Source: Basidiobolus meristosporus CBS 931.73 (taxonomy: Eukaryota > Fungi > Basidiobolomycota). From it: DNA of 64,000 nt. The DNA lies in assembly GCA_002104905.1 (NCBI GenBank), contig MCFE01000075.1, positions 119,341 through 183,340 on the forward strand. The letters are read 5' to 3'. The notes beneath the pieces are model-generated. The model was not told where the DNA came from. It ran no database searches and saw only the letters and a program-made list of their open reading frames with translations. Positions 1-64,000 of the stretch are shown piece after piece. Both the position numbers and the translations under genes were made by a program. Every line of letters starts with the position of its first letter. Position 1 is the stretch's first letter.

Positions 1-1850
1 TTATGTTTGTGTGCATTGATTGGCTATTGCTTCTTTTTCACACTTCTTACTTCCTGACTCAACTATTTCTCTTACTTTTCATGCATACAAATTGATTTAT
101 TTATGTTGAAACTTCATTTGTATCTCAATTGCCAATTTTATTGACCTATGCTAGTCCCTATACCCTACACTAACATTAAGCCCAACCCCACACTCAACAA
201 GTAACTCCATTAAAATCCACCACTCAAGAAGCATTTCTGCTGTAATGCTCTGGTTCCATGACATTGGCAGGAAACCAATGGCTTTATGCCTCTGTTCATT
301 CACCGGCTCCTACACTGGTCTTCAACTGGTACTGCAAGGTCTAACCCCTTATTGGCCAGTCTTTGCAATGAATCCTTGCAATGCTTAAGTGTGTTTTCTT
401 GAGCATTGCTCTTGAAGAATTGCTGCAACCTCCTAGTGTGCCTGTTAATGTACCAATATTCCACTGAAATCATTGTGATAGTCTTTTGAGTTCTGGAAGC
501 TGTGGCCTTCTCTGTCAGTGGAATCTGTACTTCTCAACAATGGAGAATGTGAAGGCTGTGGTAGACAAATGGCCTTATTTGGTAAACTCATCTATCTTGC
601 TGGATTGTAGCTCAACTGTCTGTGCTTCCACCTCTTGTGAAAACAGCTGTTTTCTTGTTGGTAATTCTTCTTGTGTCTGATGGGACTCAGTCTGTTCTGG
701 GCTTGTGGCATTAATTGCCAAGAACTGCAGTTTCTTTTGCATGCTTCCCTGTCTCAGGCTTGGGTAGACATTTTTCCCTTTACCTTTTCCTTTATCACTG
801 CCAGGTCTTTCACTGCTACTTTTTCTGAGTGCTTCTTGCAATGAACCACATTTTCTCCTTTGAAATTCTGCTTTGATGCATCTGTTTTGGCCTGCTTGTT
901 ACTTTGTGGCACTCTTCTGGCAACCTGATGTTTTTTTCTCGCTTATTTCAAACTCTCTACCATTGTTGTGACAGGCTCCTGTAAAAACTGCTGGTTTTAT
1001 CACTGCCAGGTCCTTCACTGCTGCTTTGAATGAGTGCTTCTTTAGTGGTATTACACTTTTTCCCTGATAATTGTGGTGCTGGTGCATCTGTGTCTGCCTG
1101 CTTGTCCCTAATTGGCACTCTTCAAGCTACCTGACATCTCTTTGACACTTGTGTGGAGCTTTCAGCCCTGCTTGTATTGGCTCTGGAGGAAGCCGCTGGT
1201 TTTTAGCCATGGAACCCTTGCTCTTCTGCCTTTGTTAATTTCTGCTATTCTTAAGATACTTCCTTAGCATATCAATGATGGCCCAAAATCTGTTTGCCTA
1301 TTTGAGTCCAGGATAATGCTTGTAGAACCAGTCAAGTGCATTCTGCTTGGGCTTGAGTTCTTGATGGTCCATTGGTACACCAGCCTTAAGGTGATGGCAT
1401 GCCAGACTTCTGACAGCCTCATGAATATTAGCCCACTCTTCATTATTGCACTCAATGTCTTCATGGATCTTCAATGTGTTTTGATTTTTAGGCTTTGGTA
1501 TAAACACCACATTGTCTCCCTCCCATGCTGTGATAGGTTTCTTTGCAATAATTATCTTTGGGCTCTGCAGTTGTGCTTCATAGACTGTAAGGTGTTCCTC
1601 TGCTGTTACATTGGGAAATGGCTCAATTCTTAGCTGGGACATTGAGCTACTTGAGTTCCTTCTTTGCAGCAACAATAATGCTTTCTCTACCTGGGATACT
1701 GATTGCTCTATATGTATTATCCACTCATCCTGTTTCTGGACTATTTCCTGATTTCTCTGGGCCATTGCATCTATCCTATCAGCTACTGTACCTAATTGCT
1801 TCATTAATACCTTGGTATGAACTGACAACATACTTGTAAATATGAGTGGT
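1..1850 (-). mobile_element. Accessory-ORF arm (copy 1) of a CMC/EnSpm-like DNA transposon, degenerate
   Basis: 1-1120 aligns by eye with 56255-57366 (same strand) and with ~7300-8350 (opposite strand). ORF 1298..1831 is homologous to 6621-7058 (LKIHE..ECN.EE....EA.RSLA..HLKA..P.DH.ELK.KQN.LD.F.K.YPG). It lies divergent from the transposase and is CpG-depleted. Confidence 0.65.
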
Positions 1851-2979
1851 TATGATGTCATGACAGCTACTTGCTGGTCTTCAACTGAGGGTACTTTATT
1901 TGCTACATTGTCATCTGCCTGATCATAATAGTCAGCATGTGCCTCTGCAGAGGCTCTCAATTGCCTACTTGACTGAGAGCCTGAGGATTATGCATTATTA
2001 CATTTGGTGGGCATACTGTTAACATGGTCTTTTTTGGATGTAGCCCCACTTATTGCAATGAATGTCAAAGCAAGCTGTTGTCCAGTTATTCTTCTGCTGC
2101 CATCAGCAGTGGGGTTTGGTTGGGAACCAGACAACCTTGCTTTATTTTTTGGCAGCATATATAGGGAAGTGAATCAAACCAAAGGGGAAATGGTGTTACA
2201 TATACATGTGTATGTGGTGCCACAGCTTTATTTATAATGCTTACTATGGCAGGTCATCATTGAATCTTATATTCATGTAGGTGCAATGTCTCAAATACAA
2301 GACTTTCTTAAACTTGTGTGATTATTGACCCAAAAGTGACATAATAGTGTTACATTGTTGAAGGTCAAACTGTTTGCCCCATGGACAAAACTACTTTGAT
2401 TCAGTGCCATAAGTGAAAAGAAAAAAGACCAGGTGGCTATTGTAGCAAGCCTCTCAGCCATGAAGCATGCAGACAGCATAGGAAGTATTACAAGGATCAC
2501 AGCCAGTGTTTTGCCACACAAGTCATATTTGACCATTCATCAGTCACTACTGTACAAACAGTATCTTGCCAGCCAGTTGATACTTCTATATTAGCACCTG
2601 GTCAGCTTTGTCACCTTGCGCAAACTGAGTCAGGTGAGTTTATGATGTCTTTAGGCTCACCACAGCCTTCTGAATATGGAATGCAGAGTGATAGCTCTGA
2701 CAAAGAAGGTTTATTGATGGATTGTGAGCCTACCTCCCCTAACAACAGTACCATGCATGAGCCCAGTCAAATCTCAACATGCAATGAGACAACACCTATT
2801 GAAACAACTGCCAAGGATACTTTATGGAGCCAAGTGAGCCTGGTAATTCATCTACTGGTGAATGATGTAATGTTGTGGCTAGAGATGTGGCGTGTTTCCA
2901 CTAATATTAGTTAAGGGGGCTGTGAGGATTTATTACTACTTCTTGCCAAAATCATTCCCGGATGCAACTTACCACCTAC

Positions 2980-4560
2980 ATGGTACAAGTGGACAACTGT
3001 CATGCGGCTGGTAGCATATGACCCAGAGACTGTCCTGATTCCAGCATGTGTTAAAAGTTGCATGGCATTCACATAAAAAAATGCTACCATTGCAATGTGT
3101 CCAAATTGTAAGGAATCCACCACCATGAAGGGAAAACATTGTTTACACTCCAGATATATTCCAGTAATACCCCATCTAAAGAAGTGTATGCAGTACAACA
3201 AATATTGCAATGCTATATAGTACTGCACTCAGTATCAATCAAGTGCAAACATATCTAATATACTCCATGGCAACCATTACAAACAGGTAAGAAGCAAGGG
3301 CTACTTTGAATGAATATATGACCATGCCTTTGCCTTAGCACTAGATAGATTCTCATTAAACAAGTACTCTACTAGCAAATCCTGCTGGCCACTGATTCTC
3401 ATCAATCTGAATCTGCTGCCCATCTTACGGTATCAGAGCAAAAATCTGATGGTAGTCTCACTGGTATCTGGGCCTAAATCACTATCCAACCTGGATAGCT
3501 ACCTGTATCCACTGCTAGATAAATTTTGTATGCTTTCCAGCAGTCTAACAGTAAATGACTGTCATGTAGAAGTGCATATTATTATCTGCATTGGAGATAC
3601 CCCAGCCATCAGCATGATGGCAGGTTTTTCTGGGTGCAATGGACAGTATTGCTGTCAAATGTGTGAGATCCTGGGGATTTACTCCATAACTCACACACAT
3701 TATTATTGGCCAAACACCAATGCTCAGAACATCATCTTCCAACAGAGAGAGTATATAGCAGTCAGCATGCAATTGCAGCAAAGTCAGCTAGTCATAAGCC
3801 ATTGGCCAGAATATGGAATCAATTGGAAACCAGAGATACTTAACACAGAGGGTATCTGTTGGCGCAAAAGCTTTCCACTGGGAGCAATGCATTTGCTTTT
3901 TAACAATATCCCTATACTGATGACCAAGTTGTTCATGGGACATTTCAAGCTTAATGAGCCCTTTGATATACCAGAGAAATTTGAAAGAATTTGCAAGATA
4001 TTACAGAATATCTGATACCCTAGGTACTTCTCACAGGCTCCAATCAACATTCTTATGCATATGTAACAATACAAATGCAAAGACTGGATGAACTGGATAT
4101 GCATTTATTCAAGTGGCTTTCCAAACCCATTCTCACCAAGAGTACATAGGAGGCATTGTAGGTCATATGTGGACATTGTAGGAATACCTATCCAGAAGCA
4201 GATCACTAATGCCAACTTGACACATCTACAGCTGCTGTGCAAGGAATTTGTAATGGGATTTGAGCGGCTATACTACAAACATAAAGCTGAACACAAAGAT
4301 CTCTGCCACTAATGTATTCATTCTCTACTCCATCTTGCTTGGTGTGTGGAGAATATTGGACCTTGCTTCACCTTTTGGGAGTTTTCTATGGAGCAGATGT
4401 GTGGGGAGATAGGAAGACTAGTCAAGTTGCAGGTACTACCATATCCCAATCTCATCAAGAATATTACTTTTAAGTCTGTCATGGATGTGATGAGCTGGCA
4501 TATGGAGGACAGCCAGGAAGAGTTGGAAATACTGAGGACAGATGTACACATTGAGACACC
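2980..4560 (+). pseudogene. CACTA/EnSpm (Transposase_21-like) transposase, multiply disrupted
   Basis: Fragments read WPLILINLNL..R....NL, VSGPKSLSNLDSYLYPLLD, CIGDTPAIS..AGFSG.NG.YCC.MCEI.G, LGAMHLLFNNI and ENIGPCFTFWEFSMEQMCGEIG. These match the motif order of fungal CACTA transposases. Stops and frameshifts occur throughout. Confidence 0.8.
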
Positions 4561-5669
4561 AATGCCTATGGCATTAAGAAGTTAAGCAGCCCCAATGCAT
4601 GGGTTATCAGCTAAGTAATGCAAAGTTGGGTTGGGTGCAACAAGCAACTAACTTTTATCAGGAAAACTCTACCAAGGTATGCCAGATTTCTCATGGTCAC
4701 AAGCCAACTTCTACACCATTCAACATGGAATTCTTGCAAACAAGAGCTAGAGCACACCTATAAGAGGGACTAGAATCTAGCAGGGAGAAGGAATATATTG
4801 GCTAAATACCAAGAATTTTTTTGTGGATATTCAGGAGGTAGTCATGGCAGAAGTAGCTACAACAAAGCATATGTTTGCAAGATGTATATATTACAAGCAG
4901 TAAAAGGTATATGGCAACTTTGCAAGTAGCACACTAAAGAGCTGTAAAGTTGAGGTAATAGAAGTATGTCAATTGCGCAGGTGTGTGCATTTGTAGAGGT
5001 TAATAAGCAGGAGGCCATAGTGTTTTTTACTTGAACTATATGTAGAATACCCAAGGCAGTAGTGGGTCAGTAAATAAAGAGGGGTGATTCTGCAGTGGAG
5101 TATATGAATTGCACAAGGGGAGGTAGAAAAAGGAAAACCATTTTGTAAATTGGTATGGTAGCATTATACAGAACTAGCTGTAGGCCACCATACTGCTGTA
5201 ATATTGCCATCAGAGTTTTGCTATGCGGCCATTGATCTACCATCAAGTTTTTTGCCATATATGACAATTGGATGACCTGGATGGTCAGATCCTTTTAAAA
5301 TAGTTGTAGAGTACATCAAGACAGCAACAATGCCATGCAATTATTGTCACAGTACCAATTGAGTCCCATCAAGTTTTGTAACCTTATTTGGTGGTAAAAT
5401 CAGCAAAACACTGTAGTGGGGTCACAGTGAGGCCCACTGACAGATGTTCTCATTCCCATATTTTCTACTTCCCTATTTCTCTACTACACTTATTTTAGTT
5501 TTATCCTGTTTGTCATACTTGACCAGTACTATCCCAAAAGCTGGCGGACTACCACACCTGCTTACCTTATTGCATAAGTTATACCTCACTTTATGTAAGA
5601 TTACTATCTATAAGTGCTTCTATATTAGGCAAGTACTTGCGCCAGTACCTGCAATACATGGTTAGCCCA

Positions 5670-6323
5670 TGTCACCATCCCTATCATTTCTATATCAAAT
5701 AGGGTATCCCTATGTTACACAGGTTTCAGGGTACAGATTTCTGATTGGTTGGATGTGCTGTGCCTCTTAGAGCCTTCTGGCACCTACTTAGAGTACTCTT
5801 AGCTCATTCTGATGTCATTAAGATCTCTATTGATCTCTGGAACCTTCTGGAACACCATGATTAGTAATCATTTAGCCAGTGAGAAAAGTATATAAGGGAG
5901 GTAATCCCTCAACAATAAATCATCATCCCTTTTATCAATATACCAATTTTTTGATTAGTGTGATCACTGCTGCCTGCTGCTACCTGAGCTTCCAACCTAA
6001 AACCACAGGACACTCCCAGGAAACTTCACTGACAGCCAACTGACCTTGAAGGCACTACTTGTGAGGAATACTCAGAGTAGGTATCATTTGTTATATTTGA
6101 TTCTTTCCCTAGTTTGTTCTTGTACAGGCAAAGATACTTTTCTGTCTTTGTAACTATTGGCCACAGCTGCATTCTTTTCAAGTTGCTGCTGGTGGAGTTT
6201 ACAGTTGTTTTGACTTTGGAAGCTTTAGTACATTGTCATCTTAAAGGATGCTGAGCCCAGCACATACTTTTGTTAAGATGCCAACTAAGTTGGGGATTGT
6301 AGCTCAATAGTTTTCCCTTGACA
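5670..6323. repeat. Possible solo LTR or LTR fragment
   Basis: Bounded by TGTCA...TGACA, with TATATAAG (~5889) and AATAAA (~5914) inside, and CpG-depleted. No target-site duplication found. Confidence 0.3.
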
Positions 6324-6603
6324 AGCTTGTGGCTTTATTCCCCTTTGCTTTACTGTAGTGATATAACCCAGGTATTCCCAGCAAGCTTTTGCCTAGGGTT
6401 GTTGCACCCAGTGAATGCCCACACACAAAACACTCAAGAAGTGTTGGACAAATCTCTCCCTTGGACTTATACACCACCACAATGCCGTTCTGGTCTTGTC
6501 ACTACATCATCAAGAGGGTCACTAATTCTAAGCTGTTGGTATTATGATGGACTCCAAACAGGATCCTAATGGCTGATCTGGATTGGATCCACCTGTGGGA
6601 CCA

Positions 6604-6620
6604 AATTATTTTTCATAGGG
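6604..6620 (-). repeat. Terminal inverted repeat (right end) of the CMC-like element
   Basis: The reverse complement reads CCCTATGAAAAATAATT, matching CCCTATGAAAAATTATT at 56026 and the more degenerate end at 8530. Confidence 0.65.
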
Positions 6621-8530
6621 TTTACTACAAAGAATGAACTGAAGAAGCTCAATGTCACAGCTAATATTGAGCCATTTCCAATTATAACAGCAGAGGAACA
6701 CACTACAGTCTCTGAAGCACAACAACAGTGTGCAAAGATAAAGCCCACAGAAAAACCTATTAAATCATGGGAGGGAGAGACTGAGGTGTTCATATCAAAG
6801 CCTAAAAATCAAAAGGCTTTGAAGATTCATGAACCTGTTGAGTGCAATGATGAAGAGTTGTCTAATACTCAAGAGGCCATTAGAAGTCTAGCATGGTATC
6901 ACCTTAAGGCCAGCATGCCACGGGACCATCCAGAACTCAAGGCCAAGCAGAATGTGCTTGACCTGTTCCACAAGTATTATCCTGGATTCAAGCAAGCAAA
7001 CAGAGTTTGGGCCAGCATTGGCATGCTAAGAAAGTATCTCAGGAACATCAGAGACTAGCAAAGGCAGAAGAACAAGGGTGCCACAGCTAAAAACCAGTGG
7101 CATCCTCAAGAGCTTGTTACAAGCAGGGCTGAAAGTTCCAAACAAATGGCACAGAAGCATCTGGTAGCCAAAGAGTGCCAGTAAGGGACATGCAGACAGA
7201 CACAGATGCATCAGTGCAGTATTCATCAAGGAGAAAATGGTAGCTCAATTCAAGAAGTGCTCAGCCTCAGTAGCAGTGAAGGACTTGACAGTGATAAAGC
7301 CCCACAGCTTCATCAGCTTCCTGTCACAAGCAAGACTGGAAGTTCCAAATAAGTGATAAAGAAATGTCAGGTTGCCATGAGAGTGGTGGCAAGGGACAAG
7401 CAGGCAAAACAGATGCACCAGTGCAGCATTCATCAAGGAGAAAAAAAGCACAATACAAGCAGCGCTCATGTAAAGTAGCAGTGAAAGACATGGCAGTGAT
7501 AGTGGTAAAGGTGAAGAGACTAAAGTCTACCCAAGCCAGAGTCAGGGAAGCATGAGAAAAAGCTACAGTTCCCACCAATTAATGCCAACTGCCCAGAATA
7601 GGCCAAATCCCATCATAGCCAAGAGTTACTAACAGGACAAAAGCTGTTTTCTTAAGAGTCAGAAGCACATCCAGTTGAGCTACACACCAGTGAGGTAGAG
7701 TAGTTTGCAGAGAAAAGCAATTTCTCTACCACTACCCCCACATCCTTCATTATAGACAGAGTGGAGATCCCACTGACTGACAAAGAAACAAATTCAAGAA
7801 CTCAAAAGGTTATCACAATGCCTACAGTGGAATTTTGGGCCATTAACAGGCACCCCCAAGAGGTTGCAGCACTTCTTCAAGAGCAGTGCTCCAGAAAATG
7901 CACTTGAATATTCCAAGGATTTATTGCAAAGAGTAGCAGATGAGGTGCTAGACTTTTCAGTGCTGGCTAAAGACCTGGATGTATGGGAACCAGTGAATGA
8001 ACAGTGGCATAAAGCTTTAGGGTTCCTGCTGAAGTCATGGAAACAAGGTGTTACAGCAGAAAAATATATTGAATGGTGGATTTTAATGCAGCTACTTGTT
8101 GATTGTGAGGTTGGGCTTGATGTTAGTGTTGGGTATAGGAATTTGTATAGGTCAATACAATTGATAATTTAGGTACAACTGAAGTTCCAATGGAAGTAAA
8201 TCAATTTGTATGCATGAAAAGTAAGAGAATTGGCTGGGTCAGGAAGTAAGGAGTGTGAAAAAGAGGTAATAGCCAACCAACATGCACAAACATAGGGGGT
8301 GATTGAGTGTCTGGGATCAGCAAGTGAGACAATTGGCAGAGGACCAATCAAAATCCACTTTTGTGTTGTTGTGAATAATAAGTTTGACCAAGTTTGTTGT
8401 GAAATCTGGGGTGCAATTATTTTTCAATAGTCTTTGCACATAATCCTGACAGGATCAATACCTCTTAGTCATGGGATGTTAATTTTGTGACAGCCTTTTG
8501 AAGGGATCATCACATTTATTTCTTTAAGGG
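6621..8530 (+). mobile_element. Accessory-ORF arm (copy 2) of the CMC-like element, 5'-interrupted, ending in a TIR-like terminus
   Basis: Reverse complement of 1-1690 and of 56026-57366. Begins mid-ORF at 6621 and ends ...ATTTCTTTAAGGG at 8530, abutting copia RT. Confidence 0.7.
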
Positions 8531-9445
8531 CAAAATCCAGCCTATGTAAGAAGTTCAAGATGTCTGATCTAGGAGAACTCAGTAACTACTTAGGAATACA
8601 GTTCCTCATAGACAGAAGCACCCAGACTATCACCCTGGGCCAGTCCAAGTATATTAAAGATATACTAGAGATGTACCAAATGAAGGACTATTAACTGGCA
8701 GCTACCCCAGTGGAGACAAACCTTAACTTGGTCAAAACTCAACCAAATCAAGAGAGCTTGGGGCCATCTGATAGCCCTGACTTTTCTTATCAATCTAAGG
8801 TTGGTAGTCCAATGTATATCATGCTTGGAACATGTCTCATATTCAGTGGAAGTTGTCAGCTAGCATAATCAGAACTATGGATCTGATCATATTGCAGCAG
8901 TTAAGTGGATTTTTAGATACCTAAAAGGAACTGCTGATATCTGCTTAAGGTACACCCATAAGGGTTCAGAACAGGATCTTGTGGGCTACTCTGAAGCTGA
9001 TTGGGGACAATATTTGGAGGACAGAAGATCCACCATAGAATACACCTTTCTTTACTGTAAAGGAGCAATTTCATGAAATTTAAGAGAGCAACCAACTGTA
9101 GCACTTTCTACCTCAGAAGCAGAGTATATGGCAGCCTGTGAGGCTAAAAAAGAAGCAATGTGGCTAAGAAAGCTTTTCAAAGACTTAGGCTTTTGTCAAA
9201 AATCACCAATTACTTTATTTCAACATAATCTAGGATGTATATAGTCAGGTAGATGACCAACTTTTCATGCTAGAACTAAGCACATATATATTAGACATTA
9301 TTTCATACATGAAGCTATAGAGAATAACTTGGTCAACTTAGCTTACTGTCTTCAGATGAAATGATTGCAGGCATATTTACCAAACCATTAGCTAAACAAA
9401 AATTTGATTATCTTAGGTCAAAATTAGGACTAGTCAGTATGAACA
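8531..9445 (+). pseudogene. Ty1/copia pol remnant (RT C-terminus and RNase H)
   Basis: Motifs F.MSDLGEL..YLGIQ, GYSEADW, STSEAEYMAA, RTKHI.IRHYFI and AGIFTKPL, with stops and frameshifts. Confidence 0.9.
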
Positions 9446-9461
9446 TTTGGTTGAGTGGGAG

Positions 9462-9892
9462 TATTGTAGAAGCTTGGAACTCCACCTAGATATTCACCTT
9501 GCTTGGTCACTTAGATCCTTACCTACAAGTCTTAGTGAATACTTCCCAAATTCCTTTTTGGTACTTAGAATATTTTCACCAAAATATCAGGTACCCAGAA
9601 CATGAAGATTAGATAAGTTGTTCAAGCAGCCCCAAGCTTTGCACACATGTTCTTGGGATCTTCCTAAGCCTATTCTACATGCTTGTTATGCCAAGACCAT
9701 GTAAAAGTATAAATACTACTTTTACATTCAATAAAATATTAAGTGAAAACCACATAGACTACTTGTTCTCCCAATCACTTCCAATATCTCCAAGACTCTT
9801 ACCACTTTCATATTTTATATATCATCAAGCAAAAACCATATGATCAACTTATTCCCCCAATCACTTCGGATATCTCCACGACTCTTACAACA
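9462..9892 (+). repeat. Copia 3' LTR with polypurine tract
   Basis: PPT GAGTGGGAG lies immediately upstream. The ends are T(A/G)TTGTA...TACAACA. Homologous to 55299-55646, with an internal duplication of the last ~70 bp. Confidence 0.85.
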
Positions 9893-10255
9893 GCTATAGC
9901 ATGCAATAATGTAGAAACGATATGAGCTTTTGTATGAACCAGGAAAGCTTAGAGATTGCTAGGAAGCTGAGTGGGAAGTGGGAGCTAGTGTGGCCCTGTG
10001 GATGATTGAGTGGCATGGGAATTGCTTCCAACAAACAACTCATTAAAACGACCTTTGGAGTTGCCGAGCCAATACGTGATCATCGGCACAATACGATCCG
10101 GACCCATGCATAAAAATCTCATAGCCGCAGAGGGATCCTCATTCTGGAGCCTTGAGATGACCACCTGTCGATCACGTGATCCTCCGGGGGATGAGCAAGC
10201 GAACTAGGTGAAGTCAAAATTTTGCCCAACCTCCGCATTGAATTCACTAGCCGAT

Positions 10256-10626
10256 ATGAGCAGCCAAGCAGAGGCCAACAGCAACGCAACCACGTACAAG
10301 CCCTTGGACCGTGCGGCACGAAAGAAGTGCTGGGCAGCGAGGGACAAGTTCTTCGAGGCGTTGGACGAGAAAGCCATCGTGGACCCGGCGGACCCGCAGG
10401 TGAGACAGAACGAGTCGCTGGTTGAGAAGGAGAAGGCCTTCAAGGAGGCGTGTCCATTGAGCTGGGTAGGTCACTAGAACACCAAAACTCAACCCTCACC
10501 CTCCAACTAACCGGTTCTTCCCGGGGCCCTTTCTCTCTCTAGTTCGATCATTTCAGCCGACTCCGCGTACAGGAGGCCAAGATCAACGAATACAAAACCC
10601 TGATGAACAACCCCAAGTTCAAATAG
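10256..10626 (+). CDS. COA6: Cytochrome c oxidase assembly factor 6 / COX6B-family protein (2 exons; intron 10466-10542)
   Basis: R..RKKCWAARDKFFEALD...FKEACPLSW|FDHF matches the COA6 pattern. GT-AG intron with a CTAAC branch site. Confidence 0.75.
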
Positions 10627-10994
10627 CCCCGTCCGCACCCCCTCAAGCCCATTTCCTTTCGCCCACCCCGGTGGGAGTTTACCGCCACCCAACACCCAAA
10701 ACAGCATATATAAAAGCCTTCAAGTGGAGCCAAAACCTCGGTTGTTGGGTCGTGGGTTGCTCGGTATATGTACCAGCTGGCAACTGCAGTTTAATGGAGC
10801 AATATGGTGGTGGTACGGTATGAAATCCGCTTGATGTACAATACATAGATTCATCTCGATCATTCAAGGACGAGGCAGGGTTTATAGACTAGATGTGCAC
10901 GTAGTAGCAAGGAGGATGGGATGGGTGTTACATGGGTGTTTCGGACATAAATGATGTCAACAGCAAACGGGTCCGCGCAAGGATGGCACCCGCT

Positions 10995-11870
<876 letters not shown>

Positions 11871-12317
11871 TCGGGAAAAGGGCGCTGGGTGCAAGAGAGG
11901 CGGTCAGCTGCGTAATCGAGGGGAAGCAAAATTCCATGTTGCTGATCTCGCATAAACCGGAGGTTATCTTGAGCGGCGATTTAGGCGACCAAGGTTAAGT
12001 CCCTCGTGTGATCGGGGAACGCGTAGCAGACTCGGTACGTGCGATGGACCGTTTCACTCAATAGAGTTATTGCTCGCCAAATCAAGCCCCGGGATTTCCA
12101 AATTCGGGAGAAAGCCGAGAGTGATCCAGGGTGACCGCTGACCATTGGTGGTGGAGCACCTATTTTTGGATGCGCAGGCAGGAAAAAAAGCGATTCTCGT
12201 GTGAGCGCGACATACAAAACCAAGTCCCCCCCAGGCCCGGCTTGGTTTCCAAAAGGTGTGGTTGAAACGGAGAGTATCCCAAGGGTTATTCAGCAACTCA
12301 GTTTATTGTTTGGTGAA

Positions 12318-14576
12318 ATGGGTAGGTCTACACTCTCTTGCTATGGTGAAGTTGCCCAGACAAGTGCCGTTTGGGACCAACCAAACTGCAACTTCCGAAC
12401 ATCCAGAAAGAGAGTAGTAGAAGCAACCTCCGACAGTGGTTCGGAGCAATCTGATTCGGTTCGGGTGGTTAAAAAACCGAAGCGAATGAAACCCTCGCTG
12501 GACAAAGTTTCCCCGAACGCGACACCCAAGTCGAGCGCGCTCGACGTCGCGGTTTGGGCCAAGGCTTATCGTAAAGCGTTCCCAAATTTCCTCTTTTATT
12601 TCGACCAAATCGACGAGAATGTCAAGCAACAGCTTGCTCCCCAGATTCGGCGACTCGGTGGGGTGAGTGTCATAGGAAACTTTTTTGGGTCAGGCGGGCA
12701 GTGAGAAACTAACGTCTTGCTGTGTAGAGAATGGAGCCCTTCTTCTCGTCAAAGATCACCCATCTTATTACCTGTCAAAGCAAGTCCAATGAATCTCGGT
12801 ATATGAGCCCCAGTAAGTCGTCTCGAGCCTTCCCTATGTCCCCAACTGCATCCAAGGTAACCATGCACATTCGCCTCGGTGTTCTTCTCAGAAGCTAACC
12901 TTCCACAGACGTCCGTTGCCTCTGAATTGGCTCAGAAAGCCAGTAAATGGGGAATCAAAGTATGGACCACCCAGAGTAAGCACATCCCTCACCCAACATC
13001 ACTCCAACCACAACTCACACATCTCTAGAGCTTTTCAATGTTCTTCGCCACCTACTCAAGTCACCTATGAGCAGCCTTTCTCAGCCATCCAAGCCATTGA
13101 CCGACGTGCTGCGGGACGAGAAGATGTTTGGGATAAGCACACACTCGTCATTATCAACGAACTCTTCGAACGTTCATTTCCTCAAGCAGATCTACCTGTT
13201 GGTGGAAGATACAACGAAGGCGCACCGGCCCATAGCAGTACGGGAGTATTTCGGCGGCGGCGGTGGCATCACGTGGCCCAAGATATACCGCAACACCGAG
13301 GGGAAATGTCCGTTTATCAAATACGAAGAGGAGCCGAAATCCTCGAAAACCCCGCAGATCTCCAGCAGGCATCTGAACTCCAACACGGCTGCCACCCCAC
13401 AGCCAGCCACGCCCATTTCCATAGCCACCAAGCCGAGCCCCGTCATAGTGATTCCCAAGAAGCCTGGGTACTGTGAGAACTGCCAGGCCAAATTTGCTGA
13501 TCTGGAGGAGGTAGGCGTTGATTGGCACGCATGCCGGTGACCTGCTCGCTAATTATCCACCCATCTAGCACGTGCACTCCCCGATTCACTGCAAGTATGC
13601 CCTGGACAACAGCAGCTATGTTGAGCTTGATGCAATCCTGGAGTCTGTCACGCGCAAAGCTGCGCCAAGTCTCCCGGTGGAAAGTCCAGAGTCCGACTCG
13701 GAAAGCACAGTTTCCAGCATAGTGTCTGGCCCAGCCCAAGAGTACACCGACGTCTACCAGACAACCAACGATGAGGGTGATCTGAGCGATGAAGGCTATG
13801 CTTCCCTCAAAACCATCTCCGATAGCGAACCTACCGGGGACCAATCGGCCACTCAATACGACATCAAGGAGCCAACTCCCATTCTGGGTGACCACTCGGG
13901 ACCGACTGAAGATGATCCGAGGGTCTCATGCGACCATCAACAGCACCCCTTAGAAGGAACCCTCGCAGCTGAGGTCGAGAACTTCGATCTGGATCCGTAC
14001 TTCACCATGGAACAACCTCAGCTGTACAACCCACCACAACGGCATGACTTCCAGTCCACACAATTCGCCCCAGAATATATGGCTCAACCATTCCATGACC
14101 AACATTACGCTCAGACCGACTATACTCTTCACCAAGTCCCAACCCAGGAAGAAATCTATGCGGCGATTCGAGACTTCCAACAATATGTTCAAGGAGACGA
14201 GTGTGCAGTTCCCGCCCTCGAAGAGACTCTCTACCCGCCAAGTGTAGAGCCTACCTACGATGCACTATCCGCCAGAGAGGCACTCTACTGCCCCCAGGTC
14301 AATTACCAGCCCATGAGCGGATACCATGAACAGCCTTTGTCGTATGGCACGGGGAACGACTTTCTTCCCAACGGGGGATTCCTGAAGCCTAACCAACGCA
14401 TGAGCATACAAGAGCTACTGCTGACGGATGTCGGCTATTTCCTGAACAACGGCTATCCCACGACACCCCAAGTGGATACTTGGTACCCCGACAACAACAA
14501 CAACAACAACAATCATCATAATCACCAAGCCAGCTACCTCCACAGCTACGTGAACAGCCAGTTCTCTGTACCATAG
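12318..14576 (+). CDS. DBF4: Dbf4/Dfp1, regulatory subunit of Cdc7 kinase, multi-exon, with a long low-complexity C-terminal tail
   Basis: Motif N (W.KAYRKAFP.F.FYFD), motif M (YLLVED...HRPI..REY) and motif C zinc finger (KPGYCENC..KF.DLEE|HVHSPIH). Confidence 0.85.
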
Positions 14577-14782
14577 TATATGCCCCCTTTCCTTGTAGAT
14601 TTCCCTCACCTCCCGTATGGTTGTACTATTACGCAAATAAACCGATTCAATGAATGCGATGTTGAAACATGTGGAGATTTTATTCTAAGTAGTGATGGGA
14701 GAGGCAGGGGACCCAAATGGAGACAAATAGATGCGTGAGTCCAAGATATAGTATGCTGGGGAGAATCATGCGGTCGGTTCTT

Positions 14783-15484
14783 TCACAAGCGAACTCCGGA
14801 CTCGCGCACCTCGCGTTGACTCTCCAGTTTGGCCTTTCGGATGCTTGTCAAGTCGACCAGATCGAACAATCTCTTGGTTGGCTCATCCTTGTTGTAAGGG
14901 AGTTTGTCGTTACGGTCGTAGGTGATGCCCATGTACTTGCGATCAGGTCGCTTGGGATCGACATAGAACTGAACGTATCCGGGCTGCAGAGCGAAAAGGG
15001 TGTGGTCTTTACCGATGCCAACCTAAGAGGATTTACTACGTCAGGTCGTTGCTCAGCATGGTTCAGCCACAGCTAAGGAGAGAGATACTTACGTTCAAAC
15101 CAGCATGGAACTTGGTACCGCGTTGTCTGACAAGAATGTTACCGGGAACAACAAATTCACCTAAAGAAAGCCGGTCCAAGTTAGACTTGACCTATTCTGG
15201 GTTCACTACCGTTCGACGTAGACGTACCCCCGAATTTCTTCACTCCCAAACGTCTACCAGCGGAATCACGACCGTTCTTGGAGGAACCACCGGATCTCTT
15301 TGTAGCCCATCTGACTTGGATACCGCCTAATGTGCTAGAGGTTACAACAAATGCCAGGCCAAAAACCGCGCGTGCTATCCGCCGACTTACCAATGATACC
15401 GCCAAAACCAGGGTTCAGCCCCTTGGAAACGTTGGATAGAAGGCCGACAGAGCTGCGAGCTGTATTCAACAGGAAACCCGACAT
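14783..15484 (-). CDS. MRP7: Mitochondrial ribosomal protein bL27m, multi-exon
   Basis: [30 protein letters not shown] signature following an N-terminal presequence-like segment. Confidence 0.85.
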
Positions 15485-15771
15485 GTCAAATAGAGTAAAA
15501 CGGATAAGGTGTAGGGAAAACGAGCAAGTCTGGTTAGTGAACTCGGTCAAATGGAAAGAGCAATTTTTTTCCCGGATCGTACCTTGCCAAACCCCACCCC
15601 CACACGTTCGATCAATCTAATACCTAATTCCACCATGTCCAGGATGTTGCTTAAATTCATGGAAGATCGTCTAGTTTGGGCAGCTTTCTTGATGTTTCAA
15701 CTAGACTTTATTAAACACTACAAAACTTCACATCGTATGGAATTGCTTTTATATTATGCACAGATCAATCC

Positions 15772-18700
15772 TTAGTTCTTCTTTCTGAAAGAGCCAAAGC
15801 CAAACTTCTTCGAGTTTCCTTCACTAGCCTCACTGTTGATTGTTGCGGCGTCCAAGGGGATGCTCGAGTTCATTCCGCCCTCAGGAGTGAAGTCGATGCG
15901 GAGCTTGATGTGTCCCTTTTGAGGATTGTTCAGTGGGACGATAAACTCATCCGACATGACGTTGCTGGCAGGATGCACACGATCCCAAACATCCAATTCG
16001 AATTCACCCAAGGTGGAGTCTTGCAACAGGTTGTGGTCCCGCACCGAGAAGTGTAATCTGACGCGAGATCCGTTGGTAGGGAGGGTGAAATGCTCGTTCC
16101 ACACTGGCGTCAAGGTCTTTTTAATCACCTTGGTTTTGTGCAACACCTTCCTGCCCCATCTAACCTTGATATATGGATCGCATGCACTATTGCTGTCGGA
16201 TGCTGACACATTTTGTCCGTCCACCACTGTGATGGTTAGGGTCCCAGGCTGACCGGTAGATTCAGTTCCAAACGTTTCCGGCCCACTGTCCGCGGTAAAA
16301 TCACTGGCGGCCTCAGGAATGGAATCAACAGACTCGCCGGGAGTCACTGGTGTTGCCACCGTTTCAACAGGAATGCTGGTGACTGCTGGGGCCACGACGG
16401 GGCTAGGGTTGTTCACCTCAGGAGCGACGGGTGGGGCTACTTCTGCGCCATGCTCGGACTTCTTCTTTCCCATTCCAAAGAGTCCCATGGCACCACCCAC
16501 AACGGATTTACCTGCGCCTAGGGTACCACCAACAACAGATTTACCTGCACCGAGGGTACCACCGACAACAGATTTACCTGCACCGAGGGTACCGTCAACT
16601 ACTGACTTCCCAGCGCCTAAGGTTCCCCCAACAACGAATTTTCCAGCTTCGAAAGTTCCTCCGACTACTGACTTTCCAGCCCCAAGGGTACCGCCAACCA
16701 CGGTGGCAGCACCGCCTAGCGCAGCACCTCCAAGTGTTCCTTTACGGTCAGACAGCATTCGACCCACGTGCTCAGGAGTGAAGAGCAAGCGTAAGGTTAG
16801 GCTACCTTGGCCGGTGGTGAGTGGGAACTCCTTGGTGCACTCAACCATTGGCTCTAAATCCTTGGCATTGATTTGCAGACTGCCTAGGAGTTCTTGAGAT
16901 TGGAATTGGTTCCAATCAAAGATTTCGAACAAAAATACATCCTGGTTGCGTGCCATTAATGGTGCAGTGAATTCCTCATTAAACTCCGGATTCAAGTTCT
17001 TCTTGATGGTTTTCGATTTGAAAACCTTCTCATCATTCACCTTCACTCGGACGAAAGGATCGCTAAAGCCGCTAGAATCGACAGATGCCAGATTGCTGGC
17101 TTTGATGATCTTGACGGCAACCACACCCTTGTTGGTAATGCTTATTGCTTCATCGATCTCCATATCCACAGGAGTGAACTTGAACGCCAGTTGAATCTTT
17201 CCGGCGTGATTCTCAAATTCGTACCACGAGGATTCAGTGGAGTTGGATTTGGTTAGCAAGTCCAAAATGTCAGGTACAGGGATGGTTGTACGTGCAATCT
17301 CAGTACCACTTTCGTTGGCTTGACGGAGTAGCACGGAAATCTTGGTGAACAGGCTCTCCTGAACGAAGGCTTCGCATTCTTCGTTGAATATAGGGTCAGT
17401 GACCTTCTTCTTAACAGCCGTACGGTGAACGACATTATACTCGTTGTTGTTGATTAGAACTTCGGCAAAACAGGTATCCAACTGTTTCTTGGTTTCTTTG
17501 GTGCCTCCAATCAGAACCGACAACAACCCAGTGCTGAATCGGGTATAATCAATGGGCTCGGGTGCTGTTTCTTCCAACTTCTCCACAGCCGCAGTTTCGT
17601 TGATCTCTCCCTTGTCTGTCGTAACTTCTTCCTCGTGCTTCTCCTCAGAACGAGCAATTGGATCGATGGGGTAGAAATGAGCTTTGAAGTGAATAGTTCC
17701 GCGGTCCTTATTCTCCAACTGAATTACTTGCTCATATTCCTTGACTTCACCTTCACCGTAATAACCTTCGGCGACCTGAGGTCCCAGTAACTCGGAGACA
17801 TTAATCGAAGTGCTTCCCATCAATGTATCCTTTGAGTAATTATCCCAGTTGTACACCTCCAGGACAAATGTTTCCCTGGGGTTGCGTACTCCAATGAAGT
17901 GAGTTTCATTCCAGATGGGATTCAGGTTATCCTCAATGACTTCGGTTCGGGCCTTCTGCTTGTTGGCCACTGAAACGATCACGTAAGGATCGGCTTTCCC
18001 GATAAGATCGGTGTTCTTCAACTTCTTTGCGGAAATCAACTCCAGGCGGACTGCGCCGATCGGAGGAGCAAGTCGACCAGCCGACAAAACCCCTCCTTTG
18101 ATGACGACAGGTCTCCAAACAAAGGACATTCTAACCTTGCCGGATGAACCATTTAGATTGTACCACGGGTTCTCGCTGTTCCTCTCAATGGCCTCAGCCA
18201 GGGAAACGTTGAAATTGCCAATGACAGGATCGGTTGTGAATGCGCTCTCATCAAGAACATCCACACCAAAGACCGCGCTCTCCTTGTCACTGATAAACAT
18301 CTCGATACTCTTCTCCCACAAAGGATTACTCTTTTTCTTGATGACTTGAGTTTTAAGAATGCTGTTGTTGTTCAACTTAACAACACCATACGCATTACTG
18401 GAGGGGAGGTCCTTGGCTTGGTGGATGAACACCTTGAGAACACCACTGTTGGATTCCACAGGAGACTCTGTCCCATCTTCGTTTTTAATGGGCGGGACAA
18501 CGGGGAAATAGCTGACGTCATATAGCAATTCTCCGCACTGCTTGCCACCCTCTCGGATGACCTTCCCAAGGATATCAGATTGCTCGGGAGAATCGCTTAG
18601 AGATGACAAATCAAAGGAGACTGTACCCAAGCTGCGATCTTTCTGGACATCCTCTTTATCGTAAATCTCCAGGTTTAGTGCATCGGCAATGCTGTGTAGG

Positions 18701-20241
18701 AGGATATAATAGGTTTCGTCCCAAACTGGATTGACGGTATTATCTTTGACCGAGGTTCGGGCAAGCTCAGCGCGGCCATTGCATCGCAGAACAACGTAGG
18801 GATCGGACATACCAATCAGCTCTAGGTTTTTGAGATTCCTGGCACTACGAACGTTTACCTTCAAGACACCCACCGCAGCATCCATGTCTACACCACTCAT
18901 CAACTGCTCCACGTCAAGAGTGAATACGTTTGGTGCATACATCATCGGACCTAATATAGCATTGGTTTGATCCCTAATAAAGGTTTGCAAACCTGGGATG
19001 TGGGCAATATCGAAACCAAAGGTGTCGCCGCCAAGAGGTTTCAACACGTAATCAATAACTGGCGGCTCCATGAAACTCACATCTACAGTTTTGACGTGGG
19101 GGAAGGTACTCATCAGGTGGAGAGCGATTCTCATCCTTCCCTTGAAGGCAAAGTCTTCAACCAACACGGGCATACCAGCGCCAACGAATCCCTTGCCTAC
19201 GCGAATCTCCAGGCAAATCTTGGGGTTGGTCTTCTTCTCCAGCTCACGCTTGGTCAGATCCATAATGTCATTCGGAGTGAAAGAGAATTCCCACTCCATT
19301 TCTACTTTATCTTCGTCATCGTTGAGCAATGTTTTAACGGAATCCACTCTTGGAGCCTTGGTGCCCAAAGTGAAGTGAGAAAGGCGAAGAGAGTCCAAAA
19401 AGCCTGGGGTGTTTTCAGCCAGCACTCCATCGCCAATTTCCACCACGGTGGCCGAAAGGACTGGCTCGTAGATAAGCCAGAATTTACTGACAAAGCTGTT
19501 CAACCATTCGGTTGACTCGGCATCTTGGAACAGCTTGTTGGTAGCCAGCTGACGTGTGATATCATCACGGACATTACGACGATGACGCTGCACGGAGTTA
19601 GCATAATACTGTGTGCCAAAAGCGATCACGATCAAGCACCACCCAAAACCAAAGTACAAACGGGACACAAGGAAGCCACCCAATACTAAGGTGACGATGG
19701 CAATATAGTTCTGCCACTCTTGACCACTGTATTTACTTATGTAGTCTGCGTTAGACTCGCGCCAGCCAAGCACTGGGGGAGGAAGTTCTTTCTTAGGCTT
19801 GACGGCAGCTTTGCCCTCATTCACCTGAGCTGGCTTTGAAGATTCGGCTGCAAGGGGTGGTTTAGTTTCGGAATTTTTTTCGTTGCCCGTAGGTAGCGTG
19901 GCATCACTGATTAAAGTTTTGGCAGATGGGCCATCCAAGAGAGGATTGTTTACGGTTACGTCGGAGACGCCAGCGGCCTCTTTGGCTTTCCTTGCCTTCT
20001 CTTCCGGGGTGTCATGGGGATCAAACGTATGAACCGGCGCCTTAGAATCGGACATAATTTGATCAGCCTCCACGCGAGCCTCAGCTACGCGTTGCTCAGT
20101 AGAAACCTCGGGCTCCGTGGTGGCCTGGCTTACATCTTCAGCAGGTAGACTGGGGAGGACTTTCTCTGGTGCGTCCGCACTGGAGACTGGAGGGGTGGGT
20201 TGGATCGGCTGGTTCAGCTCAAGACCAGCTTCGTTTGACAT
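15772..20241 (-). CDS. TCB: Tricalbin (extended synaptotagmin), 1489 aa, single exon
   Basis: N-terminal TM hairpin, SMP domain (ESTEWLNSFVSKFW...FTLGTKAPRV) and multiple C2 domains (SDPYVV, ADPYVI, SDPFVRV, CDPYIKV). Confidence 0.95.
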   Translation of the reverse strand: MSNEAGLELNQPIQPTPPVSSADAPEKVLPSLPAEDVSQATTEPEVSTEQRVAEARVEADQIMSDSKAPVHTFDPHDTPEEKARKAKEAAGVSDVTVNNPLLDGPSAKTLISDATLPTGNEKNSETKPPLAAESSKPAQVNEGKAAVKPKKELPPPVLGWRESNADYISKYSGQEWQNYIAIVTLVLGGFLVSRLYFGFGWCLIVIAFGTQYYANSVQRHRRNVRDDITRQLATNKLFQDAESTEWLNSFVSKFWLIYEPVLSATVVEIGDGVLAENTPGFLDSLRLSHFTLGTKAPRVDSVKTLLNDDEDKVEMEWEFSFTPNDIMDLTKRELEKKTNPKICLEIRVGKGFVGAGMPVLVEDFAFKGRMRIALHLMSTFPHVKTVDVSFMEPPVIDYVLKPLGGDTFGFDIAHIPGLQTFIRDQTNAILGPMMYAPNVFTLDVEQLMSGVDMDAAVGVLKVNVRSARNLKNLELIGMSDPYVVLRCNGRAELARTSVKDNTVNPVWDETYYILLHSIADALNLEIYDKEDVQKDRSLGTVSFDLSSLSDSPEQSDILGKVIREGGKQCGELLYDVSYFPVVPPIKNEDGTESPVESNSGVLKVFIHQAKDLPSSNAYGVVKLNNNSILKTQVIKKKSNPLWEKSIEMFISDKESAVFGVDVLDESAFTTDPVIGNFNVSLAEAIERNSENPWYNLNGSSGKVRMSFVWRPVVIKGGVLSAGRLAPPIGAVRLELISAKKLKNTDLIGKADPYVIVSVANKQKARTEVIEDNLNPIWNETHFIGVRNPRETFVLEVYNWDNYSKDTLMGSTSINVSELLGPQVAEGYYGEGEVKEYEQVIQLENKDRGTIHFKAHFYPIDPIARSEEKHEEEVTTDKGEINETAAVEKLEETAPEPIDYTRFSTGLLSVLIGGTKETKKQLDTCFAEVLINNNEYNVVHRTAVKKKVTDPIFNEECEAFVQESLFTKISVLLRQANESGTEIARTTIPVPDILDLLTKSNSTESSWYEFENHAGKIQLAFKFTPVDMEIDEAISITNKGVVAVKIIKASNLASVDSSGFSDPFVRVKVNDEKVFKSKTIKKNLNPEFNEEFTAPLMARNQDVFLFEIFDWNQFQSQELLGSLQINAKDLEPMVECTKEFPLTTGQGSLTLRLLFTPEHVGRMLSDRKGTLGGAALGGAATVVGGTLGAGKSVVGGTFEAGKFVVGGTLGAGKSVVDGTLGAGKSVVGGTLGAGKSVVGGTLGAGKSVVGGAMGLFGMGKKKSEHGAEVAPPVAPEVNNPSPVVAPAVTSIPVETVATPVTPGESVDSIPEAASDFTADSGPETFGTESTGQPGTLTITVVDGQNVSASDSNSACDPYIKVRWGRKVLHKTKVIKKTLTPVWNEHFTLPTNGSRVRLHFSVRDHNLLQDSTLGEFELDVWDRVHPASNVMSDEFIVPLNNPQKGHIKLRIDFTPEGGMNSSIPLDAATINSEASEGNSKKFGFGSFRKKN
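16490..16710 (-). repeat. 33-bp coding tandem repeat encoding an 11-aa unit (VVGGTLGAGKS), about 6.5 copies
   Basis: Directly visible in the translation, between the last two C2 domains. Confidence 0.95.
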
Positions 20242-21390
20242 TGTTGAATCAAGTCAATAGATAATACTACCTAATGAGTGAAAGAGTGCAAGAAAAGAAA
20301 AAGGTCGACAACAGCTTATTAAAAGTGGAACAATTTATGCATTTCCAAATCAGGTACCGTGTGTTGCCGCGGGAGTACTTCGTCATCACACCCTATTTGT
20401 TGATCACGCCAATATTCCTTGGAGATATTCGTGGCTCAACTACCCAAAAATGCAGTATCGTGATCGCTTTTGTATACCTGTATGAGGTGTAGCCACTCAT
20501 ACCTAGTGGAAATACCAAGCAATACCCGTCAATTGACACCTTGGACAGTGTCATATGCAGCTGTAAGACTCCAATCCTTACCTTCTGCAAATGCCTTCAA
20601 ACATAGGTCAATCCAGCCTGATTGGTGTATCCAAGGAACGATAAAATATGTACTAGCTTTAAGAAGCATATCTAAGTGATCTGGGGTCTAATAATATCCA
20701 TACGAAGTTAAGTAGTCCATCTGGTTGTTATCCAACTAGGCACGCGCCACCAGTCTGCGTTGCAATGACCAATTGTGAGGGCACGAAATATGTTTAGTCT
20801 ATCACAGTAACAGAGGTGGAACCAAATTCGCCCATCTACGGCTTGGCGTAAAGAAAATTCCAGGTGTCCTCCAGCCAATTACGGATCTTTGCTCCGAGAA
20901 TCCTATTTCGCGACTCGTTGCTAAATAAATCGACCTAAATGTCTCGTATTTAAAATATGACGAACGTTCCCAATTAGCCATCGTTTAGTGAGCGGATTCA
21001 GTAAATTCGGATAATTATTTTATCTGGATGCATTCCATGATCTACGAACCCTAAGACTCCTTCCATATATAGATGATTATCATGCGGATTTGTATCAGGA
21101 TTCAGTCCAATCAACCGCGCGTGTTTGGAGAACTATTTTATTAGACAGCCCTCTCACTATTCTTTACGTGCGATATTCATCGACAATGACAGAGGAAATA
21201 TTATGAATAGCCTAGTCATATTGATTGTTAACGTGTTAAAATAAACCAATTAAATGTAAACAAACTTTAGGAACGAATAAATTGGATAATCCCGCCCTGC
21301 GGTAAAGAAAAAAAATTCGGCCTACAATGAATTTCATTAATTTGTTACGTTGGCAGACTTGACGTCTTGACTATACCTCGCTCAGTTGAA

Positions 21391-22714
21391 ATGTCTGTTC
21401 CTGGACCGGATCAACAACGCCCGGATTGGGCTATGTCTGAGGAGCACATCCTCGAAGAAATGAATAAAATCCCACTCTTTATGAATGATTTACCAGAGGA
21501 TTCGGAGGAGAATGCTACTTTGCTAGCTTTACAGTCCCTTGCTTATGACGGAACTGCAGAAGGTATATATCGATGATTTTACCGTGTCGTCAAATGGTAG
21601 ACTAACCCGGAAATCGCTCTCAGAGGTTGCTGAAAATTTCAAAAACCAAGGAAATGATTGTTTCAAAGAGGGAAAACACAAGTATCAAGATGCCATTAAA
21701 TTCTATACCCAGGCATTGGAAACCGATTGTGGGGACAAAGAGCTTATGGCTACATGTTATACCAACCGTGCCGCTGTCAATTTGGCACTTGGTAAGTATT
21801 TCACAGCTATTAATGGTTGGAATGGAGTATTGATTTTGTTTGTTTGGTATAGAGAATTACGGGCGTGTTTTGAATGATTGTGCTGCTGCACTTGGCATCA
21901 ACCCCCGTAACGTGAAAGCCCTCTATCGCTCCGCCAGAGCCCTATGTGCTTTAGAGAAGTATTTGGAAGCCATCGATTGTTGCGACTGGGCACTTAAGGT
22001 TTGTGTTTATTTGGGCGATAGTATAATTTATATGTATGGATCTAATATATTATCGAATGTATGGTATAGTTTGAGCCCAATAACAAGGCTGTCTTACAGG
22101 AGAAAGAGCTCTGTATCAAGAAGAAAGACGAGAAGGAGCAGAAAGAGTTAAGGAAACAGGAGCGTGAGCGAGTAGAAAGAGAACGCAAAGAAAAGATCGA
22201 TCAAGCTGTCAAGGTATATGGGGGGGGGTAACCATATATCCTGTGTGTCCTTTCTAAATCTAATCATATCTAGGCAAGGAATATTCAACTTGAATCAAAT
22301 CTCAAGATGGAGTATGAGTGGCAGAACGATTCTCCCCACACAGTTGTACTGAATGAAGAAACGAACCAACTGTCATGGCCAGTCTTCTTTTTGTATCCGG
22401 AATACAAGGAGAGTGACTTTATCGCTGCCTTCGATGAAACCAACACGTTCATGGATCATCTCGAGGTGATGTTGGAAGAACCAGCACAGTGGGATGTTTC
22501 CAGATCCTACAAGCCAAGCACTGTAGATATCTACTTTGAGTATCACCCCAAGAGCGCAACAAAGCCTGCTATTATCAAGGTAGGCAAAAAGTGCGCGTTG
22601 AAGGCAGTACTCAGTCACAGCAAATACATTGTTCAAAACGGTATCCCCTCCTTCATGGTTGTTCCCTCCTCAGGAAGCTTCCGGGAAGAATTTTTGGCCC
22701 GTTACAAGAACTAG
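21391..22714 (+). CDS. CNS1: TPR co-chaperone Cns1/TTC4, multi-exon
   Basis: E.NK.PLFM, LQSLAY.G, AENFKNQGN.CFK, NRAA.NL.L.NY, and C-terminal L.WPVFFLYPEY.ESDFI..F.E. Confidence 0.9.
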
Positions 22715-23138
22715 TTTTGCAGCTCTAGAGAATCTTCCTCAGCACTAGTTGAAGTCGATTGATTAGCTCATAAATAAAATAATTAATCACTCTATTTCTG
22801 AATGCTTGTATGCGCATATCTAAACCAAACATGTGATGAATAAGCCATGTAACATGGATGCATACAGCTAGTTTGCACATGAGGAAATTGGTTGTTTCCT
22901 AACCAAGTATTTCCACACAGTGCAGCAATGTACATTTAGATATAGCAATATACAACTTAACGAGTAAGATTAAAAATTATCCAGATCATTCGGATCTTTC
23001 TATAGGTGCGCACATTACTATATGGATCATTCCGAAGTCTATCACATGACCTATTGGGGTTTGCAATAGTCCATACCAAGTCTCGTTGTTCACACATTAA
23101 AATATCTCTTTCGCAACTTGGGCTAGTATTAAGTTAAG

Positions 23139-24937
23139 ATGGGCTGCGTACTTAGTTGCCTTTCGATGCAAATTTGCTCATGCTGCACCTCTGCTGCGTG
23201 CTCTTGTGCCTCTAAAGTGTTTAAAATTCAAGGCTCGATAGCCACCAGACTTTCCTATGCGGTAAGGACGATTTACCAACGACCTCAATTTTCCCAGTGC
23301 TCAACAGAATTTTGGTTAAATTTAGGCGATGTTCCTGATTTCTTCCTTGGTTAGTATTCGATTCAGCAAGTGTTTAACACTTTAGTAAATCCCTAACAGG
23401 ATTCTTATGAATGAATGTTTGTAGCTGTCATGGATCATGCTTAGTGACTGGGCAAGCAGCAAATACGAAGCTATCACTTACGGGTATTTAACCATCAATT
23501 GCCCAGACAACAATTGCTACAAAACCTATGCGGTAAGCTAGCTATTTCCTGAAGTCAAAGCACTTTATTTTTGTTTGCTGACTTATCGTTGCGATTTCAG
23601 ATCCATAGGATTTGCTTTGCTCTCTCCTTGTATCACTTGATTTTAAGTGCATTGGTATGGAACGTTAACGACAGCCGTGAGCCGCGCGCCACCATCCAGA
23701 ATGGGTCAGTTACACGGGGTATTATTCGCCACACCAAAATATTTACTGACTCTATGTTTATTTTCCTAGTTGGTGGGGACCTAAAGTATTTGTCTGGCTT
23801 CTCTTAACCGTGGTAGCGTTTTTCATTCCCAATCAATTCTTTGCCTTCTGGGGAAATTATATCGCCATCATCGGAGCGTCAATCTTCATTCTTGTACAGC
23901 TTGCACTTCTCGTCGATTTTGCACATAGTTGGAGCGAGTCATGCATCGACAAATGGGAAAATGACAGTAACGACAAGTGGAAGTACATCATTGTCGGTTC
24001 ATCTGTTGGAATGTATATCATCGTGCTGGTGTTAATCGGACTCATGTATGCCTACTTCGGGAGAAATGGCTGCGGCTTGAACCAATTCTACATCACGTTT
24101 AACTTGGTTCTCTGTGTTCTCATCACTTTCCTTTCGGTTCATCCACAAATCCAAGAAGCTAACAGCAAATCTGGACTGTCACAAGCTTCCATGGTTGCCA
24201 TCTATTGTAGTTGGTTGATTTTAAGTGCTGTGATGAATGAGCCAGGTGTAGGCCACTGTAATCCCATTCGTAGTGGGGCCCCTCGTCATACAGCAGTTCT
24301 TTTTGGCGCTCTCTTCACCATTGTGGCCATTGTATATTCCACATCCAGGGCCGCCACCCAAAGTAGCTCGCTTATCAGCCCTACCGATTATGACCCAGTT
24401 AACTCGGCTTCGGCGGTTCCATTGATCGACAGCCAGCCTGGAAGAAGCCAAGGAATGAAGTCAGAAGCGCTAATGGCCGCCATAGAAAGCGGGTAAGTTA
24501 AAGTGAATTTACTGGACCCCGAACCTATCGGAACGAAATATTGATCTTCAACACTTCCAGAGCTTTGCCTGCTTCCGCTCTAAACAGTGGGGAACATTCC
24601 GACGACGAAGATGAAGAATCAGCAACTGCTACAGATGACGAAAAGCACGGATGCCAGTACAACTATACATTCTTCCATGTCATCTTTGCCATTGGGGCTA
24701 TGTATGTGTCTATGTTGTTAACCAACTGGAATAGTATCAAGCAGGACGAGTATGTGATCATTGGTGCCAGCTGGCCCGCAGTCTGGGTTAAAGTGGTTTC
24801 CTCATGGATCTGCTTTATTCTGTACAGTTGGTCACTCCTCGGACCAATTCTATTGCCTGACAGGGTACAGTACTTTGATTTATGTGACCTCGCATTTAGC
24901 AACTAACCTTTGCATTGCCTCGTAGGATTGGAATTAA
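23139..24937 (+). CDS. TMS1: Serinc/TMS1 membrane protein, multi-exon
   Basis: Cys-rich N-terminus, IHRICFAL, LVQL.LLVDFAHSW.E, SGL.Q.SMV..Y, YNY.FFH.IF, W..VWVK..SSW.C. Confidence 0.92.
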
Positions 24938-25269
24938 TCCGGCTATCGCCCTCCCCCCAAATTAGTTCAGCCAGTCCCCATTTTTGTGTAATCTCCTATC
25001 GATACTAAATCCCCATGAAGCTCAATAAATCGCTAAATAATTCACCACAGTTGGTTGTAAGGTTGTACAGAGATTATTGGGTGACCCGACTCTAAGCCAC
25101 CTGGTAATGCGGAGAAGCTCAACTGACAGATAAATGGGCACTTTCTACAAGCCACGAACATGGGAGGTTTATTGAATTGGAAGCATGAAATGGGAATCAG
25201 AAATTCTTTGTACAGCACTTGAATCTAACTGTTGATGCATAGCAAAATGGTGAAATGATGCAAAGTAGC

Positions 25270-26711
25270 TTAAACCAAGACCTTGTAGCGCTCGTAAGCC
25301 TCCTTGTGGAGCTCTTCACGATGGTCTGGATGGGCAATGTCGATCATGGCTCTGGCTCTCTCCAACAGATTCTTGCCGAAGAGGTAGGCATAGCCATACT
25401 CGGTAACGATGTAGTGAGCATGGTATCTGGAAGTGACCACACCAGCGCCGGGCTTGAGGGTGTTGACAATCTTAGAGTTGCCAACAGCATCTGGGTTACC
25501 CTTCACGCGAGTGGTTGAAGGAAGGCAGATAATAGGAATACCACCCTCACTCAAAGCGGCACCACGTTCGAAGTCGACTTGACCTCCGACACCGGAGATG
25601 TGGCGAGTACCGATGGAGTCGGCGCAAACTTGACCAGTGATATCAACTTCAACAGCAGAGTTGATGGCGGCAACCTTGGGGTTTCTAGCAATGACAACAG
25701 GGTCATTGGTAACGCTGACGTCGACGAAGCTGACTTCCGGGTTGTCATCAATGAAGTCATAAAGAGTCTTGCTACCGACAACGAAAGAGGTAACAACCTT
25801 GCCAGGCATGAACTTCTTGTTTCTGTTGGTGATGACGCCACTCTCCATGAGAGGGATGAGGCCTTCCTGGAACATCTCGGTGTGTACACCCAAGTTCTTG
25901 TGGTTAGTGAGGGCGGCCAAGACTGCATTGGGAATGGAACCAATACCCATTTGGAGGGTGGAGCCATCATCAATGAGGCCAGCAATGATTCTACCGATGT
26001 CACGATCCTGTTGATTCATGGAGCCGCTGAAATGCTCTGGGAGCTTCTCGTCAACATCAGGGACAATATAGTCGAAGTTGTTGATGTTGATCAATGCATC
26101 ACCGTGAGTACGAGGCATGTTAGGGTTGATCTGAGCAATAACGATATCGGCAGTTTCAACGGCAGCGATGGAAGTACAGGCTTCAACACCAAGGGAGACA
26201 TAACCATGCTTGTTTGGTGGGGAGACGTTGAGAAGCGCCACGTTAGGACGGGTAATGTTGCGGCGCATCAAGGCAGGAAGTTCACTGAGGAAGGTTGGTA
26301 CGTAGCTACCGATACCAGCTTGAACAGCCTTTCTTTGGTTGGGACCGACGAAGAAGTTGTTGACGAAGAAAGCTTTCTTCATTTCCTCGAGACTGGGAGG
26401 AACGGCAAATTGATCCTTCATTTCAGTGGTGGCAGTGAGGGGGCAGCAAGGGTTGGGGCTTCAATATGAATGTGGATGCACTCGACATTCTTCAACTCTT
26501 GGTAACGTTGGGCAAGGGCAAGGGAAAGAGCACGGGGGAAGGCAGCAACGCCATGAAGGTAAACGCGGTCATTGTCCTTGACTACAGAGACTGCCTCCTG
26601 GGGGGTAACAATCTTGGGGGTCTTCTTGGTAAAGAGAGTGCGCTTGGAGGTAGCGTACAAGGCTCTGTTGAAGGAGCCGACACGAATAGCAGAATGACGC
26701 AAAGAATTCAT
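25270..26711 (-). CDS. Acetyl-CoA hydrolase/CoA-transferase (4-hydroxybutyrate CoA-transferase-like), mitochondrial presequence; apparent 1-nt frameshift near 26459
   Basis: TLQMGIG.IP, LGVHTEMF, INSA.EVD.TGQV.ADS.G, SGVGGQVDF, VTEYG.A.L.GK...ERA..IAHPDHRE. The N-terminal part lies in another frame (26418..26765). Confidence 0.9.
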
Positions 26712-27641
26712 TTCGAAACCAATGTACGTCAACAACGGATTACGCATTGAGGTTATATACATCATCGAACGGTCGAGAACGGTCTAAACCATTTAGAGAA
26801 ATCGGCACTCTGCCCGTGGGGAACCGAATTTTTTTATTTCCAGCATCCACAATGATCATCCTGAACCTAAGTTTTAAAGTGCGAGCTCCAAAATACTTAA
26901 CATAATTAGCAGAAGGATTCAAATCAAAGGCCGTTTTGGACCGCAACCGAGCTAAGCGAATCATGTTTAGAAAAGATAGCCGTACCACTACAGCCAATTG
27001 TCATGCGTATGCTTAAGTCCAAAGAGGCAACTATTTTGGACAATGTAGTATTCCTCAGCCACGCTCGTGGGGAACAAATCTATTGGAAGTAGACAATTAA
27101 TGAGCCACTAAGATCTTGACTTATTTGTTTATCAGGAACTTTCAAAAGTCCGATCCCTTCTGCTTTCAAGTGGAGCTGGAGCTTCAGTTTTGGACAACGA
27201 TGCTAGAGCTTAGGCATGGTCATTGGTTCTATGAAATACCTGAAATGCCTGCAAATAGTGAAGCTCCCAATCATGTATAAAAATAGTGAAGCTGTCAATC
27301 GTGTATAAAATATAATATACAATTCGCTCGTGTAGCGTGATGGGCCAATGGATGCCGCTTATTTTCGATGGCCGCCTCGAAGCCCGTCACAATGTATTAA
27401 CAGATATGGATAAAAATAAGACCTTCGTTGCTATCGCATGGTTGCACGCAGTTGGTTCGTGGTAACTCTGAAAACACCCATCTCTTCCAATGGCTTCAAT
27501 GGCAGTTAGCTAGCGAACGTAAAGATAGCTTACAACGTTTAGTAAAAATAGCAGCCAGGCTTTGTATAAAGCATCGAGGTCATTGTCGGCCAACGTCAAA
27601 CAGCACGATGTCGGTGACTCTCAGACGTTCGTATTCCAAGG

Positions 27642-28622
27642 ATGGCGGGCTTTGCGAGTTCAACGTTTGCCAAGGCGATATTGCTTGATTGGACTCTTCC
27701 TTCTTCTGATCATTACCATTGCATTAATCCCTAATTCACACAAGGCCAGCGCGGCCCGGCGGGCAAAATCGGTGTTGGGCTTTGATGCCGATCCAATGGA
27801 AGGTCCTCTACCCACGGTGCGCCCCGAAGAAATCGCAGTGGTCGTTGCTTTCAACAATGCCGAATCCCACTACTTGCCTCGATCCGCACACAACAAGGAG
27901 GAGTATGCCAAATTCCATGGATACCACTACATTGAAGATGGCATATATGACACTTCCCGACTTCCCGTAAGCGCCTGTATACATGACCCTTGCTGTTCCT
28001 TGATTGACAAACCATTGTGTAGGCTTGGGGGAAAATTCTTACCCTTCTCAAGTACATGAAGAGCTATCCCGAGATCAAATGGTTTTGGTGGATAGACATC
28101 GATACTGTGATCTTGGATCCGTTTGTCAAGCTTGAGGAACATATCCTGGGCAACCTCACCCAACCCAAGTACGCCGATAAGGACTTTGTGATATCCTGGG
28201 ATTGCAATGGCATGAACGCTGGTAGCTTTATGATCCGAAACTCGCCCTGGTCGGTCGATTTCTTGCAGCGGGTTTATGCTCCGGAGTTTGCTCATCGGTT
28301 TGGCTACGCGGAGCAAGGGGTTTTCCAGTACCTCTACCAAACTGACGAAGAGGTTGCCAACCACTTTTACTTCGTCAACCAGCGAAAATTCAATGCATTC
28401 CCGCCCGAGGCCTGCGGGGAAATGGACACCGTCCACACTTACCGTGAGGGTGATTTCCTTATCCACTTGGCCGGTTGTTGGGTAAAGTCACGGAACAATT
28501 GCAAAGAGCGGTTCAATGAGTTCTGGAATCGGAGAATCCCCGCCCCAGTGAGGAATGGGGCCCAGCTTACCCAAACAGTTCATGAGCCGTTCCCCACTTT
28601 TGATGCGAGTCATTCGGATTGA
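27642..28622 (+). CDS. GT34 glycosyltransferase (Mnn10/Gma12-like), type II membrane; start uncertain
   Basis: N-terminal TM segment, NK.EYA..HGY, W.KI, WFWWID.D, D.VI..DCNG.NAGSF.IRNS.WS, EQ, and HLAGC. Confidence 0.88.
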
Positions 28623-28804
28623 CATTCATCATAGATCATCTCGAGTATCGAAATAAACTGCACCGTTGTAAATCTCCCTTTATTCCGACTTTTTACAAAT
28701 AGTACAGAGATTTCGGTCGGAGCAGTAGGTGGTTGTATTAAATAGAAAAAGTGAATATTATCTGTAGCAGCGCGAAAATGTTGAATAAACAGGAAGAGAA
28801 GTGT

Positions 28805-30333
<1,529 letters not shown>

Positions 30334-30823
30334 TAGTGTAGAAAATTGGCTTCAGTCCAATGCGCGGTATGAATGAACGGGAGTTCCGACGGGTCGCCCG
30401 AATCGGACCATTCCATAGTCATGGAAAAAAAGAAAAAAAATGGAATTTTCATTTTTTCACTACGGCCGTTCCAAGCACATAGCACGGAATGCGGGGAATC
30501 TTGATTAGTCTTGGTTAACCTTGACATACTCTCCTCCAGAAGAACCGATGCAGATGGTTACTGAACGCCAGGCTCAATCTGATAAAACCCCAAACTTGAT
30601 CGATTAATCGAACTGCTTCTATGCTGGCCACTCAAGATTTTATGCATTCGTAAAATTTTCATCTCATTCTTCCTTTTGGGCAGTTTCCGGGGAGACCGAT
30701 TTCATGATTGTCGGTTAAAAGACATACTGCTCTGTGTTGCGTTGTGGTAATAGAATTCGGTGGTTTTAGGTTACAAGTAGTCGAACGTTACGGAAGTGAA
30801 TCTCTTGCATCCTCCTCATTAGT

Positions 30824-33277
30824 ATGTTACGACCGTTCCCGGTACTAACCAGACGGTTTGGTGTCGCTCCTCGCTGTTGCGCCACAAGAGTCACGTATTC
30901 CTTCAACCAGCGAGCAAAAGCTCTTTTTGAGCCTTCTTTACTCTCTGCAAAACCACGTTTCTCAAGCTATGTGGGTCAAGCTCAAAGCCATTCTATACAT
31001 CATTCTCGAGAGCGATTTCCGCAGCACGCCTCCTCCAATTCTGCGGCCACACCCGAACCACTGATAAAAGCTTTGAAAGCTAAGGATAGAAAGGCAGTAT
31101 GGGAGGCGTTCCTGACAGCAAAAGAGGCCCTGATAAGTCCCGAGCATTACTCGAGGCTTCTTACTTTACTTGGCCACAGTCGTTCCAAAGGTAGAATAAT
31201 AATAGAGTCCATGAAGAAAAATGACGTCCAATTCAGCACGTCCCAGCAATACGTTCCATTGATTTCGTTTTATGAAAGGCACGGAGAGACGAGACAGGCG
31301 GATACACTTCAGCAAGATCTTAAGCAGCAGGGCTTACGGTTCAACACACATGCATACAACACACTAATCGACCTCGTAGGTGGCAGCAAGCCTTATCGAG
31401 CCTTCGAGATTTTCCAGGCCGCCTCGAAGAACGAATTTGTCCCGAACCGAGCGACGTTTCATATACTACTTCGCCTCTGCAAAAAGCATAGCTTCAACGA
31501 TCTGATTTCCAAGGTCTATTCCAACATGCGGGAATCTGGGTTCAAGCCATCGCTGATGACCTACAACATCCTTCTCGATACCTACACCAAGCTTCACCAA
31601 TTCAAGAAGGTGGACGAGCTCCACAAAGAAATGAAGGCAGAGGGCATTGCACCAGACGTGTTCACCTTTTCCATTCTTCTGAATGGATATGCTTCGCGAA
31701 GAGACTGGAACTCAGCTGTACGATTGTATGAAAAGATGCGCGCCCAAAGCTTCGTCCCCGATACAATTGGATTCAACTCGTTGATCAATGTGCTCACCAA
31801 AAGTCAACACACTGACCGGGCAATGGTGCTCTATCAAGACATGTGCCGGCTGAAAATACCCCCAACGGTCGTCACCTTTTCGTTGCTCATCAATGGTTTC
31901 CTCAAAGCCCAGCAATACCAAAAGGCTCGTGATCTTATGGACGATATGCTCAGCCGCAACATCCAGCCTGATCACGTGCTATACAACTCGCTCATCCACG
32001 GATTTGGCCAATCGGGGGATCTCGATTCAGTTTTCAAGCTGGTGGAGGAGATGAAAGGCCGCGGGCTTTCGCCAGACGTCGTCACGTACTCATCCATCAT
32101 TCGGTGCTATACAAGTGGCAAGAAAATCGACAAGGCATTGAAGGTCTACAGGGACATGTTAAGTGCCGGGGTTCGCCCCGACACTGTGATCTACTCGATT
32201 CTCCTTGATGCCTGTGGGAAACAGAAGAACATTGAGATGGTGAAGGAGTTGCACCAGGACATGCTATCAAACAGAGTTCCGTTGAATTCGGTCATCTATT
32301 CCAGCCTTATCCAGACATACTCCAAGTGCATGCCGCTGCAACAAGTTGTGGATCTTTATGAGGAGATGCGGAGGCGCCACATCCAGCCAGACACCGTGGT
32401 ATACACCAACCTGATCCAATCGTTTGGGGAGCACTCGCAGATGGATCAGGCCCTCGGCATCTACAAGGACATGCTGGATTCGTCGATAAAGCCCTCCTTG
32501 GTGACCTTCAACGTGCTGATTGACGTTTGCGCCAAGCAATCGGATGTCTTTCGAGCATACGACCTTTTTGTGGAAATGAAGAAGTGTGGAATTGAGCCTG
32601 ACGTGGTGTCGTATAACTCTCTCATCAACGCGTACGTCAAGAACCTTGATCTGGTGAGAGCCCAGCGTACTTTCGATGAGATGACGGCGGCCGGGCTTAG
32701 CGCATCTGTAGTAAGCTACAATACGCTGATCAATGGATATGCCAAGAAAGGGGATTATGAGAGAAGCCTGGCCCTCTATCAGGAGATGATCAGCAAGAAC
32801 ATCGCAGCCAACTCCCATTCCTACTCCATCATCATGCATTGCTATTCTCAGATGGGCAAAGGGGCTGCGGTCATTGACCTCTGGAAAGCTGCCAAAGCCT
32901 GTTCCTTCCCTCCATCCACATTCAACAGCACCATCTCGGTGTTACTAGACTCGTGCGGCTACAACGGTGACTTGCGAACGCTCCAATCGACCTGGCAATC
33001 GCTTAAATACGAGAGGTTTTCCCTTGACGAGAACAACTTCAACTCTTACATTGAAGCACTCTGTCGTCACTCGGCGATACACGAAGCAATCCGGGTTTTC
33101 ACCGAGGAGATGTCACTTATGGAGGTCAAACCAAGTGTCAAAACATGCCGTACATTGCTCACGCCACTCCACCATCACAAACGAACCACAGAAATCCATC
33201 AAGTATACCATCATTTAAAAACACACTTCCCCCAACTGTACTCTGAATTCCTGAGAGAATCCAAAATTGTACACTAA
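30824..33277 (+). CDS. Pentatricopeptide-repeat protein, probably mitochondrial, 817 aa
   Basis: More than 12 tandem ~35-aa repeats (PD.VTY..LI......G....A..L...M...G) after an Arg-rich presequence-like N-terminus. Confidence 0.92.
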   Translation: MLRPFPVLTRRFGVAPRCCATRVTYSFNQRAKALFEPSLLSAKPRFSSYVGQAQSHSIHHSRERFPQHASSNSAATPEPLIKALKAKDRKAVWEAFLTAKEALISPEHYSRLLTLLGHSRSKGRIIIESMKKNDVQFSTSQQYVPLISFYERHGETRQADTLQQDLKQQGLRFNTHAYNTLIDLVGGSKPYRAFEIFQAASKNEFVPNRATFHILLRLCKKHSFNDLISKVYSNMRESGFKPSLMTYNILLDTYTKLHQFKKVDELHKEMKAEGIAPDVFTFSILLNGYASRRDWNSAVRLYEKMRAQSFVPDTIGFNSLINVLTKSQHTDRAMVLYQDMCRLKIPPTVVTFSLLINGFLKAQQYQKARDLMDDMLSRNIQPDHVLYNSLIHGFGQSGDLDSVFKLVEEMKGRGLSPDVVTYSSIIRCYTSGKKIDKALKVYRDMLSAGVRPDTVIYSILLDACGKQKNIEMVKELHQDMLSNRVPLNSVIYSSLIQTYSKCMPLQQVVDLYEEMRRRHIQPDTVVYTNLIQSFGEHSQMDQALGIYKDMLDSSIKPSLVTFNVLIDVCAKQSDVFRAYDLFVEMKKCGIEPDVVSYNSLINAYVKNLDLVRAQRTFDEMTAAGLSASVVSYNTLINGYAKKGDYERSLALYQEMISKNIAANSHSYSIIMHCYSQMGKGAAVIDLWKAAKACSFPPSTFNSTISVLLDSCGYNGDLRTLQSTWQSLKYERFSLDENNFNSYIEALCRHSAIHEAIRVFTEEMSLMEVKPSVKTCRTLLTPLHHHKRTTEIHQVYHHLKTHFPQLYSEFLRESKIVH

Positions 33278-33608
33278 CAGTCGCATATGCACATTCCTCC
33301 ACACTAACATTGCTCCCTCCTACGCATTTTTGCCACATATTTTCATTCCATTTCACCAATCCCCCTTTATCTGCAACTCATTTCTCATCCATCATCCAGT
33401 TACTTGCCTTTAGCTTTCGTTGTAATATAGGATATGATATGCGTGATTTACCCAATTAATAAATGGCGCTTCATATGTTTAATGATTCACCAGTGGATCA
33501 CGTTAATCGGCAATTCCCATAAAAAAAATATGCTTCATATTTTCAATTTGCCCTCCGACCGGCTTTTACCCGTTCGTCCAGCTTTCTAGCGACCCAAGTA
33601 TTTGAAGC

Positions 33609-34390
33609 ATGGTGGTAAGCAGCGGCTGGTTGGTGCAGGCCATTTCAGCTCTAACTCCGTTGAATCCCACAGAAAATCAACCTTTTGTTCAAAGCTGAGC
33701 TTGTCAACGTAACCGATCTTCGACCAGAATCCGACGATTATGACTGGCATTTCAAGGTTGGATTTGTAGCTTGCTGTTTATTCTCCTCCACAGGGCACTA
33801 AATGGGATGACCACGAATGTAGATCAAGTGCAACAGCTGCCACGAGGTTGACCAGAACTGGATCACCCTCAACTTCACGGAAACCTCGGACGTTTCAGGC
33901 AGCCGTGGAGAAGCCCATCTCGTAATGCGTTGCAAGTTCTGCAAGAGAGAAAGCTCAGCATGTATAGTATCGTTATCCCAACTCCAGCCTGGTTTTTGGC
34001 GTACTTACAAGAAGGAAACCCTTTAGCTTTTGATGAATCCCAGAAGGTTCGACCATACACCATCGACGACTCAGGATCCTTTGCCAGACTGGTTACTCTG
34101 GATTGCCGTGGCCTCGAACCTGTGGAATTCGAGCCTAGAGTAAGTTCTATATTGCGCATCCTCTCTGAGTTGCGAACTAAGTTTTTTGGACCAGGATGGC
34201 TGGGTATGCAAGGGAGCCGAGTCCAATACTCCCTTCCAAGAGATCGACTTGACTGACCAAGAATGGGCAGATTACGATGATAAGGTAGGTAACCTAGCGG
34301 ACTCTTATTCCAACGGTCTACTAACGAACTATTTAGGCCAACGACGAGGTTAGTATCATGGAAATCGAGGCGAAGTTCGAAAAAGCATAA
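33609..34390 (+). CDS. CXXC zinc-binding protein (DUF866/CZIB family), multi-exon
   Basis: LFKAELVNVTDLRP, KCNSCHE, GSRGEAHLVMRCKFCKRE, LDCRGLEP.EF, W.DYDDK. Confidence 0.88.
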
Positions 34391-35082
34391 TCATGGTCAA
34401 GCGAAGAGCAAACGGCACATTCATCAATAAACTGAATGAAGAATAATCGAGATTATCGATGGTGGATAGAGACCAATGCACCCGCTCTAACACTGCAAGA
34501 TGCAAATGTTATAGTTCGGAACCTGGTGTTATCCTTTTATTTATCTAGTACGAAACATGGGGTGTATTCGCACTGGCTATTTTGGCTGGAGTGTCTTGTG
34601 CTTATGGTTTGGCCGAAAGGTTGCTTAAATAAATAGTGATATATATATATATATGCTTAAGTAATAGTGTTATATATGCATATGGGTTGCTCTATTTCTA
34701 TAATTGACAGGTGACGTGTGAGATGGTCGAGTCTTAGCCAAAGTGAGTCTGGCTAAGGGGAGTTAAAATGCGTTCCCATCACAGACCCGTGTTTGCGACA
34801 AGCGAGAACCGCGAAATATATCAACAACACAGTAATCAATCCATCTATCTATGTTTATCAATTTTTTCTCATTCGATATAGCAATGCAATTGTTGTGAAA
34901 TTATGACCTTGACTCTACTTAATTTAGTCAAGTACTCCGAGTTTGCCTATCCTCTAGAACTCACCTTCGCCGAGGGAATTTCTCTGAACATTTGCTCAGC
35001 TTTTCGTTTCCAAAGTTACCCGAAAGCTTCTTTTTTTGGCCATATATTTCAGTTCTCCAGGATACACTGATCAAACCCCGAG

Positions 35083-36134
35083 ATGGTCTTATACAAGTTG
35101 GTTGTTCTTGGTGATGGTGGTGTTGGAAAGGTAGTGAGTTCGTCTGTTATGGAATCGTGTTTCTTGCCATATGCACTAGTCTCTTACGTTACAAGTTGGC
35201 CAGACACTAACTATAATACCCCTTCCTCTAGACGGCGCTTACTATTCAGGTTGGTCTTTAAGATGAAGTTGGTCGAAGTCTTACCATCGTGAGCTATACT
35301 TTAACCTTCCCATTATATTTCGTCTACTTTTCGGGTTTTTTGTCGTAACAGCTGTGCTTAAATCATTTCGTGGGTCAGTAGATATGTATTTCAAATGCAT
35401 ATGCTTTTGCTGGTCTAATCGATTCTTCTTCCTCGAAAACCATGCTTTTTGATATACAGAGGTATTTCGACGTGCTGATCTCTTTAATCTTGCGTTGTGA
35501 TATTCATTTTTCTCTCTTGCTACAACAGACATACGATCCCACTATAGAAGATTCCTACCGTAAACAGGCCGTCATCGACGATCAGTCGTGTATGCTTGAG
35601 GTGCTCGATACCGCGGGCCAAGGTAAGACAAAGCTCTGACCGGGTTTGTATTTAGTCGTCAGTAGGTTAACTTCGTTCCCCAGAGGAATACACCGCATTG
35701 CGAGACCAGTGGATTAGGTCAGTAGTTTGATATCACATTTTTAATTCAGCCGTCTTGGTGACTTATCGCTTATCAGAGATGGAGAAGGGTTTTTGGTGGT
35801 TTATTCCATTTCTTCACGTTCTACGTTCGAACGTGTAGAAAGGTTTAGAGACCAAATCATTCGCGTCAAAGATACCGAAAGGGTCCCAGTAATGCTAGTA
35901 GGAAACAAATGTGACAAGATCAACGAGCGAGAGGTTTCTAAAGAAGAGGGGCTTGGGATGGCACGGAGACTTGGCTGCGAGTTTATCGAAACTTCAGCAA
36001 AGACATCAGTGAATGTCGAAAAATCCTTCTACACCATCGTACGAATGATCCGTGCCGCGCGGGAAGGTAGCCAAAGGGTCGGAAACAATCCTAGCGAGAA
36101 AAAGAAGAAGAAAAGCAAATGCCTCATCTTGTAG
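35083..36134 (+). CDS. RAS2: Ras small GTPase (fungal Ras2/RasB type), 7 exons including a 2-nt microexon
   Basis: [12 protein letters not shown]|TALTIQ|[32 protein letters not shown], and CAAX box CLIL. Confidence 0.95.
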
Positions 36135-37881
36135 CAGTAGTGTCTCGCCACTCCTAGAGACTTCCTCATCTTACCTCGTTTACCACCCTTTCCCCCAACA
36201 AAAAGCTTTTGCTTGATCTCTACCTCAACAATGCTATCCAAGTGGGTGACCAATCCCTCCCTACATCCTCTTCAAGTTTCAACCGCCCAACCTGACCTGA
36301 CCTTGTCCCGAGTGAAGATTGTTCCCCGTGCATGGATTTTGTTGATCTATCTTTTGTCCATTCAGCTTTCTTCCCCACTCTAGCGCCATTTGTTAATTTA
36401 TCTCCGTATGAACAAAGTGTTTGATAGTGTTCTAATGTCGGCAAATAGTAATATTCGAGCAAATCGTGTGGCCATTGTCCGTTGCGGAAGTGGCATCAGT
36501 GTAGCTATATCACACGAGCATTTGTTGTGGTGATCTCTTTGTGTGAAGTGATCAGATAAATCATTTGTTTGAAGGACGTCGGAATAAGAAAATGATCATC
36601 CGTGGCCCCTTCTGTAGTTCGCCAAACCCGTCAAGCGATAGGGAGGGGCGGGCGACCATGCAGGCAAATTAGGAATCGCTCGTGGTTAAGGGGTCAGGTA
36701 TTTATTTAGCTCGCATTGTTTCCATTATCAAGGACCCGGTGTCATTATACTCGCGACGCTTCTTTGTGACAATTTGGATTGTTGGCGTTTGCGAACACAT
36801 GGAATGATTACTGCTGGCCTGGGAATGGCATGATGAAACAAGGTGATGTTCCAAATCAGGACGGTGGCCCCCTTTTCTCCTCTACCGGTGGCCCCTAAAA
36901 GACATCAGGTGTTGTCGATGCTAGCATATTAACGTCTCAGGGGGAACGCAACAGCCAATGAGAGCCTCCACACCCGGCCTCCAGACGAGTCGTGCCCAAG
37001 CAGCGACCGAGCCTCTTAAACCGCTGCTGACAATATCGCAGATCGAACAATAACGCTGGTTCCAAAATGGAAATGAGCCAGCATTATCGATTCGTGACTG
37101 TCATGGCTCGACCAATGGCCGGAATTGGGACTTTGTTCGCTGGCTAAGCCATCACCTGGTTGGTGATACACAATCCGTACTGCACATGATCCTCTCATCG
37201 AGATGTGTCGGGTTTTTTCTCAAACGATTCATTTGAAAATCGAAAGTACAAGCCCCTTCGAGTCATGCACTTCAAAATCCCGACGCTGAACACTGCAGGG
37301 AAAAGGGGCCCATTTTCTCGAGAAGCAGCGGATCACGTTACTCCATGACGAACACCTCCATCCTCGGCGAGGATTCATCTCCCAGTCCATCGAATGCCAT
37401 GTCTTGGTGATGAACGCCAGCCACCCCATGCCCACCACCAGGTGGAAAATTTCCGTTGATTAGAGTTTGATAAAATTCTCCTCGATGACCAAGCAATCCC
37501 AGTCAAACCATTAGCTGTACAGCAAACAGGTTCTATTTTCTAGTAAGTCGCATCGAATTAACAAACAGGTTCCTGATCCAAATTCGACACCACACTTGAC
37601 ATTCCTAAATTCCCTTGATATAGAGAGCAGCCCCTCACCCAGGCTCGCTCATTAAGCTCTAATCAGACCCCTAATTCGACGCATCCTCTCTGAGATCCAA
37701 CATCAGCATATCCCTAGATGTAGCAGGTTCATGTTCTCGGATTCAGAATCGCCTATATAAGCCGCTGCTACCCCTCAATATCCCTCAGATCCTCGAATAT
37801 TTATCTCTGAGCTTCGTGACCCACCTGATTGTTTTGGGCACCACCTTCCCATCACGTTCTTCTGCCTCCTGATAGAATATT

Positions 37882-38948
37882 ATGAATTCTCCTGTTGTCG
37901 CCACCTCCCACGTACCCTTTCCCTCGGATAAGCATAAAGTCCACTGCGCGAAATACTCCACCTCGCTGGACCCGAGAGGGTATATCCCTGTGTACGAGTT
38001 TACATTGAATGAGCAGCCCATCCTGTGGGACAGAGAGACCGGTTACGTTTACTGGACTGGCATTTGGAAGGCCATTGGCCGGGAGAAGAGTGAGATTGCC
38101 AAGCTGGTCGACTCCAACCCCGAGCTGTCCAAAGATGTCAAGAAGATCCGTGGGGGATTTTTGAAAATCCAAGGCACATGGTAAGCAGCCGTATTCCCTT
38201 CTCCGTCAGTCCACGCGGGATACTCACCTCCTCCCCCTTTCCCCTTAGGCTTCCCTTCGACCGTGCTTACGAGTTGGCCACGAGGACCTGCTGGTACATT
38301 TCGGAGGATCTGGTCCCGGTGTTTGGTCCCCAGTTCCCCAAGGATGTCCTAGACCCGTCCCATCCTAACTCCTCATCCCGTGTCCCCATGTCTATGGAGG
38401 AGCGGAAGAGCAAGGCCGCCGAAATCGCCCTTGCGAAACAAAAGGCAAAGATATCCAAGGCTGGCATGGTCAGTCCCCCTGAAACACCCAATCTCAGTGG
38501 AGAAGAAGGCTATACACCAAAGAAAGCCCCTGGCGCTCCAAAACGCAAGAGAGACACCAGCAAGAAGTCCCCCAAGAGCACGGATGACGCCGACAAGGAC
38601 TTCATCTCGGTGCTTACCAATGGAGTCAACGGGTCTTCCATTGCATACCAGACCCCAGTGACCTACACATTCCACGCATCGATCTTCCCAAAAAAGTCCG
38701 GAATCATCAGATCCAAGCAGCCCAAGCGTAGACGGGTCATGGACGAAAACTACAACACCAAATTCGTGGAAGATCCCAAGGAGCTGAACGATGCAGTGAT
38801 TGCTAGCCTGTGTCTGCAGAAACTCTCCCAGGATGACGGCTCTCGCCCGCTGAATGAGATAGTATGCGTGGCGCCCACATCATTTCTTATCGGGAAGCAC
38901 GAGTTCCGCTTTATCAATGAGCAATACCGCTTGAAAGCGCAATGCTGA
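37882..38948 (+). CDS. APSES/KilA-N DNA-binding protein (Xbp1-like), 2 exons
   Basis: WDRETGYVYWTGIWKA, KKIRGG.LKIQGTW|LPF..A..LA.RTC..I...LVP.FGP.FP. Confidence 0.88.
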
Positions 38949-39954
38949 AGGATCCGCGATTCGCACCAGCTCTCCAACCGCCCCCCTCCAATGCGGCCAG
39001 TTTATTGGCCGTTGGGTATTTACGATGCTCCGACATACTGTTCCCCTCGAATGTTACCTTACATCATCCTTCATAATCATAATCCTGCAGGAGAGGCTGG
39101 TAGTTCCCCTCTATTTCGCTTTCCAGAGCTATTTTGTTGACCAGTTGAGGAAATGTTCACGTTGTATATAGCGCTCTCCCTTCCTCCCCTCCCCCACCTC
39201 CGGCAGGGAAGATACCAAACCCTCCTTTCAAAAATTTAGACCTTTCAATGGCCCTTCCACTAGAAATCTATATACCTTTCGTCGGATTAGTGTGACGATA
39301 TGAGCCCGAGACCAACCTTCCCTATCTTCATCTCGCATGGTGCTTCTTTTCAAGATATTGTCAGTTTAGTTTAGAAAACGTTTCGGAATATATAAAAGTA
39401 CTGGAAAGAACATGGATTCCCCAATATTGGCACACCGGTATGGAGCCTGTGTCGTCGGGACAAATGCTATGGCTCACGCGGGACACATCCCACAGGATCT
39501 CTCCGAAGCCCACCGCCAGCTCATACCAGATTCCATCAGGATTCCTTGGTAAATGCCTGGACACCTGCGACAATCCCTGTATGGATAGAAAACCATGGAA
39601 TTTCCCGCACCACCGGGACAAAATAGGAAAGCCGTTTGATGGGGAATCGAGAGGAAATCCTGGCTTATCTGTCACGTAACGTGCACGGAGAAATCCATTG
39701 GATGAAAATGAACCAATTCGGTGGAGAATAGAAACACTATATATACCATGGTTTGGGACATTTATCCATCAGCACGGCCAATTCGAGCGCTCCCAAATAG
39801 GGGGAGATTTTGAGAAATGGGTCACTAAAAAAAAAGTCTACTACCAGGGGAATGGGGGCAGAGCAGGGGATGAAAAAATTGTTGGCTTTAAATTAACCAT
39901 TGGATGCGTCATGGGCCTGCCACTGTTCTCACTAGAGTAGTTCACTTATTCAAC

Positions 39955-40503
39955 ATGTCCAGCTTCGATCAAAAGACTCTTCAGAAGGTTATCAAGGAAG
40001 GTGGTAAGAGAGGTGTCGAGATCCAAGGTGTCGCCGAGATGGGTGGTTTGGAATTCTTCTGCACCAAGCTCGATGAGCCCAACGGTAACGTTGAGCTTTT
40101 GGTTGAATCCATGAAGGCCATGAACGCCGAGGTCGATCCTAGCGAGGAGGAGCGCAGAGGTGGTTCCGGTGCCGTCGGTAAGATGATCTTCTCCATCAAC
40201 AACGAGAAGGTCGCCGTTGTCGCTTACGTCCCCAAGGACAAGGCCGACAAGATTGACATCAAGGACTGGCTCTTGGCTGCCCTTACTCCCTTCGATGGCA
40301 AGGTCTTGTCTGTTGAAGGTGATATCGCTACTGGTGAAATCCTCGCCAACCCTGACAAGGGTGTCTTCACCCTCAAGGTCAGAGATGAGGCTCTTCCTTT
40401 GGCTATTGCCTACCTCAGATCCAAGGGTCTCTTCCCTGAAGCCGACTCTGACTCCGACTCCGATGTCGCTTTCGGTGATGACTTCGACTTCGATGCTTGT
40501 TAA
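39955..40503 (+). CDS. Uncharacterised 182-aa protein, single exon, strongly biased codon usage, acidic C-terminus
   Basis: Clean ORF starting at AAC-ATG. Near-exclusive use of AAG, ATC, TTC, GTC/GTT and GGT codons. AATAAA-like signal downstream. Confidence 0.85.
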   Translation: MSSFDQKTLQKVIKEGGKRGVEIQGVAEMGGLEFFCTKLDEPNGNVELLVESMKAMNAEVDPSEEERRGGSGAVGKMIFSINNEKVAVVAYVPKDKADKIDIKDWLLAALTPFDGKVLSVEGDIATGEILANPDKGVFTLKVRDEALPLAIAYLRSKGLFPEADSDSDSDVAFGDDFDFDAC

Positions 40504-42367
40504 TTTTTGTACTCTTTACCAAACCCAATTGTTACAAAAACGAATAATAATAAATTTATTCATTAATAAGCGAACCACTTCGCGTCTCCCACCAATCGAT
40601 GTTGATGCCAATGCACCTGATTCTAGTTTGCTATCGCTGACACACCCTATGGGGTTTACCAGATGCACCATTTGTGAAACTGCTCGTAATGTCGGACTTG
40701 CAACACGAGAGGCATCGGATGGTCAATGACTTCGGGGTGGATAGGGAGCCTCTGTTTACTGCGCTCTACTTTGAATCCTTCAAGGCGAAGACTTTTCCTG
40801 TAGAATCACGCGCTTGCAGACAGCTGTCTATAATCGAGAAGAAATAACCCTTCTTCACCCAGAAGTCGCGTGGACGAGCAATTCAGGATTTTGTGATGGT
40901 CTTGAATGTCGTGAAGATCAGTGAAAGGAGGCAAAAACACAACATAAAAAATCAGACCGTACGAGTCAGCCTATGGTATATTCTCGCCCAAGCCCTTGGC
41001 TGGTTGGGGAGTGCCCGGAATCGACACGAGTATGATATACCACATTCTATGGGGTAATTCATGCGGCCTCGCTGCAATGTCGGAGTGTATGCGCCATACG
41101 TATCGTGACATGCTAGCAGTTCTATAGCATCGCAGCAACTAGAGGCATGAAGGTTTCCCCATTTCTAGGTGCGCCACACGATAACGACAACATTTATCCC
41201 AAGATCACTGGTTGATGTTTCATGCTTGAAATAGATCAAACGATACCCATCTACCAACACAACAATGGTTCGTCCTCGCCTTCAATTGAAAACCACCACG
41301 AGAGAAGTGCATACTATCGATTGCATATAATCGAGCCCATCTATCCCTCAACGATTACAAGCGATAGATTCATTTCATGCACATGGAGTGATGGCAGTTG
41401 TGATTCCAACACTTATGGCTTGGTTTGCTGAGCATCTGCGACACATCACGGAACCAAGTCCCTGGTTTTCTCTGAGGCCGATCGGGCGATTCTATGACAT
41501 CATGAGAGCAAGGAAAACATTGTACTGTATGGTATGCTGGAAGGCAATGCCTTTAAGCCAATCCATGGCTGTACGTGTGTGAATCACTATTGTATTCAAT
41601 GAACTCACCTCTCGCGCTAGTCCCGGAATAGAGCCAACGGAAAAAATTCTTCCGGCGTACCTTGAATCCTTGCTGCCTGCATGGATCGTAGATCCGTCAA
41701 ACATGCCTGTATGCGGCAAACCTAAGCCCTCCCATGCTGGCCAATTGCCACTGTGGCTGGGAATGGCAAAGGGGGCCGGGGGCGGCGGAGATCCTTTGTC
41801 CGGCTCTCTTGGCAGTGTCTCTACATCTCTTACGAGCGCGTTTCAATGAACGTTGTAGTGGAGGAAGTTTCAGAGGCCCAGAGGGTTGTCAAATTCACGG
41901 GATTCCAGTGAGATAGTAATGTCTGGAGTCCAAGGTGAGATGTATCAACGGTTATGTCATCTCTGAAACCATTAAAAATAAAGTTTATGCGATAGCTATC
42001 TTCTTCATATCAACCAAATCACACCCGGGGATGGCATACTGGCCAACTGGATCCGTTGGATAAGTGGAAGCACGCATATCATACTAAGTTTTGTCATTAA
42101 GCCTGCATGAATCTCCAAAGGGTGGAGTATTTGAAGTGGATGTACTACACTTGGAAACCTTCATGTTATATATTTCAATACCACGATTATACGAAGCTCG
42201 CTTTTTTACATAAATTTATGATGCCTTTATGACGACACTGGCAGATTTGTAACGGTGTCAAAACCAAAGGTCTGTATATAACTAGCTGGCGGGCGATATC
42301 TGTAGCTGCACAGTTGTTTCTCTCAAACTCCTATCTTTACAGATTTCAATACTGTTCAGATCAAACC

Positions 42368-44072
42368 ATGAATACCACTAGCCGCGACTCTAGATATAAA
42401 GTATTCGACAAGTATGCGCTGTTTAGCAACTTCACCGCACTCATCGCGGGCCTGAATGCAGGGTACAACTCTGGCGTGCCCAATATTTCTCAGGATGTGA
42501 TCCTCGAGTGTCCCCCCGCCACCACCGGGGCCTATTTCCCCGACTGCCTGCCGATGGAGCCACTCGTCTGGTAGTTACAATTGAGATCCACCACATTAGC
42601 CGAATGCAAATGACTAACCATTTATGCGATTAGGGGCTTTGCCGTGGGCGTGTTCGCGATCGGTGGCCTGATTGGGAGTATAGGTGCAGGATATATAACA
42701 AGCACCATTGGACGTCGAAACACGCTCTTGTGGAATAACGTGGTTTTTGTGGCTGGAGGCTTGGCTCTGGCAATGTCGACCACAACCGTCCTATTTGTGA
42801 TCGGTCGTCTCTTGGTGGGGATTGGCAGCGGGGTTGCTGGAGTCGCCATCCCCACATACATCGCTGAGACATCCACAAATCGCATGAGAGGCACTATGGG
42901 CATACTATTCGAATCCTCGCAGATGCTCGGCATCTTGCTGGCTCAGGCGTTTTGTCTATTCTTCAATGGCGTCCCAGGGTGGAGATGGCTGATGGGTGCG
43001 ACGATTGCCCCTGCCGCCATTCAGGCCGTATTGCTTTGCTTTTGCAAAGAAACCCCTCGCTATCTCATCATGACCGGCAGACTTGACGAGGCCAAAGATG
43101 TTTTGGAGAAGCTTCGATTCGGATACGATACCGAAAACGAGTTCCAGGAGATGTTGGATGCCCAGCGAGGTGATAGTTCCACTCCTACCAGCTCTACTCA
43201 GCTATGCTCAAGTAATCCTAGCACCTGTGTCTTGGATAGTGATAAGGAGTATGAGGAGAAAACCATCATCCCATGCGAGGGCTTAAAGGGGAAATCGCTC
43301 ACTGAAGTCACCGAAGAGGAGAGGCAAGAGGTTACTGTGGTGACCGCTCTAAGGCCTCTTAACATACTGGACGTGCTTCGGGACCGTTCCCTCAAGAAAT
43401 TCAGCATCATCAGCATCATCCTATTCGCCTTCCAGCCTCTGTCCGGAATCATTGGAATTATTTATTACTCGCAAAGTATTTTCAAAGATGTCTTCGGTGC
43501 TGAGAAAGCGTCCTACGTCACAATTGGCATTGCCATCATCAACTTGGTAATGACCTCGGTTTCAGCTGTGATCATTGCTCGCACCGGTCGCAAGCTTCTC
43601 CTCCTGATCAGTGCTAGTGGGATGGCAGTCATGGCGGTGACCATGGTACTTGCGTCCCTATACAATATCGAGATGCTGGTGGTCGTCTCATGTAAGATTC
43701 CAAATTCTATCAGATGGATATATAGAGTTTTCCCTAACATCCAGGCCTCTTTTTTCTCAGCACTTCTCTACGTTGCTGCCTTTGCTATCGGAATGGGCCC
43801 AGTGACCGTCACCATCATCCCAGAAATCATGCCAACCGTAGCGGTCAGTGCAGTTGTAGGGGCTGCAACAAGTATAGGATGGATGTAAGTTGGCACATGA
43901 ATTCATTCGTGTGGAGTATCACAATGCTAATGTAGCTTCTAGCGGTACATTCTCCGTCGGCCTGATCATTCCTACCATGAAGCAGTACATGGGCTCCTAT
44001 ACTTTTCTTGTCTTTGCAGTTATCAACATCATCGCCACCATTTTCATCAAAATGTTTGTGCCCAATGCATAA
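42368..44072 (+). CDS. MFS sugar porter (GLUT-like), multi-exon
   Basis: GYN.GV.N, ..GRR, GR...G...G, P.YI.E.S...RG..G, ETPRYL, QPLSG...I.YYS, GRK.LLL, FA.G.GP....I.PEI.P. Confidence 0.9.
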
Positions 44073-44485
44073 TCAAGTCTCATCAAGATATCGAAAAACA
44101 TATGAAGCACTAGACAATGACTACCATCAAAAGCTTGTAAATAAGAGAGAGCATCAATCATAATTCATATATATCTTCCATCAATAAATGCCGGCTTCTA
44201 TCTCAGCTTTTGCCCTCGGTGGCTTAGACGACCTGGATTCCATTGGCTTCTTCAATGCCTTTTCCTCCAACGGATTTGGGGCTTTGAGCAATCATTCGAT
44301 GACTCTGCTAATTTAGCAACATATGACCTTCAGTCATTCCACTAGTCTACACACGTCAATAAGAATAAAGTGACTTGCTAGATCTTGGGCTGTATCTGCA
44401 TACTCGAATGACCCACAATGCTTGGCATCCACCAAATGCTCGAAGTATTTAACGCGAGTGTAAAATCCCAAGCAGTTAGTCCGAT

Positions 44486-44959
44486 ATGTTGCTCAAATTC
44501 ACTCTCAGTTCTCTTCAATTTCTTCTTTTTGCGAGCATTATCGGCGCACAAACCGGTGTTCAGAGCAACACATATACTAACACCACTTCCACAGTATGGG
44601 TGACCGCCACCTCCTCATTCGATTCTGATGACACAACCATTACCTCAACTGTGACTGAGACTGCTACAGAACCTTTTACCCAAAGTACTCCTACTGCCAG
44701 CTTTGATACCACTGTTACTGTCACTGTCACAGCCTCCGAGCGTCAATCTTCTGCACACGTTTCCTACACCACCGTGACACAAACAGAAGGCTCCATGTGC
44801 ACAGCCACGGTACATCCCTCTGACTCATGTCAACATGGCCAGTATCGTTGCAACGGAGATGACTTTGACCAATGCGTTTATGGTAAATGGGTTACACGAC
44901 AATGTGCAAGCGGCACCAAATGTCGCCCATCCAAGAAGATCTATATTCTTTGCGACTGA
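44486..44959 (+). CDS. Secreted Ser/Thr-rich protein with a C-terminal CBM19-like chitin-binding module
   Basis: Hydrophobic signal peptide, T/S-rich stalk, C..G.Y.C....F.QC..GKWV...C..GT.C. Confidence 0.7.
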   Translation: MLLKFTLSSLQFLLFASIIGAQTGVQSNTYTNTTSTVWVTATSSFDSDDTTITSTVTETATEPFTQSTPTASFDTTVTVTVTASERQSSAHVSYTTVTQTEGSMCTATVHPSDSCQHGQYRCNGDDFDQCVYGKWVTRQCASGTKCRPSKKIYILCD

Positions 44960-45304
44960 GCCATGGTCCACGAGTTGAAATTTGAATTATTGCTTTTTAA
45001 TAAATTGCCAAGTCTGATCTGCACACAATATCCACCTGGTTTCCCACCGAAAAATCATCGTCCTGGGAATGTCTGATCGATATCTACCTCTCAGATCTAA
45101 TACCCGACCCGTGTGAAAGTTGGTGGTGAGAACTTGCATCATTGGAGCAGATATGATATGGAGTGGACAGACAGCAGTCACATGTGCCTTATGGGCACCA
45201 ATTGATTCTATCCACACAAACTGCTAATCTTCTCATGCTCACATGATGATGCGACAATATAAATTAACTGTGTCTATCAATGGTCTCGATAATCATCTGA
45301 CAAA

Positions 45305-46606
45305 ATGAAAGTTTCCAACGGAGCCGCTCCTGAAAAATCCCTTCGCATAACCCTTTTATTCTCAGTAAACGATGGAGTCGGTGCCCTTGATGAGGCCCTC
45401 AAGGTCATCAACGCACTTAACGTTTCTTTGACCCGTATCGAATCGCGCCCCAGCAGCACTAGCGACTGGGATTATGACTTTTTCGTCGACTTCTTGGCTA
45501 GCGAGCTAGCGACTGTTGAAACTGTTGTCAAGTCCCTGGAAAAGGTATCCGGAAATGTCAAGGTAGTCAGCACTGGAGCCACCAACCCTGCTGGGAATAG
45601 CACTCCTTGGTTCCCGAGAAAGAAGTCTGACTTGGACAGCTTTGCCGACAAGGTGCTGGAGATGGGCGAAGAGCTGAGCTCAGACCATCCAGGCGCCAAG
45701 GACCCTGTGTACCGTGCTCGTCGTGCCGAGATCACTCGTATCGCCCGTACTTACCGCCATGGAGAGCCACTGCCAAGAATCGATTACACGGAACAGGAGG
45801 TCGCCACATGGGGGGCAGTTTTCCGCAAGCTTACGGCAATGTACCCAACCCACGCCTGTCGTGAGCATCAGTACGTGTTCCCGTTGTTGGTGGAGAACTG
45901 CGGGTATCGTGAGGACAATATCCCACAAATCGAGGATATCACACGGTTTTTGAAGGATTGCACAGGGTTTACTCTGCGCCCGGTCATGGGATTACTCACA
46001 TCAAGGGATTTCTTAAACGGCCTTGCGTTCCGAGTGTTCCATTCCACACAGTACGTTCGTCATCACTCAAAACCCCTGTACACACCTGAGCCCGACTGCT
46101 GCCACGAGCTTTTGGGGCATGTGCCGTTATTCGCAAATCAGGATTTCGCTGATTTTTCACAGGAAATTGGTTTGGCCTCACTAGGTGCCAGCGATGAAGA
46201 CATCGAAAAGTTGGCCACCATCTACTGGTTCACAGTGGAATTCGGCCTGTGTAAGCAGGGCAACGAAGTCAAGGCATTTGGGGCTGGTCTACTGTCCTCC
46301 TTTGGAGAGCTGGAATACTGCCTTTCAGACAAACCCACAACGCTACCATTCGACCCATCCAAGGCTGCAGTTCAAAAGTACCCCATCACAGATTACCAGC
46401 CAGTATACTTCGTTGCTGAGAGTTTCAAAGACGCCAAAGAGAAGGTGCGGGAGTTTGCTCGTAGCCTGAACCGGCCCTTCGACGTTCATTACAACCCCTA
46501 TACCGAAACCGTGGAGATTCTGGACACTCGTGATAAAATGGTTAAATACGCGCACAACATCAAGAGTGATCTGCAGACTCTAGTCAATGCATTGGAAAAG
46601 TTATGA
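45305..46606 (+). CDS. PAH: Phenylalanine 4-hydroxylase (ACT domain plus biopterin-dependent catalytic domain)
   Basis: [25 protein letters not shown]...[37 protein letters not shown]. Confidence 0.93.
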
Positions 46607-46788
46607 GTAGAAGTGTTTATAGTCCCTAATAAAATCTCCATAACGATGACATTTAGTGTTTATATTTCCTGAGCTCTTCATAACGATGACATTGGATACT
46701 CATGATCGAATGGGCGAATACACACACAACATTAAGAGCTTATAGTTCCTAACAAAATCCTCATTTATTTGCACCGGTTAGAGATATA

Positions 46789-48924
46789 TCATGCATGTGA
46801 ATGGTCATATGATTGCTTCATGAGCTGGCTGATGCTTTCGACCCATTGCTGGGCGTTTCCAGTGGGGTCCTCGAAGTAATGGGTTTTGTTGGGCTGGAGA
46901 ATGCGGTCAGTAACGAGAGCCAAACAGTAGAGGGGATTGGGTAACTCACCGTATGTACAAAGAAATGTTTCTTATTTTTATATTCAGGGAGCAGACGTTT
47001 GGACCAGGCGATCTCTCCCGCTTGAGTCATCTTCTCCTCGTTGATGTAGATCAACCGTGGGAAGTCCGTTAGAAGCAGAACGCGCTTCTTGGAGAACAGC
47101 CCCCGTCGCTTAGTCAGCTTGCCGCATCTGACGATCAGCTCCGACTCCAGTAGGAAAGGAGACCTATTAACGGTTGGTTCAATATCCATACACACAATGC
47201 GATGCCGTTCTTACCATTTGGATTTTCTTTGCGCTTCGAGCTTTTGCGCCCTATCCGGGTCATTGGCCTGGTCGATCGAGGCTCTTGGTTCCTGGAATGG
47301 ATCCTGCTCGGTCAATGAAGGCTGTGTAGGTGGATGGGTGTAGTCTGGCTCTGTGCTACGCAGCTCCTCGGCATTGTGTTCTGGGTTGGGCGGTAAGTAA
47401 GGAACCAACTTGGGTGCCTCTTGCTTATGAAGATCGTTCCAATCTATTCCCTCGAAGAACGGATGCTTTTTCAGCTTTTGGATACCATCCGAGTCACATC
47501 CCAGGCGTTGCTGTGGATCAGCGACCTGCCACGAAAAACCACGTTAGCTCACTGGCCGCGATTCGAACTGGACGAGACGAGCCTACCAGCAACCGCTCGA
47601 CAAGATCTTGCGCGGTTTTTGGGAATCCCACTGGGAAGCTGTATTCTAGTTTGATGATCTTTTGGAAGGTCTGGTACTCGTTTGCTCCTTTAAATGGCGG
47701 TCTTCCAGCTAGGAGCTGATACAAGATGCATCCCAAGGCCCAAAAATCTGCGCTATCTAGGAGTTAATAAACCGTGGAGGATAGTCGGTAACCACAATTA
47801 CCAACCTTTTACTGACTTCTTTGTCGGTCAACAGCTCAGGCGAAACGTATTCGGCTGTACCCACAAACGAACTGGCTCTCCCCTCCACTGGTGAAGAATG
47901 TTACTGGCAACAATCTAAGATTCTGGCGTGGCTAGGGGAACTTACTCAGCTCATCAGATGCGGCCTCTGGGGGGTCGTCCACCATCTTTGCAGTGCCAAA
48001 ATCGGTCAATTTAATGTGCATCTTGTGATCAAGAAGAATGCTGCATGCAATGAAATTAGCAGACATTTCAGCTGTAATCGATTTGGTGAGCAGTTACTTT
48101 TCCGGCTTTAGATCCCTGATTAGACAATAAACATGAGCTTGCGTTATTTGTGTAAGTCACCATGCCAATCTCATACCTGTGAATGATTCCTTGCGAATGA
48201 ATGTATTCCATAGCAGTGATTATCTCGGCTGCGTAAAAGCGCGTGCACTTTTCATCAAATGAGCCAAGCTTTACAAAGTGATAAGAGAGTGAGCAACGAA
48301 AGAGATGCGCTTCACTGATCTAATGGTTGGATACCTTTCGGATGTACGAAAGGAGCTCTCCATTCTGAGCGTAATCTAGGACGTAATCTGTGAAGCGGTA
48401 GTCAAGGAAGTACTCTATTCTTGTTTGTGAAGTGAAAACTGGTTGGCAAAATGGATACACAAACTCGAGTTGTCTTGAAAAGTGAAATGCAACCGGACGA
48501 TGAAGGGATGATGCAGCTTGCTCAAGGTACTCTTCTCGATGGTAACGTATTTCACCTTCTTCTCCTTTATAATGTGTCGCTTGTCCAGTACTTTTACCGC
48601 AAACTCTCGACCTGTATTATACTCCATTGCCGAATATACCTATTCGTCAGAGGGCTCAGCAGTGAATTGCATTTGATGTTGTATGAGAAGGCCTACTGTT
48701 GAATATGAACCTTCTCCAAGCACACGTCCAAAGCTGAAGTCTTTGGGAGTTCTCTTACGAGAAGCAGACGAAGAAGTTGCCTTGAGCTTAGTGGTAGGCT
48801 CAGGACTCTCTTCCTGTGCTGAAGAAACGGTGGGAGACTCCTTAGGAAGGCATCTCTCCTCCTGGTCTTCAGCAGGTTGCTTTGAATCGGTGCTTGAAGA
48901 AAGCTGTTGTGGCGTCTCGTGCAT
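46789..48924 (-). CDS. PDK1: PDK1/Pkh/Ksg1-like AGC kinase with C-terminal PH domain, multi-exon
   Basis: FGRVLGEGSYSTV, AVKVLDKRHIIKEKK.KYV.IEK, FVGTAEYVSPELL, GKL.KRRGLFSKKR.LLLTD.PRL.Y. Confidence 0.93.
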
Positions 48925-49167
48925 CCTTTGGAGTAAGGCTACAGAATCTTTACTTTGAAGACAGGAAAAGCTTGGACCAAATAAGGATACTTTGGTGAGA
49001 CCTTAACAGAAAATCAAGTGTGCAATGTAGTGTTTGCTGTCTATTTACTTTCCCTACAAATCCATCTAATAATCCATTGAATATTTATTCAATCAAAATC
49101 ACCATAGTATTTTTATTTTACTTGCCATGATTTCCCTTCGGAATCCTGTCCTTGTCGTTCGCGAAAT

Positions 49168-52411
<3,244 letters not shown>

Positions 52412-52772
52412 ACCAAAAGCTGGTCATTAAATGATCCGTTGCAGAAGTGCTTATCTGGATCAGGCAATAGATCAGGCAATATCCGATAAAGATAGAAATT
52501 CTAGAGTCGTGGAGAACGGCAGAGAGTGGCTGACTATTAGTGAATATATGAATAAATTAATCATGCACTCGCACACTCCATTTATGTCATAACCAGCCAA
52601 CTGTCACCCACTTACGTATATATTAGATGGTGATGTATTTATAGATTGGTAGCCATAATAGGATATGATGCAATCCTAATGTTTGATCACATTAAGCTTG
52701 TATAGTTTAATAGCGTTTGTTGACATTGGATATGGTAGGGTCTAGCGTTTCTGGAAGATCATTTGTTTCCTT

Positions 52773-52862
52773 GCGTGGATGTTGTTACCGTATTGCTCGC
52801 GTCTGCGTAGACGTTGTTACCGTATTGCTCGCGTCTGCGTAGACGTTGTTACCGTATTGCTC
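52773..52862. repeat. 32-bp tandem repeat, about 2.8 copies
   Basis: GTTGTTACCGTATTGCTCGCGTCTGCGTAGAC at 52781 and 52813, with a partial copy at 52845. Confidence 0.95.
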
Positions 52863-53149
52863 TCAGCACCACTCTTGAACCCACACCGCCAACATCAGAC
52901 CAATCATACTCGTCATAGACTCCAGTCTCCTTATTGTGAGCGTGATAGTCATACATACCTACCCAGGCCAAGCAAGTACAGATCTATTGATCTTACTATA
53001 TATGGAAGGAACTTTCGTAGCTTCCCAACATCTGTATACATACTAATCAACTTCCATTTTTCTCTTTATAAAACCACGAGGTGCTGTCGCCGATGCCTAT
53101 TCTACCCTTGCCTTTCTAATTTTTCGGTGTACATCGACCTGTCACATAG

Positions 53150-54358
53150 ATGTCGAGCTCACGTATACAAGAGCCGCAAAACTCTTATAATCCATATAAC
53201 ACACGCCAACCCGATAACCATGGGAGGTTCGTCCCAAGTTCAAACAACGCTTGGTCAAGAAACGGTGCCCAGTACGAAATGAAGCCATTAGACCCCGCAT
53301 ACAACGGCCAAGGGAATTTCCACCGATTTGTTAGCTCAATTCGAGGCTCGAAAAAAAACAAAACATGCTTCTTCATAGGGCTGTTCATCTTCATACTAAT
53401 CCTTGGTGGTGCCATAGCCGCTGCCGCCATTCTGATACCCAAGAGTCGAAAGGACAAAACCATTCATTACGAGACCGACGCTGACGGATACATCGTGTGG
53501 AACAAAGATCCATCCTTGGTCCGTTCGTTCTATGGGATAGGATACACTTCGGAAAGCTCGCAATATCCTTATTGCGGTCTTACTCAAGAAGAGGTGATCG
53601 AGGACGTCAAGATCCTTTCCCAGCTGACACACCGTATCCGTCTCTACGGTATGGATTGTCACCAGGCCGAGTATACCCTAGAGGCAGTAAGACGCTTAAA
53701 AGCAGATACCAAGGTAACATTGACCATCTGGGTTGACGACAATGATGTTACATACAAGCGTCAGTATGATGAGTTCTTCCGGCTCCTGCAGAAATATGGC
53801 ACCAATTATATTGACGCAGTATCTGTTGGCAACGAAATGCTATTCCGCGAAGAAGTCACTCGAGCCAAGCTCTATCAGTATATTGCCGACGTTCGCTCCA
53901 AGGTTCAGAGCTTGGGGTACAACATCCCTGTTTCGACCACCGAGCTTGGAACCAACTATAATGCTGAATTACTCTCAAAAGTGGATGTTGGTATGGCGAA
54001 CATTCACCCTTACTTCGGAGGAACCACGGCTGAGAATGCTGCCAACTGGACTTTCACCTACTTGGAGGAAGAAGTCAAAATCAACGCTAAACAGGGCCAA
54101 GATGTGATCATTTCTGAGGTTGGCTGGCCAACGGAGGGCGCGTCCGAAAAATCTGCTGTTGCTAGTGTGAAGAACCAGCAAAGGTTTATGAACGATTTCG
54201 TTTGTGAGGCCAACAGAAGAGGAGTCAAATATTACTGGTTCGAAGCGCTGGACTTGAAATGGAAGACCAAGACGTGGACTGTCCTAGAGGGACATTGGGG
54301 AATGTTCGATGAGAAGAAAAAGGCCAAGATCACGCTACCCAATTGCCCACTAGAATAG
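53150..54358 (+). CDS. GH17 beta-1,3-glucanase/transglucosylase with an N-terminal TM anchor (BtgC-like)
   Basis: SFYGIGY, RIRLYG.DC.Q, VSVGNE.LFR, MANIHPYFGG, ISE.GWPT.G, YYWFEA.D..WK, E..WG.FD. Confidence 0.92.
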   Translation: MSSSRIQEPQNSYNPYNTRQPDNHGRFVPSSNNAWSRNGAQYEMKPLDPAYNGQGNFHRFVSSIRGSKKNKTCFFIGLFIFILILGGAIAAAAILIPKSRKDKTIHYETDADGYIVWNKDPSLVRSFYGIGYTSESSQYPYCGLTQEEVIEDVKILSQLTHRIRLYGMDCHQAEYTLEAVRRLKADTKVTLTIWVDDNDVTYKRQYDEFFRLLQKYGTNYIDAVSVGNEMLFREEVTRAKLYQYIADVRSKVQSLGYNIPVSTTELGTNYNAELLSKVDVGMANIHPYFGGTTAENAANWTFTYLEEEVKINAKQGQDVIISEVGWPTEGASEKSAVASVKNQQRFMNDFVCEANRRGVKYYWFEALDLKWKTKTWTVLEGHWGMFDEKKKAKITLPNCPLE

Positions 54359-54374
54359 TATGTACCTACCACTT

Positions 54375-54396
54375 TAACCCCTAACCCTAACACTAA
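54375..54396 (-). repeat. Short interstitial telomere-like tract (TAA CCCCTAA CCCTAA CACTAA on +)
   Basis: Three units read directly; orientation is opposite to the distal array. Confidence 0.4.
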
Positions 54397-54760
54397 TTTA
54401 TATGCCTTACAAGATTGGAAGTTCCCGTTTTTGTGTTGTGGAGCATAAATGTATTTTGTACCACCAACAACTCTATAATAACCAGTGCTATTTATATACA
54501 TGTATATTTTCTCATGGATAATTGTTAGAATATTGAATAATAACCTGGGATTTGGCTCGTGCTAACCAATATTTTTTGTGGTGTAGTTAGGAAAGGCACT
54601 ATTGATATCAACACTTTCAGTGCTACTTTTCAGAAGGGTATTAATATTTTCATGTAGATTTTGGAAGGCTCTATGCAGAGTTTGGCGCCATTTGGGTTGG
54701 TTTGTAGCTGATGGTTAATCCCTTGTCTTTCTGAAAGCAAAGAAAACTGCAGAAGGTCTT

Positions 54761-55007
54761 CTAGTATAAGCAGGACCTAGGAGGCCTAATTGTTATAACT
54801 GAGAACAGTAAACTGGTAGCAAATGGTGCCAAGGAGAGGAGTGGGTAGGCCAATAGAGCACAAAGCAGGGGACATACCAACTGCTTACAACTATGGTAAG
54901 GTTTTAGGGAGTATTGAAAGTGGCTTAGTGAACTAGAAGAATTTATAATGCTCACTTGGTATTTATTGAGCTTAGATAAGCTGTTTGTACTTCAGGAAGC
55001 TTAAACT
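54761..55007 (-). pseudogene. Highly degenerate LINE-like RT C-terminal relic
   Basis: KQLVCPLL....YPLLSL resembles KQFVFPVLEFGLPLLSL of the distal RT. Confidence 0.3.
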
Positions 55008-55155
55008 TGCTGTAAGAGTCTTGGAGATATTGGAAGTGATTTGGGAGGACAAGTAGATTATGTGGTTTTCACTTGATGATTTATTGAATATAAAAGTAGT
55101 ATTTATACTTTGACATGGTCTTGGCATTACAAACACATAGAATAGGTTTAGAAGG
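55008..55155 (-). repeat. Partial copia LTR (3' part), inverted
   Basis: Reverse complement of ~9670-9810 and of 55500-55646. Confidence 0.85.
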
Positions 55156-55298
55156 AGGCAGCTGGGAGCTGAAGTTGTAGGAGGAGTAACAGCCAGTAGC
55201 TTGTGGAGTGCCTGTTTTGCCAGGATAATTCTCTTCTTCAGGTGTGCTCCAGAGTCTAGTCCAGTAGGAAGGAAAGCAATGCCAAGATGTGTAGCAGA
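55149..55298 (-). mobile_element. Internal fragment of the telomeric-array RT element (family A)
   Basis: Near-identical to 58044-58192 (FLPTGLDSGAHLKKRIILA.QALHKLLAVTPPTTSAPSCLL). Confidence 0.9.
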
Positions 55299-55646
55299 TG
55301 TTGTAAAATCTGTAATTCCACCTAAATATTCACCTAACTTAGTCACTTAGAGCATTACCTTCAAATCCTAGAGAATGCTGACCAAATTTCTTGTCAGGAT
55401 TTACTTAGAATATTTTCACCAAAATACCAGGTACCCAGAACATGAAAACTCTCAAAGTTGTCCAAACAGCCCCAAACATTGCACACATGTTCTTAGGACC
55501 TTTCTTGACCTACTCTACTTGTTTGTTAAGCCAAGACCATGTAAAAGTACAAATACTACTTTTACATTCCATTAATCATTAAGTGAAAAACACATAATCT
55601 ACATGTCCTCCCAATCACTTCCAATATCTCCAAGACTCTTACAACA
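55299..55646 (+). repeat. Copia LTR
   Basis: TGTTGTA...TACAACA termini; homologous to 9462-9892. Flanks differ, so there is no TSD. Confidence 0.88.
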
Positions 55647-56025
55647 GTGTGGACCTATGCAAGATTTATCCTTAGGTGGGATGAAGTATACAATCATTTT
55701 TATTGATGATTATACAAAATTCACATGGGTCTACTTCATGGAGAAAGAGGAAGAAGCTCTGTCTAATTTCAGGGAGTTCAAAGCCATGGTGGAGAGAGAA
55801 ACTGGTGAAAAATTCAAGAAAATATGCTCTGACAATGGTGAAGAATATAGCCCAGAACTCTTCATCCACTTCTGCAAAATTCATGGGATAAAGCAAGAGA
55901 CAACTGTACCATACTCCCCACAGCAAAATGGAGTAGCAGAACATGCAAACAGACCAATAATTGATATGGCAAGATCTATGATCCATGATCAAATATTATC
56001 CTATAATTTTTGGGTGGAATCAGTT
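55647..56025 (+). pseudogene. Ty1/copia integrase core fragment
   Basis: CGPM......GG.KY...FIDDYT...WVYF, SDNG.EY, T.PYSPQQNGVAE..NR.I..MARSM, FW. Confidence 0.92.
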
Positions 56026-57366
56026 CCCTATGAAAAATTATTGAGATGATCCCATCAAAAGGCTGTCACAAAGTTAATGTCCCATGACTGAGAGGTACTG
56101 ATCATGTCAGGACTCTGTCTAGAGGCTGTTGAAAAATAATTGCACCCCAGATTTCACAAAAAACTTTGTCAAAATTTCTCATCACAACAATATGTAAGTG
56201 GCTTTTGATTGGTTCCCTGCCAATTTGCTCACTTTCTGATCCTGGACACTCTATTGCCTCCTACATTTGTGTGAATTGATTGGCTATTGCCTCTTTTTCA
56301 CACTCCTTACTTCCTGACTCAACTGTCTCTTACTTTTCATGCGTACATATTGATTTATTTCCGTTGAAACTTCAGTTGTACCTCAATGGCCAATTGTATT
56401 GACCTATACTAGTCTCTATACCCTACACCAACATTAAGCCCAGCCCCACACTCAACAAGTAACTCCATTAAAATCCTCCACTCAATAAGTATTTCTGCTG
56501 TAACGCTCTGGTTCCACAACTTTGGCAGGAACCCAACGGCTTTATGTCACTGTTCACTCACTGGTTCCCACATGTCCTGGACTTCAGCTGGCACTGCAAG
56601 GTCTAGCTCCTCATCTGCCAGTCTTTGCAATAAATCCTTGCAATATTCCAGTGCATTTTCTTGAGCACTGCTCTTGAAGAAGTGCTGCAACCTTTTGGTG
56701 TGCCTATTAATGTTCCAAAACTCCACTGAAGGCATTGTGATAGTCTTTTGAGCTCTTGACATTGTAGCCTTGTCTGTCAGTGGGATCTCCACTCTGTCAA
56801 CAATGGAGGCTGTGGAGGCTGTGGTAGACAAATTGCCTTTTTCAGCAAACTCATCTACCTTGCTGGAGTGTATCTCAACTGGCTGAGCTTCCAACTCTTG
56901 TGAAAACAGCTGTTTTCTTGTTGGTAATTCTTCTTGGCTATGATGGGATTCAGTGTGTGCCTGGCTTGTGGCGTTAATTGGCAAGAACTGCAGTTTTTTT
57001 TGCATGCCTCCCTGTCTCAGGCTTGGGTAGACATTTTTCCCTTTACCTTTTCCTTTATCACTGCTACTTTGTCTGAGTGCTTCTTGTAAAGAACTATGTT
57101 TTCTCCTGGATAAATTCTGCTCTGACGCATCTGTTTTGGCCTGCTTGTCCCTTGCTGGCACTCTTCTGACAACCTGATGTTTCTTTTCATCTTGTTTTGA
57201 GATCTCAACTGTAGTTGTGACGGGCTCCTGTAAAAGTGGCTGGTTTTTATCACTGCCAGGTCCTTCACTGCTACTTTGACTGGGTGCATCTTGAGTGGTA
57301 CTACGCTTTTTCCTTGATAAATGTTGTGCTGGTGCATCCATGTCTGCCTGCTTGTCCTTAATCGGC
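56026..57366 (-). mobile_element. Accessory-ORF arm (copy 3) of the CMC-like element, with TIR at 56026, truncated at 57366 by the telomeric array
   Basis: Starts CCCTATGAAAAATTATT; homologous to 1-1120 and 7300-8530; retains CpGs. Confidence 0.8.
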
Positions 57367-58421
57367 TTAGGGGGGGGGGAGACAGTCACCAACAGGTGAA
57401 ATCTTTATTTCAGTTGAAACAAAGAAGCCAGCGCTACTGTTGTAGCTTTGATATAAGAGTGTGTAGCTGAGGGGAATTTGTAGGTAAGTTAATAAGAAGT
57501 GATGATAGTTCTTCAGTGCTCAAGACACTGTTCAGTGGGAAGGGGGGTAGCAAGAGAGGTACAAATGACTTGTGAACAACATTAATGAGGGGAATATGAT
57601 AAGGATTGATATTCATCATAAAGGGAGTGTGCTGCTGCAGATATTGCTGCCAAAGGTCTGTCAAGTACTTCAGGTAGGCCAGCTTGGGTTTTTCTGACAG
57701 CAGAATATAGTGAGCAAACTTCTTGACTTCAGGATCTCCAAGTATAGTTCTCCAGCAGGAGTCAGGTGTAGTGTGGTGTGTTCTCTTCCAGGCCTTAATC
57801 AGTGGGTTGTTGCAGTGGTGAAGTCTGAGGTATAATCTGGTTCTAAGGTAGAGAAGTCTGAGCTTATAGGGCATAAACCCAAAAGCACCAAGAATAGCAT
57901 GTCTGTAGGGGCATTCAGGCAAATGAGGCACCAAGGAGGTAATACACCATACTGCAAACTTGTCAAGCTTAGTGCAGTCTCTAGAAGTAAGAGAGAGAAG
58001 TGGTAAGCCAAATTCCAGGACAGGGAAGACAAACTGCTTGAGTAGAAGGAGGCAGCTGGGAGCTGAAGTTGTAGGAGGAGTAACAGCCAGTAGCTTGTGG
58101 AGTGCCTGTCTTGCCAGGATAATTCTCTTCTTCAGGTGTGCTCCAGAGTCTAGTCCAGTTGGAAGGAAAGGAAAGCCAAGATATGTAGCAGAAACCTGAG
58201 CAGGTAGAGTGGAGTTCTCCAAGTTGATGGGAGAGCCCAAAGGTATTGTCTTTGCAATGGAAAGCTGGAGATTATTCTTCTGCAGATACTGGTGGATGGT
58301 CTGGGAGTCTTGTTGCACATTGGAGGAGGATATTCTGATGTCATCAGCAAAGAGAGTAACCAGGCAGTCAGCTGAGAGTCTTGGGAAATCATTCAGGAAG
58401 ATGGCAAACAGTATAGGACCA
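57367..58421 (-). mobile_element. Unit A1: 3' ~1.05 kb of the LINE-type RT element
   Basis: Open frame from GPILFAIFLNDFP through FADD to ...SKLQQ* (57434), then a short 3' UTR and the tail. Confidence 0.92.
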
Positions 58422-60845
58422 GGGTTAGGGGGGGAGACAGTCACCAACAGGTGAAATCTTTATTTCAGTTGAAACAAAGAAGCCAGCGCTACTGTTGTAG
58501 CTTTGATACAAGAGTGTGTAGCTGAGGGGAATTTGTAGGTAAGTTAATAAGAAGTGATGACAGTTCTTCAGTGCTCAAGACACTGTTCAGTGGGAAGGGG
58601 GGTAGCAAGAGAGGTAAGAATGACTTGTGAACAACATTAATGAGGGGAATATGATAAGGATTGATATTCATCATAAAGGGAGTGTGCTGCTGCAGATATT
58701 GCTGCCAAAGGTCTGTCAAGTACTTCAGGTAGGCCAGCTTGGGTTTTTCTGACTGCAGAATATAGTGAGCAAACTTCTTGACTTCAGGATCTCCAAGTAT
58801 AGTTCTCCAGCAGGAGCCAGGTGTTGTGTGGTGTGTTCTCTTCCAGGCCTTAATCAGTGGGTTGTTGCAGTTGTGAAGTCTGAGGTATAATCTGGTTCTA
58901 AGGTAGAGAAGTCTGAGCTTATAGGGCATAAACCCAAAAGCACCAAGAATAGCATGTCTGTAGGGGCATTCAGGCAAATGAGGCACCAAGGAGGTAATGC
59001 ACCATACTGCAAACTTGTCAAGCTTAGTGCAGTCTCTAGAAGTAAGAGAGAGAAGTGGTAAGCCAAATTCCAGGACAGGGAAGACAAACTGCTTGAGTAG
59101 AAGGAGGCAGCTGGGAGCTGAAGTTGTAGGAGGAGTAACGCCCAGTAGCTTGTGGAGTGCCTGTCTTGCCAGGATAATTCTCTTCTTCAGGTGTGCTCCA
59201 GAGTCTAGTCAAGTAGGAAGGAAAGGAAAGCCAAGATATGTAGCAGAAACCTGAGCAGGTAGAGTGGAGTTCTCCAAGTTGATGGGAGAGCCCAAAGGCA
59301 CTGTCTTTGCAATGGAAAGCTGGAGATTATTCTTCTGCAGATACTGGTGGATGGTCTGGGAGTCTTGTTGCACATTGGAGGAGGATATTCTGATGTCATC
59401 AGCAAAGAGAGTAACCAGGCAGTCAGCTGAGAGTCTTGGGAAATCATTCAGGAAGATGGCAAACAGTATAGGACCAAGCACAGAGCCTTGAACCACTCCA
59501 TTAGGAACTGAGAACACAGCTGATTGCTCACTTGGGTGCAGAATTCTTGCTTGTGGATCCAGAAACAGAGACCTGACAAGGAGGGTGAGAGAGGTACTGG
59601 AGAAGCATTGCAACTTGGACCAAAGCAGATTTCTGTCAACTGAATCAAAGGCCTTAGTAATATCAAACAGAACAGAGGGATACTTGCACTGGAGAGAGTG
59701 ATCTTGGCTAAGTATGACTGCATATTCCAAGGAGAGGCCAGGAACAAAGCCAAACTGTGCAGGATGAAACTTGAGGGAGTCAGAGTAGAGCTCCTGGGCA
59801 AGCAGAAGCTCAAACACCTTTCTGCAGGTGGGCAGCAGAGATATTGGCCTGTAGGAGCTAGGATCCAGGTGCTTTCCTTTACCCTTGTACAGTGGCAGAA
59901 CATTTGCAAGGGACCATTCCTCAGGAGTAGAAAGCTGGGCTGAGCATTGCTGAAACAGTGGAAGCTGAAGTGCAGACATGGCCTTGGTACTAGTCTTCAG
60001 AAGCTCATAAGAGATTGTGTCCACACCTGGAGCAGTAGAGTTGGGAAGCCTCTTGAGCACATTATGGATTCTCCTTTGATCAAGTGCAAGTGGGATGGGC
60101 AGAGTCTTGAAGTCAGGATGAAAGCCAGGAGTTGAGTACTGCTTTGTAGAGAAGAAGATGTTAGCCAGCTGTTCTGTTGAAGGTAACTTCCTGGAAGAGG
60201 GCCTCATTGCCCTGTAGAGTCTTGATACTGTTCTTGTTATAGAGTTGGAAGATTGCAGAGGCAAAGAACTCATAATATGATCCCAGAGCTGAGTATGCAG
60301 AGTGTGGTGAATTGCCTTGGAGTGGTGTATTGCTGTCAGGAGGAGTTTCTCTGTTTTTGGGTTAGGGAAACTCAGGTAGCTTTGTTGCATGGCTGAAACA
60401 ATGGATTCCCATTTTCTTGAGGTAACAGCAGTAGTGTTGCATGGTAGTGAGAGGGAGGCAGACACCAGAATCAGATGCTTCACAAAGAGCCAGGCATAGT
60501 TGAGATCATCTGGCAGAGAAAGTAGCAAACTGGCAAGCTTCAAGTAGTTCCCAAAGTCTTTCTTCTGATTCTTGGTAGCTTTGTGGGTGAGCACAGTAAG
60601 TTTTAGCAGCTTCCTCTTCACAACTGGTTGCATAGAAAGGGACCAGGCTGGGTGGTCAGAGGCCCTCAAGGATCCTAGCTCAGCTCCAGAGAATTGCTTA
60701 ACTTCATTCACAAAGTAGAGGGCAGCAGCAGAAGGGCAGATCCAGTCAACACATCTTTTCTCAGATTGAGCACCTAGTGCTAGCAGGTGGCTTTCTCTCA
60801 GGAAGTTCAGTAGGAATGTAGACCTTGGCTTCATTCTTGCAGTGA
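58422..60845 (-). mobile_element. Unit A2: longest RT unit (2.4 kb); reading frame 60834->58489 (781 codons) with one premature TGA at 59209-59211
   Basis: APGVDTI, W..A.V.PLYKGKG...P..YRPISLL, FDITKAFDSV, GV.QGSVLGPILF and FADD define a non-LTR RT. VDWI..SDH near the N-terminus resembles the C-terminal end of an APE endonuclease. Confidence 0.92.
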
Positions 60846-61518
60846 GGGTTAGGGGGGGATGATAATCACCACAGGGTGAAATCTTTATTTAAATCATAAA
60901 TAAAGAAGCCAAATTTGAACATGAATATTTGAGATGCAGTAAGCCTACAAGATAAACTTGGACTTTGCTGTATCCCAAATATCCTCAATACTGAAGTCAA
61001 GTGGAGAATGTAGCAAAACTGCCTGCTCACTGTAGTGTTTCTTGAGGAAGTTTGTGACTTGAAGGGAAGGAGAGTTTTTCAACAAGCTGGTAAACCTTTT
61101 GAGGAGTTCTTTTTCCAGAGAGAATGGAACAAAGAGTGGAATGTCCAAATGATGTCTGAATATATGCTCTGAGAGCTCCCAATCCAGCATATTTTTGACT
61201 TCTTCTGTAAAATCTTCAACAATATCTTTGTCAAGAATAACTTCCAAGAGATCCCTGGCAATGTACTGAATGTTAATAATCTTAGGCATATGAATACCTA
61301 GGTCCTTGAGGTAGTTTCTTTGTTCTGAAATTGGGAGATAGCCAGCATTTCTGAAATAGCAAACAGCCCAATTGGCAGTGGGAGGAGTATCAGGGCTGAC
61401 AGGGAATCTTCTTCTGGCTTTAGGGTGCACTGGCTTAGGTGACTGTCTTATTGAAAGAGCAGCTGGCTTTGGATGAGCTTGAAGTGCTTGGGAGTATGTC
61501 TGAGTATGAATAACAGGA
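60846..61518 (-). mobile_element. Unit B1: RT-less unit with a 5'-truncated ORF (stop at 60945)
   Basis: Own 3' UTR and tail variant; protein homologous to the unit C ORF. Confidence 0.85.
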
Positions 61519-61679
61519 GTTAGGGTAGGGGGGGAGACAGTCACCAACAGGTGAAATCTTTATTTCAGTTGAAACAAAGAAGCCAGCGCTACTGTTGTAG
61601 CTTTGATACAAGAGTGTGTAGCTGAGGGGAATCTGTAGGTAAGTTAATGAGAAGTGATGATAGTTCTTCAGTGCTCAAG
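61519..61679 (-). mobile_element. Unit A3: ~160-nt 3' stub of family A
   Basis: Tail plus the end of the RT ORF, nearly identical to 58422-58578. Confidence 0.9.
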
Positions 61680-61860
61680 GGTTAGGGGAGGGAAAGTCAC
61701 TAAAGTAGGTGAAATCTTTATTTGATTTCAGACAAGTCTAACTACAAATAAAGAAGCCAGCTGGGAATCGAAGATTCCCAAAGTAAATACTAAGTTGAAT
61801 ATGAATATATCTAAGCTAAAGTTAAGGCAGTATCCCAGAGTACACTGGAGTTCAGGTTCA
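61680..61860 (-). mobile_element. Unit C1: ~180-nt 3' stub of family C
   Basis: Nearly identical to 62943-63121. Confidence 0.9.
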
Positions 61861-62913
61861 GGGTTAGGGGGAGACAGTCACCAACAGGGGGGGGGGGAGA
61901 CAGTCACCAACAGGTGAAATCTTTATTTCAGTTGAAACAAAGAAGCCAGCGCTACTGTTGTAGCTTTGATACAAGAGTGTGTAGCTGAGGGAAATTTGTA
62001 GGTAAGTTAATAAGAAGTGATGACAGTTCTTCAGTGCTCAAGACACTGTTCAGTGGGAAGGGGGGTAGCAAGAGAGGTAAGAATGACTTGTGAACAACAT
62101 TAATGAGGGGAATGTGATAAGGATTGATATTCATCATAAAGGGAGTGTGCTGCTGCAGATATTGCTGCCAAAGGTCTGTCAAGTACTTCAGGTAGGCCAG
62201 CTTGGGTTTTTCTGACTGCAGAATAAATTCTGCAAACTTCTTGACTTCAGGATCTCCAAGTATAGTTCTCCAGCAGGAGCCAGGTGTTGTGTGGTGTGTT
62301 CTCTTCCAGGCCTTAATCAGTGGGTTGTTGCAGTGGTGAAGTCTGAGATATAATCTGGTTCTAAGGTAGAGAAGTCTGATCTTATAGGGCATAAACCCAA
62401 AAGCACCAAGAATAGCATGTCTGTAGGGGCATTCAGGCAAATGAGGCACCAAGGAGGTAATGCACCATACTGCAAACTTGTCAAGCTTAGTGCAGTCTCT
62501 AGAAGTAAGAGAGAGAAGTGGTAAGCCAAATTCCAGTACAGGGAAGACAAACTGCTTGAGTAGAAGAAGGCAGCTGGGAGCTGAAGTTGTAGGAGGAGTA
62601 ACAGCCAGTAGCTTGTGGAGTGCCTGTCTTGCCAGGATAATTCTCTTCTTCAGGTGTGCTCCAGAGTCTAGTCCAGTAGGAAGGAAAGCAAAGCCAAGAT
62701 ATGTAGCAGAAACCTGAGCAGGTAGAGTGGAGTTCTCTAAGGTGATGGGAGAGCCCAAAGGTACTGTCTTTGCAATGGAAAGCTGGAGATTATTCTTCTG
62801 CAGATACTGGTGGATGGTCTGGGAGTCTTGTTGCACATTGGAGGAGGATATTCTGATGTCATCAGCAAAGAGAGTAACCAGGCAGTCAGCTGAGAGTCTT
62901 GGGAAATCATTCA
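61861..62913 (-). mobile_element. Units A4 (abortive ~27 nt) and A5 (~1.03 kb 3' part of the RT element)
   Basis: GGGTTAGGGGG-AGACAGTCACCAACAGG then G-run-AGACAGTCACCAACAGGTG...; RT C-terminal ORF 61952..62836. Confidence 0.9.
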
Positions 62914-62950
62914 GGGTTAGGGGTTAGGGGTTAGGGTTAGGGTTAGGGGG
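62914..62950 (+). repeat. Internal telomeric tract GGG-(TTAGGGG)2-(TTAGGG)2-TTAGGGGG
   Basis: Read directly between the truncated A5 and the tail of C2. Confidence 0.95.
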
Positions 62951-63913
62951 AGGGAAAGTCACCAAAGTAGGTGAAATCTTTATTTGATTTCAGACAAGTC
63001 TAACTACAAATAAAGAAGCCAGCTGGGAATAGAAGATTCCCAAAGTAAACACTAAGTTGAATATGAATAAATCTAAGCTAAAGTTAAGGCAGTATCCCAG
63101 AGTACACTGGAGTTCAGGTTCATGGGGGAGTGAAGTAGATAAGCTTGAGAGATATAATAATCTTTTAAGAAGTGGGTAACAGCAGGTGAAGGGGAGTTTT
63201 TGATAAGTGAAGTGAATCTTGAGATCAGAGATTCCTCTAATGAGAAGGTCTTGTAAACTGGAGAATCAGGAAACTCTTTGAAGGCATGGTCAGTAGGTTC
63301 CCAGTAAAACTGGTCAGAGACATTTTGAGAGAATTGTTTAGCAATACTTTTGTCAAGTACTACCTCCAGAGTGTGATGGTTGATAAATCTCATGTTGACA
63401 ATCTTGGATAAGTTGTAACCTTGTTGCTTGAGATACATCCTATGCTGAGATATGGGAATAAACTCCACATTGGCAAAGTAGCAGACAGCCCAGTCAGTAG
63501 CAGGAGGCAAATCAGAAGTGGCAGGAAACTTTCTTTTGGTCTTGGGAGGAGCAGCAGGATGTCTTGAGGAAGCAGGAACAGACTTTTTGACAACTTCAGA
63601 GTAGGAAGAGTGAGCAGGAGCAGATGATTCTTGAGGAGTCTTGTTGGCAGGAAGAGTTGTCTCAGGGACAATAGATTCTTGCAGATCAGAGAAGGCAGAA
63701 AAGAGCTTTTGAACTTGTTTCTTGAGTAGAGCATTTTCAGCTTCAACAAGTGCAAGCCTTTCCTCAAGGAAAGAAATCTGAAGGGAATGGAGTGAAGGCA
63801 TAAGAAATAAGAAGAAGAGGGTAAGATGGGGTGGGTGGGTGGGAAAATTAGCAGGGAGAAGAGAAGGAAGGAGCAAAAATTCCAGAAGTCAGAATTTATA
63901 GATGGATGGACAA
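62943..63913 (-). mobile_element. Unit C2: ~1-kb RT-less unit containing a complete ORF
   Basis: Pyrimidine-rich 5' leader, then the ORF, 3' UTR and tail. Confidence 0.88.
63073..63801 (-). CDS. 242-aa protein of unit C (coiled-coil N-terminus, P/S/K-rich linker, conserved globular domain); putative ORF1/Gag analogue
   Basis: ATG at 63801 and stop at 63073. LEERLALVEAENALLKKQVQKL shows a heptad pattern. The domain aligns with the unit B ORF. Confidence 0.75.
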   Translation of the reverse strand: MPSLHSLQISFLEERLALVEAENALLKKQVQKLFSAFSDLQESIVPETTLPANKTPQESSAPAHSSYSEVVKKSVPASSRHPAAPPKTKRKFPATSDLPPATDWAVCYFANVEFIPISQHRMYLKQQGYNLSKIVNMRFINHHTLEVVLDKSIAKQFSQNVSDQFYWEPTDHAFKEFPDSPVYKTFSLEESLISRFTSLIKNSPSPAVTHFLKDYYISQAYLLHSPMNLNSSVLWDTALTLA

Positions 63914-64000
63914 GGGTTAGGGGGGGAGGAAAGTCACCAAGTGGTGAAATCTTTATTTACTTATGACAAGTATCTAAAGAAGCCAAGTTAATCTGAAGTT
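63914..64000 (-). mobile_element. Unit D1: 3' tail of a fourth family, running off the window
   Basis: GGGTTAGGGGGGG-AGGAAAGTCACC-AAGT-GGTGAAATCTTTATTT...TAAAGAAGCC with a different downstream sequence. Confidence 0.85.

Follow-up and report, generated by a model that had tools for sequence, protein, structure and literature searches.

The case that retroelements and telomerase can share, or exchange, the maintenance of chromosome ends rests mainly on retrotransposons dedicated to telomeres. Athena and Coprina elements reportedly, on the account of Gladyshev and Arkhipova in 2007, are terminal and 5'-truncated, with telomere-repeat joins and a telomere-complementary 3' end. A published account describes them as terminal, 5'-truncated, joined via short stretches of telomere repeat and complementary to that repeat at the 3' end (PMC8557442). 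Among fungi, MoTeR1 and MoTeR2 of Magnaporthe oryzae stand in head-to-tail arrays with their 5' ends outward, include a non-autonomous partner with shared ends, and are associated with interstitial TTAGGG tracts that can be as short as half a repeat (PMC7367193). Of the same kind are FoTeR of Fusarium oxysporum and Cnl1 of Cryptococcus (PMC12857005). The original prediction for the locus described here held its combination of features to be new in fungi, and our literature search found no paper describing such a telomere system of APE-type LINE, gag-only and SINE elements. At fungal telomeres the APE-type LINE and its gag-only and SINE partners are indeed new, but the general design is already known from MoTeR, FoTeR and Cnl1.

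The window, that is, the whole stretch of 64,000 nucleotides from Basidiobolus meristosporus that was analysed, ends at the exact end of contig MCFE01000075.1 (base 183,340). The 6.6 kb at this far end (57367-64000) are a one-way stack of nine non-LTR units, 5'-truncated and arrayed head-to-tail, that are joined via scraps of telomere repeat and reach the contig end. The families are five: LINEs A and E, the ORF1-only families B and C, and the SINE-like family D. The sense strand of all nine units is the minus strand, and the features are as follows.

55149-55298, minus strand: isolated relic of family A, 150 nt, 97% identity, oriented as the array and lying inside a rearranged patch of transposon fragments
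56547-57366, minus strand: array base, non-array DNA; an open frame without Pfam match, running open into the junction, and a 93-nt direct repeat
57367-58421, minus strand: unit 1, family A (APE-RT LINE), 3'-terminal 1.05 kb, 99% identical to unit 2 where shared
58422-60845, minus strand: unit 2, family A, 3'-terminal 2.4 kb, with RVT_1 at E 9.8e-26
58435-58490, minus strand: example of the shared 3' module; stem 1 UCUUUGUUUC/GAAAUAAAGA, stem 2 UCACC/GGUGA, a short spacer and a C-run
60846-61519, minus strand: unit 3, family B, ORF1-only, 5'-truncated, ORF at 60945-61547
61520-61679, minus strand: unit 4, family A, 160 nt, seed TTAGGGTAGGG plus G
61680-61860, minus strand: unit 5, family C, 180 nt, 97% identical to 62947-63125 (repeat family D6)
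61861-61888, minus strand: unit 6, family A, abortive micro-unit of about 27 nt that stops within the 3' hairpin
61889-62913, minus strand: unit 7, family A, 3'-terminal 1.02 kb
62914-63912, minus strand: unit 8, family C, ORF1-only, at or near full length, ORF at 63073-63876
63913-64000, minus strand: unit 9, family D (SINE-like, complete length about 550 nt), 3' 88 nt only, cut by the contig end

This is the array that had been predicted, at least nine units of several non-LTR families, all 5'-truncated and in one orientation, and the polarity of the units agrees with the further claim that their cDNA strand runs on into the telomeric G strand. On the G-rich strand each unit starts with (T)TAGGG and a G-run, followed by the shared 3' module. 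The tail word GGTGAAATCTTTATTT occurs eight times in the window, always on the plus strand and within 57395-63943, and never on the minus strand; unit 6 is the ninth unit, which ends short of this word. The array has a GC skew of +0.24 to +0.33, TTAGGGTTAGGG is expected 0.00 times in shuffled sequence, and a chance origin of the pattern is excluded. In the 57 kb of interior DNA the relic at 55149-55298 is the only match to an array family. In unit 2 the RT domain is present, as is the endonuclease domain in its C-terminal half (...MKPRST to SDH); the seed of the unit is GGGTTA followed by G7, with GGGT at the truncation point common to the telomere repeat. A seed GGGTTAGGG had been claimed for each junction and holds for some of them, but unit 1 adjoins the non-array DNA via TTA and G10 (gcTTAG plus G10, at 57367), unit 4 has the seed listed above (61520), five variant telomere-like repeats (62914-62950) precede unit 8, and units 6 and 7 meet (61888/61889) in a G-run from which TTA is absent.

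The LINE families A and E are laid out as ORF1, an in-frame TGA and ORF2; the stop between the two frames is a conserved in-frame TGA-CTA, and ORF2 is probably made by read-through of it. The ORFs of B and C show homology to A ORF1 in its C-terminal part, and a homologue search with the family C ORF returned nothing at E<=0.001. ORF1 carries one CPNC...CKC motif and, on a regex scan, no CCHC knuckle. Its C-terminal domain was modelled with a beta-alpha-beta-beta-alpha-beta topology followed by helices; weak RRM rows were obtained, Foldseek gave no match for this domain at E<=0.001, and on the model we tentatively call it 'RRM-like'. The ORFs of the array elements are intact.

The element common to all five families, and to relatives in other samples, is the two-hairpin 3' module, in which pairing is kept in 96% of cells (slid controls: at most 52%) and one pair covaries. 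We considered whether the tail's AATAAA is a poly(A) signal; it is probably not, since it makes up one strand of stem 1. Family D bears this shared LINE 3' tail, and within its first ~70 nt lie an A-box-like TAGCCTTGTGG and a B box GGTTCAAATCC; neither ARAGORN nor Rfam called a tRNA in it, and the sole Rfam row returned for the family, mir-318, was sub-threshold and is treated as chance. We infer that B, C and D are copied in trans by the same RT.

Full-length copies elsewhere in the genome have an ORF2 that opens with an N-terminal AP-type endonuclease, conserved in at least five lineages and under purifying selection (dN/dS 0.13, against 0.07 for the RT). An AlphaFold model of the domain (pLDDT 83) matched APE1, the TRAS1 endonuclease and the L1 endonuclease in Foldseek at E of about 1e-10, TRAS1 (TM by target 0.69-0.70) being one of the best matches by structure, and a profile search matched the L1 endonuclease at 1.2e-13. 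The domain alone found no match among PDB sequences, and Pfam Exo_endo_phos_2 scored 21 bits, below its cut-off of 27.4. In an alignment the motifs N, D, Y, GDLN, VDW and SDH are kept in A, E and four foreign lineages, and the metal-binding Glu is Asp in every lineage examined. From alignment and model, this is a predicted APE-type endonuclease that has kept its fold and catalytic motifs, with Asp for Glu.

The RT of ORF2 matches Pfam RVT_1 (E 2.6e-25), human L1 ORF2p is the closest solved sequence (E 6e-13), and the motifs DITKAFDSV, QGSVLGP and FADD, on which the original prediction had based a LINE-type rather than Penelope RT, are present in the translation; atlas and database searches with the RT returned generic APE+RT clusters only. 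The prediction was also right that there is no C-terminal REL nuclease, for on a regex scan the REL endonuclease motifs (C-terminal CCHC, RHD...E...K/RPD) are all absent from ORF1 and ORF2, and Pfam found nothing C-terminal to the RT. A Penelope-like element was rejected: the RT matches LINE ORF2 proteins, an APE domain is present, the regex scan found no GIY-YIG motif, and Rfam (E<=1) found no hammerhead in the array loci L031 and L035. A REL/CRE-clade element and an LTR element were rejected likewise, none of the motifs or domains of either being found. The poly(A) or simple-repeat 3' tail of APE-type LINEs is absent here.

The window stops exactly at the contig end and so no terminal (TTAGGG)n can be seen beyond it. 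The same arrays are nevertheless present on at least ten other contigs, where they are capped by terminal (TTAGGG)n at the contig ends in tracts of at least about 200 bp; the claim that arrays occur alongside TTAGGG-type ends is upheld there. Genome-wide, the tail word was counted 1589 times forward and 150 times reverse, against 0 for a reversed-pattern control, and telomere tracts in the assembly number 7145 forward versus 73 reverse. Array-bearing contigs apparently make up about a quarter to a third of the 1366, and one array (L015) is broken up by other DNA.

That strand bias of the telomere tracts is odd, and many array-bearing contigs are only 10-20 kb long, as might be expected if the arrays were an artefact of assembly or reads, for example of chimeric long reads. 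We regard this as hardly conceivable, for the reading frames are intact, the same architecture occurs at 48-80% identity in relatives whose contigs were assembled from other samples, and the joints are backed independently by short-read unitigs (DNA, source sample), which contain more than 100 different joints, all landing on tail starts; the junctions are therefore not an artefact of long-read assembly.

The junctions were compared across loci that are the best matches to one query, and not an unbiased sample. A telomere-like unit stands directly before the tail in 76 of 82 junctions (one (T)TAGGG-type unit in 48, two in 22, three to seven in 6), 6 have none, and 93% hold two or fewer. Unit-to-unit joins are head-to-tail in 65 of 65 cases, in keeping with the single orientation relative to the chromosome end in the strand counts, and all 15 array-base junctions on non-array DNA contain at most two units. 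Two joins, including that at 61861-61889 in the window, consist of a G-run without any TTA. None of the 82 junctions has a T-run; instead, a C-run and then CCCTAA close the elements, and the length of the G-run differs by family (6-7 in A, 4 in C and E, about 5 in D). Abortive units of 18-56 nt end in or just past the 3' hairpin, and the next tail follows at once. Only 7 of 27 family A units are full length, the other 20 being truncated at points that are all different, while 17 of 20 copies of the much shorter family D (0.55 kb) are full length with a precise 5' end. The full-length bias thus scales with element length, as expected for RT processivity, and we read the truncation pattern and the abortive units as signs of limited processivity, not of erosion.

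Truncation also bears on whether the arrays have spread and lengthened mainly through recombination between ends, by break-induced replication or an ALT-like process, with retrotransposition rare and ancient. Homogenisation of this kind could yield the 98-99.7% identity of all A units, including across ends, and the lack of any age gradient seen along the arrays, and such processes are documented for MoTeR arrays (PMC7367193). However, it sits poorly with 20 different truncation points, with a unit order that differs from end to end, with the number of distinct joints in short reads and with the dependence of full-length copies on element length, and we think it improbable.

The original prediction had the RT priming on the 3' G-overhang. 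The polarity fits, but ORF2 keeps an AP-type endonuclease, missed at that stage, which addition to a free end would not need, and end-priming is therefore not forced. The same elements and polarity would also result from TPRT if the APE-type endonuclease nicked the G strand inside duplex (TTAGGG)n, on the model of TRAS/SART and of proposals for MoTeR and FoTeR; junctions would then be short because long interstitial telomere tracts make the insertions that enclose them fragile, and these are lost. We hold this to be quite possible, somewhat short of an even chance. TRAS1, which uses its endonuclease, has a polarity identical to that of the array, and the APE fold, the conserved motifs and the dN/dS of the endonuclease are all in keeping with nicking, as are the three to seven repeats retained at 6 of 82 junctions. 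The fragility that it invokes is documented in another fungus, Magnaporthe, where interstitial tracts of more than three repeats break (PMC7367193). Yet a random nick in a tract of ~30 repeats would leave two or fewer units in 93% of junctions only with very strong loss, 6 of 82 junctions are without any telomere-like unit, and neither the abortive micro-units nor the two G-run-only joins offer a TTAGGG target; moreover, the 15 array bases lie on non-telomeric DNA with so few units, and the metal-binding Glu has been replaced in every lineage examined. As to seed length itself, short seeds could be a survival bias, which we counted against end-priming, as we did the lack of an age gradient along the arrays.

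The reading that we prefer is a telomere-specific retroelement community primed on free chromosome ends, to which we would give an even chance. LINEs A and E would supply a Gag-like ORF1 protein and the endonuclease-RT ORF2 protein. The 3'-OH of the G-rich telomere strand (...TTAGGG) would act as primer for the RT by pairing with the terminal C-run of the RNA, so that each cDNA would extend the chromosome outward with its 5' end distal. Favoured primers would be free ends with at most one or two repeats: ends that have broken or eroded and, most of all, the new 3' end left by a cDNA just made. End-priming would alternate with short additions, presumably by telomerase, and with template jumps between RNAs, until telomerase finally built a full (TTAGGG)n cap.

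More broadly, Basidiobolus may routinely heal or extend its ends by end-primed reverse transcription, with five co-operating families that share a 3' module and alternate with telomerase, a proposal we make tentatively and would lean against rather than for. If true, a mutualism like that of HeT-A and TART would have evolved independently in an early-diverging fungus, and ready healing of broken ends might underlie the fragmented genome (1366 contigs). Beside the REL-type elements of other fungi, the system is in any case an independent invention on an APE-type LINE chassis, and it combines a Drosophila-like split between Gag-only and RT elements with a SINE in a host that keeps TTAGGG caps. 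With near-identical copies, intact frames and hundreds to more than 1000 units in the genome, the system looks very active, and such activity would allow experiments to decide between a free end and an endonuclease nick. The record of the junctions, with its seeds of one or two repeats and its abortive micro-units, is unusually informative on the competition between RT and telomerase at a new end.

The fungal elements MoTeR, FoTeR and Cnl1 resemble this system in that 5'-truncated copies are stacked head-to-tail in TTAGGG telomeres, with the 5' ends facing the chromosome tip and telomere-like sequence near the 5' end (PMC7367193, PMC12857005). They differ in being members of the CRE/SLACS clade whose one ORF carries a REL (PD-(D/E)XK) endonuclease at its C-terminus, whereas the Basidiobolus system has ORF1 and ORF2, neither a REL nor a CCHC motif, and an APE-type endonuclease at the N-terminus of ORF2, together with ORF1-only and SINE-like partners that are not reported for MoTeR or FoTeR. 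HeT-A, TART and TAHRE of Drosophila (jockey clade) show the same division of labour between Gag-only and Gag+RT elements, the head-to-tail order with 5' ends outward, the variable 5' truncation and the biased strand composition, but have no telomerase repeats and join through poly(A), in contrast to the (TTAGGG)n caps and TTAGGG-type seeds found here. SART1 and TRAS1 of Bombyx mori (R1 clade) are likewise telomere-repeat-specific APE-type LINEs in a host with canonical repeats; they have poly(A) ends and CCHC knuckles in ORF1 and are sited within long TTAGG tracts, whereas the elements described here end in a C-run without poly(A), lack the knuckle in ORF1 and follow seeds of mostly one or two units. 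Finally, Athena and Coprina combine a Penelope/TERT-like RT with hammerhead motifs and lack an endonuclease, whereas the Basidiobolus arrays are built on a LINE-type RT with an APE endonuclease.

From 57367 to its last base, the + strand of the window (read over 56500-64000) is a chain of units, each opening with (T)TAGGG and a G-run; a short stretch particular to the family comes next, then a conserved module containing ...TCACC-loop-GGTGAAATCTTTATTT. This 16-mer occurs eight times in the window, always on the + strand and inside the array, and a ninth unit of ~27 nt (61861-61888) terminates short of it; the one-way chain of at least nine units in the original prediction is thereby upheld, since all nine share a single polarity, with 5' ends outward and 3' ends toward the gene-bearing interior. 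The open frames of the array all lie on the - strand, and therefore the + strand is, as had been proposed, the antisense (cDNA) strand, and the G-rich telomere strand is continuous with it. The window ends exactly at the end of its contig (C1090), so that the terminal repeat tract is absent from this contig.

The interior that the 3' ends face includes the following:

Features of the window interior
53150-54358, GH17 glucanase gene
55008-55153 and 55502-55646, inverted repeats, 87-95% complementary, flanking a 150-nt relic of family A (an autonomous LINE of the array)
55603-56049, copia-type integrase fragment (rve, E 2.6e-12), following

The last two belong to a rearranged patch of transposon fragments (55008-56049). 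Upstream of the GH17 gene a 32-nt unit is repeated three times in tandem (52772-52867, 84-100% identical), and 21 nt past its stop codon stand two telomere repeats in opposite orientation (CCCTAACCCTAA, 54379-54390) with no attached element. CpG observed/expected is 0.72 in the interior and 0.02 in the array, whose elements are nearly CpG-free; full-length A (L007/L031) has seven CpGs in 4.58 kb, and six of these fall in the 165 nt at its 5' end (5' UTR), which suggests long-term methylation-driven loss or avoidance, with a small cluster kept at a putative promoter.

The array units fall into families A to E. Full-length A is ~4.6 kb and has two ORFs in one frame, with a single TGA between them: ORF1 of 523 codons, in which a CPNC...CKC zinc motif and a coiled coil accompany a conserved C-terminal domain, and ORF2 of 922 codons. 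No ATG is found near the start of ORF2, and the boundary GCC-TGA-CTN (N = A, C or T) is the same in five lineages (A in L007/L031; L040, L042, L041, L047) that differ by up to ~50% in protein sequence; we infer programmed read-through of the stop codon, yielding an ORF1-ORF2 fusion. In ORF2 of family A, residues 466-678 match RVT_1 (E 2.6e-25), and residues 88-202 match Exo_endo_phos_2 weakly. A second LINE with APE and RT is family E, whose ORF2 has 949 codons. The sole gene of families B and C, directly upstream of the tail (the shared 3' module), is ORF1-like; the B and C frames are 48% identical to one another, and they share 35% identity with the A ORF1 C-terminal domain (E 5e-21). Family D is SINE-like, ~550 nt long and non-coding; near its 5' end lie a perfect B box (GGTTCAAATCC) and a word resembling an A box. 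ARAGORN and Rfam called no tRNA in the D head. Common to all families is a 3' module of two stems, UCUUUAUUUN/NAAAUAAAGA and UCACC/GGUGA, with loops of varying length and a stem 1 closing pair that is G-C, A-U, C-G or U-G according to family; 96% of cells are paired, against at most 52% with the partner slid. The word CCCTAACCCT(AA) stands in sense orientation near the 5' ends of A (L031, ~165 nt in) and D (head, L035:2758-3339), and a TTAGGG-like stretch therefore lies near the tip of a fresh cDNA end.

How such units are joined was examined at 82 junctions on 30 genome pieces with ~198 kb of array DNA in all, the sampled loci being the best matches to one query and not a random draw. The seed of telomere-like sequence that had been predicted at each junction directly precedes the tail in 76 and is missing in 6; it comprises one unit in 48 cases, two in 22 and three to seven in 6. 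Every join between two recognisable units (65/65) is head-to-tail. The length of the G-run is specific to the family (6-7 in A, 4 in C and E, ~5 in D), which fits GGG plus a templated C-run. Twenty A units are truncated, each at a different point, and seven are full length, whereas 17 of 20 D units stop at one and the same 5' position; such length-dependent truncation is the mark of reverse transcription that was not completed, and not of erosion. Several micro-units of 18-56 nt end in or just past hairpins, with a new tail immediately next, two of these joins lacking TTA, as if synthesis had aborted and then resumed on another template.

We propose a mechanism, the core of which is well supported, in which a G-strand 3'-OH ending in GGG would prime cDNA synthesis on RNAs ending in a C-run, with several families using the same priming system in trans. 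As to the source of the 3'-OH, we give about an even chance to free chromosome ends bearing very short seeds. The seeds of one or two units, the seedless micro-units and the array bases on non-telomeric DNA (15 junctions with non-array DNA on the proximal side, all with at most two seed units) speak for the free G-overhang of the original prediction; the endonuclease of ORF2 leaves it with a rival, a nick inside a duplex telomere tract, which we hold to be a serious possibility of somewhat below even probability. Long interstitial telomere tracts are fragile in Magnaporthe (PMC7367193), which could bias surviving junctions to short seeds.

The copies in the window are truncated within or after the ORF2 N-terminal domain, which spans residues 1-210. 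Taken from full-length copies, this domain has a confidently predicted fold (pLDDT 83) that matches APE1, ExoIII and the TRAS1 and L1 endonucleases (E ~1e-10; TM by target 0.69-0.70 for TRAS1), and the family profile matches L1 endonuclease at E 1.2e-13. Motifs N, Y, GDxN, D and SDH align in A, E and foreign relatives, with Asp throughout at the metal-binding Glu position. Against a relative at 79% identity, the dN/dS of A is lowest in the RT (0.07) and stands at 0.12 in the C-terminal region and 0.13 in the endonuclease, at a dS of ~1.1-1.5 that is near saturation. The endonuclease domain is clearly maintained. A motif scan of ORF1 and ORF2 found no REL, CCHC-knuckle or GIY-YIG motif, in agreement with the predicted lack of a C-terminal RLE nuclease.

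A 2.4-kb unit used as query has at least 57 matches in the genome (93-100% identity), of which 40 are full length and >=99% identical. The array reaches the contig end wherever that end was visible; a terminal (TTAGGG)n tract was expected just past 64 kb, where the contig stops, and elsewhere a long perfect tract caps the array in at least ten cases, from which we infer the involvement of telomerase. Short-read unitigs of the source sample contain more than 100 different joints, each running from an internal unit point to a tail start, so the junctions are independent of the long-read assembly; an artefactual array is a minor alternative, as is spread of the arrays by recombination. Of the first 90 contigs, about 26 have arrays, which extrapolates, as an estimate only, to a few hundred array-bearing contig ends. 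The tail word is found 1589 times in forward and 150 times in reverse orientation. With few exceptions, terminal telomere tracts sit at the 3' terminus of a contig's + strand ((TTAGGG)5 30-mers: 7145 forward, 73 reverse), contigs seem to have one telomere each in the same orientation, and many array contigs are just 10-20 kb; this bias could be an assembly convention or reflect unassembled telomeric reads, which makes the true number of chromosome ends uncertain. At L015 (G000:C781:55367-60790, oriented 4441-5424) unrelated DNA, probably another inserted transposon, breaks an A unit at ~2.95 kb without a telomere seed, an older A fragment (95.6% identity) lying proximal to it. Two low-depth contigs of run X5, filed under a different organism in 2022, match the RT region of family A (window 59184-59441 and 60100-60282) at 98-99% identity; contamination, or the presence of the same fungus in that other sample, could account for them. 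Relatives in contigs of other samples, at 48-80% identity, have the same tail and CCCTAA junctions, and hence the system is conserved in the lineage.

We found no paper describing this system of an APE-type telomeric LINE with Gag-only and SINE-like partners. A 2023 survey of telomeric elements covers SART/TRAS, GilM/GilT, Zepp, MoTeR1, Tx1-1_ACar, Athena and Drosophila HTT (PMC10088271). The fungal MoTeR, FoTeR and Cnl1 group with SLACS/CRE in one clade and have a REL endonuclease at the C terminus (PMC12857005), unlike the APE-type ORF1/ORF2 LINE described here. MoTeRs do form 5'-outward head-to-tail arrays, with a non-autonomous partner that shares their ends and interstitial telomere tracts that range from half a repeat to over 20 repeats (PMC7367193), just as the present arrays are 5'-outward and head-to-tail, with non-autonomous partners sharing the 3' module. 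The architecture itself is therefore not new for fungi, and the novelty originally claimed narrows to the element type and its partners. What is new is an APE-type ORF1/ORF2 LINE in a telomeric role in a fungus, a tail composed of a C-run and telomere-repeat complement with no poly(A), the attachment of two Gag-only families and one SINE-like family to the same 3' module, and the scale of the system.
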